Of a stretch of DNA of 37,610 nucleotides, positions 1 to 37,610 are shown one piece after another. How positions within the stretch are numbered: position 1 is the first letter of the stretch; each line of letters starts with the position of its first letter. The notes beneath the pieces are model-generated. The model ran no database searches. It saw nothing but the letters and a program-made list of their open reading frames with translations, and was not told the origin of the DNA. The DNA lies in the NCBI GenBank assembly GCA_016839945.1, contig JAEOTE010000100.1, positions 1-37,610 on the forward strand, read 5' to 3'. Source of the stretch: Candidatus Heimdallarchaeota archaeon (lineage in GTDB: Archaea; Asgardarchaeota; Heimdallarchaeia; Heimdallarchaeales; Heimdallarchaeaceae). The position numbers and the translations under genes were made by a program.

Positions 1-1704
1 GTTGTTTCATCATTAATAGCTAGTTCTTTAGCAATTCTAGTTGAAATTAAGAAAACAGACCCAAAAGTACACAAATTCTTCTCCACAATTCTATCATTAG
101 AAATAGCTATAATGAATTCAGATGTTTCAGCTTTTCAGAAACATGCCAAAGTTTTCAAAGAAATTCTTTTTGATGAAGTTTTAATCCATGAGTATCCACT
201 ATTAACAATGCAAGTTGTTAGTGATCTTGCATATAGAGAATTTCGAATAGGAAATCTATCCTATTCAGGTTGGTTAGAAATCTATAAGGAATTATCTGAA
301 GCATTAAACATGGATACGAAAAGGTTAGATTGTTACACCATGTTAGGAGGTATATACAGATTTAAGGGATATCTTGAAGATTCCTACGAATACTATAACA
401 AAGCAATGGTTCTTGCAGAAAAAATAGGTAACAAAGATTCTATTGCTTCACTAATCTCGAATATAGCTGATTTAGAGCATACAAAAGGAAATCTTGAGAA
501 AGCTTTGTTTTTGTGTAGTGAAGCTTTGAAAGATCCTGAGATATCTCAATCAAAACCTTCTATCTATATCAACATGGCTGAGATATTAATAAAATTGGAG
601 AAATATCAAGATTCAGTAAACTATTTGAAAAAAGCTGATAAACTAACGAATCAGCAATCACCAGTTGTAAACCTACTTTATGGATATGTTTTAACAAAGC
701 TTCCTGGAAAAACTAATTTTAATGAAGGCATTAAATATCTAGAAAAGGGAGGTTTATTGAGCGAGAAAGCTAAAAACCAACGCTACATGACAATTTATCA
801 CTTTTTAACAGGAAGAGTTTATCTAGATACATTTGATCTTTCTTCAGCAATTAAATCATTTGAGACATGCTATTCTCTTGCTCTGTTGAGTGAATTTCAA
901 TATGTCCTATTATCACAGCTTTATCTTGCAGAAACATATTTACTCCGATACAAAATTTCTCAACTTGATCGAGATTTAACAAACTCGGAAAGATATCTTG
1001 CTAATGTAATTTCAATATGTCATGAACAAGAGCTTCCAATATTAGCTGATGTTCTTTATCTAAGTGGTCAGTTACTAGTTACTTTAAATGAGCTTGTGGA
1101 TGCTGAATTTATTTTCAGTCAATCAAGAGATTTAGCTGAAGAAAATAATAACCTAAATCTTGCTATTAAATGCGAAGAAAGTATTAAGATGATCCAAACT
1201 AACAAGGTAGAAAAATCTTCAACAATCATCAATGAAATGACCGACATTATAAACAATTTAGCAAAGAAATCCTATATCAAGAAAACAGAACGATTACCAC
1301 AAATCTATTTTCTAAATGTTTTTACAAACGAAGGAGCATATGTTTTCTCTTACCTTTTTGATAAAAGTTTGCAACTAAATGATGTTCTTATATCAGGTTT
1401 AGTTTCAGCCATAAGAACAATGTCATCTGAAGTGTTTGCATCAGGATTAAGAGGAATAGATTTTGAAGGCAAAAAACTTCTAGTTGAAAACTTCGGAGAA
1501 TATTGTGGTATATTAGCTTGTGATCGTGATAGTTTTAATGCTAGAACAATTTTGTATGACTTTGTTAAACGATTTAATAACAAATTCGAAGAATATGCTC
1601 ATAGAGTTAACGAATTAGGAGCTGTTGATGAGATAAGCAAAGAAGCTAATAAAATGGTCTCTACAATTTTTGGAAAATTGATGAGAAGTGTAATTCCTCC
1701 ATGA
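1..1704 (+). CDS. TPR-repeat protein with C-terminal longin-like domain (probably 5'-truncated by the window edge)
   Basis: Frame is open from base 1 (VVSSLIASSLAIL...) to the ATG at 112. TPR-like helical repeats (LGGIYRFKGYLEDSYEYYNKAM; IADLEHTKGNLEKAL). C-terminal ~130 aa has the longin pattern beta-beta-alpha-beta-beta-beta-alpha (IYFLNVFTNEGAYVFSY...LISGLVSAIRTMSSEV...LYDFVKRFNNKF). Confidence 0.75.
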   Translation, partial: VVSSLIASSLAILVEIKKTDPKVHKFFSTILSLEIAIMNSDVSAFQKHAKVFKEILFDEVLIHEYPLLTMQVVSDLAYREFRIGNLSYSGWLEIYKELSEALNMDTKRLDCYTMLGGIYRFKGYLEDSYEYYNKAMVLAEKIGNKDSIASLISNIADLEHTKGNLEKALFLCSEALKDPEISQSKPSIYINMAEILIKLEKYQDSVNYLKKADKLTNQQSPVVNLLYGYVLTKLPGKTNFNEGIKYLEKGGLLSEKAKNQRYMTIYHFLTGRVYLDTFDLSSAIKSFETCYSLALLSEFQYVLLSQLYLAETYLLRYKISQLDRDLTNSERYLANVISICHEQELPILADVLYLSGQLLVTLNELVDAEFIFSQSRDLAEENNNLNLAIKCEESIKMIQTNKVEKSSTIINEMTDIINNLAKKSYIKKTERLPQIYFLNVFTNEGAYVFSYLFDKSLQLNDVLISGLVSAIRTMSSEVFASGLRGIDFEGKKLLVENFGEYCGILACDRDSFNARTILYDFVKRFNNKFEEYAHRVNELGAVDEISKEANKMVSTIFGKLMRSVIPP

Positions 1705-1707
1705 TAA

Positions 1708-1723
1708 AGAAAAGCTTTATTAT
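1708..1723 (+). promoter_or_regulatory. Candidate archaeal BRE/TATA promoter for a leaderless threonine synthase transcript
   Basis: Purine-rich AGAAAAGC followed by TTTATTAT (1716-1723), 29 nt upstream of the ATG at 1745; no Shine-Dalgarno motif. AT-rich background limits specificity. Confidence 0.45.
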
Positions 1724-1744
1724 TAGTAGAAAAACTTCTAAACA

Positions 1745-2956
1745 ATGGATTCAACAGCTGAAATTCCTTCATTTCTAAAAAACTTAGTATGTACTAAATG
1801 TCTAAAACAATATGATCCTGATGAGTTACATAGACTTTGTACTTGTGGCAAAGTATTGTTTGCAGAATATGATATAGAAGATGCAAAAGAAGAGATCTCT
1901 AAGACATCTTTTGAAAAAAGGAAACACAATATTTGGCGAATAGCAGAGATGATGCCAGTAAGAAAGGAAAAACATCGATTTAGTCTAGGAGAAGGATTCA
2001 CTCCATTACTCAGGTTAAACAACCTAGGAAAAATTCTAGGATTGAAAACCCTCCTCCTAAAAAATGAGGGGGAAAATCCAACTGGATCCTTTAAGAGTAG
2101 AGGACTTTGTGCAGCTGTTTCTAGAGCATATGAATTAGGTGTAAGAGAGTTTTCTATACCAACTGCAGGAAATGCTGGGGCTGCATTAGCTGCTTATGCA
2201 GCAAGAACAAATACTCAAGCTCATGTTTTCATGCCAAAAGATACACCTCCTCTAATAATCAATGAGATAAATGCCTTTGGGGCAAAATATCATTTAGTAG
2301 ATGGTCTAATTACTGATGCTGGAAAAGAAGCTAGAGAAGCAGCTGAGGAGCATGGATATTTTGATATGTCAACTTTAAAGGAACCTTATCGTGTTGAAGG
2401 AAAAAAAACAATGGGGTATGAAATAGCTGAACAAATGGATTGGTCTCTACCTGATGCAATCATCTACCCTACTGGAGGGGGAACAGGAATAATAGGAATG
2501 AGAAAAGCTTTCGATGAAATGGAAAAGCTAGGACTAATTGGAAGTGAAAGACCAAGAATGATATCGGTTCAATCTTCAGGATGTGCACCTATAGTGAAAG
2601 CATTTCATGAAGGAAAAAAACACGCAGAATTTTGGGAAAATGCTGAAACAATAGCTGCAGGTTTAAGAGTACCAGCTGCAATTGCGGATTATTTAATCCT
2701 AGAAACAATATATGATTCAAAAGGTTCTGCTATTGAAGTAGATGATTTAACAATCAAAATTTCCATGGCTCAAGTAGCAAAGGAAGAAGGAATTATGCTT
2801 GCACCAGAAGCAGCTGCTACAGTTGCTGCTCTTAATCCACTAATCGAAAACAAGGAAATTAGTAAAGATGAGAAGATTATTGTGTTTGGTACTGGTTCAG
2901 GTTTAACAACACCTGAAGAGTGGGAGATAAAAGCAATGGTAGATTATATAAAATAG
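1745..2956 (+). CDS. thrC: Threonine synthase family PLP-dependent enzyme (fold type II)
   Basis: N-terminal CxxC...CxC ribbon, SLGEGFTPL, PLP lysine motif NPTGSFKSRG, TAGNAG, PYRVEGKKT, PTGGGTG, final GTGSGL. Confidence 0.85.
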   Translation: MDSTAEIPSFLKNLVCTKCLKQYDPDELHRLCTCGKVLFAEYDIEDAKEEISKTSFEKRKHNIWRIAEMMPVRKEKHRFSLGEGFTPLLRLNNLGKILGLKTLLLKNEGENPTGSFKSRGLCAAVSRAYELGVREFSIPTAGNAGAALAAYAARTNTQAHVFMPKDTPPLIINEINAFGAKYHLVDGLITDAGKEAREAAEEHGYFDMSTLKEPYRVEGKKTMGYEIAEQMDWSLPDAIIYPTGGGTGIIGMRKAFDEMEKLGLIGSERPRMISVQSSGCAPIVKAFHEGKKHAEFWENAETIAAGLRVPAAIADYLILETIYDSKGSAIEVDDLTIKISMAQVAKEEGIMLAPEAAATVAALNPLIENKEISKDEKIIVFGTGSGLTTPEEWEIKAMVDYIK

Positions 2957-3058
2957 ATTTCCAGTTATATTTTGTTTTTATATATTCTTCTTGATGCTAA
3001 GGATACTATAGATATCAAGCTTATTATAAACAGAAAAGAAATAGTTGGGTGAAGAAAA

Positions 3059-4006
3059 TTATACTTTTGGTATAATCTCTTCTTTGAATATCTTCATTTG
3101 TTCCAACTCTTTCTGATATGGAAACATTATAATGAAATGATCAAGATTCAGAGTTTTGTATCCTTTAAGCTTCTCTATTAATTGCTCCTTAGTTCCCACT
3201 AAAGCTCTTTCCATTCCTTTTTCGATTTCTTCAACTGGTACTTTCCTCTCTTCTGCACCTTTTTTTATTGCATCTTTCTTAGCTTCTTCATCAGGAAAGA
3301 TATCAGTCCAAGCACCATAAGATTTTTTGATTTTTGAAGGATCTCTGCCTTCTTCTTTTGCTAGCTTATCAAATTCATCAAGTTTCTCTTTTAGCTCTTC
3401 TGGTGGGATTGCCCACACATAATTAATCCCTTCTGCATATTTAGCTGCTAACCTTGTCATTTTCGGTTTTCCTGAACCTAGTCCAATCCAGATTGTTGGA
3501 TAAGGGTTTTGATATGGTTTAGGAGCAGCTACAGCATCTTTAATTTGATAATATTCTCCTTCAAAATTTGTTCTTTCTTCTGTCCATAGTTTCTTATAAA
3601 TTTGCAAAGATTCTTCAAGCTGCTTTATTCTTACTCCTGCTGAGGGAAATTCAATTCCATAAGCTTCATATTCCAGATCCTTCCAACCTGCTCCTATTCC
3701 AAATTCAATCCTACCTTCAGAATAATGATCCAAGCAAGCAATTTGTTTTGCTAATACTGCTGGATATCTGTATGAATTGCTTAAAACTAAAGGTCCTATT
3801 CTCAGTTTCTGTGTATAGGATGCAGCAGCTGTCATTGCCATAATACATTCGAATGAATTTTGATCAATAGAATCAGCACGAAGCATAAAGTGATCTGAAA
3901 ACCATGCATGAGTGAAATCTATTTCCTCAGCATATTGAACTATATTTTTTATTTCCTCAAAAGTAAAACCAAATTGAGGTTCTATTTGAACACCATAGGA
4001 TTTCAT
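3059..4006 (-). CDS. Luciferase-like (LLM) oxidoreductase, probably F420-dependent
   Basis: WFSDHF, YRYPAVLAKQIACLDHYSEGRIEFGIGAGW, FEGEYY, PKPYQNPYPTIWIG. Start reassigned to ATG at 4006 (MKSYGVQ); the longer ORF call overlaps the divergent gene. Confidence 0.85.
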   Translation of the reverse strand: MKSYGVQIEPQFGFTFEEIKNIVQYAEEIDFTHAWFSDHFMLRADSIDQNSFECIMAMTAAASYTQKLRIGPLVLSNSYRYPAVLAKQIACLDHYSEGRIEFGIGAGWKDLEYEAYGIEFPSAGVRIKQLEESLQIYKKLWTEERTNFEGEYYQIKDAVAAPKPYQNPYPTIWIGLGSGKPKMTRLAAKYAEGINYVWAIPPEELKEKLDEFDKLAKEEGRDPSKIKKSYGAWTDIFPDEEAKKDAIKKGAEERKVPVEEIEKGMERALVGTKEQLIEKLKGYKTLNLDHFIIMFPYQKELEQMKIFKEEIIPKV

Positions 4007-4098
4007 AACAGTGTTTTTCACTAGGAATTTATAAACATTAGTTGATTCAATCCAAAAAAAGGAATAAATAAATATAAGTTTTCTAGAACTATTAATTA

Positions 4099-4476
4099 AT
4101 GCTAATAATTGAATTCTTTGATAACATTGATAAAGAAGATTTTTTCTGGGGTTCAGTAGCATTCATCTTAATCTTCGTAACTGGTTTTATTATAGGATTT
4201 GTAATTAATTTGCTTTGGATAATTATTGTAGCTGCTATAACTGCTGGTCTCTTTGCTATATGGTGTTTTCTCTGGATATTTGCTAATTGGCATGAATGGA
4301 GAAAAGAAAAAGAATTACTTGTGGAGTTACCTAGCTTTCCTGAAAAAACTTTCTGTGATATGTGCTCAAAAGAATTAGAAGGTGGAGAAAGAAAAACTGA
4401 TGGTGAATTCCTTACAATAGTATGTCCTCATTGTGATGCTGAAAACATTGTTTCAAGTGAACAAAAAATACAATAA
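4099..4476 (+). CDS. Two-TM membrane protein with C-terminal zinc ribbon
   Basis: Hydrophobic hairpin at about aa 15-62, then CDMC-x17-CPHC. Confidence 0.7.
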   Translation: MLIIEFFDNIDKEDFFWGSVAFILIFVTGFIIGFVINLLWIIIVAAITAGLFAIWCFLWIFANWHEWRKEKELLVELPSFPEKTFCDMCSKELEGGERKTDGEFLTIVCPHCDAENIVSSEQKIQ

Positions 4477-4569
4477 ATTGAAAAAACCCATGAGGATGAA
4501 GCAGAAAGTTAATTCAATTCTAAAGATTAGTTTTTTATAATAGAATAGGTTTTTTCTATTTGAGGACAT

Positions 4570-5511
4570 TTGGTCGATGTAGAGGGACTTATAGGTTTCA
4601 TTTTTCAAGCAGGGATAGTGCTACTGATAATTGTGCTTTATACTGCGAAAATAGCTTCTAAAAGAAGAAGAAAAAATCAAATGAGACAACAATCTCAGCA
4701 GTATCACTATTCTGTTCAAGCAACTCCACAAAGAACTCAAACTAGAGTATTTAGAGACCTAGACCAGATTATAAAAGAACTCAACATTACAGATCACATG
4801 CATTTTGAAAGAAGAGAAAATGGTTTTAGCTTTCATGTACCTGAAAATCATCAATATTCCTTATTTTCATCAATAAGAGTAGTAGAAACAAGAAAATATA
4901 TGAAATTATTTGCAAGTCTAAGAAAGTCACTTCCTTCTACTTTAGACATTAGAAAAAGAGAAAGTGCTAAAATGGATTCCTTTCCAACAGAAATCTTGAT
5001 TTCTAAATTGAGCAATGTTTATCAAATATTTTCAGAATCTCCTGCAATCTGGGAAGAAGTGTTGAAAAACGAAAATTCAAAAGAACAACTGTTAGCTCTT
5101 AGAACCTATGTAGAATCTGTTTACATAAGAGGAGATTACGTTGAAGCTGTGGTGTATTACGATGCTGCTGTTTTAAGAATTCTAGAATTTGTCATTTATA
5201 GTCATACAATACTTACAACATTGTTTTCAGGAATAGATGAATATGAAGTTGAAAGTTTAAAATGCTATAATTGTGGGGATCCATTTGATGTCACAGAAGA
5301 AGTGTGTGATAAATGCAACTCTCCAAGACCTCGATGTATAATATGTCATCTCGATTTAAAACGTAGCGATAAAGAAGAAGTTGTCACTCTTCCTTGTTGT
5401 GATATATATAGTCATAAAAATCATATTATTTCGTGGTTGAAACAAAATCCCCATTGCCCTAATTGTCACAAAAATCTAAGTCACTGGTTAAACAAAGTAT
5501 TAATGTTTTGA
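4570..5511 (+). CDS. Membrane-anchored zinc ribbon + RING finger protein (putative E3 ligase-like)
   Basis: N-terminal TM followed by KRRRK; CYNC-x10-CDKC ribbon; CIIC-x16-CC-x4-H-x2-H-x3-W-x6-CPNC. TTG start preceded by GAGGA. Confidence 0.8.
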   Translation: MVDVEGLIGFIFQAGIVLLIIVLYTAKIASKRRRKNQMRQQSQQYHYSVQATPQRTQTRVFRDLDQIIKELNITDHMHFERRENGFSFHVPENHQYSLFSSIRVVETRKYMKLFASLRKSLPSTLDIRKRESAKMDSFPTEILISKLSNVYQIFSESPAIWEEVLKNENSKEQLLALRTYVESVYIRGDYVEAVVYYDAAVLRILEFVIYSHTILTTLFSGIDEYEVESLKCYNCGDPFDVTEEVCDKCNSPRPRCIICHLDLKRSDKEEVVTLPCCDIYSHKNHIISWLKQNPHCPNCHKNLSHWLNKVLMF

Positions 5512-5578
5512 ACTGGATAAATTTTTATTTCTAAAGAGATTGAATAGTATTATAATAGATATTTTCTGAGGTAATTAT

Positions 5579-5986
5579 ATGAAAAAAGATAAGCAAGAAA
5601 AAAGACGAGTCAGAACTCAAGCAAGCTTGGATTTGATTGGAAGAATTAGACTCTATTTCCTACGAGGTCATAACTCTTGGTTGTATCTTCCGATATGGTT
5701 TGTTAATATTATGATAATTATTTACAAACTGTTTCTTGAAGATTTGGAATTTATGCCTGAATGGGTGTCATTCTGGAAATTCGCATTATTTTTCACCGTA
5801 CTATATCTCCCAATAGCAGTTTTAATTGGTAGATTCGACTACTATAGAGGAACATACAAAGGTGAAGCTGAATTAGGAATGCATGTCAACCCAATATGGA
5901 AAAGGCAATTCAATGAGATGGAAATTCTAAGAAATGAAGTAAAGGAATTGAAAGCTCTATTAATTGAAAAGAATAAGGATGAATAG
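5579..5986 (+). CDS. Hypothetical two-TM membrane protein with C-terminal coiled coil
   Basis: Two hydrophobic segments; heptad-like tail (FNEMEILRNEVKELKALL); GAGGT SD upstream. Confidence 0.7.
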   Translation: MKKDKQEKRRVRTQASLDLIGRIRLYFLRGHNSWLYLPIWFVNIMIIIYKLFLEDLEFMPEWVSFWKFALFFTVLYLPIAVLIGRFDYYRGTYKGEAELGMHVNPIWKRQFNEMEILRNEVKELKALLIEKNKDE

Positions 5987-5992
5987 AAAGAA

Positions 5993-6346
5993 TTAATCCA
6001 AATATGGGATAATGCAGAGAAATACTAATGGTTCATTTCCAGTATTTTTGTATCCATGTTTCTCCTCTGGAGGAACATACAGTACATCATCTTTTATTAT
6101 GTCAAATTTATCCTTAGAAGTGAAAACTTCTCCTTTTCCATTTAAACAGTAAATCTCATGTTCTTGTGGATGTTCATGTAATCCTATTTGTCCTTCAGGT
6201 TGAATTTCAAACCTTCTGAGTGCATATCTAGGAGCTCCTTCTTTTTCACGTGTAATTAACCATCTAACAGTTGTTCCTGTTGATTCATAATCGGTAACTT
6301 GTAACTCTTCTTCATCAGTATAATGCTTTTTTTTCATATTTCTCAC
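5993..6346 (-). CDS. Cupin domain protein
   Basis: Cupin motifs PEGQIGLHEHPQEHEIYCLNGKG and DVLYVPPEEKHGYKNTG. Start may be ATG at 6337. Confidence 0.88.
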   Translation of the reverse strand: MRNMKKKHYTDEEELQVTDYESTGTTVRWLITREKEGAPRYALRRFEIQPEGQIGLHEHPQEHEIYCLNGKGEVFTSKDKFDIIKDDVLYVPPEEKHGYKNTGNEPLVFLCIIPYLD

Positions 6347-6461
6347 TCTTACTATCAGAAGAACTTTTTATTCTTTTTTGTTTAACGAATAATCTGCAAA
6401 CACAAATCCTTATTTATTTCCTCAACATACTGCTCATAAAAATGTTGAAGAGGATTGAAAG

Positions 6462-7214
6462 ATGAGTGAAGGATTTTGCCCTGATCAATGTCCCCATTAT
6501 TATAAAGAATTTTTAAGAGAAATAGATTTTGGACAGAGTTTTAGGAAAGGGGTTTACAAAGAAATTGGATTGAAAAACGCACGTAGAATTCTTGAAGTAG
6601 GTTGTAGAACAGGAATTATCAGTCATGAAATAAGAAAAGAATCAGATGCACAAATTACAGCGATTGATTCAGATCATATGAACATTGCAGAAGCATCAGA
6701 AAGAGTTCAAGGTGTTGAATTCTATAGAGAAACAGCTGATAAATTATCTATGCGAGATGAAATTTTTGATATAGTACTATGTCATTATTTATTTCTCTGG
6801 AAACCGAAACCATTCGGAACTTTAATGGAAATGAAGAGAGTATTAAAGAAAGGAGGTTACATTGTAGCTCTTGCAGAACCAGATTATGGAGCTTGGATTG
6901 AGCATCCAGATTTGGGATTAGGGAAACGACATATGGAAGCTCTATTCAATCAAGGTGCAAATCCTCAGATTGGAAGAGGTTTGCTTTCAATCTTTTCTTC
7001 AGGTGGATTAGACACAAAAGTATTCGTAAACTCAAGGATTTGGGGACAAGAAGAACTTGAAGGACACATTGCAGATGAATGGTTTAACATTCAAAAAGAA
7101 GGATTAATCTCTGAAGAAGAATATAATGCAAAAATAGAGGAAGAGAAAAAAGTTATTGAGAATAACCTACGAATCATCTCACTTCCTATATTTACTGCAA
7201 TAGGAAAGAAATAA
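6462..7214 (+). CDS. Class I SAM-dependent methyltransferase
   Basis: Motif I ILEVGCRTG, ITAID, FDIVLCH, MKRVLKKGG. Confidence 0.82.
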   Translation: MSEGFCPDQCPHYYKEFLREIDFGQSFRKGVYKEIGLKNARRILEVGCRTGIISHEIRKESDAQITAIDSDHMNIAEASERVQGVEFYRETADKLSMRDEIFDIVLCHYLFLWKPKPFGTLMEMKRVLKKGGYIVALAEPDYGAWIEHPDLGLGKRHMEALFNQGANPQIGRGLLSIFSSGGLDTKVFVNSRIWGQEELEGHIADEWFNIQKEGLISEEEYNAKIEEEKKVIENNLRIISLPIFTAIGKK

Positions 7215-7236
7215 GACATCCAATAAATTCTATCTT

Positions 7237-8019
7237 CTATTTATCTTTTTTTTCAATTAGAATAATTAAATCGTTACTTTTTTCTTCATCAAAAGAAGAG
7301 TAGTTAAAATCTCCAAAAAGTCTAAGTTTTAGACTGTTATCTTCTCTAAGTGTTCCAAAATCCTCTTCTCTGACAGCAAAGAATTCTGTTGTTTTTTGAG
7401 ATTGTTCAAAATCTTCTAGATTTTTTTCCTTTTGTTTCAGACGCTGAACATACATTCTCACTTTTTCTTTATCTTTATTTATCCATTCTAATATTCGAAC
7501 AAAAAAACTAATTAATCCATTATTTTCTCTGAAAACTTTAGGATTGATAGTCCACACAGATTTATCTTTATTTTTGAAATAATTTACAACTTGAATCACT
7601 ATTTTTCCACTAGGTTTTAGCGATGCTACAGCTTGCTTTAGGATACTTTGTCTTTCTTCTGGAGAAAATAGTGCAAAACTATTTCCCAAACAAACGACTA
7701 AATCAAATTTCTTATCACCAATAGTGTCATGTAAGTATCTCATATCTCCAAAAGAGGAATTCAGTAAATGCTCCAAATTATATTCTTTTATTCGTTTTAG
7801 TGCCAGTTCAATACTTTCTTCAGAAAAATCTATACCATAACCAAAGTATCCCCAGCTAGCAAGAAGTATAAGATGGTGACCAATACCACATCCGAGATCT
7901 AAAACATTATTTTCCTCAGGTTTGAAATCTTTAACTAAGCTGTGAAAAAAATCTTTCTCTCGATCAAGTCTTTTATCCCAATCAACCATCTTATAGAATA
8001 AATTGGAATCATCACTCAT
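7237..8019 (-). CDS. Class I SAM-dependent methyltransferase (glycine/sarcosine N-methyltransferase-like)
   Basis: VLDLGCGIG, GIDFS, GDMR, FDLVVCLGNSF, LKPSG. Confidence 0.85.
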   Translation of the reverse strand: MSDDSNLFYKMVDWDKRLDREKDFFHSLVKDFKPEENNVLDLGCGIGHHLILLASWGYFGYGIDFSEESIELALKRIKEYNLEHLLNSSFGDMRYLHDTIGDKKFDLVVCLGNSFALFSPEERQSILKQAVASLKPSGKIVIQVVNYFKNKDKSVWTINPKVFRENNGLISFFVRILEWINKDKEKVRMYVQRLKQKEKNLEDFEQSQKTTEFFAVREEDFGTLREDNSLKLRLFGDFNYSSFDEEKSNDLIILIEKKDK

Positions 8020-8160
8020 AGTTAGGAAAGAATTCCATTCATTAATATCTTTTCCATTTTGTCAAAAATTGTTTCTCTATCATTTACATAAAAAAGTTTT
8101 ATATCTCCAAAAAATAAAAGAATTAGAAATAACCCATTAACAACTGAAGAGAAAGATACT

Positions 8161-9057
8161 ATGACCAATAAAATGAAAATCAAAAATCTACGATTTGGGC
8201 TTGTAGGAGCTCATACTCCACCTCTAAAAGATGCTATGGAAAAAAGGGGATACAATGTAAAACTCCTTCCAACAACACATTTTCCTAAATTTAAAGAAAT
8301 AAAAGAAGTGGATATAATTTATGGAGCTTATTTTCAATCCGCATGGACATGGTTTTTCATTGGTAAACTCGCTAGGAAGAAAACTCTGTGTCACTGGGTT
8401 GGATCAGATTCTCTACTAGCAATAAAAAATAAGAAGAGAAGAATTCAGACAAAACTATTCAGTAGATATATAGATACTCATGTTGCAGTCTCTGAAAGAA
8501 TAAAAGAGGAACTAGCTGAAATAGGATATGAAAGCACAGTTTTGTTTCATGGATCAGATATTGAACCAGAGGATATGGATTTACCAAAAAAACATGCTGC
8601 TCTGATTTATTTTACTGAAGACAGAGAGAAATTATATGGTTTGAAAAGAATTATTGCTATTTCAAAGATTTTTTCAGATATCGACTATTATTTCATTGGT
8701 CATTTTGATATAAAGAAGTATTCAGAATTATATCCCCAAAAGAATTTACATTTTCTAGGTTTTGTTAATTTAGAAGAGCTTTGGTCAAAAATCACTGTAG
8801 TTATTCGCATGACGGAACATGATGGTTTTCCCAAAACAATGGTTGAAGCATACTCAAAAGGTAGATATGCTATTCATAACTATCCTCTTCCAGGAGTAAT
8901 TCATTGTCAGACAGATGAAGATGTGATAAGGGAATTAAAGAAAATAGTTAAGGAAAATCAGATCAATAAAAAAGGCATAAAGCTATTTGAAGAAGAATTT
9001 CATTTTGATAAATTCTTAGATAAGTTCGAAGAAATATGTCAAAATCTCTATTCTTAA
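8161..9057 (+). CDS. Glycosyltransferase, GT-B fold (GT4-like)
   Basis: HWVGSD, VAVSERIK, LHFLGFV, DGFPKTMVEA (variant of the E-x7-E donor-binding motif); adjacent to sugar-nucleotide enzymes. Confidence 0.7.
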   Translation: MTNKMKIKNLRFGLVGAHTPPLKDAMEKRGYNVKLLPTTHFPKFKEIKEVDIIYGAYFQSAWTWFFIGKLARKKTLCHWVGSDSLLAIKNKKRRIQTKLFSRYIDTHVAVSERIKEELAEIGYESTVLFHGSDIEPEDMDLPKKHAALIYFTEDREKLYGLKRIIAISKIFSDIDYYFIGHFDIKKYSELYPQKNLHFLGFVNLEELWSKITVVIRMTEHDGFPKTMVEAYSKGRYAIHNYPLPGVIHCQTDEDVIRELKKIVKENQINKKGIKLFEEEFHFDKFLDKFEEICQNLYS

Positions 9058-9104
9058 TAAAACTACTAATAAAATTCTTAAATGCTAGATTTACATCATA
9101 TTCA

Positions 9105-9992
9105 ATGAGAATTCTTATTACAGGATCAAGTGGTTTCCTTGGTTCCAATCTTATTCAATATATAAAGAAGAATCATGAAGATTGGGAAATATTTGGTTTT
9201 GATATTAAGAAGAGAAAAGAAAATGATTATAATTTTGAAAAAATTGATTTTAATGATACAAAAGATTGGAAGAATATCTTTCAAAGAATTGAACCTGATA
9301 TAATATTCCATCTGGTTGGATTATTTGTTGGTAATGAATCAGAAATGTTTGATACAAATACTGCTTCTTTCTTTAATTTCATAAATGGATTACGCGAATC
9401 TGATGTAGAAAGTAGACTATTAATTACAGGTTCAGCAGCCCAATATGGAGAAGTTAAGAAAGAAGATAATCCTGTAACAGAAGATCATAAAACAGCTCCT
9501 ACAAGCATTTATGGACTGACAAAGAATTGGCAAGAGGAGCTAGCTATTTTCTATAATCAAACTTATGGAACAAATGTAGTTTGTACAAGACCTTCCACAT
9601 ACATAGGAAAAGGAGTATCACCGGAATTATTAGCTGGATATTTAACAGATAAATTCTTAGAAAAAAAAGACAAGATAGAGATTTCTATAACAAATGCTGA
9701 TGATATAAGAGACTATATAGATATAAGAGATGTGAGTTGTGCTTTAGTAGAACTCATTCTCAATCCAAATACATCTGGGGAAATCTTTAACGTGTCTTCA
9801 AAGAAACCAATATCAAATTTAGAACTTATTAGGAAATTTGAGAAAATAGCTAAAAAGGAAGCGATATTAACTTATACGAATCCAGAAAAAACTCCATTTA
9901 TGATATGGCAAGATAATACTAAAATCAAAGAAAAAATACCTTATGAACTCAATTTCTCACTAGAGGATTCCATCTCATGGTGTTTAGAATGA
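9105..9992 (+). CDS. NAD-dependent sugar-nucleotide epimerase/dehydratase/reductase (extended SDR)
   Basis: ILITGSSGFLG, GSAAQYG, catalytic YGLTK, RDYIDIRDV. Start reassigned to ATG at 9105 (MRILITG). Confidence 0.88.
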   Translation: MRILITGSSGFLGSNLIQYIKKNHEDWEIFGFDIKKRKENDYNFEKIDFNDTKDWKNIFQRIEPDIIFHLVGLFVGNESEMFDTNTASFFNFINGLRESDVESRLLITGSAAQYGEVKKEDNPVTEDHKTAPTSIYGLTKNWQEELAIFYNQTYGTNVVCTRPSTYIGKGVSPELLAGYLTDKFLEKKDKIEISITNADDIRDYIDIRDVSCALVELILNPNTSGEIFNVSSKKPISNLELIRKFEKIAKKEAILTYTNPEKTPFMIWQDNTKIKEKIPYELNFSLEDSISWCLE

Positions 9993-10043
9993 ACAAAAAG
10001 TTCTTTCATAAGATTAAAAAAGAATCAGATATTTTTTCTTCTA

Positions 10044-11438
10044 ATGAGTCAATCATCTAATCTAATAATAATTGGAGCTGGTAAGGCAGGAAGGATCCTC
10101 TTAGAAGAATTGAAACAATCCATCTATAAGAATTATAATGTAATTGGATTTGTTGATGATGATCCTACTAAATTAGGAACAAAGATTGAGAATATAGAAA
10201 TATTAGGTGGCACAGAAGAGATTCCTGAATTAGTTAAGAAATACAATGTTGATCTTTCTATCATTGCAATTCCTTCTGCTCCAGGAAAAACAATCAGTAG
10301 AATTCTTTATATCATTCAAAAAAATTCTTCCAATTTTATGATAGTACCTCCTATTTTTCAAAATCTACGAATTAATACTATATCTGCACCAAGAAAAGTA
10401 GGTGTAAGAGATCTTATTCGAGCTCCAATAGAGAATGTTTTGACAGAAGAATCTATGGAAAAAATCAAAGATTATACAATTATGATCACTGGAGTTGCTG
10501 GTTCAATTGGATCTGAAATTTGTTATCAGCTGTCAGGATGTTTTCCAAGAAAAATTATCGGATTAGATGTTGCTGAAACACCTCTGTTTGAACTAACCAA
10601 CAAAATGAAACAGAATTATGATAATGTAAATTTTATTCCTATTCTAGGTGATATTAGAGACAAAGCTAGATTACATAAGATCATCCAAAAATATAAGCCT
10701 GATATTATCTATCATTGTGCGGCTTTCAAACATGTTGGTATGATGGAAAATTTTCCACATGAATGCGTGAAAAACAACCTCCTAGGTACTATTAACTTAA
10801 TTAATGAAGCAATAGAGGGAGAAACCAATAGATTTGTATTTGTTTCAACTGATAAAGCGGTTAATCCAATTAACACAATGGGAATTTCTAAAAGAATTTT
10901 AGAGAAATACATTCTATCCATCCAGGAGAATAATACAAAGTTCCTGATTGTTCGATTTGGTAATGTGTTAGAAAGTAATGGAAGTGCTATTCCTATCTTC
11001 AAGAAACAAATCGAATCTGGAGGACCAATATTGCTAACCGATGAAAGGATGGAAAGATATTTCATGACACTTACGGAAGCAGCTCAACTTGTAATTCAAG
11101 CTTCAATACTTGGGAAAGGAGGGGAGCTTTTTGTTTTGGATATGGGACAACCGTATAAAATGATAGATATAATTCACAAATTAATTAGGATCTATGGTTA
11201 TGACATAGAAGACATTCCAATCAAAATCATTGGAGCAAGAGCTGGAGAAAAACTATCAGAGGAACTCTTTCACGATTTTGAAAAACCAGAAATATCACAA
11301 CATGAACGTATCTATTTTTGTGAATTAAGCAATGATATTACTACCAAAGATTATAGAGAAAAAATTGAGGATTTCATAGTTAAATCAGAAAATATGAATA
11401 AAGAGGAATTAAGAAATAAAATAAAAGAATTAATTTAA
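10044..11438 (+). CDS. PglF/CapD-family UDP-sugar 4,6-dehydratase lacking the N-terminal membrane domain
   Basis: IIGAGKAG and GFVDDDP in the N-terminal Rossmann-like domain; ITGVAGSIGSE, HCAAFKHV, STDKAVNP, MGISK, VRFGNV, RYFMT, GEKLSEEL. Confidence 0.9.
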   Translation: MSQSSNLIIIGAGKAGRILLEELKQSIYKNYNVIGFVDDDPTKLGTKIENIEILGGTEEIPELVKKYNVDLSIIAIPSAPGKTISRILYIIQKNSSNFMIVPPIFQNLRINTISAPRKVGVRDLIRAPIENVLTEESMEKIKDYTIMITGVAGSIGSEICYQLSGCFPRKIIGLDVAETPLFELTNKMKQNYDNVNFIPILGDIRDKARLHKIIQKYKPDIIYHCAAFKHVGMMENFPHECVKNNLLGTINLINEAIEGETNRFVFVSTDKAVNPINTMGISKRILEKYILSIQENNTKFLIVRFGNVLESNGSAIPIFKKQIESGGPILLTDERMERYFMTLTEAAQLVIQASILGKGGELFVLDMGQPYKMIDIIHKLIRIYGYDIEDIPIKIIGARAGEKLSEELFHDFEKPEISQHERIYFCELSNDITTKDYREKIEDFIVKSENMNKEELRNKIKELI

Positions 11439-11959
11439 GAATAAGTCTTTAATTTATCCATCTCTTGATACATTAATTTCTTCGCTTCTGGAATTTTTTC
11501 ATTGATTTTTAACGCGTTTTTATAACATTCGACAGCTTTCTTTCCAGTAAATAGTTTTCCCAAACCTAACCAATCTTCACATGTTTGTGGTTGTTTCTCA
11601 TTCAATACATACTGTAAACAATTACATGGTTCACCAAATTCTACAAAAACCATTTCTTGTTCAATCAATCCTTCAAAGTTGTTTGGAATAATAGTTTTAA
11701 AAAATTCATCTTGATACCCAGGATTTTGATGCTTCCTATCTACAAGCCAGATCCATCTGGGAGGATTGAGATAAGTTAACAAGACGTGTGTTTTATGGTT
11801 TATTTTTTCTTTACAATTAGGACAAGTAGAATAATTTATTTTTCCATCAATTATTTCACTAATAATCTTTGGATTATTTGTGATATTAATAGACTCCTCA
11901 CTTACTCTCTTTTTTACTTTAGTTCCACAATTAGAACAATCCAACTCTTTCAACGGCAA
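11435..11959 (-). CDS. CpXC-like zinc-binding protein with C-terminal TPR-like helices
   Basis: CSNC-x35-CPNC with SINIT and IIDGKIN between them, typical of CpXC domains; C-terminal WLGLGK...AVECYKNALKIN. Confidence 0.7.
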   Translation of the reverse strand: MPLKELDCSNCGTKVKKRVSEESINITNNPKIISEIIDGKINYSTCPNCKEKINHKTHVLLTYLNPPRWIWLVDRKHQNPGYQDEFFKTIIPNNFEGLIEQEMVFVEFGEPCNCLQYVLNEKQPQTCEDWLGLGKLFTGKKAVECYKNALKINEKIPEAKKLMYQEMDKLKTYS

Positions 11960-12036
11960 TTAGAACCCCTCTATTACCTACCAATAATAATTATAGAGGA
12001 TATCATTTAAATAAGTTGCTATTTAAAGTGATAAAA

Positions 12037-12546
12037 ATGAGTAAAACAGAGAAAAGTAACCTCCTACTAAGAATTTCAATAATTTTTGCTTTAATTGGTT
12101 TCTTAGATTCGCTTTATCTTTTCTACTCTGAGTTGACTGGAAGATTCTTTTGTCCAATCCAAGTGGGAATGTTTGAATGTGAAACCGTTAATACTAGCAA
12201 ATTCGCTAAACTTCTGGGAGTTCATGTTAGCTTTTGGGGGATGCTTTTTTATCTCTTCATAATAGTTGTTCTGTTCCTTTCACAATACACCAAAAACGAA
12301 TATTGGGTAAGTTTCTTTCTTCCTGTAGCAGGATTATGGGGATTTCTTTTTTCAATATATTTAACAGCAATTGAACTCTTTGTAATAAAGAAATTATGTG
12401 AATTTTGTCTACTCTCGGCCATATCTACTACTGTTGTATTTGTTCTAATCCTCTTCGCAAAAAAACTGGTTTTCCCATCTTTGTTCTCGAAACTAGATTT
12501 CTGGAATATGTTTGACAAAGAAAATGATGATGAAAATCAATCTTGA
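12037..12546 (+). CDS. Vitamin K epoxide reductase (VKOR) family protein
   Basis: GFLDSLYL, loop cysteines C-x7-C then TVNTSKFAKLLG, active-site LCEFC, four to five TM helices. ATG at 12037 preferred over TTG at 12016. Confidence 0.9.
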   Translation: MSKTEKSNLLLRISIIFALIGFLDSLYLFYSELTGRFFCPIQVGMFECETVNTSKFAKLLGVHVSFWGMLFYLFIIVVLFLSQYTKNEYWVSFFLPVAGLWGFLFSIYLTAIELFVIKKLCEFCLLSAISTTVVFVLILFAKKLVFPSLFSKLDFWNMFDKENDDENQS

Positions 12547-12584
12547 AACAGATTTAAAAATCAATAAAATATAATCCATATTAG

Positions 12585-13985
12585 ATGCAAGACAATAGAG
12601 ATTTAGATTTTTCAGAATTAAAACGAAAAAACCGATTGGCCGGAACGGCAAGTGAACTAACTCCTGAAGTAGCATCAACACTTGGAGCTATTTTGGGTAC
12701 TTATCTAGGAGGAGAAGAAGCTGTTGTTGTTTCCGCTCGAGATTTCAGAAAAGATACAAGAATGATAAGTCGAGCATTTAATGCAGGACTCATAAGTGTA
12801 GGAACAGCTGTTTTTGAATTACACGCAAGTTCTCTTCCTGTTCTCCAATTTGCATTAAGAAGATTCAGTGCTCATTGTGGTGTTCATTTTGCTTCAGCGC
12901 ACAGATCTTCTGAAAAAATCAATGTTAGAATATTTGACCAGACAGGAATAGAAATTCCTTTTCCAGAAATCTTCAACAAAGAGAAATTAAAACCAATAAA
13001 AAGAGCTCCACCAGAGAATATAGCAGATATTTTATCAGTTAAGCAAGCAAACGATCTATATCGAGCTGCAATAAGTTCTGCTTTAGGAGTGGATATCTTA
13101 AGAGAGCAGAAATTCTCTGTTGTTGTTGATTGCGCATTAGGGCCAGTTGCAGAAGTATTTCCTAATATCCTTGCAGAACTAGGATTTAATGTTCTTACAT
13201 TAAACGCTTATAAACCAGAAGGGATACCTGAATCCCTCCCAAGTCCAACATCACTGTCAATCCTTTCAAGAACAATTGTTGCAGCAAAAGCTGATGCAGG
13301 AATAGCTTTTGATCCAAGTGGCTCAAGAGTAATCTTCTTTGATGAAAACGGGAAAATGATTGAACCTCACGTAGTTACAACGATTTTACTACAAAACAAA
13401 ATGATAGGAAGGGATAAGGGTCATGTAATCCTTTCAGAAACTCTTTGGCCTTTAGAAGATTGGCTAGAAAAAAGCAAAATAAGTGTTGACTTCTCAAATG
13501 AATATCCAGGTGAAATAAGCAGAAAAATACAATTTCAAAGAGCTATTTTTGGAGCTAATGAACAAGGAAACTACATTCATCCTACAATTTCAAATGAATC
13601 TGAACCTATGGCATCAACTCTTCTATTGTTATCTTCTTTTGCTAGAGATGAAAAACACAGATTTTTATCTACATTTGTTGAACAAAATGATGTTGCAAAT
13701 AAAGAATTTATAGAAAGAAAAACCTATTCTCCTTACTCTGAAGCTGATACTGTCTTAAGGAAATTATATGAATCTGATAATGAAAATCAAATCATCAACA
13801 CTTTGAATGGGATTAAAATGATTTGTGGAAAAGCTACCTGGTGTCAAGTTTCCACTGGGATTCTACCAAATAAAATAACACTCAAAGTATATGCAAAAGA
13901 GAGAACACAAAGAGAAAAATTGATGGATACAATAACTAATAAAGTAGAAGAAATAGATGAAGAAATAACAGAAAAAAAACTTTAA
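12585..13985 (+). CDS. Phosphohexomutase (PMM/PGM) superfamily protein with degenerate active site
   Basis: LTPE, VVSARDFR, VVVDCALG and GIAFDPSGSRV match the fold, but TASHNP reads ASAHRS and DxDxDR reads DPSGSR. Confidence 0.8.
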   Translation: MQDNRDLDFSELKRKNRLAGTASELTPEVASTLGAILGTYLGGEEAVVVSARDFRKDTRMISRAFNAGLISVGTAVFELHASSLPVLQFALRRFSAHCGVHFASAHRSSEKINVRIFDQTGIEIPFPEIFNKEKLKPIKRAPPENIADILSVKQANDLYRAAISSALGVDILREQKFSVVVDCALGPVAEVFPNILAELGFNVLTLNAYKPEGIPESLPSPTSLSILSRTIVAAKADAGIAFDPSGSRVIFFDENGKMIEPHVVTTILLQNKMIGRDKGHVILSETLWPLEDWLEKSKISVDFSNEYPGEISRKIQFQRAIFGANEQGNYIHPTISNESEPMASTLLLLSSFARDEKHRFLSTFVEQNDVANKEFIERKTYSPYSEADTVLRKLYESDNENQIINTLNGIKMICGKATWCQVSTGILPNKITLKVYAKERTQREKLMDTITNKVEEIDEEITEKKL

Positions 13986-13998
13986 GCACTGATGTTGA

Positions 13999-14292
13999 AT
14001 GAGCATTTTCGGAAATCCTCTTCTAGATGCAGTATTTTTCTTAATCTTAGCTTCCATAATGTTAATTGTTATTTTTACTGTTATTTCTACAATTCGAGTC
14101 AAATTTCCTGAATTAAGAATCAATAGTCTAAGAAGGAGAAACAAAGAAAGAGGAAAGAAAAGGAAAATGGAAATAAATATAACCTCTGAATGCTTAAAAT
14201 GCGGTGAGCAAGCAGAAACTCAACAAATCTATTGTTCTAAATGTAATAAAGATTTTATAATGAGAAAATACTATCCTAACAATCTATTATGA
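13999..14292 (+). CDS. Small single-TM protein with basic linker and C-terminal zinc ribbon
   Basis: TM at about aa 9-32, RRRNKERGKKRK, CLKC-x10-CSKC. Confidence 0.65.
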   Translation: MSIFGNPLLDAVFFLILASIMLIVIFTVISTIRVKFPELRINSLRRRNKERGKKRKMEINITSECLKCGEQAETQQIYCSKCNKDFIMRKYYPNNLL

Positions 14293-14345
14293 AAAAATCT
14301 TTTCGCACAACAACATTAAAAAATAATAGATTATAGCATATTACA

Positions 14346-16052
14346 ATGATTAAGGGATATCTCAATTTCGTCTTACATGGACATTTACCTTGGGTATTGC
14401 AACAAGGAGTGTGGCCACACGGAGAAAATTGGCTATTTGAAGCAGCTGCTGAGACATACTCTCCAACTCTCTCTATGTTAGCTAATCTTTACGAACAGAA
14501 AGGATATACAGAAATGCTTACTGTTGGCATAACTCCAGTTTTAGGAGAACAATTAGCTCATCCTAGATTTAAAGAAAGTTTTGAGGGATATCTTCAGGAC
14601 AGAATAAATGCAAGCTATAAGGATAAAGATTACTTTAACTGGGTAGGAGAATCTGAAAATTCAAAACTAGCTGAAGACTGGGCTAATTATTATACTTCAG
14701 TCAAAGAACAATTCGTTGAAAGATTCCATAAAGACCTGATAGGTGGGTACAAATATCTTCAAGATGAAAATGCAATAGAAATTATCTCTAGTGGTGTAAC
14801 TCATGGTTACCTACCCTTATTAGGTAAAGAAGAAACTGTAAATGCTCAAATACGAGCAGGACAAGCAATATATCAGAAATTATTTGGGAGAGAAAATTCA
14901 CAAGGTATCTGGCTTCCAGAACTGGCTTATAGACCGAGTTATAAATGGAAGAATCCTATTACAGGTAAAGAAATCGATAGGAAAGGAATAGAGCATTTCA
15001 TTGAGAAAAACAACATAAAATATTTCATAGTTGATACACCTTTATTAAGAGGGGGAAAAGGAATAGGAGCGTATCTAAAAAGGTTTGATGCGTTACAGCT
15101 TCTCTGGAAACAGTTTGAAAAAGAGAAAAAGGAATTGAAAGGAACTGATGAATCAATCTATAGACCATATTATGCTAATGAGAATGTAAAATTCTTTACT
15201 AGAGACGATAAAACAGGGATTCTTGTATGGAGTGGAGATGTGGGTTTTCCAGGAGATGGTTGGTATTTGGAATTTCATAAGAAACACCACCAATCTGGGC
15301 ATAGATATTGGCGGGTAACTGGAAAGGATGTAGATCTAGGAGAAAAAGAAATTTATGAACCAGATAAAATTGTAGAAAGGTTAGATGAAAATTCAGCATA
15401 CTTTGTAAAGATAGCTAAGGATAACCTGTTAAATTATTATGATCATGAGAAAACTCCTGGAATTGTAGTAAGTCCTTATGATTTCGAACTATTTGGTCAT
15501 TGGTGGTTTGAAGCCATTGGTTTTCTAGAAAGAGTTATAACACAAGTAAGTGAAGATGAAGAAATAGCAACAACTACTGGAACTAAATATCTAGAAACAT
15601 TTCCACCTGAGAAGAAGAAGATTATTTCTCTACCTGAAGGAAGTTGGGGAGAAGGTAATTTTCATTGGATTTGGTTAAATCAAGATACTCAATGGTGCTG
15701 GAAATATATCTATGAATGCGAAGAAATCTATCTAAAAGCTGTTAAAGAATATAGAAAAAAACATCATAGTTATTTTGAAAATGCTACAAGAATAATTAAT
15801 CAAATGGGGAGAGAATTATTCCTCTTATCATCCTCTGATTGGGAATTCCTCATTTCTACATGGGGGGCTCGAGATTATGCTGAACACAGGGTGACTCTTC
15901 ATTACGAGAATTTTAAGAAACTTCATAGCTTCTTTAAACATGCTTGCTCTAATCCTTTAACTGATGAACAGAATCAATTTCTGGGTAATTTGGAAGAAGA
16001 AGATAGTTTAGCTTATGAAATGAATGTACAAGAATGGTTCAGTAAAAATTAA
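14346..16052 (+). CDS. GH57 1,4-alpha-glucan branching enzyme
   Basis: HGHLPW, WLFEAAAETY, THGYLP, nucleophile WLPE, acid/base YDFELFGHWW, SSDWEF (DUF1957-type C-terminus). Confidence 0.9.
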   Translation: MIKGYLNFVLHGHLPWVLQQGVWPHGENWLFEAAAETYSPTLSMLANLYEQKGYTEMLTVGITPVLGEQLAHPRFKESFEGYLQDRINASYKDKDYFNWVGESENSKLAEDWANYYTSVKEQFVERFHKDLIGGYKYLQDENAIEIISSGVTHGYLPLLGKEETVNAQIRAGQAIYQKLFGRENSQGIWLPELAYRPSYKWKNPITGKEIDRKGIEHFIEKNNIKYFIVDTPLLRGGKGIGAYLKRFDALQLLWKQFEKEKKELKGTDESIYRPYYANENVKFFTRDDKTGILVWSGDVGFPGDGWYLEFHKKHHQSGHRYWRVTGKDVDLGEKEIYEPDKIVERLDENSAYFVKIAKDNLLNYYDHEKTPGIVVSPYDFELFGHWWFEAIGFLERVITQVSEDEEIATTTGTKYLETFPPEKKKIISLPEGSWGEGNFHWIWLNQDTQWCWKYIYECEEIYLKAVKEYRKKHHSYFENATRIINQMGRELFLLSSSDWEFLISTWGARDYAEHRVTLHYENFKKLHSFFKHACSNPLTDEQNQFLGNLEEEDSLAYEMNVQEWFSKN

Positions 16053-16179
16053 AAATTACATGACTTTTGTTTGGTTTTTTATATCTTGTTAAATGGAGAA
16101 GAAACCAATCATTAAGCATAATGTTTAATAGTTAACCAAACTAAAAATTACTAGTAAACTCATTTATAGAAGGAATAAT

Positions 16180-17922
16180 ATGAAAAACAAATTATTTTTT
16201 TATATAATTTTAACAGCGTTTATCACTCAGATTGTATCTGTTAATGGTGTTTTTCCTGAACCTGATCCTATTTTTGAATTAACTCTAATTTCTCCTTATG
16301 GTGGTTTTGATCTTATTGCTCAAGAATGGGAAAAACTGAGTATATCGACGGAGATTATACACCTAAGTTATCCTGAAATTGGTACAAGAGTTTGGGACTA
16401 TCCATTTTCAAATTACAGTTATATCCCAACTTACATTGAAGGAGGGTATGATCTTGTTATAATTGGTTATACACATCCTAATTATGTTAATCTGGGAAAT
16501 TTATTTAGTGAAGACGAAATAATTCCAGAAGGGATAAATTATTCTCAATTTAACAATACTGATTTTGAAACTGCATTAGATAGTTTTGTCTATGAACAGA
16601 ATTTAAATCAAAGATTACAATATTATTATGAACTACAAAGAATAATACATGAAGAAGTTCCTTCAATAGGTATAATCAATGATGCTGATTTTTTTGCATT
16701 TAATGAAAATCTTGTAGGAATAAATCCCAATCTATTACGTCAGAGAAATCATAGGATTGAATATTGGGATGATCCTTTTGATCATATAATTAATGTTGCT
16801 ATTGCATATTACTTCAATCAACACAATCCTTTCAAACATTTTATTGATGTTGATAACTTGTGGATGCGTAGTGTTTATGGTTCTCTACTAAAACCATCAC
16901 ATGATAACATAGAATTTGAACCTTACATTGCAGAAAATTATTCAATGAGCTCTGATATGCTCACTATAACAGTTGATATAGATAAAAATGCTAGATTCAG
17001 TGATAATAATTCAGTTTTAGCTGAAGATGTCAAATATTCTTATGAATTTTACAATGATCCTAATCTTGATCACTATAGTTATTTTAGTAGATTTTTTGAA
17101 AATAATGATGCATTCGAAATAATAGATTTAGATACTATTAGATTTCATTTGAAAGAAATTGTACCTTGTTTTCAAGAATTATTAACATATGGAATAATAG
17201 ACAAGAGTAGAGTAGAACCAGTATTTGTTGCAAATGGGTATAGTATTTTCGATTCTTTAGCTTTATCTGGGGCAGTAAATGATTCGCTAGTAACATCCTG
17301 TGGTCCTTATAAATTAGTAGAATATAGTACTAATTCAGCTAAACTTATTCCAAATCCTTATTGGCACGGAATTTTTCCAGATTTAAATGAAATAAATATT
17401 ATTTATCTAGAATCTAATTCTGATTATATTGCTGAAATTTCATCTGGGAATATTGATATATTGGATTATATGTTTTGTTTTCAACCAGAGGATATTGATG
17501 CAATTTCAGGTGTAAAACCTGTTTTAGCTGAGAAACTTTACATTTATCAGCTAATATTAAATCAGAAGCATCCTATAATAGGAACAGGAGAACTTACACC
17601 GCTAGGATCTAAAGATGCTGTAAAAAAAATAAGACAAGCATTGAATCATGCAATTCCCCGTCAAGATATTGTAAATGACAAAGGAGGATTCGCAACCCCA
17701 GGAATAATCCCGATACCTTCTGCATGTGTATATTTTAATTCTAATTTACAAGCTTATTCATACAATTTATCCCTTGCAGAAAATCTACTTAAGGAAGCAG
17801 GATATCTTGAAGGAAAAAGTGGACCTACCACTCCTACGAAAAGTAATTTCCCAAACCTTGTTTTCATAATAGTATTATATTCTGTTTGTTATTTGTGCTA
17901 CAAAAAAAGAAAACGAAAATAA
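16180..17922 (+). CDS. Family 5 (OppA/DppA-like) solute-binding protein, circularly permuted, C-terminally anchored
   Basis: Signal peptide; ARFSDNNSVLAEDVKYS, GPYKL, NPYW, IRQALNHAI, YNLSLAENLLKEAGY; C-terminal TM + KKRKRK. Confidence 0.85.
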   Translation: MKNKLFFYIILTAFITQIVSVNGVFPEPDPIFELTLISPYGGFDLIAQEWEKLSISTEIIHLSYPEIGTRVWDYPFSNYSYIPTYIEGGYDLVIIGYTHPNYVNLGNLFSEDEIIPEGINYSQFNNTDFETALDSFVYEQNLNQRLQYYYELQRIIHEEVPSIGIINDADFFAFNENLVGINPNLLRQRNHRIEYWDDPFDHIINVAIAYYFNQHNPFKHFIDVDNLWMRSVYGSLLKPSHDNIEFEPYIAENYSMSSDMLTITVDIDKNARFSDNNSVLAEDVKYSYEFYNDPNLDHYSYFSRFFENNDAFEIIDLDTIRFHLKEIVPCFQELLTYGIIDKSRVEPVFVANGYSIFDSLALSGAVNDSLVTSCGPYKLVEYSTNSAKLIPNPYWHGIFPDLNEINIIYLESNSDYIAEISSGNIDILDYMFCFQPEDIDAISGVKPVLAEKLYIYQLILNQKHPIIGTGELTPLGSKDAVKKIRQALNHAIPRQDIVNDKGGFATPGIIPIPSACVYFNSNLQAYSYNLSLAENLLKEAGYLEGKSGPTTPTKSNFPNLVFIIVLYSVCYLCYKKRKRK

Positions 17923-18064
17923 AACAATCTTATCCCTCATCTTTTTTTAAACAAGAAAAATGAAAGAAATTAAAACAAAGAAATTAGGAGGAAAGTTTTA
18001 TTTTTAACCTTGTTTCTATTATTAATATTCGAGAAAGTAAACTGGGTTTCTTTAAGTGTAAAAA

Positions 18065-19003
18065 ATGAAACTAAGAACAATAGTTATAGTTATACTATTG
18101 AGTATTGTCTCTTATTCTATAAACCTAAATATACCCTTGGTAAGTGCTAGATGTGAAAACAAAGAAACTACTTCTTTTTCTCCAAATGGATTAATTCAAC
18201 ATTCTCCAATTCGAATTATTTCAGATGAAAATCTTACAGCATACAATTTTCCTGGCTTAGGTACAGAAAATCATCCATATTTAATCAGAAATCTGAACAT
18301 AACAACTAATGAAAGAACGGGATTATACATTTCAAAAACAACCAAACACATTATTATTCAGAACTGCTATATTGATGCATTAAATTATGGCATTGAAATT
18401 GTGCATGTAGCTGATAATACTTTGTTATTGACTGAAAATACTCTTAAAAATAATAGATATTATGGAACTTTTTTTTGGAGAACAGCTTCATCTAATATCT
18501 CCTATAATTATTATTTCAATAATGGAGATGGATTAACTATGTTCTATTCAGATAAGACCTTTATTTCAAATAATACTTGCATTAATAATACAAATTACGG
18601 GATTTACTTATCTCGTTCAAAGTCATGCAATGTTACATATAACGTGCTAAAAGAGAATGAAAAGTATGGAGTTGTACTTGGACGTTACACAGAGTTTTGT
18701 GCAGTCCATCACAATTATTTTATCAACAATAACTTAGGTGGATCCTCTCAAGCTTATGATCATGGTTCAAATAACATTTTTTATGATTTAGAAACTAACG
18801 AAGGGAATTGGTGGAACGATTGTTTAAGTGAAAATTATGATATAGATGGCAATACTATGGCTGTTGATTTTTATCCACTTGGTAAAATACCTAATGAAGA
18901 AGAAATGCAAAGAACATCTTATAATTTACTTCTATCCTTGGTTCTGTTTCCTACAATAGCAGTTTTATATCTGCTACAAAAAAGAACAAAAAGAAAAAAC
19001 TAG
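18065..19003 (+). CDS. Secreted right-handed parallel beta-helix (NosD/CASH-like) surface protein
   Basis: Signal peptide; Asn-ladder repeats (NNRYYG, NNGDGL, NNTNYGIYL, ENEKYGV); GNWW...DFYPL; C-terminal TM + basic tail. Confidence 0.82.
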   Translation: MKLRTIVIVILLSIVSYSINLNIPLVSARCENKETTSFSPNGLIQHSPIRIISDENLTAYNFPGLGTENHPYLIRNLNITTNERTGLYISKTTKHIIIQNCYIDALNYGIEIVHVADNTLLLTENTLKNNRYYGTFFWRTASSNISYNYYFNNGDGLTMFYSDKTFISNNTCINNTNYGIYLSRSKSCNVTYNVLKENEKYGVVLGRYTEFCAVHHNYFINNNLGGSSQAYDHGSNNIFYDLETNEGNWWNDCLSENYDIDGNTMAVDFYPLGKIPNEEEMQRTSYNLLLSLVLFPTIAVLYLLQKRTKRKN

Positions 19004-19015
19004 ACTCTATTCTAA

Positions 19016-20473
19016 TTATCTTTTTTTATCTTGAGCTAGCTCGTAAACCTTTTGCCATTGTTTAGCAGCATTTTTCCAAGTAAAATCCAGGTTCATAATT
19101 TTCTTCTTGAGTTTTAGCCACTTCTCAGGTTCTTCTTTGTATACTTTAACAGCTCTTTTAACTGCAGCAAAAAACTCCTTTACATTAGGATTCTCAAAAA
19201 CAAATCCAGTCCCTTCTTCAGTTTTAGGGTCATAATTTTGTACAGTATCAGATAGTCCTCCTGTATTTCTAACAAGAGGTACTGTTCCATAAATCATTGA
19301 ATAGAGTTGATTTAATCCACAAGGTTCGTATTTAGATGGCATCAAGAATATATCTGCAGCTGCTTCAATTTGATGAGCAAGAGTGTTATCAAACATAATA
19401 TTTATTGAACTATTCTCATGATATTTTTCTTCTTTTTTCTTGAATTTTTTCTCAAGTTCAGGTTCTCCTGTTCCTAATAGAATGAACTGAACTTTCAGTT
19501 TCATAATATCATCGAACTTTTCAAGAATAAGGTCTAATCCTTTTTGAGTTGCTAATCTTGATATCACACCCAATATAGGCAAATCAGAGACGTTCAAATT
19601 GAGTTTATCTTGAAGATAACTTTTAGATTCAGTTTTACCTTTCAGATTCTTTGAATCATAATTCTTAACTAACAAAGGATCACTCTTTGGATTCCAGACA
19701 TTAAGATCAACTCCATGTACAATTCCATAAAGGTCTTCCTTTCTCTGTTCAATAAAGCTCTCTAAACCATATCCGAATTCTTTAGTTTGAATTTCTTCTG
19801 CATATTTTGAACTTACAGTTGTAAGAATATCTGAATAAACAATTGCTCCTTTCATGAAATTTATTTTACCATAAAAACCAAGGAGATCCTCATCAAAATA
19901 GACATCTGCAAGTTCAGCATCTGCAATATCCTCAAAAGGGTAGATTCCTTGATAGCCGATATTGTGAATTGTAAAAACAGACTTTGATTTCTTGAACAGA
20001 TCAACATCGTTATATTCTGTTTTCAAGAAGAAAGGTAGCAATCCTGTATGCCAATCATTACAATGAATAATATCCGGAGAAAATTTTAACCACCTTAGCA
20101 TTGCAAAAACTGATTTTGTGAATGTTAGAAATCTGTATGCACTGTCTGAATAATCCTCTCCATCTTCATCCACGTAAATTCCTTCTCTGTATAGATAGGG
20201 ATTCTTGATGAAATAAACTGGAACTTTCGAGTGCGGAATAAAAGAAACATAAAGATCGAAAAGCTCTACTTTTTCTCCTATTTTTGCAATAATGTTCTCT
20301 TTAACTAATTGAAGTCTAAACTTCTTAGTATCAATGGATTTGTAAAGAGGTGTGATAATAACTATTTTATGACCTAACCCTTGCATAGCCTTAGGAAATG
20401 CTGCTGAAACATCTCCTAATCCCCCTGTTTTGGAAAAAGGTGCAATTTCAGCTGTTACGAATGCTATCCTCAT
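19016..20473 (-). CDS. glgA: Glycogen synthase (GT5)
   Basis: EIAPFSKTGGLGDV, HCNDWHT, FTIHNIGYQG, SRLATQKG, MPSKYEPCGLNQ, TGGLSDTV. ATG at 20473 (MRIAFV) preferred; overlaps the end of the upstream GH57 gene. Confidence 0.95.
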   Translation of the reverse strand: MRIAFVTAEIAPFSKTGGLGDVSAAFPKAMQGLGHKIVIITPLYKSIDTKKFRLQLVKENIIAKIGEKVELFDLYVSFIPHSKVPVYFIKNPYLYREGIYVDEDGEDYSDSAYRFLTFTKSVFAMLRWLKFSPDIIHCNDWHTGLLPFFLKTEYNDVDLFKKSKSVFTIHNIGYQGIYPFEDIADAELADVYFDEDLLGFYGKINFMKGAIVYSDILTTVSSKYAEEIQTKEFGYGLESFIEQRKEDLYGIVHGVDLNVWNPKSDPLLVKNYDSKNLKGKTESKSYLQDKLNLNVSDLPILGVISRLATQKGLDLILEKFDDIMKLKVQFILLGTGEPELEKKFKKKEEKYHENSSINIMFDNTLAHQIEAAADIFLMPSKYEPCGLNQLYSMIYGTVPLVRNTGGLSDTVQNYDPKTEEGTGFVFENPNVKEFFAAVKRAVKVYKEEPEKWLKLKKKIMNLDFTWKNAAKQWQKVYELAQDKKR

Positions 20474-21617
20474 TTTTTTCTCCTTTTTGTTCAACTATTT
20501 CTATTATTCTTTGAATAATGTCATTTGATAGGTTAAAAATTATTTGTTTGGACCTTTTAGGCAAGCCATCAATCATTTTAACGAGTGATTTTCTTTGTAA
20601 TTGTAAACCTGTTAATATTAATTCAGGACTCCACCAATCCCTTGAAGCCCACCAAAATTGACAAGAATACAAAGAAGATTGATAATCATCAAACCATTCC
20701 CCTCTATCTATAAATTCCCTCACTCTTTCAAGAAAATCAATATGACTTTGTTGAAGCTGATGTATTGCATTAAATGGATGGTTCCATAAAGGTAATGGTA
20801 TATTGTCTTCCATATCTTGATCAGATGTTGACCAAGAAGAAGTTAAGAAATTCTTTATTTTCTTATTTAATGGAAATTCTCCAATGCTTTTAGAAAGAGT
20901 ATTCATTTGAGTAGATTTTGCTAAATCAAAGAAAAAATTATAGTACCTCTTATGATGCTCTCCAAATGTTTCTAAATCCATAGCTAGTAGGATAGGACAT
21001 TTTTGATTGTCATACTGATCACGTAAATCCTTAATTGCAGCATCTACATTTCCATTATACTGATTAAAAGCGATATTATTACTCAATTCCTTATCTCTCT
21101 TAATTAAGAAGACGGATTTACCATCCTCTAGCTCATAATACCCTCCGATTTTGAGATTGTTTATATTCTCTGGTGCAACGATTATCTTATAACCTTCTTT
21201 TACTATCTGGGGAATTACTTCCCCTGATATAGCTAATTCTGGAGGGAAGAACACTGAGCTGTTAACACCTAAAATATTGTAGGTTAACTTCTTTTGTTTG
21301 TTTATCTGATATCTTTGATCTTTTTTTAGAATCAGTGGTAAAATAGGGTGGTAGAACGCTGATCCCATAAGTTCTATTTGTTTAGATAGAATACCTTCCT
21401 CAATTAGATGTAAAACATCTGGATAACTTGTAGCAAATTTCTCTAATAAACAACCAGAAATATTTAATGTTATTTTGATTTCTGGATTTTCTAATAGTTT
21501 TCTTAAGAAAGGAATATAGCATTTTGAAATTATTCGATTGTATATCTCTTCCTTTTGAGTAATAGGTTGATAAGCATGTAAAACGAAAACCAAAGGGATT
21601 TTTTCCTTATTTTCCAT
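20448..21617 (-). CDS. GH57 glycoside hydrolase (amylase/amylopullulanase-like)
   Basis: HAYQP, ELMGSAFYHPILPL, nucleophile FPPE, acid/base DLETFGEH, SCQFWW; AGGTGA SD upstream. Confidence 0.85.
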   Translation of the reverse strand: MENKEKIPLVFVLHAYQPITQKEEIYNRIISKCYIPFLRKLLENPEIKITLNISGCLLEKFATSYPDVLHLIEEGILSKQIELMGSAFYHPILPLILKKDQRYQINKQKKLTYNILGVNSSVFFPPELAISGEVIPQIVKEGYKIIVAPENINNLKIGGYYELEDGKSVFLIKRDKELSNNIAFNQYNGNVDAAIKDLRDQYDNQKCPILLAMDLETFGEHHKRYYNFFFDLAKSTQMNTLSKSIGEFPLNKKIKNFLTSSWSTSDQDMEDNIPLPLWNHPFNAIHQLQQSHIDFLERVREFIDRGEWFDDYQSSLYSCQFWWASRDWWSPELILTGLQLQRKSLVKMIDGLPKRSKQIIFNLSNDIIQRIIEIVEQKGEKNEDSIRNS

Positions 21618-21642
21618 ATGCTTTCACCTTAGAGATTAAAGC

Positions 21643-22836
21643 TTATTTTTTGTTCAAACAATCTCTCATAATTTTAGCAACATCTTCAGGAAACATAGTT
21701 GCTATTCTATATGTTTCCATTATTTCAGCTCCACCAATTCTTTGAATAGGGATGATATCAATTAATAAATGCATATCAGAATTATAACCTATATTTTCTT
21801 GTCGAAACAGGATGTTTCTGTCTTGTAATAGATTCATGCTTTGAGGAGCTAGTGCTATGAACTCGTCTAAAGCTATATTTGCAATTAGAATAGCTTCAGC
21901 AAGTTTTGCAATCTGTTCTTCATCTAAGTACAAGAACTGGGAAGTGTGTCTTTTTGGTATCAATCTAAGTTGACCATCTCTTTCTGGAGCAAAAGCGGTT
22001 AGAAGTATCCATTCTTCATTTTCAAACACTATTCTTTCTTCAAAGTTTAGTTCTTGATTTAAAGGATCTTTGATTTTCTTATCTTCAACCAGTTTACATG
22101 CTAAGCAATAATTATGATTGTTCATCTTTTTCTTATGAAAACCTGGAACACTAAGGAAACCAAGTGAAGTCCAGCCATGACCTATATCATTAGCATAGAT
22201 ATAAGTTTGAGAATGGAGATGACAAATACTAGCACCAGCTTCTTCTCCAATATTGAAGAAATGTAAAATCGTCAATTTGGATGTATTGTATTTTTCTTTA
22301 AGGACACCAACACTGTCATTATGAGCAACTTGAGTTGTTTTCAATAGTTCAATAATTTCCTCTTTAGATGCATCAGATAAGGTATCATAATGTTTTGTGA
22401 GTAGATGAACCATTCCAATACCAATACTCTTGTCTTGTATGGAATCTAACTCTTGGGTGTGTTGATACAGAACCCTAGCCATTGGAGTAAAAAGATTGAC
22501 AATTGAAATAGCAGCATGACTTTCTAGATTCTCTTTTTTTGGTTCAACACTTAAAGGATGATTACTGATATTGCCATCTTGTGATAAAACAACAGCTGGA
22601 AGCTCTCCTGCAACTACTTTACAAAATGAATCTCTTTCAATATGAAGCTCTTCTAGAATGATTTGATTATTCTCTTTATGTTCAAAAGGTCTCTTTCCTC
22701 TTAAAGGAGAAAATTGTGTTATATGCCCAACCTTTGTACCAAATTCATTTATTATTGTACGAAAGGGATCAAATCTCTCTAAAGGCATATTCTCTGTATC
22801 TCTGTAAATTCCCCAATAGCCTTCCGGTATATCCAA
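21643..22836 (-). CDS. GalT-like HIT-superfamily hexose-1-phosphate nucleotidyltransferase, divergent
   Basis: RGKRP, FFNIGEEAGASICHLHSQ (HxHxQ), CLAC, ERIVFENE, LIPKRH; TTG start with GGTGA SD. Confidence 0.78.
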   Translation of the reverse strand: MDIPEGYWGIYRDTENMPLERFDPFRTIINEFGTKVGHITQFSPLRGKRPFEHKENNQIILEELHIERDSFCKVVAGELPAVVLSQDGNISNHPLSVEPKKENLESHAAISIVNLFTPMARVLYQHTQELDSIQDKSIGIGMVHLLTKHYDTLSDASKEEIIELLKTTQVAHNDSVGVLKEKYNTSKLTILHFFNIGEEAGASICHLHSQTYIYANDIGHGWTSLGFLSVPGFHKKKMNNHNYCLACKLVEDKKIKDPLNQELNFEERIVFENEEWILLTAFAPERDGQLRLIPKRHTSQFLYLDEEQIAKLAEAILIANIALDEFIALAPQSMNLLQDRNILFRQENIGYNSDMHLLIDIIPIQRIGGAEIMETYRIATMFPEDVAKIMRDCLNKK

Positions 22837-23041
22837 ACTAAATCACCATTAACAGCACAATGCAAATTATATCTCTTTTAAGATTATAGATAGTTATCTT
22901 TTTAAGAATTTATGAAGGAAGGAGAAAAATAGAATCTCAAGCAATTTGAGGTTATAATTTTTCAAAACAATATATAGCAGTCTCTTAATGAAAATGAATA
23001 TTTTTAAATAGCTTTCTTCTTATTCTGAATTAGACTGAATT

Positions 23042-23683
23042 GTGAGTAAAATGATGGGGCAATCACAATCATTGAAACCAATCTTGTTTAGAGATATGAT
23101 GATAAAGAGTGAAAAACTAATTTCTGATGAAAAAGAGAATATCAATGCAATCAATGTTTTTCCAATACCAGATGGAGATACTGGTTCAAACATGTTCTAT
23201 ACGATTCAAGCCATTGTAAATGAAGTGAGAGGAGTAGAGGAGGGGAATGGTGATGATGTTTTTCAAGCAATTAGCAAAGGGAGTTTTGTAGGTGCAAAAG
23301 GTAATTCTGGTGTAATTTATTCTCAATTCTTGATAGGTGTGGTAGAACACTTAGATGCACAAGAACAGATAACTCCTAAGGCTTTTGCTGAAGCTTTACA
23401 GGAAGGAACTGATTTTGCATATGATAGTGTTCTTAATCCAACAGAAGGAACGATTTTGACAGTGATGAAAGAAGCTACAGAAAAAGCTAAAGAGATTATT
23501 GAAGAAAATCCTAAAATTGAATGGTTAGAATTTATGAATCTCATTGTTGAAAAAAGTCAAGATTGTTTGAAAAGGACTAAAGAGATGCTAGATGTTCTCA
23601 AAGAAGCTAATGTTGTAGACGCAGGAGCTAAAGGTTTTGTTCATATCCTAGAATCTTGGAGAGATACAATAGAAAACCAATAA
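23042..23683 (+). CDS. Stand-alone DAK2 domain protein similar to the N-terminal ATP-binding domain of fatty acid kinase FakA
   Basis: INAINVFPIPDGDTGSNM, GAKGNSGVI, PTEGTILTV, VVDAGAKG. Start may be ATG at 23051 or 23054. Confidence 0.88.
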   Translation: MSKMMGQSQSLKPILFRDMMIKSEKLISDEKENINAINVFPIPDGDTGSNMFYTIQAIVNEVRGVEEGNGDDVFQAISKGSFVGAKGNSGVIYSQFLIGVVEHLDAQEQITPKAFAEALQEGTDFAYDSVLNPTEGTILTVMKEATEKAKEIIEENPKIEWLEFMNLIVEKSQDCLKRTKEMLDVLKEANVVDAGAKGFVHILESWRDTIENQ

Positions 23684-23707
23684 ACTACTGATCCTGAGGG
23701 GAAATAA

Positions 23708-24262
23708 CTGTTTTTTGTAATAACAGGACCAATAAGTATTGGAAAAACAACCCTGATGAAAAATATAATTAGAAAATTCAAGCACTCATATAGTGTTGCT
23801 GGAGTTATAACTGAAGGACAAGAAAATAGGTTTTTTGTTAACGTTAAAACAAATGAAAAAGTTTCTTTTTATTTTGAAGGAGAAGAAATAGCAGAAGAAA
23901 TAGGAAAATATTCAATCTCCAAAAGAGCAATGAGTTTCGCTAATAATGTGATTAAATCATCTTATAGTTCTCAAATAATTTTCATAGATGAAGTAGGTAG
24001 ATTGGAGGGAGAAAGAAAGTGTATGTATGAGCAGATTTCAGGATTGGTTGATGAAACAAACAGAATGAAAGATAAAGCAGTTATTATGATCGTAAGAGAG
24101 GACTTACTTCATGAAATCTTAGTATTGCTTGACATTAAACCCATGAAAATATGGTCTTTACACAAAAAACCCAAAGAGAAAAATGTTAGAGAAATATATG
24201 ATTTTATTTTGCATGCGATAACAAAAGGAGGGAGGGAGGATTGTGAGTTTGAAAATATTTAA
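23708..24262 (+). CDS. P-loop nucleoside triphosphatase (THEP1/NTPase_1-like)
   Basis: Walker A FVITGPISIGKTT is encoded in frame upstream of the ATG at 23756; Walker B IFIDEVGRLE; SVAGVITE. The only plausible start that keeps the P-loop is CTG at 23708. Confidence 0.8.
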   Translation: MFFVITGPISIGKTTLMKNIIRKFKHSYSVAGVITEGQENRFFVNVKTNEKVSFYFEGEEIAEEIGKYSISKRAMSFANNVIKSSYSSQIIFIDEVGRLEGERKCMYEQISGLVDETNRMKDKAVIMIVREDLLHEILVLLDIKPMKIWSLHKKPKEKNVREIYDFILHAITKGGREDCEFENI

Positions 24263-24272
24263 ACTCACAATC
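24239..24272. repeat. Perfect 12-bp inverted repeat with a 10-nt spacer
   Basis: GATTGTGAGTTT (24239-24250) and AAACTCACAATC (24261-24272) are exact reverse complements. Confidence 0.9.
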
Positions 24273-24356
24273 AATATGATTGTAGTATGAAATTATATAA
24301 AAGCTTCTATTTTGTTCTTGGGTAAAATTGATAAATAAGTGATTAAATCTCCTTGC

Positions 24357-25649
24357 ATGAAAAAGAAATCAACATATTTTCTTATATTTCTGATTTTAGG
24401 GACTTCTTTCATAAGTTTTAGTAATTTCAATAAAACTGTAATGCCTGCTAAAACAGATGAAGAAGATACATTTCTAAAACCAGAGCTAATTGATAATGGA
24501 TTACTTGCTCCAGAATTCAACATTACTGATGCTGATTCTCTTATTACATACAATTTAACAGATTTCCAAGGAAAAATGGTTGCTATAGATTTTTTTGCTA
24601 CTTGGTGTGTATATTGTATGGATTCTTTACCCTATATACGTCAATTATACTTGATGTATCCTGAAGATATGCTACAAATAATTTCTCTAGATACTGATAC
24701 ATCAGAGTCTAATGCTCAAATTTCCTCTTTTCGAAAAAAATGGGGTATGGATTGGATAGTGGGTAGTGATACATATGGAGTTAATGATGAATATGATATT
24801 TCAGGAATACCTTCTTTCTTCTTAATAAATCAAACTGGACATATAGTATGGAGTGAAGAGGGTTTTGCAGATTCTATGTGGCCTGGTTTTAGAGCAACTT
24901 TTGCTAGTTATTTGCCTGATGATACAGTAGATCCTATAATAACAGACTTTAGTGTAGAAAATAAAACAGAATTTTCAATATTTAATACAGAAATAAATAT
25001 TTTTGCTAATATAACTGAAGATAGGAATGTAAAAACAACTCAATTAAAAATAGAAACAAGTGGTCAAACAGAATTTATAGATCTGCCTTTTAATACAGAA
25101 GGAGATTTCAATATTATAAATGAATCAATAAGTATTGACCCTCTAATAGTATATGGAGAATCGCATATTGATTTAACCGTACAAGCTATTGATTACTTCG
25201 ATAATGTTGGAGTTTCAAGCGTAGAAGCTCTATCAGTAGCTAATTATGTAGATACAGCAGTACCTGAAATAGGAGAAGTAGCAATCATACTTGATGATGA
25301 TGGTTCAAGCAAGTATAATCTAACTGTTGAGGTTGAGGTAACAGAGGATTTACTATTGGTTGAAGCTGCTCTTTTAATACTAAAAGGAACTACACAACTG
25401 AAGTATATATACTTAGAACAGTTTAATTCAACTCATATGATTGCTAGTTGTGAATTGCCAAGATCAATAGCACCTCCAGAAGATATCACTGCAAAGGTCT
25501 TTCTTAGAGATGCTGCAAATAATACAGCTGAAGAAGCATATGACGTTCTTGATATTCCTGAAAATACTGAAAAAACGAGCTTAAATATCCTATATGCACT
25601 TTCTGCATTATTTATCATAATTATGTATTCCAAAAGGAGAAAGAAGTAG
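24357..25649 (+). CDS. Surface-anchored TlpA-like thioredoxin with acidic beta-rich stalk domains
   Basis: Signal peptide; APEFNI, DFFATWCVYC, cis-Pro GIPSFFLIN; two similar beta-rich modules (DTVDPII...AIDYFDNVG; DTAVPEI...LRDAANNTA); TM + KRRKK. Confidence 0.85.
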   Translation: MKKKSTYFLIFLILGTSFISFSNFNKTVMPAKTDEEDTFLKPELIDNGLLAPEFNITDADSLITYNLTDFQGKMVAIDFFATWCVYCMDSLPYIRQLYLMYPEDMLQIISLDTDTSESNAQISSFRKKWGMDWIVGSDTYGVNDEYDISGIPSFFLINQTGHIVWSEEGFADSMWPGFRATFASYLPDDTVDPIITDFSVENKTEFSIFNTEINIFANITEDRNVKTTQLKIETSGQTEFIDLPFNTEGDFNIINESISIDPLIVYGESHIDLTVQAIDYFDNVGVSSVEALSVANYVDTAVPEIGEVAIILDDDGSSKYNLTVEVEVTEDLLLVEAALLILKGTTQLKYIYLEQFNSTHMIASCELPRSIAPPEDITAKVFLRDAANNTAEEAYDVLDIPENTEKTSLNILYALSALFIIIMYSKRRKK

Positions 25650-25658
25650 CTCAGATCC

Positions 25659-25679
25659 TTTTTTTACCTTCTTTTTTTT
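25659..25679 (+). terminator. Oligo-T terminator candidate
   Basis: T7 and T8 tracts starting 10 nt after the stop at 25649, followed by TATA-like TTTTAAAT (25694-25701) 28 nt upstream of the next start. Confidence 0.5.
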
Positions 25680-25721
25680 ACTTAAGTAAAGCCTTTTAAA
25701 TCAAAGTTTTTTTCTTGATGC

Positions 25722-27011
25722 GTGAAGAAAGGACAAATAGCTTTTATCCTAATTTCTATTGTAATAATCGGTGGAGGAATAGGAGTCTATTTCTTAATTC
25801 AATCTTCATCGAAAAAATCTTCTACTGCTCCAAATTATGAATTAGAGAGTATTTCAGGATATAATTTCACCATTTCTTCTCTTGAAAACACGACTGTCAT
25901 ACTTGATTTTATGAGTGTAACTTGCATCCCTTGTAAACAGATGTACCCAATATTAAATGACCTTCAAAATGATGATGATCTTATGGGAAAAATTGAGATA
26001 ATATCCATTGAAACAGACTATACTACAACTATTCCTCAGCTAGAATCATATGCTTTAGATCAGAACATTACTTGGATACTCTGTAAGGCTCCCACAAACA
26101 TGACAGAAGATTATGGTGTTGTAACTCTTCCAACCTTTGTGATAATTAATCCTGAAGGTCTTGTAACATATATTGAAGAAGGAATAATTTCCTTTGACAA
26201 ATTAAAAGATGAGAGTCAAAAAGCAATAGAAGGAATAAGTGAAGGAATACAAATTACAAGTTATCAAGGATTCATAATTGGATTTGCAATTGTAGTTGCA
26301 ATGTCTTCTTTCTTCTCACCCTGTTCTTTCCCTCTTCTTCCAGGATATGTAGCTCACATAATAGGTGTAGATGTAGATGCAAAACAAAAAGAAGAGGAAG
26401 AAGAAGAAAAAGAAACTGATAAAACTTTGAAACAAGCTTTCCTTTATCCACTGCTTGGATTAAGCGGAGGTATCGGAATTTTGATCAGTTATTTAATTTT
26501 AGGTGTTATAGTTAGTTCTGTAGGAAAAGCAATTTTACCTTACTTAGTTTATGCTCTTCCCATAATTGGAGGATTATTCATCATACTTGGAATAGTAATG
26601 TTCACTAATTTCAATATTTCATTTTCAAAACTACTAGGATGGTTAAGAAAAGAACAAATGAAAATCAGTAAAACAGAAAAGAAAGCAACAATCTTTAGAA
26701 AAATATTCAGCACTTTCCTTTATGGTTTAGGCTATGGAATAGCATCTCTCGGATGTAATGGACCAATTTTCCTAGCATTTAGTCTGCAAGTGTCTGGACA
26801 AGAAACAATTGCAAAAATGATTTTTGCTTATCTAGCGTTTTCATTAACAATAATTCTCTTAATGGTAGGAGTAACAATAATACTCATCTTTTCAAGGGAT
26901 GTTATAGTCCAGAAATTAAAAGCTTCTACTGAAGTTATTAAGAAGATAAGTGGAGTAATCATGTTATTAGTAGGAATATATTTAATTCTAGAATTTGCAT
27001 TAGGGGCGTAA
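25722..27011 (+). CDS. TlpA-like thioredoxin fused to CcdA/DsbD transmembrane electron transporter
   Basis: N-terminal anchor; DFMSVTCIPC and TLPTFVIIN; six-TM domain with both conserved cysteines (SFFSPCSFPLLPGY; SLGCNGP) and KKISGVIMLLVGIYL. Confidence 0.9.
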   Translation: MKKGQIAFILISIVIIGGGIGVYFLIQSSSKKSSTAPNYELESISGYNFTISSLENTTVILDFMSVTCIPCKQMYPILNDLQNDDDLMGKIEIISIETDYTTTIPQLESYALDQNITWILCKAPTNMTEDYGVVTLPTFVIINPEGLVTYIEEGIISFDKLKDESQKAIEGISEGIQITSYQGFIIGFAIVVAMSSFFSPCSFPLLPGYVAHIIGVDVDAKQKEEEEEEKETDKTLKQAFLYPLLGLSGGIGILISYLILGVIVSSVGKAILPYLVYALPIIGGLFIILGIVMFTNFNISFSKLLGWLRKEQMKISKTEKKATIFRKIFSTFLYGLGYGIASLGCNGPIFLAFSLQVSGQETIAKMIFAYLAFSLTIILLMVGVTIILIFSRDVIVQKLKASTEVIKKISGVIMLLVGIYLILEFALGA

Positions 27012-27012
27012 A

Positions 27013-27561
27013 ATGATTAGAAAAAATAGAAACGAAATAATTTTCACAACTTTAATGTTATTTTTAGTTTTAACTTTGAATTCAAGAACAATACAAGCAG
27101 AAATAGATTATGGGATTAGCTCTGTCTCTATAGATCCCCAACCTTTGGTTGCTGGAGAAAACATGACAATTGTTGCGAATTTTTATGATACAACTAATGT
27201 AAGTTTAGTTAAATTACTAGTGTGTCAACTAGCTCCCGAATTTAAATGTGAACTAACACCCATTATTATGGAAGAAGAATCATCTTTGAGTTATGAAGGG
27301 AAGTTCTTAGTGTATTATGAGAATGGAGTTTCGGTAGGATTCCATCTTCAGATAGTATATGAAAATGGTTCATCAATATTAATTCCAGATAGAGAAAATT
27401 TCTTAGGTTTTAATACATCAGAACCTGAGACAGATGAGTTCTTTTTCTATGCTGGAATAGTAGGAGATTCAACTGAAAAAACTAAGGGAATTGTAGTAAT
27501 TACATCTGTCTTATCACTGATGGTAATAACGATATGGATTAAAAGAAGAAAGAACCAATAA
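27013..27561 (+). CDS. Secreted, C-terminally anchored beta-rich hypothetical protein with a C-x7-C pair
   Basis: Signal peptide; SIDPQPLVAGENMTIVA (Ig-like start); CQLAPEFKC; TM + KRRK; starts 1 nt after the ccdA stop. Confidence 0.75.
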   Translation: MIRKNRNEIIFTTLMLFLVLTLNSRTIQAEIDYGISSVSIDPQPLVAGENMTIVANFYDTTNVSLVKLLVCQLAPEFKCELTPIIMEEESSLSYEGKFLVYYENGVSVGFHLQIVYENGSSILIPDRENFLGFNTSEPETDEFFFYAGIVGDSTEKTKGIVVITSVLSLMVITIWIKRRKNQ

Positions 27562-27565
27562 TAGT

Positions 27566-27892
27566 TTGATGAATAATGAAATGGTGAATGAAGCTGGGAG
27601 AGGAGAAATCTGTTATTTTTGTAAAACTGATTTGAAGAATGTAGAGAGAAAACAGAAAACAGAACTCAGATGTTGCAAACTAGTTGCTCATAAGAAAGAA
27701 TTATTCCAATGGTTTTTAAAACATCAATATTGTCCTAATTGTCTTGCGGATGATAAGAAAGTAAGACAACAAATACTAGATTGGGGATTGAAGAAAGATA
27801 CTAAAAAGAAGAAATCAATTAAATCTATTGAACACAAGAAATGGAAAAATCAAAGATATGAGAAAAGACTGAGAGATACTAAGAAAGACTGA
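27566..27892 (+). CDS. Small soluble RING-variant protein with very basic tail
   Basis: CYFC-x16-CC-x4-H-x2-E-x3-W-x6-CPNC; Lys/Arg-rich C-terminus. Confidence 0.72.
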   Translation: MMNNEMVNEAGRGEICYFCKTDLKNVERKQKTELRCCKLVAHKKELFQWFLKHQYCPNCLADDKKVRQQILDWGLKKDTKKKKSIKSIEHKKWKNQRYEKRLRDTKKD

Positions 27893-27942
27893 ATTTTTGT
27901 AATTAGAAAATATTAAAATATGCTCCAAAGGTTTTCTGACTT

Positions 27943-28743
27943 GTGACACAGAAGAAATACTTACTAGCTCTCTCATTGATTATTATTCCACTACTTGCTA
28001 TTCCTATTAATGGGAATTATTCAGAGATTTCTGTAGGTTCGGAAAAACAATCAAAGACTTCTATAATTAAACAAACAACTTCTGATTTTACTATCCAAGA
28101 TGTAAATTCAGGTACATCCTATTCTCTTAGTGATTTTTGGGGTAAAGTTGTAGTTCTAGATATGTTTGCAACATGGTGTGGTCCATGCCAAATATCTCTT
28201 CCTTACTTAAGAGAGTTATATTCAGAATATTCAGAAGAAAAAGTTCAGATTATTTCGATTGCTGTTGATCCTTCTGAGAGTCTAGCTACTATCTCTCAAT
28301 TTCGTGATGATGAAAACATGGATTGGATTGTAGGTAAGGATTTAGATGGTTCCATTGCTACTGATTACGGTGTAAGTTCTATTCCAGTTTTCTATGTAAT
28401 AGATCAAAATGGAGAAATAGAATGGAATGATAGTGGTTTTACAGCTGATGGAACATGGCCAGTAATGGAAAGTACAATAAAAAAATTAGTGCGTGATGCT
28501 CAAGAGACACCAATAGTAGCAAGAGTATTTTTAATCATTCTTGAAGTAGGTGCTGGTTTAGGAGCTGCAGCTGGTATCATATTTGTTATATATAAAATAC
28601 GCAAACGATTAGGTGTTAAAAACTGTTTAAACTGCAATGCTGTGGCTAATTCAAAGTGTTCGAAATGTAGTACTTTGATATGTTCAAATTGTTCAGTAAA
28701 TGGTTGCCCAAATTGTGGTAGCACAAAATTTGTAAGATTATGA
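27943..28743 (+). CDS. TlpA-like thioredoxin - TM - 8-Cys zinc finger protein
   Basis: Signal peptide; DMFATWCGPC, SIPVFYVIDQNG; TM then KIRKR; CLNC-x7-CSKC-x4-CSNC-x4-CPNC. Confidence 0.85.
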   Translation: MTQKKYLLALSLIIIPLLAIPINGNYSEISVGSEKQSKTSIIKQTTSDFTIQDVNSGTSYSLSDFWGKVVVLDMFATWCGPCQISLPYLRELYSEYSEEKVQIISIAVDPSESLATISQFRDDENMDWIVGKDLDGSIATDYGVSSIPVFYVIDQNGEIEWNDSGFTADGTWPVMESTIKKLVRDAQETPIVARVFLIILEVGAGLGAAAGIIFVIYKIRKRLGVKNCLNCNAVANSKCSKCSTLICSNCSVNGCPNCGSTKFVRL

Positions 28744-29415
28744 TTTCTTCTTTTCTAATATCTTTTTCATTTTTGTAACACTAACTGCTTTTCCATGAGA
28801 AACAAATACTTCCTTCACTCCTTCTTTTAGAAGACGTTTCCAACTTGAATATATTTGATTTATATCTTCTGCAACTGTGGGTAATCCGGGATTAAATCGT
28901 AAAGGAAAACCATGAGCGCAACATCCAATAAAAGCAACACCATCTTCAGAAACTAACGAAACAGTTCCAAGAGTATGCCCTGGAGTGTGAATAACCTTAG
29001 CTTTAACACCAAATTCATCAAGAGAATATTCATCTTTTATAATTATATCAGGTTCAACAGGATCATATAGCTTTAGAGATTTAGGTATTAGTTTGAAGAG
29101 TAACTTAACTACAAAAGAAATGGGTTTAGGTTCTACGCTTATCCCTTTACGAAGATATTCTGCATCGTTTTCATGAACAAGAACTTTAGCATTAGTGATT
29201 TCCTTTAATGTTTTTAGTCCTCCTACATGATCAAAATGGGCGTGGTTGACAATAATTAATTTGATCTCGCTTGGATCAATGTTGTTTTTCTTTAACAAAC
29301 GAAGATATTTTTTAACATTAGATTTATAACCAGCATCCATCTGAACATAGCCTTTTTCTCCCTTAAGTAATTGGATATTGGTAAAACCTAGATCAAGTTC
29401 AATATGTTTTGCCAT
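28738..29415 (-). CDS. Metallo-beta-lactamase fold hydrolase
   Basis: MDAG, HAHFDH, HTPGHT, final SHG. Confidence 0.88.
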   Translation of the reverse strand: MAKHIELDLGFTNIQLLKGEKGYVQMDAGYKSNVKKYLRLLKKNNIDPSEIKLIIVNHAHFDHVGGLKTLKEITNAKVLVHENDAEYLRKGISVEPKPISFVVKLLFKLIPKSLKLYDPVEPDIIIKDEYSLDEFGVKAKVIHTPGHTLGTVSLVSEDGVAFIGCCAHGFPLRFNPGLPTVAEDINQIYSSWKRLLKEGVKEVFVSHGKAVSVTKMKKILEKKKS

Positions 29416-29513
29416 AAAACCTTAATTGATATATTTTTTTTAAGCGTTCTGATGGATTTTGTATTAAAATTACTCCGAGTTGTAAACAAGTAGAAGAGAA
29501 GGGATTATTATTT

Positions 29514-30323
29514 TCAATTTATGAATTCTATTATATCTTTAGTAAACTGCTTACTAGTTATAATATTATGACCTTTGTTTGCATAGATTTTTAGGATTGC
29601 TTCTGGAATTAATTGCTCCATTTCCTTTAGGTAATTCAAAGGCATATAGTAATCATTATCTCCACAGAGAATTAGGACTGGTTTCTTAATCTCTGTTAAT
29701 CGATCTTTGGTATTATGTGTGACTTCAGCATTTGCTTCAATAAGTGTATCCTGACCGTAAGTTTCACCTTTAAAACTCATAAATGAACCAAAGAAATAAA
29801 ATAATGGTCTTAACAAAAATCTCATGAATCTATTAGAAATGAAAACTGTAGGTATAGTAGAGAACGCTTTACCAGGTTTTCCTCCACTTATGTACTTTGC
29901 ATAGTTTAGATCAAATCGCATTCCTTCATCTGAACCCTTGTAAGTGGCCATAGCTACTATGAAATAATCACTCATCTCAGGAAAATCAGCAGCAAAATGT
30001 TGAATAATAAAACCTCCAAAAGAAATACCTATAATTACATCCACTTTTCCATTAAACTCTTGATTTATCATCGTTGCATAATCATTTGACATATCTAAAG
30101 TTGTATAATTTTCTGGTAAACCTGATTTTCTAGAGACGAAATAAACTGTATAATCCTGAGTGAAGGTAAAGAAGGATTTCGCAGACATTCTAAAACCTAA
30201 ACCTTCTTGAAGCATATTCCCTGGTCCTCCCTGAAAGACAATCATGTTTTTCTTGCCTGAGCCAAATTTTAGATAAGGAATACCATTTGAAAAAATGTCA
30301 TAAACAGGTTTAATCTTACTCAA
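29514..30323 (-). CDS. Alpha/beta hydrolase
   Basis: Nucleophile elbow GISFGG, PVLILCGDND, GH near the C-terminus. Confidence 0.88.
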   Translation of the reverse strand: MSKIKPVYDIFSNGIPYLKFGSGKKNMIVFQGGPGNMLQEGLGFRMSAKSFFTFTQDYTVYFVSRKSGLPENYTTLDMSNDYATMINQEFNGKVDVIIGISFGGFIIQHFAADFPEMSDYFIVAMATYKGSDEGMRFDLNYAKYISGGKPGKAFSTIPTVFISNRFMRFLLRPLFYFFGSFMSFKGETYGQDTLIEANAEVTHNTKDRLTEIKKPVLILCGDNDYYMPLNYLKEMEQLIPEAILKIYANKGHNIITSKQFTKDIIEFIN

Positions 30324-30464
30324 TTTATTTATCTCCGCATATTCATAAACAAAATTAAAAGAGTATATGGCTTATATGAATAATTGCTTTTGTATTAGAG
30401 AATTTTAAAAATATTAAAAGAGAAAACGTAAGATTACTCAAGATAAGCTGTAATTGTTTAAATT

Positions 30465-30896
30465 CTATTCTGAGCTTATATCATTAGCTTCTGATAGATG
30501 TTGTTGACATATTCTCCAACTACCATCACGTTTCTCCAGAATCCCTGTCCATCGAATATCTTTTGCGCCCCATGGCTCTCCATCATATTCTCCTTCATCG
30601 TCTACTATTGCAGAGAACCAAGCTACATTTTTACTCTTTGCTATTACAATTCTTAAATCTCTTATATCGTATCCTTTAGCAATGTTTCGTTCATCCATCC
30701 ATCCGTCCAAGAATTTTTCAAATTGTTTCCATCCTATAGCAGTACTCTTAGAGTCAGGAAAAATTGAGAAATAATCCTCGTCGTTTGCAAAGATGCTTTC
30801 AAAGAGAGCTCGATCTTTGGTTAAGGCCCATCCAAAAGCATCATGAAGAATTCTACTAATTTCATGTTTTATTTCAGTTTCATTAGAAGAAGACAT
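30465..30896 (-). CDS. SnoaL/NTF2-like protein
   Basis: AIGW, NVAW, RWTGILEKRDGSWRICQQHLS signature. Confidence 0.85.
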   Translation of the reverse strand: MSSSNETEIKHEISRILHDAFGWALTKDRALFESIFANDEDYFSIFPDSKSTAIGWKQFEKFLDGWMDERNIAKGYDIRDLRIVIAKSKNVAWFSAIVDDEGEYDGEPWGAKDIRWTGILEKRDGSWRICQQHLSEANDISSE

Positions 30897-31065
30897 TTCA
30901 AATCAACTAGGAATCTTTTTCTTGAAAAATAATAAGTTTTTATGTAGGTGTGAAAAAAAAATAAAAATCGTCGTATGTGCAGTTTTAAGCACATATTTAC
31001 TTTAATTTGTTAAAGGTTAATCCTTAATATATTCTGTATTTTTCTTTTCAAAGGGTTAGATAAAA

Positions 31066-33057
31066 TTGAAAAAAGAATCTATAAGATTAAGTGGTAATTC
31101 CTTCCTTAGGATTGTTATCTTGTTATTAGTTATTACACTTATCCCGTTTTCATATGCAGAAAATAATAATAAACTCTTTGATATAGAAATTCAGAAGATT
31201 TCTTATGATCCAATAATTATTTCATCAGATGCTGATTTTGGACCTTCAGGATATAATCTTCCGGGTTCTGGAACCTTTGGAGATCCTTACAGAATTGAGA
31301 AGTTAAACATCAATACACAGGCAGAATATGCAGTAGAAATAAGAGAAGTAACTTCCTATTTCGTGGTTGAAAGTAATAATCTGAAAGGATCTTTAGGAGG
31401 TCTTTATATCTCAAGTATTCTTCCTGGTCACACAAATATTTCTAATAATTCGTTCATTAAAATCGAAGATGGTACAGGAATTATTCTTACCAGTTCTGAT
31501 CAAGTTGAGATTAGAAATAACAATTTTCTTGATACAAATACAGCAATTGATTGTTCTCTTTCTACTGATGTTTCTATTATTGATAACGATATCAAATTTG
31601 GAAATAATGGAATAATCTTGAAAGATTCTCCAGGAGCTTTGATAAGGAATAATGAAATCTTATCTATGACAGGAAATTCCATTAGATTACAAGATTCCCA
31701 CTCTTCTCAGATTCGTTTGAATCAGATTAATGAAACTGGTACTGCTATGATTCTTGAATCAAATCATGTAGATGTTTGCAGTAATGTCATTTATGCAAAT
31801 ACTCAGGGAATACTAATTGAACAATCTATAGGTAGTAAATTCTGCGAAAATTTCATCTATCACAATTTAGGGGGAGCGATTTATCTCTCAACCTCAATTC
31901 AAAATATTAAAGAAGATAATGTGTTTTACCATAATTATTTCATTGCAAATAGTGAAGGAGAAAATCCTCAAGCAAAAAGTTATGGAACAAATAACACTTG
32001 GTATAACACAACACTGAATGAAGGAAACTATTGGAATGATGCAAATAAAACTGGACCATATTATCTTGAAGGAGCTATAGATTATTATCCTCTTACAACA
32101 ACTGATCGAGACAATGATGGACTAGATGATATAAACGAGAGATACGTATATTTTACAGATTTAGATTTCAATGATACAGATTTAGATGAACTTCTTGATG
32201 GAGAAGAGGTCTATACCTATTTCACAAGTCCTACTGATTCAGATTCAGACAATGATCGATTGAAAGATGGTGAAGAAGTTTTAATTTACGGAACAAACGC
32301 CTTAGATCCTGATACTGACAATGATTTATTGGATGATTATGAAGAACTTATGATTTACTTCACAGATGCTTTTGATCCAGATACTGATGATGACTCAATT
32401 CCTGACGGATGGGAAGTACTGAAAGGTCTTGATCCTTTAGTTGATGATTCTACATTAGATTACGACAATGATGAATTAAGCAATGTTGAGGAATATTACC
32501 TTGGTACACATCCATTCTTAAATGATACAGATTTTGATGATTTATTAGATGGAATAGAGGTGAATACTTACGGTACAGACCCTCTAGACAAAGATTCAGA
32601 CAATGACAACTTATTTGATGGTGAGGAGATTTTGGTGTATTTCACTAATGCTCTTAATCCGGATTCTGACAATGACACTCTCACAGATGGGATTGAGGTC
32701 AATGTTTATTTTACAAACCCTTTGAGTAATGATACAGATCTTGATAATTTGCCTGATCCATGGGAGATAGAATATGAACTTGATCCTTTGTTTGATGATT
32801 CATCTCTTGATCCTGATAATGACGATCTTACAAATTTAGGAGAATATTTAGCGGGAACACACCCATTTCTAAATGACACAGACGGGGACAAATTCTTGGA
32901 TGGAAAAGAAGTAAAAGCTGGAACTGATCCTCTGGATCCAAATGATTATCCCTTGTCTTCAAAACAGATAACTATGATTATAATTAGTTCTGTATCTGTA
33001 GCTATTATAGTTTCCGCATTAATAACAGGAATAGTAACTAAAATTCGTAAACGATGA
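31066..33057 (+). CDS. Surface protein: right-handed beta-helix + Ca-binding TSP3-like repeats + C-terminal TM
   Basis: Signal peptide; GSGTFGDPYRI cap; beta-helix repeats; GNYW...DYYPL; 12 DxDxDxxxDxxE-type repeats; TM + KIRKR. Confidence 0.85.
   Translation: MKKESIRLSGNSFLRIVILLLVITLIPFSYAENNNKLFDIEIQKISYDPIIISSDADFGPSGYNLPGSGTFGDPYRIEKLNINTQAEYAVEIREVTSYFVVESNNLKGSLGGLYISSILPGHTNISNNSFIKIEDGTGIILTSSDQVEIRNNNFLDTNTAIDCSLSTDVSIIDNDIKFGNNGIILKDSPGALIRNNEILSMTGNSIRLQDSHSSQIRLNQINETGTAMILESNHVDVCSNVIYANTQGILIEQSIGSKFCENFIYHNLGGAIYLSTSIQNIKEDNVFYHNYFIANSEGENPQAKSYGTNNTWYNTTLNEGNYWNDANKTGPYYLEGAIDYYPLTTTDRDNDGLDDINERYVYFTDLDFNDTDLDELLDGEEVYTYFTSPTDSDSDNDRLKDGEEVLIYGTNALDPDTDNDLLDDYEELMIYFTDAFDPDTDDDSIPDGWEVLKGLDPLVDDSTLDYDNDELSNVEEYYLGTHPFLNDTDFDDLLDGIEVNTYGTDPLDKDSDNDNLFDGEEILVYFTNALNPDSDNDTLTDGIEVNVYFTNPLSNDTDLDNLPDPWEIEYELDPLFDDSSLDPDNDDLTNLGEYLAGTHPFLNDTDGDKFLDGKEVKAGTDPLDPNDYPLSSKQITMIIISSVSVAIIVSALITGIVTKIRKR
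32101..32946 (+). repeat. Twelve intragenic TSP3-like acidic repeats of about 22-26 aa
   Basis: Units such as DTDLDELLDGEE, DSDNDRLKDGEE, DSDNDTLTDGIE; a three-unit block containing GTHPFLNDTD occurs twice. Confidence 0.85.
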
Positions 33058-33389
33058 GATTACATTAGGAGATTTTTCTTTTCTAAGATTTGCATTACAA
33101 TGTTTTCATGAAAAAAATCTCTAAAAAAAATGAAAAAATGAAAATAGGGAGGAGTAAAATTACTCTTTCTTTAATAATTTTTGAACGACTTTCTTGGTTC
33201 GGAAAATTATAATGAGGGTTCAAAGTAAGATTGCACTTAAAATAAGGTATTCAGAAAAAGTTAGTTATAAAGTTTTTAATACAGAGATGATTGTTTAAAA
33301 TTTCTCAGAATGGTCATTATTCAGCGAATTGTATCTGAATTTCTTTTTCATTATTAGTTTAACAGAGAAATCTTTCAAAGTTATATTAT

Positions 33390-34346
33390 TTAAATAATAT
33401 TAACTTGTAGACCAGCTTCTCTAGCCAATGTTTCAAAGGTTCTAAGACCATTTTCTTGAGATTCTGAGTGAATTTTTAGTGAATATTGACGACCTAATTC
33501 TTCATATTTACCTTTTCCCCATTCATGATATTTGAGAAACCTAATTTTTTTGATTCCTAGTTCTGTACAGAAATTGATTGTCTTTTTGATGTTTTCTAAA
33601 TCATCATTGATTCTTGGAATAATTGGGACAGAAATAGTTATTTTATTAACGTCAATTTGACTTAATTTTTTTAGATTCATGTGAATTTTCTCATTATTTA
33701 CCCCTGTTAACTCTTTATGTAATTTTGCATCCATAATCTTCAAGTCAAAAAAGAAGAAATCAATTTTTTGTATAAAATCTGCAACCTTTCGCCAATCAAA
33801 AAATCCACAGGTTTCTATTCCAACAGAAAATCCAATTGCCATAGTCTTCTTTAAAAACTCCCTAATAAAATCTGTATGAGCTAGAGGTTCACCACCTGAG
33901 AGTGTTATCCCACCTCCTGAGTTTCTGAATAATAAAGAATTCTTTTTTACTCTCTCAAATAAGTCTAAAACTGAAATACTGTATCCAACTGTTCTTAAAG
34001 CATTTTCAGGACACACTTGAGTACATATCTTTGATTCACAGATTGAACATTTCTTTCTGTTAATAATTGGGCATTCCAAATTAGAAAAATCAATACTAGA
34101 ATAAGTGCAAGCTTTTTCACATTTTCTACATCTCTTACATTTGATTTCAGAGTAAAAAATTTCTGGTTCAAATAGTTGACTTTCTGGATTTGAACACCAG
34201 ATACATTGAAGGTAGCATCCTTTAAAAAAAACAACTGTCCTTATTCCTGTCCCATCATCCACACAATAATCTTGTATATTAAAAATCGTTGTTTCCTCAT
34301 TCTTGAAGGATAATGGATTTGTTAAATCTTGTGTCAATATCATCAA
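33390..34346 (-). CDS. Glycyl-radical enzyme activating enzyme (radical SAM) with ferredoxin-like insert
   Basis: DGTGIRTVVFFKGCYLQCIWCSNPES (CxxxCxxC); insert CKRCRKCEKAC...CSICESKICTQVCP; GGITLSGGEP; IETCG; start overlaps the GRE stop (ATGA). Confidence 0.95.
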   Translation of the reverse strand: MMILTQDLTNPLSFKNEETTIFNIQDYCVDDGTGIRTVVFFKGCYLQCIWCSNPESQLFEPEIFYSEIKCKRCRKCEKACTYSSIDFSNLECPIINRKKCSICESKICTQVCPENALRTVGYSISVLDLFERVKKNSLLFRNSGGGITLSGGEPLAHTDFIREFLKKTMAIGFSVGIETCGFFDWRKVADFIQKIDFFFFDLKIMDAKLHKELTGVNNEKIHMNLKKLSQIDVNKITISVPIIPRINDDLENIKKTINFCTELGIKKIRFLKYHEWGKGKYEELGRQYSLKIHSESQENGLRTFETLAREAGLQVNII

Positions 34347-36829
34347 AGCTCTAATTCAGTTCTTTCAATAATTTGGTCTTGAATGGACTTGCTTAATTCA
34401 ACGAAGAAAGCACTAAATCCAGCGACTCTAACAATTAAATCACGATATTTATCTGGATTATTCTGAGCATCTCTTAACATCTCAGTATGAACTACATTAA
34501 ATTGTAATTGAAAACCAAGGTAATCAAAATATGTCTTGATCAAGGAAATTAATTTTTTTGAACCTAAAATTCCTTTAAGAGTAACAGGATGGAATTTCAT
34601 ATTGTGAAGTCCTCCTCTTATTTTGGTGTGGTCAACTTTTGCTGCTGATAAGATTGCAGCAACTGGTCCATTGACATCAGTTCCAGGAAATGGTGAAGTT
34701 ACTCCATCGCATAAAGGTATTTCAGCAAGTCTCCCATCAGGTGTTGCTCCAGTTACTTTCCCAAATGGTGTGTGAGTGCTAATCGCTAACATTGATGGAT
34801 CATATGGTTTCCCTAAATAATTAATACCATTCTTTACAAATTCACAGTAGGTATCAAAGAGATCAACAAAAATCTCATCAACGTCATCATCATCATTACC
34901 CCATTTAGGAGCATCAAGAGCTTTTCTTCTCATATCATCGTTGTTTTCAAAATTATTTTTACAAGCTTCCATAACTTCTGCCATAGTAAATAGTTTTTGA
35001 TCTTCTACAAGCCTTTTTACTGCAGCAAGAGAATTTGCAACATTTACCATTCCTGAAGAAAGCGTTGTTGGCACTTCATTACAAATAGCTCCACCATCAT
35101 CAAGAGATAAACCTCTTTCTACACAATCCCGGATTAAAACTGAAGAATAAATTAGATTACAAGTCTGTCGATGAGCTGCCATAACAATATTCCAGTAAGA
35201 TTGCCAATTCTGTATTGCTGTTTCTAAGTGAATTTTGTAAACCTTAATTAATTCTTCATAACTTCTTGGAATTTTTGTTTCAGTGAACTGTAAGTCTGTA
35301 CGTGGATCTTTCCCCCCATACATAGCTAATTCAAGTAATTTGCCATGATTAATAAATCCTGCTTGAACAATTCCATAACTCATTCCTTCCATGGTTGGTT
35401 CTGTGCAACCTCCCATAGCAGCATATTTCCTAATAACAGGAACTGGTAATCCAGATGTTTGTAATTCATGTTGGATATAGATCTTGAGATTGAACCAAGC
35501 TGGGAAGCCACATCCAGTTTTAACACATTCAACTGCTTTTAGAAGAAATTCCTCACTAAGAGAATCATCATACCATATCGATAATGTCGGTTGTGTAGTT
35601 TGACAATTAATAGCTGATTGCAGAATTAACATTGATAATTCGTTATCTCCACGTCTTCCATTTTCATCAGTCCCACCAATAATCATATTTTGAAATAAAT
35701 TTCCTGATCCAAGTCCTTCCCATGAGAAAGAAGCAACATATTCAATTTCAGTCATTTTTATACGTAATGCTTCTAGTAACTCTAATACTTCATCTTCAGA
35801 AATTTGAGTATCTTCTTTATAAAATGGATACATATATCTATCGAATCTTCCAGGTGAATACCCAAGGTGAGCTCCTTCGATATGACCCGCTAAGTAAATA
35901 AACCAAAAAGCTTGCATAGCTTCTATAAAGTTTCTTGGTGGATTTTCTGGTACCCATTTACAATGACCAGCTATTGTTAATAACTCCTGTTTTCTCTTTG
36001 GATCCATTTCTGTCTGTGCTAATCTTTCTGCTTCATTAGCATAATTGTTCGCCCAAGTAATTGTCGCTTCTAAGACTCTTATTCCAGCTTTCCAAAAATA
36101 TACTTTTTCTGCTGATTTATAGTCAGTTATTTGTGTTTTCAAGATATTTTTTTTCATTTTCTCAATAATTTTTTGAAAACCTTCATTTAAAGCAGTTTCA
36201 AAATCAAGAACATATCTTCCTTCTGGAGCAGGATCATGTGGGGCTGTATATAATACTGCTTCCCATCCCTTCTCTATGTAGTCTGCTGCTGAAAAAGTAG
36301 TTTTCCATAAAGCATCTCCCACATCCTGCATACTTTTACCTTTAAAATATTCTGCACATTCTTTCAGATTATCTTTGTCCTTTTTTGATATTAGAAATTT
36401 ATGTGAAAAAATATCTAAATCTTCTGATTGAGCGAGTTCCCTTCCTTTAGCAATCCCACCTCCATCTCCTAAATCAGTAACACTATCTTGAGCTTCTTGT
36501 TGCTTTTCTTCAAATATTTTCAAAATGAAATCAGATGCATAATTGCAATAAGGAATTGCTCCACGAACAAATCTTGTTTTACTTCCAACAATAAGCTCAT
36601 TATCTCTTATTACTGGTGTTAAATTCTCTAAAGCATAAGCATGACATTCAGCTCTTCTTTCTAAAACATTCATTCCATCAGTTTTACGATGAGCTTCCAT
36701 GTAACCATAAATATACTCTGGATCAATCATCAAAGGTTCTGATAAATATTGATCACGTAAGTGTCGAATTCTTTCAGTTGAAGGTTGTTTAATAATTTCT
36801 CTTGGTTCAAAGGTAAGTGATTCAGTCAC
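34343..36829 (-). CDS. Glycyl radical enzyme, likely related to arylacetate (4-hydroxyphenylacetate-type) decarboxylases
   Basis: Gly loop LIVRVAGFS; single-Cys loop MGGCTEP; SPGRFD, APKWGND, ATPDGR; GTG start with GAGGT SD. Not PFL (no CC pair). Confidence 0.9.
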   Translation of the reverse strand: MTESLTFEPREIIKQPSTERIRHLRDQYLSEPLMIDPEYIYGYMEAHRKTDGMNVLERRAECHAYALENLTPVIRDNELIVGSKTRFVRGAIPYCNYASDFILKIFEEKQQEAQDSVTDLGDGGGIAKGRELAQSEDLDIFSHKFLISKKDKDNLKECAEYFKGKSMQDVGDALWKTTFSAADYIEKGWEAVLYTAPHDPAPEGRYVLDFETALNEGFQKIIEKMKKNILKTQITDYKSAEKVYFWKAGIRVLEATITWANNYANEAERLAQTEMDPKRKQELLTIAGHCKWVPENPPRNFIEAMQAFWFIYLAGHIEGAHLGYSPGRFDRYMYPFYKEDTQISEDEVLELLEALRIKMTEIEYVASFSWEGLGSGNLFQNMIIGGTDENGRRGDNELSMLILQSAINCQTTQPTLSIWYDDSLSEEFLLKAVECVKTGCGFPAWFNLKIYIQHELQTSGLPVPVIRKYAAMGGCTEPTMEGMSYGIVQAGFINHGKLLELAMYGGKDPRTDLQFTETKIPRSYEELIKVYKIHLETAIQNWQSYWNIVMAAHRQTCNLIYSSVLIRDCVERGLSLDDGGAICNEVPTTLSSGMVNVANSLAAVKRLVEDQKLFTMAEVMEACKNNFENNDDMRRKALDAPKWGNDDDDVDEIFVDLFDTYCEFVKNGINYLGKPYDPSMLAISTHTPFGKVTGATPDGRLAEIPLCDGVTSPFPGTDVNGPVAAILSAAKVDHTKIRGGLHNMKFHPVTLKGILGSKKLISLIKTYFDYLGFQLQFNVVHTEMLRDAQNNPDKYRDLIVRVAGFSAFFVELSKSIQDQIIERTELEL

Positions 36830-37070
36830 TTTCTTCTACCTCTTAAAAAGAAATTGAATAATCAATTATTTTAATATTCCTTAGGATTATTCTCTAATGT
36901 AAAAATGTTATCAAATTGAAGTGGATTCAATAAAAATACTTCCGACAAAACACAACTAATGAGATAAAAAAATAGAAAAATAAGAAAAGAAGAAGAGAGT
37001 ATTCATTTCAATCTAATAGATATAAGTTCGGAAACTAGTCCAAAACTTTATTTATTATAATAAGTAAGTC

Positions 37071-37553
37071 TTGAAGATGGAAGAACAAGAGTTCTATAGA
37101 TTCAAAATTAAAGCTCACAGGTCAATTTTTACACCAAAAAAATATGAGGTTTACGATGCTGTAACAGGAAGATTAAAATTCACTTGTCAATTTAAAGGAT
37201 TTACAAAATTAAGTTGTCTGTTATATGATCAAAGAGGAAAGGAAATTTTTGGAGCTCAAAAGATAGGATGGACGAAATTAACATATGACTGGATTATTTT
37301 TAAAGATAAAGAAGAAATAGCCAAGTTTGATAAATCCCAGGGGAAACACTTCGCAAAAGGATTTGAAGTAATAACAAAATCACAGATTTATCAAGGCATT
37401 CTAGGTAAATTCTCCGATGAAGAAGGAAAAGAGGTTTTCTCTATAGAACGCCAAGAAAAAATAAGCGAACTTTTTGTTGATGTGAATCAAAATTTCGATG
37501 TTAATCTAGCAATTATGATTTCTTTGATAGTGTTTATTCACAGATTTATGTAG
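37071..37553 (+). CDS. LURP-one/Tubby C-terminal-like (scramblase-fold) protein
   Basis: Repeated beta-hairpins (YEVYDAVTG, LYDQRGKEI, SDEEGKEVFSI) ending in a hydrophobic helix (DVNLAIMISLIV), the barrel-plus-central-helix pattern. Confidence 0.6.
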   Translation: MKMEEQEFYRFKIKAHRSIFTPKKYEVYDAVTGRLKFTCQFKGFTKLSCLLYDQRGKEIFGAQKIGWTKLTYDWIIFKDKEEIAKFDKSQGKHFAKGFEVITKSQIYQGILGKFSDEEGKEVFSIERQEKISELFVDVNQNFDVNLAIMISLIVFIHRFM

Positions 37554-37610
37554 TTTATCATTTTATTATATACTCTGAAAAAAGAATCTGGAAATTAGAT
37601 ACTTATATAA

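Follow-up and report, generated by a model that had tools for sequence, protein, structure and literature searches.

A thioredoxin-CcdA fusion and its two-cysteine Ig-like partner as a candidate split DsbD-type reducing pathway in a Heimdallarchaeal locus

Do the thioredoxin and zinc-finger genes that stand side by side in a Heimdallarchaeal contig form a redox system of the cell surface, and is the state of that system reported to the ubiquitylation machinery, as had been proposed from the DNA letters? The source names of homologues place the organism in the Heimdallarchaeaceae. The window, i.e., the whole stretch of 37,610 nucleotides analysed here, carries five co-oriented ORFs on the plus strand (24339/24357–28743 in the ORF listing), named g1 to g5 (Table 1). 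All five have the features given in the original prediction, including the gaps of 1 nt between g2 and g3 and of 4 nt between g3 and g4, and its remark that the locus has no cytochrome c, Ccm/Ccs or peroxiredoxin gene also holds for the flanks. We consider it fairly probable that g1, g2 and g3 constitute a split DsbD/CcdA-type extracytoplasmic thiol-reducing pathway, in which g3 would play the part of the alpha domain and g5 would be an additional client. If true, the locus is an archaeal route by which reducing power crosses the membrane and reaches surface thioredoxins via g3.

Table 1. Coordinates of the five genes and of other features in the window.
Feature	Position	Strand	Description
RING-variant paralogue	4570..5511	+	313 aa; same lineage-specific variant as g4, His where g4 has Glu45
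VKOR homologue	12016..12546	+	the only one of the genome; 12 kb upstream of the locus, outside the operon
NosD-like beta-helix gene	18065-19003
g1	24357..25649	+	membrane-anchored TlpA/ResA-like thioredoxin; WCVYC
g2	25722..27011	+	429 aa; N-terminal signal anchor, outward thioredoxin domain, divergent CcdA/DsbD-type membrane domain
g3	27013..27561	+	182 aa; signal peptide, Ig-like beta-sandwich, C-terminal TM, KR tail
g4	27566..27892	+	108 aa, soluble; degenerate RING-H2-like finger, Lys/Arg-rich helical tail
g5	27943..28743	+	266 aa; signal peptide, TlpA-like thioredoxin (WCGPC), one internal TM, cytoplasmic 8-Cys finger
g5 TM + finger tail	28495-28740	+	eight C-terminal Cys, weakly B-box-like, ends in invariant F-x-R-L
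NosD-like beta-helix gene	31066-33057

Three thioredoxins are encoded in the locus: g1, the N-terminal domain of g2 and g5 each combine a fold match, a CxxC motif, a cis-Pro loop and an extracytoplasmic position, the domain being preceded by a signal anchor or a signal peptide, and the alignments of g2 and g5 show their thioredoxin cysteines and cis-Pro to be invariant. All three score above cut-offs in the Redoxin/AhpC-TSA/ResA-TlpA group (Pfam and NCBIfam; for g1, Redoxin at 54 bits and the ResA subfamily at 75 bits), while the best PDB matches of the g2 domain (motif C68-I-P-C71, cis-Pro137) are ResA structures (E 4.5e-10). The g1 protein, of 436 aa from the GTG at 24339 or 430 aa from the ATG at 24357 (the start used originally), has a C-terminal extension of about 230 aa followed, according to hydropathy, by a C-terminal TM and a KR-rich tail; that this extension might be Ig-like is a lead, drawn from an atlas match to Big domains scoring just 0.82.

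The remainder of g2 (residues ~172–429) is polytopic, with an acidic cytoplasmic loop after its first TM and, as in CcdA and DsbD_TM domains, one redox cysteine per half in Pro-flanked motifs within membrane helices (Cys201 in SPCSFP and Cys345 in GCNGP). The membrane half of the window's own g2 has no match reaching the threshold of Pfam DsbD_TM (PF02683); among its orthologues, DsbD_TM is matched in 12 of 17 (best E 8.8e-16) and DsbD_2 in five, and the top PDB match of the orthologue profile is the Thermus CcdA (5VKV, E 5.9e-4). Both cysteines are invariant in 17 orthologues (SFFSPCxFPxxP and ASxGCxxPI), and the first motif aligns with that of CcdA TM1.

The conserved unit is g1 + g2 + g3. 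The genes g2 and g3 adjoin each other, often with an overlap, in each of the 17 loci whose sequence continues past g2; these loci come from the window's genus, from three further genera of the same family and from f6, a second family. The presence of g3 tracks that of g2 genome by genome. Such co-occurrence counts overstate the evidence, because the genomes are related and thus not independent. The phyletic pattern of g1 is that of g2, next to which it lies in most loci (~7 kb apart in G027 and G030); among genomes G001–G018, g1-type matches are confined to those bearing g2 (7/9 at the threshold used). Full-length g5, usually encoded on another contig, occurs in 8/9 of these genomes with g2 and in 0/9 of those without it. 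Beyond g1-g2-g3, the conserved neighbourhoods have nothing in common.

What, then, is g3? Judged from its sequence, it is a previously unnamed protein and a member of no named family, its profile having no match in the PDB or in Pfam. AF2 predicts a beta-sandwich for residues 30–153 (pLDDT 85.6, >90 across the core), for which fold searches with Foldseek and VIA return generic Ig-like, E-set or CBM matches (VIA Z ≤9.7), nDsbD being absent among the matches listed. Only two cysteines are present, at positions 71 and 79 (C-x7-C), paired in a hairpin. Model and alignment describe a beta-sandwich with one Cys pair, as is the alpha domain of DsbD, but the DsbD-alpha role of g3 is an analogy, since no sequence or fold search ties the two together.

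The partnership of g3 with g2 is also apparent from gene fusions. A g3-like domain, a redoxin and DsbD_TM are joined in proteins of ~600 aa (P0194, P0243 and P0216, the cluster of the last including a Thermoplasmata protein); P0230 matches these in length and redoxin, with no DsbD_TM match at the threshold used. In P0202, the g3-like domain is fused to DsbD_TM, with a separate redoxin in the same operon, and in P0177 and P0204 it is fused to a redoxin. The Cys71/Cys79 pair is invariant in all of these fusions, at identities of 17–34%.

A complex of g2 (residues 30–172) and g3 (residues 30–153) was also predicted, with an ipSAE of 0.78 versus 0.23 for the best of three controls; the calibration of this score, in which the mark was reached by 58/80 solved complexes and 2/110 mismatched pairs, holds only roughly here because our own alignments were used, and part of the score may come from memorised thioredoxin–substrate geometries. 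The prediction runs have at least 91% of contacts in common, with a partner pLDDT of at least 87. In the predicted interface, C68-C71 and the cis-Pro loop (133–137) of g2 face C71 and residues 76–81 of g3, and Cys68 of g2 touches Cys79 of g3, the model placing Cys79 on the CxxC motif and the cis-Pro loop of the thioredoxin domain. Altogether, domains, linkage and fusions support a surface thiol-redox relay built on the thioredoxin-CcdA fusion, as first suggested, and, with the predicted complex, they tie the two-cysteine protein directly to it as the partner of g2.

Would g3 pass its electrons on, or is it where they end? As a dedicated end substrate, it would be a surface protein whose Cys pair is held in the reduced state, or becomes reduced following export, for a function of its own (e.g., metal binding, adhesion or covalent attachment), with g1 and g5 being reduced directly by the g2 thioredoxin or otherwise. 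We regard this as rather unlikely, even though linkage, fusions and complex speak for a partnership with g2 and not for onward transfer. A ligand site could be suggested by Met86, invariant in 20 orthologues, and by a Gly109-Tyr/Phe-His motif conserved in most; moreover, g3 is duplicated in several species with an altered cysteine pattern, the paralogue g3' missing Cys71 and having C79-x-C81 in place of C-x7-C. However, Pfam and profile searches with g3 matched no metal-binding family, a lasting fusion to a reductase and a membrane transporter, as seen in several lineages, suits a relay module such as the alpha domain of DsbD or ScsB better than a substrate, and the fusions to free redoxins (P0177 and P0204) fit an adaptor serving several thioredoxin folds.

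The modules of DsbD and ScsB are alpha (Ig-like or another periplasmic domain), beta (membrane) and gamma (thioredoxin), and in DsbD electrons run from beta to gamma, then to the Ig-like alpha domain and finally to clients with a thioredoxin fold. For the relay that we favour, we infer a similar direction. A cytoplasmic thioredoxin would reduce the Cys201/Cys345 pair within the CcdA-like half of g2 (TrxR-like genes are present in the genome), from where electrons would move to Cys68/Cys71 of the outward domain, the putative equivalent of gamma, and on to Cys71/Cys79 of g3, which would act as a DsbD-alpha-like adaptor between thioredoxin folds. In turn, g3 would probably reduce the anchored TlpA-like reductases g1 and g5, and these may maintain proteins of the surface with their cysteines in the reduced state, or rearrange disulfides that a VKOR pathway has made. 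VKOR is an oxidative, disulfide-forming membrane enzyme; its pairing with the relay is not general, since family f6 has g1-g2-g3 and no VKOR match.

Such a system would resemble E. coli DsbD and ScsB in three ways: in g2, a membrane domain whose two cysteines stand in homologous motifs shares one polypeptide with an outward-facing thioredoxin; g3 is a beta-sandwich with two cysteines, whose predicted docking site is the active site of that thioredoxin; and the probable clients are of the TlpA/CcmG type. It differs from them in several respects: it is archaeal; alpha is encoded by a gene of its own and the other two modules run gamma-beta, the Thermoplasmata fusions reading alpha-gamma-beta instead of alpha-beta-gamma; the g2 membrane domain has the six helices of the CcdA type instead of eight; and g3 has no detectable homology to the alpha domain of either DsbD or ScsB, a C-x7-C instead of a C-x5-C pair, and a C-terminal membrane anchor of its own. 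ScsB variants with a split-off, free alpha domain have been described (PMC3322552), and the split and fused permutations of alpha are a further likeness to the present case.

The closest named relatives of the thioredoxins (ResA, TlpA, DsbE and StoA) might instead point to a classical CcdA client pathway, i.e., cytochrome c maturation (ResA/CcdA, System II), CuA/Sco copper-site assembly (TlpA) or Scs-like copper tolerance. NosD-like beta-helix genes also lie nearby, one of them being inserted between g1 and g2 in G001, but NosD-type proteins are not conserved neighbours. We hold this pathway to be very improbable: neither Cytochrom_C_asm (PF01578; CcsA/CcmC/CcmF) nor COX1 is matched in the genome, which is 88% complete (9/14 control genomes are matched by the PF01578 search), and no such gene, the CcsA/ResC-type haem-handling partner included, is found in the conserved neighbourhoods. 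Compared with CcdA and its ResA/StoA (Bacillus) or Etrx (Streptococcus pneumoniae) clients, the relay that we propose likewise has a CcdA-type transporter feeding membrane-anchored ResA/TlpA-like thioredoxins, but in it CcdA and the first thioredoxin form one protein, an Ig-like two-Cys partner is obligatory, and neither a cytochrome c nor a spore-cortex or MsrAB client is seen.

The remaining question is that of the zinc fingers, for the original prediction had the surface relay signal its redox state inward to the g4 RING and the g5 finger, coupling it to ubiquitylation. In favour of this, g4 is probably co-transcribed with g2-g3, because it starts 4 nt after g3 here, and four other species and two metagenomic contigs have it overlapping g3 or g3' or directly adjoining one of them. 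It is also RING-H2-like: 12/13 PDB matches of its orthologue profile are RING-H2 E3 ligases (best Hrd1, E 0.0098) and the top Foldseek matches of its AF2 model (pLDDT 62 overall, 66–78 in the core) are RING domains (E ≥0.058; ~1.9 A over 48 residues of a predicted beta-beta-alpha fold). The residues C16, C19, C36, C37, H42, E45, W49, C56 and C59 are invariant, Trp49 corresponding to the helix Trp that in RING-H2 domains usually contacts the E2. Finally, the genome has the E1 and E2 matches on which the prediction depended (3 ThiF and 4 UQ_con), but all of them away from the locus, and g5 spans the membrane with a B-box-like cytoplasmic finger.

The distribution of g4 nevertheless makes the coupling the least probable of the readings considered here. 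Full-length orthologues occur in 10/24 relatives, all in the window's genus. In six genomes (G004, G009, G011, G013, G014 and G016), g4 persists without g2, staying put where g1-g2-g3-g5 were lost: in five of them, it is found on the same side of a HIT/DAK2/NTPase block (next to it in G016 and G004, 1.3–8 kb off in the other three), and remnants of g2 and g3 are left in G013 and G004, respectively. Conversely, at least 15 genomes (eight of the window's genus, four from elsewhere in its family and three of f6), most of those having the redox genes, have g2-g3 and no match of the g4 profile in their loci. The neighbourhood comparison that the prediction had itself put forward as a check thus went against it, since relatives do not consistently keep the RING gene beside the thioredoxin genes, and in G004 g4 is even decaying and carries stops. 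We therefore judge g4 to be a genus-specific cytosolic RING-H2-like neighbour of g3 and no component of the redox system.

The properties of the two fingers argue in the same direction. The g4 protein has no membrane or redox-sensing part, and of the eight cross-brace C3H2C3 ligands the fourth (His) is missing and the sixth is the invariant Glu45; zf-RING_2 (PF13639) scores 15.9 bits, below the cut-off of 27.3. The tail of g5, in which all eight Cys are invariant across 16 sequences and form four CxxC pairs within 31 residues, is not thioredoxin-specific, being also found on proteins with a weakly FKBP-like ectodomain. Its best Pfam match, zf-B_box (PF00643), remains below threshold (19.4 bits, E 0.0012, cut-off 24.1), and it differs from B-box fingers in that every ligand is Cys and in that a TM connects it with folding-type domains outside the cytoplasm. 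We found no description of this architecture.

RING-like domains are, moreover, a large family here, with dozens of paralogues in the genus and 10 zf-RING_2 matches in this genome, where a ubiquitin-type operon elsewhere has a RING of its own. A small RING finger protein is likewise part of the Caldiarchaeum ubiquitin operon (PMC5654768). With it and with the RING-H2 E3 ligases (Hrd1/synoviolin, Arkadia, RNF38), g4 aligns over the whole RING-H2 core and shares ligands 1, 2, 3, 5, 7 and 8 and the helix Trp; it departs from them in that ligand 4 is perhaps replaced by the adjacent Cys36 and in that this putative RING sits outside any ubiquitin operon. The paralogue of g4 in the window scores 23.2 to 27.7 bits against zf-RING_2.

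The five co-oriented genes of the original prediction are borne out, with five open reading frames on the + strand across positions 24339-28743 (see the table) and gaps of 1 nt between g2 and g3 and of 4 nt between g3 and g4. The thioredoxin domains of g1, g2 and g5 fall above threshold in the Redoxin/AhpC-TSA/ResA-TlpA group (Pfam, NCBIfam), and the flanking genes, i.e., HIT-like, DAK2 and NTPase genes upstream and metallo-beta-lactamase fold, alpha/beta hydrolase and SnoaL-like genes downstream, are unrelated. The source names of homologues agree with an assignment to Candidatus Heimdallarchaeota/Heimdallarchaeaceae. T-rich tracts directly 3' of the g1 and g4 stops are followed by TTTAAA/TATA-like boxes, which, on the sequence alone, suggests separate transcripts for g1, g2-g3-g4 and g5. 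In g1, ~230 residues lie beyond the thioredoxin domain, followed by a hydrophobic helix and a KR-rich tail. The ends of g1 and g3 are alike and recall the sorting or anchor signals seen at the C-terminus of archaeal proteins. The g1 extension was also considered as a g3-like domain, an idea rejected when hhalign against the g3 profile aligned the C-terminal anchor alone; an Atlas search with this extension gave sub-0.9 leads to bacterial Ig-like domains and nothing else.

Coordinates of the genes of the redox locus and of related features in the window and in other contigs or genomes
Feature	Location	Coordinates	Strand	Description
g1	window	24339 (GTG, 436 aa) or 24357 (ATG, 430 aa) to 25649	+	signal anchor, TlpA/ResA-like thioredoxin domain with WCVYC
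g2	window	25722-27011	+	429 aa; signal anchor, thioredoxin domain C68-I-P-C71, polytopic membrane domain
g3	window	27013-27561	+	182 aa; signal peptide, exactly two Cys (71, 79), C-terminal anchor
g4	window	27566-27892	+	108 aa; no hydrophobic segment
g5	window	27943-28743	+	266 aa; signal peptide, WCGPC thioredoxin domain, one TM, eight cytoplasmic Cys
g1 and g3 ends	window	25590-25649; 27490-27561		short polar stretch, one hydrophobic helix, KR-rich tail
T-rich tracts	window	25650-25721; 27893-27942		directly 3' of g1 and g4 stops
g2 loop insert	window	26340-26390		g2 residues ~207-225, Glu/Lys-rich, variable length
VKOR homologue	window	12016-12546	+	84 bits
g4 paralogue	window	4570-5511		same CC-x4-H spacing as g4
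g3' (second g3 paralogue)	four species	L017:8386-8985; L018:2585-3169; L025:8062-8646; L026:7359-7949		after g3
OsmC-like gene	two genomes of family f6	L032:7008-7451; L033:10050-10502	opposite to g3	directly beyond g3
g2 fragment and g3 copy	G048 (family f6), contig 65	1-817		g2 fragment at contig end
Three tandem genes	same genome as window, contig 154	13266-14787 (L036:1764-3726)	minus	~200-220 aa each, tail as in g5
E2-RING-E1 cluster	same genome as window, contig 69	~24250-30000 (L037)		E2 (UQ_con), 367-aa zf-RING_2 protein, E1-like ThiF protein

The membrane domain of g2 has no DsbD_TM match in the window's own copy, either in Pfam or in the genome search. Among the membrane halves of its orthologues, 12 out of 17 match DsbD_TM (best E 8.8e-16) and five match DsbD_2, while a profile built from these halves has the CcdA of Thermus thermophilus (5VKV) as its best PDB match (E 5.9e-4), aligned over the Cys motif of TM1. 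Moreover, both hallmark cysteines, Cys201 (SFFSPCxFP) and Cys345 (ASxGCxxPI), are invariant in g2 orthologues. Because of these orthologue matches, the profile match to 5VKV and the invariant hallmark cysteines, we accept g2 as a putative divergent thioredoxin-CcdA fusion. The cytoplasmic loop behind its first CcdA helix carries a Glu/Lys-rich insert, of which an acidic stretch is kept in all orthologues; this insert may be the reason why the window's g2 falls below the Pfam threshold.

For g3, no sequence match was found in Pfam, NCBIfam or the PDB, profile searches of the PDB and Pfam included. Its AF2 model (20 orthologues) is a confident beta-sandwich (residues 30-153, mean pLDDT 85.6), and the fold matches shown by Foldseek (PDB) and VIA wide are generic Ig-like, ML and CBM domains only, the absence of nDsbD among them not showing that the folds differ. 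An exhaustive search with the g3 profile gave hits to 238 cluster representatives (E <= 1e-10 for 90), and the features-based look-alikes of g3 are unnamed clusters from Heimdallarchaeota and Thermoplasmatota. Several of these representatives are fusions. Three proteins of ~600 aa (P0194, P0216 and P0243, the cluster of P0216 including a Thermoplasmata protein) combine a g3-like domain, two TMs, a redoxin domain and DsbD_TM/DsbD_2; P0230 (602 aa) has a redoxin match and no DsbD_TM match at the threshold used; P0202 (399 aa) carries a g3-like domain and DsbD_TM in an operon position behind a separate redoxin; and in P0177 and P0204 the g3-like domain is joined to a redoxin. Across the g3-like fusion proteins, at 17-34% identity, Cys71, Cys79 and one proline are invariant, and nothing else.

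In a controlled complex prediction, the g2 thioredoxin domain and the g3 ectodomain reached 0.78, vs. 0.23 for the best of three controls. With this tool, 58 of 80 solved complexes and 2 of 110 mismatched pairs attained the mark, a calibration that holds only roughly here because our own alignments were used. At least 91% of the contacts are common to the runs, and the partner has a pLDDT of 87 or more. The predicted interface brings g2 residues 63-73 (C68 and C71 included) and the cis-Pro loop 133-137 against C71 and residues 76-81 of g3, with Cys68 of g2 opposite Cys79 of g3, an arrangement typical of thioredoxins bound to their disulfide partners. The model speaks for a putative binding of g3 by the g2 thioredoxin domain, and part of the score may reflect memory of solved thioredoxin complexes.

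The distribution of the genes was followed in 60 related genomes using g4, g2, the g5 tail and the g3 profile (30 genomes for full-length g5), and neighbourhoods were examined in 22 fetched loci. Wherever a locus extends downstream of g2 (17 loci), g2 and g3 are adjacent and often overlapping; these loci come from the window's genus, from three further genera in its family (two single-contig genomes included) and from f6, another family of the same class. Directly upstream of g2 in most loci, g1 is ~7 kb off in two genomes (G027 and G030). Among the relatives G001-G018, full-length g5 is present in eight of the nine genomes with g2 and in none of the nine without it; in five of the eight genomes having both, it sits on a different contig from g2. 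Altogether, g1, g2, g3 and g5 have one common phyletic pattern, which we count as supportive and not as statistical because the related genomes are not independent. No conserved client gene was found in the neighbourhoods of the other genera and of family f6, only g1-g2-g3 being common between lineages, and the other neighbours are OsmC (f6, opposite strand), ATPase subunits, endonuclease dU and further unrelated genes. In the g3' paralogue of four species, Tyr replaces Cys71 and a C79-x-C81 pair is found instead. One f6 genome (G048) has a g2 fragment of 71% identity together with a copy of g3 (E 1.2e-67); both resemble the window's genus and not f6, and could be due to bin contamination or recent transfer.

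Much is known of extracytoplasmic thiol-redox pathways in bacteria (DsbD, ScsB, CcdA) and very little in archaea. In DsbD, the membrane domain (beta) takes electrons from a cytoplasmic thioredoxin and hands them to gamma, a thioredoxin-like domain; gamma passes them on to alpha, which is Ig-like and in turn serves Trx-fold clients such as DsbC, DsbG and CcmG. The present locus resembles a DsbD split apart, in which gamma and beta are fused in g2 and the alpha-like module is separate; it is probably a variant of the DsbD/CcdA type whose alpha-like module had no name before. This separate module would be g3, the Ig-like protein with two Cys, and g1 and g5 would be the likely TlpA-like clients. 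The domain identities, invariant cysteines, linkage, fusions and phyletic patterns are direct observations. Modelling predicts the g2-g3 contact; the direction of electron flow, the step from g3 to g1/g5 and the end substrates are inferred. Of the model first proposed for these genes, a redox relay at the surface that has the two-Cys protein as a partner is retained, and the coupling to RING or ubiquitin is not. For the ScsB class, it has been proposed that separate alpha domains operate together with CcdA or with fusions of beta and gamma (PMC3322552). The present genes hint at a family of Ig-like two-Cys proteins, so far unnamed, in Heimdallarchaeia and Thermoplasmatota. This family seems to have been co-opted independently to act as an alpha-type adaptor for a CcdA-thioredoxin transporter; if confirmed, the DsbD superfamily would have a third type of alpha module.

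The genome also contains a TrxR-like gene and one VKOR homologue, situated 12 kb upstream of these genes, which is single-copy and roughly syntenic in most relatives. The VKOR gene suggests that disulfides are made outside the cell, which would give a reducing or isomerising branch something to correct. VKOR was ruled out as a co-varying partner of g2, since it is found with and without g2, and searches of family f6 did not find it, though f6 has g1-g2-g3; for these reasons, we take it as context alone. If the proposed relay is confirmed, these Asgard archaea would manage envelope disulfides with both an oxidising (VKOR) and a reducing branch. As for maturation of cytochrome c or CuA as the purpose of the locus, the 88% complete genome has no match to Cytochrom_C_asm or COX1, which argues against it.

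The distribution of g4, which is not conserved beside the thioredoxin genes in relatives, speaks against the idea that the RING gene is part of the redox system. Its full-length orthologues (41-77% identity) belong to the window's genus only, where 10 of 24 relatives have one, and a word-based homologue search returned nine close relatives only. It stands behind g3 or g3' in the window, in four relatives (G001, G006, G015, G023) and in two metagenomic contigs, and it occurs without g2 anywhere in the assembly in six genomes (G004, G009, G011, G013, G014, G016). In the closest relative (G016), g4 directly follows the HIT-DAK2-NTPase block; G013 retains 38 residues of the g2 C-terminus between the NTPase gene and g4; and what is left in G004 is a piece of g3 and a g4 copy interrupted by stop codons. 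Redox genes without g4 are found in at least eight genomes of the genus, four of other genera and three of f6, and a g4-orthologue HMM had no match in the loci of genomes with redox genes but no g4. The DAK2-NTPase-g1-g2-g3 order is already present in another genus (G025). In the simplest history, g4 would have originated downstream of g3 in a single genus and stayed in place when the redox genes were later deleted. For Asgard genomes, this calls for caution: adjacency, even probable co-transcription, of a "eukaryote-like" RING gene does not imply a common function.

In g4 orthologues, C16, C19, C36, C37, H42, E45, W49, C56 and C59 are invariant, and 12 of the 13 PDB matches of their profile are RING-H2 E3 ligases (best Hrd1/synoviolin, E 0.0098). 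When aligned with Hrd1, H42 takes the place of ligand 5, E45 that of ligand 6 and W49 that of the helix tryptophan, with no counterpart of the canonical ligand 4, and the paralogue encoded elsewhere in the window has His at the position of the g4 Glu. AF2 predicts a beta-hairpin and then a helix for g4, with intermediate confidence (pLDDT 66-78 for the core and 62 for the whole chain). The closest folds in Foldseek are RING domains, superposed at ~1.9 A over 48 residues, although their E values are 0.058 or higher. We thus regard g4 as a degenerate member of a lineage-specific RING-H2-like family, which is large, with dozens of 300-450-aa paralogues in the genus and ten zf-RING_2 matches in this genome. 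The same genome has four UQ_con and three ThiF matches; a second ThiF and UQ_con pair lies on contig 129. Given these matches and the E2-RING-E1 cluster of contig 69, ubiquitin-type machinery is present in the genome, and it is not tied to the redox locus.

Finally, all eight cysteines and the terminal F-x-R-L of the g5 tail are invariant in 16 sequences, its best family match being zf-B_box, below threshold. The three tandem proteins of contig 154 have one architecture in common (signal peptide, small ectodomain, TM, 8-Cys finger tail), and two of their ectodomains have weak FKBP_C matches (20.9 and 15.5 bits for a cut-off of 21.1). Because the TM-plus-finger tail is found on these proteins too, and in 29 of the 30 genomes of the family, it is a general module on exported folding-type domains and not a thioredoxin-specific sensor. 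One could imagine that, on g5 and the weakly FKBP-like proteins of Heimdallarchaeaceae, the TM and 8-Cys B-box-like tail form a transmembrane device reporting the extracytoplasmic folding state to cytosolic RING/ubiquitin-type machinery, with g4 as one reader in this genus, but we regard this as very improbable; if true, receptors of the ectodomain-TM-RING/B-box type would have a prokaryotic precursor in such a device. The three tandem genes of contig 154 adjoin a gene for a small GTPase of the Ras family.

Follow-up and report, generated by a model that had tools for sequence, protein, structure and literature searches.

Why should a thioredoxin-fold protein of the TlpA/ResA type, apparently exported from the cell, end in a membrane helix followed by eight closely spaced cysteines? 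The question is raised by a gene in a 37,610-nucleotide stretch of Candidatus Heimdallarchaeota DNA (contig JAEOTE010000100.1; hereafter, the window), the product of which, P0001, was originally predicted to be built like a receptor, with a thioredoxin (Trx) domain outside, a single transmembrane (TM) helix and a compact cysteine-rich finger inside, in parallel to eukaryotic ectodomain-TM-RING proteins. All parts named in that prediction, i.e., the signal peptide, the WCGPC-containing Trx domain, the TM helix with its Glu and GxxxG motifs, the KIRKR segment and the 8 Cys residues, are present in the open reading frame at 27943-28743 on the forward strand, arranged as follows:

27943..28743, + strand: whole gene of the Trx-TM-zinc-finger protein P0001, 266 aa plus stop, GTG start (open reading frame list and translation)
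27943..28020, + strand: N-terminal signal peptide or signal anchor, aa 1-26 (KK n-region and hydrophobic core)
28069..28437, + strand: TlpA/ResA-like thioredoxin-fold domain, predicted extracytoplasmic, aa 43-165 (Pfam matches)
28174..28188, + strand: active-site motif WCGPC, aa 78-82 (by inspection of the translation)
28525..28593, + strand: single transmembrane helix, V195-Y217 (hydropathy maximum 2.28; AF2 helix at 191-222)
28543..28545, + strand: codon of the intramembrane Glu201 (alignment of 13 orthologues)
28594..28623, + strand: basic juxtamembrane segment, K218-N227, positive-inside (charge counts over 55 proteins)
28624..28716, + strand: eight-Cys finger, C228-C258, with four CxxC, a predicted two-zinc cross-brace, B-box/RING-like (spacing, AF2 model, fold matches)
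28717..28740, + strand: C-terminal tail GSTKFVRL, a predicted terminal beta-strand (conservation; AF2 strand at model residues 50-52)

A conserved protein of Heimdallarchaeota

Thirteen orthologues of P0001, with 51-92% identity in the alignment, were collected, and database searches found no full-length orthologue outside Heimdallarchaeota MAGs. The N-terminus of P0001, MTQKK followed by a hydrophobic stretch (19-residue Kyte-Doolittle windows exceeding 1.6 at starts 4 to 8), has a layout common to all orthologues aligned, and W78, C79, P81 and C82 of the active site are invariant in the 13 sequences. The 8 Cys residues of the finger are invariant in the first 8 orthologues, and among the 13 only C250 falls short of invariance, being replaced by His in P0009. 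The expectation that the cysteine-rich tail is a constant part of the protein is thus borne out by the alignment in all orthologues, and the conservation of the Trx-TM-finger anatomy is far beyond chance.

The outside domain and its gene neighbourhood

Residues 43-165 match the Pfam families AhpC-TSA (E = 5.9e-22, 78.4 bits with a cut-off of 26), Redoxin (E = 1.1e-20, 74.3 bits, cut-off 26.6) and Thioredoxin_8 (E = 5.4e-14, 52.7 bits, cut-off 27), and Thioredoxin is also above its gathering score in the same region. The closest solved relatives of the domain by sequence in the PDB are ResA and DsbE, with scores in the corresponding NCBIfam models below the cut-offs (ResA subfamily, 91.6 versus 170 bits; DsbE, 53.9 versus 123; TlpA, 47.9 versus 230). 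The PDI-type models likewise score below theirs (ER_PDI_fam, 15.9 versus 344 bits; pdi_dom, 21 versus 107), and no TMX or PDI chain is found among the PDB matches at E <= 1e-8.

P0001 shares with bacterial TlpA, ResA and DsbE (CcmG), which operate with CcdA or DsbD, the Trx-fold subfamily as judged by sequence, the CxxC motif, a membrane tether, a predicted outward-facing domain and an adjoining CcdA-type gene. It differs from them in its archaeal host and in its architecture: the bacterial proteins use an N-terminal helix or a lipid as their anchor and are without a cytoplasmic domain, whereas P0001 adds a C-terminal TM helix and a 50-aa zinc finger. Consistent with the original assertion that TlpA proteins are as a rule devoid of a cytoplasmic domain, a P0001-type tail is carried by only 3 of the 150 best matches among 94,563 Trx-like representatives (whole-protein search, E <= 0.001).

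Four genes precede that of P0001 on the same strand:

24339..25649, + strand: second anchored TlpA/ResA-like protein, 436 aa (NCBIfam ResA subfamily, E = 4.4e-21)
25722..27011, + strand: Trx-CcdA/DsbD-type fusion, 429 aa, probable electron supplier (Pfam and NCBIfam Trx matches)
27013..27561, + strand: protein with a signal peptide and a C-terminal TM helix, 182 aa (no Pfam or NCBIfam match)
27566..27892, + strand: soluble RING-H2-like protein, 108 aa, 50 nt upstream of the P0001 gene (Pfam zf-RING_2, E = 0.016)

The 429-aa fusion, encoded 0.9 kb upstream of P0001, is polytopic in its C-terminal half, which weakly matches a family of membrane permeases, and its CcdA assignment comes from reading the sequence, not from a CcdA-family match. 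The Trx-CcdA fusion lies within 6 kb of the orthologue in loci L011, L013, L015/L104 and L103, i.e., in about 4 of 10 orthologue loci, and is absent within 6 kb in the others. The gene of the 436-aa TlpA/ResA-like protein is syntenic in L011, L015 and L103, that of the 182-aa protein, in one or two copies, in L011, L013, L015 and L103, and locus L008 has no neighbours in common with the window. By analogy with the bacterial TlpA/ResA-CcdA pathways, the outside Trx domain may be a reductase that receives its electrons through the Trx-CcdA fusion encoded nearby.

Predicted topology

Over 55 proteins, the 15 residues following the TM helix contain on average 4.5 Lys plus Arg and 0.05 Asp plus Glu, as against 1.4 and 1.85 before the helix; in P0001, the stretch K218-K226 reads KIRKRLGVK, with K218 and K226 being invariant. 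This positive-inside bias places the tail in the cytoplasm and the Trx domain outside. The predicted arrangement of an outside Trx domain, one TM helix and an inside finger, amounting to a type-I-like protein, is thus supported, also by the N-terminal signal or anchor, as a rule-based assignment. An archaeosortase-type C-terminal sorting signal was also considered for the C-terminal region and was ruled out by the conserved, predicted folded domain of 50 aa that follows the helix.

A TM-finger cassette shared with FKBP proteins

The TM helix and finger of P0001 also form the C-terminus of proteins with FKBP-type ectodomains, three of which are tandem paralogues in the source genome. These FKBP-TM-zinc-finger proteins of Heimdallarchaeia carry a homologous cassette (34-51% identity over the module; no variation of Cys spacing within the family) and occur in the same genomes as the Trx form; they differ from it in having an FKBP-like rather than a thioredoxin ectodomain and in being more widespread. 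The FKBP cassette proteins are seen across three lineages, the Heimdall-, Kari- and Hod-archaeal ones, and outside the window's own family the Trx-type form was not found. Database searches yielded 53 and then 84 cassette carriers, 175-290 aa in length, all with a Trx or FKBP ectodomain, FKBP_C scoring above its gathering threshold in distant cassette members. No third type of ectodomain was found among these 84 plus 53 proteins or in 300 Asgard genomes, in which the cassette is present in 27 of the 28 genomes of family f1, 9 of the 11 of f2 and 8 of the 21 of f5, and is close to zero elsewhere. In the tree of the modules, those of the Trx and FKBP-a types form one clade (SH-aLRT 96), with at least 2 ectodomain changes being needed. 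Because the same TM helix and finger occur on FKBP ectodomains across the class, the role of the cassette does not appear to be redox-specific, which weakens the initial reading of P0001 in terms of a receptor, an E3 ligase or redox-dependent signalling.

In the explanation that we favour, at roughly even chances, the TM helix and finger are a shared assembly or docking module on a CcdA-fed, membrane-tethered extracytoplasmic reductase. They would take no part in the redox chemistry itself and would constitute a portable cassette, used also by exported FKBP prolyl isomerases. Packing of the small-xxx-small helices, together with self-association of the finger or its binding to a cytoplasmic partner, could cluster or position the membrane-tethered folding catalysts, and the very basic finger would be suited to an acidic partner, such as the surface of the ribosome or translocon, or the membrane.

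Two human proteins offer a parallel to such an arrangement. TMX1, a 280-aa type I lumenal thioredoxin reductase, associates with calnexin through TM anchors (PMC7563315), and FKBP11, a transmembrane member of the FKBPs, binds to translocons associated with ribosomes (PMC12804085). In topology, and in the two folding activities that they represent, the ER-resident TMX1 and FKBP11 correspond to the two Heimdall architectures. The parallel is one of analogy only: there is no detectable orthology, the Trx domain of P0001 is TlpA/ResA-like rather than PDI-like, and the eukaryotic tails are devoid of a zinc finger. Literature searches returned no description of the architecture of P0001, although this does not prove that there is none.

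Among archaea, it is the Heimdallarchaeia that are usually placed closest to the stem of the eukaryotes. Here, a cassette consisting of one TM helix and a predicted B-box/RING-like two-zinc finger has been grafted onto two classic activities of the secretory pathway, thiol-disulfide exchange and prolyl isomerisation. Should the finger serve to dock the two kinds of enzyme onto the translocon or ribosome, onto one another or onto the ubiquitin machinery, folding stations that are organised, tethered to the membrane and equipped with cytosolic adaptor domains would be older than the ER, and cross-brace fingers would be extended to a new prokaryotic context. On a more conservative reading, the cassette still provides a clean, testable case of domain shuffling between exported enzymes.

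Conservation and charge of the finger

The finger follows the pattern C-x2-C-x7-C-x2-C-x4-C-x2-C-x4-C-x2-C (C228, C231, C239, C242, C247, C250, C255 and C258) and is succeeded by an 8-residue tail. All 55 of the family f1 proteins compared have this same Cys spacing; in one family of cassette proteins, Ser or Asp takes the place of Cys as ligand 6; and the post-finger tail is 8-13 residues long in all 118 family members. Of the tail residues of P0001, G259, F263, R265 and L266 do not vary among the 13 orthologues, and S260 and K262 are constant only in the first 8. Conserved non-ligand positions across families comprise A235, a Lys or Ser before C4, G254, P256 and the terminal F-x-R-L/F strand. 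The 53 cytosolic residues include 11 Lys plus Arg versus 0.2 Asp plus Glu.

Extreme basicity directly after the TM helix would also be expected of a plain structural plug or retention tail, i.e., a stable, basic knob which has no specific partner, fixes the topology and keeps the anchor from being released or degraded, and in which the metal might be iron, held by a rubredoxin-like CPxCG knuckle. The CPNCG knuckle of P0001 indeed resembles those of rubredoxin and zinc ribbons, the VIA search with the finger model (described below) matched a small zinc-binding ribosomal protein (9fhl_a, Z 4.7), and no partner of the finger was identified. However, the non-ligand positions are conserved across families well beyond what a plug would need, which argues for a specific interaction surface, and we regard this explanation as unlikely. 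The identity of the finger metal, Zn or Fe, is not readable from sequence.

Membrane helix

The TM helix combines E201 with a run of small residues in small-xxx-small spacing (G203/G205/G207/A209/G211). In the initial alignment of 8 sequences (52-92% identity), E201 and G205-L206 do not vary, and in the 13 orthologues I199, E201, V202, G205 and Y217 are invariant, with L206 and A209 nearly so. The Gly-Leu pair is also invariant in an alignment of 8 modules from family f1, with exceptions in the wider f1 and in other families. Given this conservation of the small-xxx-small motif, GxxxG-mediated dimerisation is plausible. The residue at the position of Glu201 is Lys in orthologue L014 and Arg, Glu, Lys or Ala in the FKBP paralogues. 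Glu201 of the Trx type aligns with the Arg of FKBP-c, both lying 4 residues ahead of the invariant Gly-Leu, and pairing of the two within the membrane was considered as well. The idea was dropped because charge complementarity is not general: genome G003 has Lys, Lys and Arg at this position, and other genera have Glu or Lys on FKBP-a.

A conserved small-xxx-small motif with a charged intramembrane residue, linked to a CcdA redox cluster, could also belong to a transmembrane redox sensor or receptor, in which, as initially proposed, the oxidation state of the outside WCGPC would change the packing of the TM helices through GxxxG and Glu201 and lead to dimerisation of, or signalling by, the finger; alternatively, the zinc-thiolate finger could itself be a cytoplasmic redox switch, like Hsp33 or the ZAS anti-sigma factors. 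Zn(Cys)4 sites are known redox switches. Nevertheless, the charge within the membrane is not constant in sign, the residue being Lys in L014 and Arg, Lys or Ala in paralogues; the gene neighbourhood contains no conserved gene for downstream signalling; and the cassette is carried, in what looks like its ancestral setting, by FKBP ectodomains without redox chemistry in three lineages of Heimdallarchaeia. Redox sensing therefore appears rather improbable, and the docking cassette remains our preferred reading of the helix and finger.

Fold of the finger and its relation to B-box and RING domains

The finger was modelled separately with AF2, as a metal-free chain and at moderate confidence (one model, m0464a2d4d328, pLDDT 72.7), and the full-length AF2 prediction with the 13 orthologues, at pLDDT 49.7 and below 50 in the finger, was usable only for secondary structure. 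The top Foldseek matches of the finger model were the RING domains of IDOL, cIAP2, BIRC7 and XIAP and B-box1 of PML (probability 0.9-0.98, E 0.035-0.4), the last with an rmsd of 0.9 A over 27 columns. VIA returned U-box/RING, B-box and ZZ domains at Z 4.0-4.8, including the B-boxes of COL2 (Z 4.4), MID1 (Z 4.0) and TRIM proteins, and the best structural match in the ESM-Atlas was an ANCHR-like B-box cluster (TM 0.66); an ESM-Atlas feature search with the tail, with a best score of 0.76, was uninformative. A compact two-zinc cross-brace of the B-box/RING/ZZ class, with a juxtamembrane helix and a terminal strand, is thus suggested by the model, albeit with weak statistics, none of the structural scores reaching conventional significance (E >= 0.035, Z < 5).

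Sequence profiles point in the same direction at sub-threshold scores. Pfam zf-B_box matches the finger at E = 0.0016 (19.0 bits, below the gathering score of 24.1) and ANCHR-like_BBOX reaches 16.4 bits versus 27; sub-threshold B-box matches are also seen in relatives, which reach 19.4 bits. A profile of the finger compared with PDB sequences gave nothing significant, the best match being the BIRC7 RING (E = 0.1), followed by the Cuz1 AN1 domain, PML B-box1 and the ZFYVE19 B-box. Of the folds initially proposed, a RING-like or B-box-like cross-brace has thus gained some ground, whereas a MYND-like fold has not: among Pfam matches at E <= 10 zf-MYND is not listed and zf-HIT appears at E = 2.9, the last ligand pair is C-x2-C, not H-x3-C, and yeast Hit1 matches the finger model with only Z 3.1 in VIA. 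A double zinc ribbon appears somewhat less likely than a cross-brace. Pfam DZR (PF12773) scores 9.6 bits versus 27.3 (E = 1.4), gaps of 4 residues between knuckles would be tight for ribbons, and the leading fold matches are cross-brace fingers, with the zinc-binding ribosomal protein 9fhl_a also among the VIA matches.

Similar in ligand spacing are the B-boxes (PF00643 and the ANCHR-like PF22586; PML/TRIM19 B-box1, MID1, plant COL2/BBX). In the B-box pattern, C-x2-C-x7-10-C-x2-C-x4-5-C-x2-[CH]-x3-6-H-x2-8-H, the first 6 ligands fit those of the finger, with spacings as in B-box1; B-boxes end with two His, whereas the finger of P0001 ends with C-x2-C after only 4 residues. Furthermore, the finger is located at the C-terminus of an archaeal membrane protein, without the RING or coiled-coil domains that accompany B-boxes. 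B-boxes are protein-protein interaction and oligomerisation modules.

The best RING matches, IDOL, cIAP2, BIRC7, XIAP and Bre1, are domains that dimerise and are flanked by a helix and a C-terminal tail, and the dimeric C-terminal RINGs (IDOL, cIAP1/2, XIAP, BIRC7 and MDM2) share with the finger model the flanking helix, the cross-brace core and the short C-terminal tail; eukaryotic ectodomain-TM-RING E3s of the PA-TM-RING family have the overall ectodomain-TM-finger topology in common with P0001. These RINGs differ from the finger in ligand spacing and identity, in the central helix and in the E2-contact and linchpin residues, which are absent in the Trx type. Specifically, the RING spacing C-x2-C-x9-39-C-x1-3-H-x2-3-[CH]-x2-C-x4-48-C-x2-C is not followed, the first loop being too short, His being missing and 4 residues separating ligands 4 and 5, and no Pfam RING family is listed for the finger at E <= 10. 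Position C1+2, where RINGs contact the E2 with a hydrophobic residue, is a polar Ser or Asn in 9 of 12 Trx-type sequences, and the linchpin position C8+1, Arg or Lys in RINGs, is Gly in all 12. The central-helix Trp/Leu contact is absent, the C6-C7 loop of the Trx type having only 4 residues. The deviating spacing, together with the residues at C1+2 and C8+1, weakens the case for RING membership, and there is no positive evidence for ubiquitin-ligase activity of the finger.

The same features bear on the possibility that P0001 is a membrane-anchored ubiquitin E3, or the inactive half of a hetero-RING pair, which would recruit an E2, possibly with the RING-H2-like protein, and link ubiquitylation at the membrane to the state of the exported domain, be it a folding or a redox domain, much as in eukaryotic ectodomain-TM-RING proteins. 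RING E3 domains do head the fold matches, Pro is found at C7+1 in 11 of the 12 Trx-type sequences, and in the FKBP-type copies C1+2 is often Val or Ile and C8+1 often Lys; moreover, the source genome contains 4 UQ_con and 2 ubiquitin-family matches. The RING-H2-like gene adjoining P0001, the product of which has its best PDB sequence matches in the RINGs of RNF24, synoviolin, RNF38 and Arkadia (E 0.07-1), belongs to the same cluster in 3 other MAG loci, being located directly upstream of the orthologue in L011, ~1.8 kb away in L013 and ~5 kb away in L103. Yet this neighbour is missing from most orthologue loci, ligands 3 and 4 form C-x2-C with 4 residues before ligand 5, which is B-box-like and unlike the C-x-H-x2-3-C of RINGs, and the 4 residues between ligands 6 and 7 leave no room for a full central helix. 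Together with the lack of a Pfam RING match and the residues of the Trx type at C1+2 and C8+1, these observations make an E3 role very improbable. An extended version, in which the finger, as a RING/B-box-type partner domain, pairs with the adjacent RING-H2-like protein or the E2s of the genome, would be a long shot. The pair would then be anchored in the membrane as a platform for ubiquitylation or docking, reporting on exported folding catalysts or positioning them, and would be an archaeal forerunner of eukaryotic ectodomain-TM-RING proteins and of translocon-associated foldases such as TMX1 and FKBP11. Synteny around the cassette genes revealed no conserved cytoplasmic partner gene; at the level of families, a Rab-like GTPase gene and an RNase E/G-like gene lie beside the FKBP copies within family f1 only.

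A thioredoxin-like protein with a conserved cytosolic finger

The gene and its parts, as established by translation of the ORF, Pfam and hydropathy, are as follows.

27943-28743 (+): Trx-TM-finger gene, ORF with GTG start, 266 aa
aa ~4-26 and ~189-217: hydrophobic segments (hydropathy)
aa 43-165: thioredoxin domain (Pfam AhpC-TSA, E 5.9e-22; Redoxin, Thioredoxin_8 and Thioredoxin)
aa 78-82: active site WCGPC
directly after the second hydrophobic segment: basic stretch KIRKRLGVKN
C228 to C258: finger, C228-x2-C-x7-C-x2-C-x4-C-x2-C-x4-C-x2-C258
final eight residues, after C258: GSTKFVRL

Thus, the N-terminal signal or anchor, WCGPC motif, transmembrane (TM) segment, basic stretch and Cys spacing described in the original prediction are all present at the coordinates given there. 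The final six bases of the gene (28738-28743, stop included) overlap the 3′ end of a convergent gene for a metallo-beta-lactamase-fold protein (28738-29415, −).

Because of the N-terminal signal or anchor and the charge asymmetry around the TM segment, the positive-inside rule assigns the Trx domain to the outside of the cell and the Cys-rich tail to the cytoplasm. Among 55 family members, the 15 residues following the TM segment contain on average 4.5 K+R and 0.05 D+E, and the 15 residues preceding it 1.4 K+R and 1.85 D+E, in support of the proposed arrangement of an outward Trx domain, a single TM helix and an inward finger. The cytoplasm is also the compartment expected for a Zn(Cys)4 domain.

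The tail is not missing from orthologues. With residues 170-266 as the query, 7 proteins of 257-270 aa were recovered (52-92% identity), all 7 combining Trx Pfam domains with the tail. The first 8 aligned sequences are identical at the eight Cys, E201, G205-L206, K226, G254, G259 and the F-x-R-L terminus; the same positions are invariant in the alignment of 13 orthologues, save C250 and L206, which are nearly so, with C250 (zinc ligand 6) being replaced by His in one Trx-type representative (P0009). Full-length matches in genome_contigs comprised only eight records labelled Heimdallarchaeota or "uncultured archaeon" and one distant match (30% identity). The architecture is rare among TlpA-like proteins, since only 3 of the best 150 of 94,563 Trx-like matches obtained with HMMER against 1.84 billion representatives reach into the tail (one full-length, two fragments). 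We found no description in the literature of a TlpA-like enzyme joined to a B-box-like finger, an architecture restricted to Heimdallarchaeia.

The finger resembles cross-brace domains, but not a canonical RING

The AlphaFold2 (AF2) model based on a juxtamembrane-plus-finger alignment of 55 sequences (pLDDT 72.7) consists of a helix and a short beta-hairpin, plus a single helical turn and a terminal strand. The top Foldseek matches in the PDB were the RINGs of IDOL, cIAP2, BIRC7, XIAP, Bre1 and c-Cbl (probability 0.9-0.98, E 0.035-1), and PML B-box1 was aligned with an rmsd of 0.9 Å over 27 columns. Exhaustive VIA alignment (best Z 4.8) ranked mostly U-box/RING, B-box (COL2, MID1, TRIM29, TRIM28, PML) and ZZ (Ada2, p62) fingers highest, with a small zinc-binding ribosomal protein also among the matches (Z 4.7), and the ESM-Atlas shape search placed an ANCHR-like B-box/zf-B_box cluster first (TM 0.66), ahead of RING and plant BBX clusters. 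Pfam analysis of the tail alone gave zf-B_box (E 0.0016) and ANCHR-like B-box (E 0.01), both below the gathering threshold, and the same held for relatives; comparison of the finger profile with PDB sequences yielded no significant match. Each of these scores is non-significant, and it is the consistency of the independent rankings that assigns the finger, with moderate confidence, to the cross-brace RING/B-box/ZZ class, in support of the predicted compact cytosolic finger. The domain would bind two zinc ions in cross-brace geometry. The nearest ligand spacing is that of B-box type 1, except that the finger has a close C-x2-C where the B-box has its last His pair.

A role of the finger as an E3, or as one partner in a hetero-RING, draws on the presence of ubiquitin-system components in the same genome (4 UQ_con and 2 ubiquitin matches) and of a RING-H2-like gene just upstream (27566-27892, +). 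The latter encodes a soluble 108-aa protein with a finger of the form CxxC...CC-x3-H...CPxC and a tail rich in Lys and Arg. Among PDB sequences it is best matched by the RINGs of RNF24, synoviolin/Hrd1, RNF38 and Arkadia (E 0.07-1), and it matches Pfam zf-RING_2 with an E of 0.016. However, the finger of the Trx protein departs from the RING spacing definition in three ways, namely, a 7-residue first loop, C-x2-C where C-x-H is required, and 4 rather than 2-3 residues between ligands 4 and 5. Moreover, of the 12 Trx-type fingers, 9 have Ser or Asn at C1+2, the position of E2 contact, all 12 have Gly at the linchpin position that follows the last Cys, and the loop meant for the central helix is only 4 residues long; of the RING residues considered, the Pro after ligand 7 alone is retained. 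The sequence thus does not favour an E3 or hetero-RING role, and the tests run lend no support to the earlier suggestion of a receptor, E3 or redox-dependent dimer. FKBP-type fingers (see below), with Val or Ile at C1+2 in 38/106 and Lys at C8+1 in 59/106, appear somewhat more RING-like.

The TM-finger cassette is shared with FKBP-type proteins

Searches with the TM segment and tail revealed three tandem paralogues on another contig of the same genome (3.0 Mb in 186 contigs, with a completeness of 88%).

G000 contig C154, L007:5264-7226 (−): three FKBP-type tandem paralogues, each with signal peptide, FKBP-like ectodomain, TM segment and the same 8-Cys finger

The Pfam FKBP_C match of these ectodomains is borderline in the genus of the window. 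A cassette profile retrieved 53 proteins and a wider one 84, all of 175-290 aa, with source names including Heimdallarchaeota, Heimdallarchaeaceae, Kariarchaeaceae and Hodarchaeales, and in every match the ectodomain is either Trx or FKBP. When 300 genomes sampled from the phylum were searched with the finger profile, matches were obtained for 27/28 in the window's family, for 9/11 and 1/1 in two sister families and for 8/21 in one further family of the class; outside these, matches were practically absent (1/76 and 2/68 for the two largest of the remaining families, with marginal E-values). The distant copies, which have variant fingers, are clearly FKBPs (FKBP_C scores reaching 63.7 bits). 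In Kariarchaeaceae-like copies, zinc ligand 6 is Ser or Asp, a conserved His lies within the first CxHC knuckle and the first loop has 12 residues; Hodarchaeales-like copies read C-x2-C-x7-C-x4-C-x4-C-x2-C-x6-C-x2-C-H, that is, with a C-x4-C and a His after the last Cys.

In the maximum likelihood tree of 118 cassettes, weakly resolved with its 82 columns, the 12 Trx cassettes and 9 of the FKBP-a type make up a single clade (SH-aLRT 96), with the window's subgroup being sister to FKBP-a (SH-aLRT 97), and at least 2 changes of ectodomain are required. Of the two architectures, that with FKBP is widespread, and the Trx form is a rarer, family-restricted variant; we infer that the FKBP form is older and the Trx form a family-level graft. 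The FKBP paralogues are flanked by genes for a Rab-like GTPase (L007:7546-8151) and an RNase E/G-like protein, an order kept throughout the family and not in other families, which we treat as plain synteny.

Within the TM segment, the G-L pair (G205-L206) is invariant in eight aligned modules of the window's family. In a wider set, L206 is nearly invariant, some copies of the family have G-I, and the motif is missing from distant families. The small-xxx-small pattern is retained in every copy of the family, making helix-helix packing plausible. E201 (codon 28543-28545) lies four residues ahead of the G-L pair, which is retained in most copies of the family. It is Glu in the aligned Trx orthologues and Lys at one locus (L014); FKBP-c has Arg at the equivalent position, and FKBP-a has Glu, Lys or Ala. 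Hence the charge at this position appears conserved, whereas its sign is not. Intramembrane E-R pairing does not hold in one genome, which has K, K and R.

We favour a role of the cassette in assembly or docking of exported folding catalysts over one in signalling, because it is common to two chemically unrelated folding catalysts, because surface positions other than the ligands are conserved, as is the terminal strand, and because the nearest fold classes, B-boxes and dimeric RINGs, serve as modules for interaction and oligomerisation. The very basic tail, with 11 K+R versus 0.2 D+E in 53 cytosolic residues, would likewise suit an acidic partner, for example, ribosomal RNA at the translocon or anionic lipids. 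Eukaryotic proteins of the same topology offer functional analogues: FKBP11 binds ribosome-associated secretory translocons (PMC12804085), and TMX1, a type I lumenal Trx reductase of 280 residues with a cytosolic tail, associates with calnexin via the TM anchors (PMC7563315). NCBIfam and PDB sequence comparisons gave no evidence of orthology between these proteins and the Trx-TM-finger protein.

Gene neighbourhood

The Trx-TM-finger gene is the last of a co-oriented run.

24339 (+): TlpA-like protein
25722-27011 (+): Trx-CcdA fusion, 429 aa
27013 (+): signal peptide/TM protein
27566-27892 (+): RING-H2-like protein
27943-28743 (+): Trx-TM-finger protein

The fusion combines, in one polypeptide, an N-terminally anchored Trx domain, a Glu-rich linker and a CcdA/DsbD-like polytopic membrane domain, and shares 59-62% identity with its counterparts in four further Heimdall MAGs (L011, L013, L015, L103). 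In tblastn comparisons of the cluster proteins with 16 orthologue loci, the block of TlpA, Trx-CcdA and signal peptide/TM genes lay upstream of the orthologue in the same four (L015 is the same locus as L104). Bacterial TlpA/ResA and CcdA form a reductive pathway; given this analogy and the adjacency of the block at several loci, the outward Trx domain may be a reductase receiving electrons from CcdA. The RING-like gene accompanies the block directly upstream of the orthologue in L011, ~1.8 kb away in L013 and ~5 kb away in L103, and was not found in the block of L015, lending modest support to its link with the Trx-TM-finger gene. None of these cluster genes lies within 6 kb at approximately six other distinct orthologue loci, including L008. 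At the latter, in another Heimdall MAG, two tandem genes just upstream of the orthologue (L008:4853-5834, −) encode proteins of ~150 aa in which an N-terminal zinc ribbon (CxxC...CxxC) precedes TM segments and a basic C-terminus.

Follow-up and report, generated by a model that had tools for sequence, protein, structure and literature searches.

Organization of the cassette

The window analyzed here, a 37,610-nucleotide stretch of a Candidatus Heimdallarchaeota genome (GCA_016839945.1, JAEOTE010000100.1:1-37610), carries on its minus strand two overlapping genes for a glycyl radical enzyme (GRE), a type of radical enzyme sensitive to oxygen, and its activase. The GRE gene (34343..36829, minus strand) begins with a GTG codon and encodes 828 residues containing the PFL-like domain PF02901 (535.6 bits) and the Gly_radical domain PF01228 (97.4 bits). 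The activase gene (33390..34343, minus strand) encodes a radical SAM GRE activase of 317 residues, recognized by TIGR02494 (304.4 bits, cut-off 174). Although the ORF finder reports an activase ORF at 33390-34346(-) with a TTG start at 34346, the ATG at 34343 is the most likely start. The junction reads ...GAG CTT TGA TG..., the GRE stop codon and the activase ATG overlapping by one base (TGATG), so that no coding sequence fits between the two genes. An identical 1-nt overlap and the 317-aa activase length recur at a related Asgard locus, L004. Upstream of the GRE lies a leader (36830..36912, minus strand) that is conserved along with the other Asgard copies of the cassette and contains a GAGGT-like ribosome-binding site approximately 10 nt before the GTG start. 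No tRNA or Rfam elements were detected within the window, and a neighbouring ORF of 160 aa contains two cysteines and has zero Pfam matches.

The activase contains the radical-SAM motif C43-x3-C47-x2-C50 (34194..34217, minus strand), followed by a ferredoxin-like insert with cysteines at C69/72/75/79 and C99/102/107/111 (34011..34139, minus strand). These eight cysteines are the predicted ligands of two auxiliary [4Fe-4S] clusters, and the activase of indoleacetate decarboxylase (IAD) has been described with the same eight-cysteine feature (PMC6181972). The preliminary description had proposed a GRE with a GGCTE loop, translationally coupled to an activase with a ferredoxin insert and leaving no room for a small Fe-S subunit gene, and the domain, motif and junction data agree with it on each count.

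The 828-aa protein combines the features of the GRE superfamily, namely a barrel with a C-terminal glycine radical domain, an RVxG motif and a thiyl loop with a single cysteine. The loop, G-G-C475-T-E477 ... Q489-A-G-F492 (35354..35410, minus strand), lies in the same register as in IAD, ungapped at C+2, C+14 and C+17. The radical-bearing glycine, Gly804 in RVAGF (34418..34420, minus strand), occupies an invariant alignment column. Cys475 is the catalytic cysteine and Glu477 the conserved glutamate of the CxE motif. Other motifs quoted at the outset, including the GGG insert, PEGR, RIKMTEIEYVAS, QPTLSIWYD and GGCTE, are all present.

Among curated models, the best match is the NCBIfam IAD model (NF033718) at 811.6 bits against a cut-off of 1100, with bona fide IADs scoring 1561-1725 bits on the same model; the 4-hydroxyphenylacetate decarboxylase (HPAD) model (NF033715) gives 540.6 bits against a cut-off of 1150. 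IAD is therefore a closer comparator than HPAD, the enzyme initially chosen (812 vs 541 bits). The AF2 model of the GRE (pLDDT 92.9, pTM 0.93) matches HPAD (HpdB/CsdB, PDB 2y8n/2yaj) best, with a TMq of 0.93 to 2y8n, all solved GREs giving a TM of about 0.9. In the search against solved structures, HPAD alone aligns from residue 18, whereas the others begin near residue 144.

HPAD has a [4Fe-4S] small subunit, HpdC, whose gene lies between those for the large subunit and the activase. The HpdC model (NF033716) gave zero matches in the 88%-complete genome of the archaeon, but it was equally silent in all control genomes, and at this completeness and with such controls the absence of HpdC is weakly supported. 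No small-subunit gene was called beside the GRE or activase in eight related loci. Since IAD functions without a small subunit (PMC6181972) and AAD (PDB 7e7l) does likewise (PMC13450708), its absence is not anomalous; the phenylacetate decarboxylase PAD/PhdB is a further GRE decarboxylase without one.

Phylogenetic placement and distribution

In a FastTree phylogeny of 248 rows, the clade containing the window GRE is sister to IAD+HPAD with a support of 98, and in an IQ-TREE phylogeny of 67 rows the clade has a support of 100 and the same sister relationship an SH-aLRT of 98. Both trees group the window GRE with the IAD/HPAD decarboxylases and apart from the eliminases, as the initial assignment to the arylacetate-decarboxylase subclass had it, and place it in no characterized cluster. 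The window clade and IAD are separate in IQ-TREE, with a support of 100 each, and an AU test does not reject a topology that joins the window clade to IAD without HPAD (p = 0.26). These placements indicate that the window GRE belongs to a large clade outside both IAD and HPAD that has no known characterized member. A June 2026 review lists only four GRE decarboxylases, none from this clade, and describes the characterized PFL-like GREs as all bacterial (PMC13450708).

The clade comprises hundreds of sequences from anaerobes of many bacterial phyla, several protist groups and Asgard archaea; its hosts are environmental bacteria, Asgard archaea and protists, unlike the gut Clostridia and Coriobacteriia that harbor IAD. 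Protist members from Paratrimastix pyriformis, Hexamita inflata and Pelomyxa schiedti nest with the bacterial and Asgard sequences and show 58-64% identity and the same pocket residues, including the Gln and Gly discussed below, but they are GRE-activase fusions in a single chain of ~1100-1170 aa rather than two overlapping genes. Annotation labels the Paratrimastix and Hexamita proteins HPAD or HPAD-activase fusions and the Pelomyxa protein formate acetyltransferase. An AU test (p = 0.46) does not reject one common origin for the copies in Asgard archaea and eukaryotes.

In the literature, GREs from Hermodarchaeota and further Asgard archaea have been named alkyl- or benzylsuccinate synthases (Ass/Bss; PMC8163825), and cassette copies do occur in MAGs labelled Hermodarchaeota, including a 77%-identical copy (P0007, locus L045). 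An Ass/Bss function is nevertheless highly improbable for the window protein, which falls inside the IAD/HPAD subclass in both trees. The BSS/MASS alpha chains score 239-268 bits, at the low end of the PFL2-type matches in the search against solved GRE structures, the BssD activase model gives 192 bits on the window activase against a cut-off of 496, and no genes for the beta, gamma or delta small subunits of the X-succinate synthases were found at the cassette; the published assignment was itself based on 29-33% identity (PMC8163825). The cassette shows that a hydrocarbon-activating Ass/Bss function cannot simply be assumed for GREs in Asgard genomes.

The cassette is present in 7 of 400 Asgard genomes, a patchy distribution that argues against vertical descent, and within the archaeon's own order it occurs in one of 47 genomes and is missing from the other 46; it therefore spread by horizontal transfer. 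The copies share 83-88% nucleotide identity but have unrelated flanks, and blastn alignments between the window and the other copies break off at the cassette edges, the upstream end lying between 36843 and 36912. No direct or inverted repeats marking these edges were found, only weak AT-rich matches. Across GTDB families and classes the GRE keeps an identity of 87-90%, compared with 56-59% for ThrC and 39-41% for GlgA, two controls from the same contig compared with the g14 carriers; no ThrC or GlgA matches were found in genomes G202 or G108. These comparisons show that the cassette was gained horizontally from a pool common to a few Asgard lineages and nested among anaerobic bacteria, and that exchange among distant Asgard lineages was recent. 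The gene did not arise as an archaeal invention; its cassette moves horizontally and falls within a bacterial background. When the window was compared with five further Asgard genomes, of which one contributed two loci (L046 and L004), the GRE had dN/dS values of 0.09-0.12 and the activase values of 0.16-0.27; the cassette is under purifying selection.

A mis-binned bacterial contig might account for such a gene, as the genome is a 186-contig MAG with an estimated contamination of 2.35% and the nearest non-Asgard relatives are bacterial. This explanation is hardly credible, however, given that the cassette flanks match genomes of the same genus at 65-82% nucleotide identity, that the ThrC and GlgA of this contig have counterparts, 78% and 75% identical, spaced 14 kb apart on a single contig of another genome of the genus, and that six further Asgard MAGs from independent assemblies carry the cassette. 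The archaeal nature of the genome, as first described, is upheld; it rests partly on ribosomal protein L31e, which was found in the genome, and on named relatives. A 16S search of the genome was empty.

No gene neighbourhood is conserved across eight related loci, and context thus gives no hint of substrate or pathway. An MFS transporter lies three genes downstream in one Asgard copy, and 2-hydroxyacyl-CoA dehydratase genes occur near the Anoxybacter copy; neither is recurrent.

The substrate pocket compared with IAD and HPAD

Residue roles in IAD have been assigned by cryo-EM (PMC13232127) and by mutagenesis (PMC9248008). As the IAD reference we used P0368, which scores 1606 bits on the IAD model and agrees exactly with OuIAD at 9 of the 12 published positions; the Riflebacteria-type sequence P0148 (1188 bits) does not follow the published IAD numbering. 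At 13 pocket and catalytic positions the window protein has P202, R205, W370, G374, F379, C475, E477, Q489, F492, L590, L681, A682 and G804, whereas the reference reads C, R, W, A, F, C, E, H, F, L, L, F and G, so that nine of the 13 are identical. The catalytic Gly and Cys and the Glu of the CxE motif are kept, and so are the Arg that stacks on the ring, the Trp that gates the channel and a cage of two Phe and two Leu residues: Arg226, Trp392, Phe401, Phe517, Leu616 and Leu730 of IAD correspond to Arg205, Trp370, Phe379, Phe492, Leu590 and Leu681.

The differences are few. Gln489 replaces IAD His514 and is Gln in all 118 clade members examined, the position being His in 30 of 30 IADs. Gly374 (35708..35710, minus strand), a clade-specific pocket change, stands at the position of IAD Ala396 and HPAD Leu400, which is Gly in all 118 members of the clade, Ala in all 30 IADs and Leu in all 14 HPADs. 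Additionally, Cys223 is replaced by Pro202, and the last pocket position, 731, which varies among IADs (Ile in OuIAD, Ser in 29 of 30 IADs), is Ala in the window GRE. Compared with the regions defined for IAD and HPAD (PMC13232127), the window GRE has the extension 1 cap (51 aa vs 45 in IAD) and an N-terminal extension about half as long (17 aa vs 38), and it lacks extension 2 (7 residues vs 22). Judged from these alignments, the pocket is nearly that of IAD, hydrophobic with one polar residue, Gln489, and with two fixed changes, His to Gln and Ala to Gly, and is not broadly altered; the preliminary description had proposed an altered pocket. The fixed pair offers a simple handle on how the subclass reads its substrate.

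The specificity residues of HPAD, an enzyme 36% identical to the window GRE, are lost: with numbering checked against PDB 2y8n, Ser344, His536 and Glu637 correspond to Leu322, a deletion and Leu590. The substitution of Glu637 within TTLSSG had been located correctly, but the pairing of His536 with QAGF was approximate, since His536 belongs to an insert that is specific to HPAD, follows the Cys loop and is missing from the window GRE, and QAGF aligns with H-P-A-F of IAD.

Bona fide IADs (Olsenella uli, O. scatoligenes and Clostridium scatologenes type) are 38-44% identical to the window GRE. Could the latter be a divergent IAD that makes skatole, with Gln489 instead of His514 taking the hydrogen bond from the indole N-H? 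Among curated models IAD matches best, nine of 13 positions agree, including Arg205, Trp370 and the Phe379, Phe492, Leu590 and Leu681 cage, the small subunit is missing as in IAD, and the AU test leaves the grouping of the two unrejected. We consider it unlikely all the same, given a score 288 bits under the equivalog cut-off, the full support for separate clades and the loss of both Ala396 and extension 2. Gln is as fixed in the clade as His is in IAD, where the H514A substitution reduces kcat by a factor of 66 and increases Km by a factor of 70 (PMC9248008).

A 4-hydroxyphenylacetate decarboxylase without a small subunit has somewhat more in its favor and is possible, if doubtful. Gln489 would then read the phenol OH instead of His536 and Glu637, so that HPAD, AAD and this enzyme would represent three independent solutions, and AAD does decarboxylate 4-hydroxyphenylacetate without the HPAD residues or a small subunit (PMC13450708). 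The annotation of the Paratrimastix and Hexamita fusions, which share the clade and the pocket residues, points the same way, as does p-cresol production in Mastigamoeba balamuthi via laterally acquired enzymes, according to the papers that cite it (Nyvltova et al. 2017, cited in PMC8136499 and PMC7762791). However, the search seeded with the Pelomyxa fusion returned no match by name to a Mastigamoeba HPAD-activase fusion and so did not place that sequence in the clade. The window GRE has also lost Ser344, His536 and Glu637 of HPAD, its pocket is nearer that of IAD, and the phenol-binding Glu that HPAD reportedly needs (PMC9248008) is replaced.

Different chemistry on a substrate other than an arylacetate, be it elimination, dehydration or some other cleavage of a C-C bond, with a resemblance to IAD that is only ancestral, is less probable still. 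The top raw sequence scores among solved structures do belong to diol/glycerol dehydratases (459 bits vs 361 for HPAD), extension 2 is missing as in non-decarboxylase relatives, and the neighbourhood is not conserved. Nevertheless, the aromatic cage, stacking Arg and gating Trp of IAD are all kept and invariant, the window GRE has the N-terminal region and the extension 1 that characterize IAD/HPAD, and the trees join the clade to the decarboxylases with supports of 98-100.

AAD matches only from residue 217 (296 bits) and reportedly lacks the IAD/HPAD extensions (PMC13232127), and PAD, by published description, has Gln in place of the CxE glutamate (PMC9248008), which the window GRE retains as Glu477.

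Proposed reaction and metabolic context

Taken with the anatomy, pocket and distribution, the reading we favor, with reasonable confidence, is a self-contained, horizontally acquired cassette of an IAD/HPAD-subclass GRE and its dedicated activase, whose function is most likely arylacetate decarboxylation. The data establish gene layout, family placement, pocket residues, distribution and selection; reaction type, substrate and physiological role are inferred here by analogy. As in IAD and HPAD, the activase's radical-SAM [4Fe-4S] cluster and S-adenosylmethionine would abstract hydrogen from Gly804, aided by the two auxiliary clusters in the ferredoxin insert, and the glycyl radical would generate a thiyl radical at Cys475. 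This radical would attack the bound arylacetate with Glu477 as proton relay; CO2 would depart, and the resulting benzylic-type radical would regain hydrogen from Cys475 to yield a methyl-arene. In the proposed pocket, Arg205 would stack on the ring, Trp370 gate the channel, and Phe379, Phe492, Leu590 and Leu681 line the cavity, with Gln489 placed where IAD His514 holds the indole N-H.

The substrate is most likely an arylacetate derived from an aromatic amino acid, the leading candidates being 4-hydroxyphenylacetate (yielding p-cresol) and indole-3-acetate (yielding skatole); phenylacetate or a substrate so far undescribed is possible. The usual way in which archaea turn aromatic amino acids into arylacetates runs through indolepyruvate:ferredoxin oxidoreductase (IOR) and ADP-forming acyl-CoA synthetases (ACD). 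The genome encodes IorA above cut-off, an IOR-like gene adjoining an ACD gene, and four ACD paralogues, indicating that an arylacetate supply exists. A bolder proposal, which we regard as speculative and improbable, is that the clade constitutes a fifth GRE decarboxylase type acting on an acid, aromatic or other, outside the range of the four known enzymes, its two-gene cassette having been traded among anaerobes, both bacterial and protist, and several Asgard lineages.

p-Cresol, skatole and toluene are toxic or signalling volatiles, and with such products the favored cassette function may shape interactions in anoxic sediments. The same genome also encodes a HypD equivalog which, together with the IAD-like decarboxylase, points to amino-acid fermentation.

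A minus-strand cassette for a glycyl radical enzyme and its activase

The window spans an entire 37.6-kb contig from a 3.0-Mb genome assembled in 186 contigs and estimated to be 88% complete. The first gene of the cassette encodes a glycyl radical enzyme (GRE) of 828 aa (34343-36829, minus strand), with a GTG start codon preceded by a GAGGT-like site, and is directly followed on the same strand by a radical-SAM activase gene (ATG at 34343, end at 33390). Because the junction reads GAG CTT TGA TG, the activase ATG and the GRE stop codon have one base in common; a related Asgard locus displays the identical 1-nt overlap and likewise encodes a 317-aa activase. Pfam searches identified PFL-like and Gly_radical domains in the GRE, which carries the loop G-G-C475-T-E477 and the glycine motif RVAG804F. 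The activase exceeds the cut-off of the GRE-activase model TIGR02494 (304 bits vs 174) and contains the cysteines C43x3C47x2C50, along with two four-cysteine groups within a ferredoxin-like insert. Overlapping ORFs, domains, activase model and cysteine motifs together bear out the preliminary description of a GRE with a GGCTE loop coupled to a ferredoxin-insert activase.

That description also noted that no room is left for a small-subunit gene. Its absence is backed by three findings: the two genes overlap in the window, no small ORF was called between or directly beside them in the related loci examined, and a profile of HpdC, the small subunit of 4-hydroxyphenylacetate decarboxylase (HPAD), gave zero matches in the genome, the last being weak evidence because this model was equally silent in controls. 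Since indoleacetate decarboxylase (IAD) (PMC6181972) and arylacetate decarboxylase (AAD) (PMC13450708) also function without a small subunit, the absence fits the subclass and is not anomalous.

A third branch beside the indoleacetate and 4-hydroxyphenylacetate decarboxylases

The top curated NCBI model for the GRE is that of IAD (NF033718), which matched full-length at 811.6 bits, below the cut-off of 1100; the HPAD large-subunit model gave 540.6 bits. On their own models, bona fide IADs reach 1561-1725 bits and one bona fide HPAD 1725. Among solved structures, HPAD (2y8n) is the sole chain aligning from residue 18, eliminases aligning only from about residue 144. An AlphaFold2 model (pLDDT 92.9, pTM 0.93) found HPAD as its best Foldseek match (TMq 0.93); all GREs score close, however.

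Phylogenetic trees were constructed from relatives of the GRE, NCBI-named IADs, among them the Faecalicatena contorta / Clostridium sp. D5 protein that appears in the IAD discovery paper, and the HPADs of Clostridium sp. HMP27 and Crassaminicella, using FastTree (248 rows) and IQ-TREE (67 rows), with agreeing topologies. Both place the GRE in a clade of hundreds of uncharacterised sequences (support 100), with IAD+HPAD as its sister group (support 98 in either tree); further out come a small group of other uncharacterised sequences and then the eliminases. The earlier assignment to a decarboxylase-clade GRE that is no eliminase and falls in no characterised cluster is thereby upheld. Joining the clade with IAD alone survives the AU test (p = 0.26), and it is therefore best described as lying outside both IAD and HPAD but inside their subclass. 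The cassette belongs to a third, uncharacterised branch of this subclass and is a variant within a known group that introduces no new principle.

Published work has interpreted Asgard GREs as alkyl/benzylsuccinate synthases at 29-33% identity (PMC8163825), an assignment that fails for the window cassette on curated models, solved-structure scores and the tree. Copies of the IAD-like cassette are carried by MAGs titled Hermodarchaeota, Hodarchaeota or Promethearchaeota (L052-L057), and some of the published Hermodarchaeota assignments (PMC8163825) may need revisiting. The same genome encodes a second GRE (C51:7435-9381; L001:1084-3447, minus strand), an equivalog of trans-4-hydroxy-L-proline dehydratase (HypD; 1319 bits vs a cut-off of 1100, and 1057 bits to PDB 6vxc), with a short activase of 267 aa (L001:3451-4254). 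This, too, speaks for fermentation of amino acids and not for activation of hydrocarbons. According to a 2026 review, no HypD has been characterised from archaea (PMC13450708). Another 11 genomes of the order hold GREs of comparable size (open frames of 738-799 aa, 34-37% identical to that of the window).

Active-site pocket and candidate substrates

The published pocket and catalytic residues of Olsenella uli IAD (OuIAD) are C223, R226, W392, F401, C500, E502, H514, F517, L616, L730, I731 and G853 (PMC13232127). Our IAD reference sequence (P0368) was exact at 9/12 of these positions, and CsHPAD numbering was checked on 2y8n. The window GRE presents, in the same order, P202, R205, W370, F379, C475, E477, Q489, F492, L590, L681, A682 and G804, and G374 stands at IAD Ala396 / HPAD Leu400. 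Throughout the clade, the Arg that stacks on the ring, the Trp that gates the channel, the aromatic/aliphatic cage and the catalytic triad are retained without variation. Two replacements are fixed and clade-specific: Gln for His514 (118/118 clade members, vs His in 30/30 IADs) and Gly for Ala396 (118/118, vs Ala in 30/30 IADs). Pro in place of Cys/Met223 and Ala at position 731 are further clade-specific changes.

Relative to HPAD, Ser344 corresponds to Leu322, His536 to a deletion and Glu637 to Leu590. The altered pocket proposed earlier is therefore correct in that HPAD His536 and Glu637 are missing, but the pocket is not broadly altered, being IAD-like with a fixed His-to-Gln change. Of three extensions that distinguish IAD/HPAD, extension 1 is present, the N-terminal extension has half the length and extension 2 is absent. 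In IAD, H514A lowers kcat 66-fold and raises Km 70-fold (PMC9248008); as this mutation cripples the enzyme, the fixed Gln plausibly reflects another substrate or an altered mode of binding it.

Judged from sequence, the cassette most likely encodes an arylacetate decarboxylase, a reading we hold with reasonable confidence, and among substrates the likeliest outcome would be formation of p-cresol or skatole. In peptide fermentation by Thermococcales, indolepyruvate:ferredoxin oxidoreductase (IOR) and ADP-forming acyl-CoA synthetase convert arylpyruvates to arylacetates with a gain of ATP. The genome encodes an IorA above the curated cut-off, second and third IOR-like genes, and four ADP-forming acyl-CoA synthetase paralogues; one IOR-like gene is directly followed by a synthetase alpha homologue (C155:79-2238). 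The decarboxylase would turn such acid end-products into neutral, volatile methyl-arenes.

Distribution, horizontal spread and neighbouring genes

That the source genome is archaeal is shown by its gene for ribosomal protein L31e and by its GTDB placement, in one phylum with Hermodarchaeota-, Hodarchaeota- and Promethearchaeota-titled MAGs and in one class with Ca. Hodarchaeum mangrovi. The contig belongs to this genome: genes flanking the cassette show 65-82% nucleotide identity to same-genus genomes, and its ThrC and GlgA occur together on one same-genus contig (78% and 75% identity). No copy turned up in the 46 other genomes of the same order, where GRE matches show 34-37% identity and represent another type. 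Seven of 400 Asgard genomes have the cassette: the source genome, 4/22 genomes of the Hodarchaeum genus (87-89%) and one in each of two other classes (90% and 77%). Nucleotide homology among copies (83.5-87.6%) begins at the activase stop codon and breaks off no more than 83 nt before the GRE start, and ThrC and GlgA are 56-59% and 39-41% identical to Hodarchaeum-genus genomes. The two-gene unit has spread horizontally among Asgard lineages; neither repeats nor an integrase were found at the cassette edges. Copies are intact, with dN/dS of 0.09-0.12 (GRE) and 0.16-0.27 (activase) indicating purifying selection; the cassette is real, intact and under selection.

Bacterial relatives (55-77% identity) occur in Anoxybacter fermentans, Ignavibacteria, Kapaibacterium, Bacteroidales, WOR-3, Cloacimonadales, Planctomycetota/Brocadiaceae MAGs and Tepidiaquacella. 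In the cultured Anoxybacter fermentans (CP016379; L005), a PALP enzyme precedes the cassette, and a BcrAD/BadFG-type activator and an HGD-D 2-hydroxyacyl-CoA dehydratase subunit follow it, a possible amino-acid fermentation context absent from other loci. Anaerobic protists, including Paratrimastix, Pelomyxa, Hexamita and other transcriptomes, hold relatives of 58-64% identity, in which GRE and activase are joined in a single chain (P0066, P0068, P0070, P0072, P0073, P0081 and P0104), the sole non-fusion being one 826-aa transcript; those from Paratrimastix and Hexamita bear HPAD annotations. Statements citing Nyvltova et al. 2017 describe p-cresol formation by Mastigamoeba balamuthi via enzymes gained by lateral transfer (PMC8136499, PMC7762791), which may point to 4-hydroxyphenylacetate as the substrate. 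In the 67-row IQ-TREE, protist (support 97) and Asgard (support 99) sequences form separate groups, both nested among bacteria, with the Asgard group sister to a bacterial sequence (support 92). Constraining the two to one group lowers the log-likelihood by just 3.3 units (AU p = 0.46), so the tree is compatible with a single origin of the Asgard and protist copies.

Elsewhere on the contig, a GH57-type branching enzyme (14346-16052) and a bacterial-type GlgA glycogen synthase (19016-20494) place glycogen metabolism genes in an Asgard archaeon; a same-genus genome (G010:C75) shares synteny across this stretch. Three consecutive ResA/thioredoxin-fold paralogues of 436, 429 and 266 aa occupy 24339-28743 (plus strand), the first two having long C-terminal parts without a family match, and two small ORFs without matches lie between the second and third. 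Convergent to the cassette, a 663-aa NosD-like beta-helix protein with a bacterial TSP3 repeat (31066-33057, plus strand) has dozens of partial nucleotide matches to its middle part in same-genus genomes, suggesting membership in an expanded surface-protein family.
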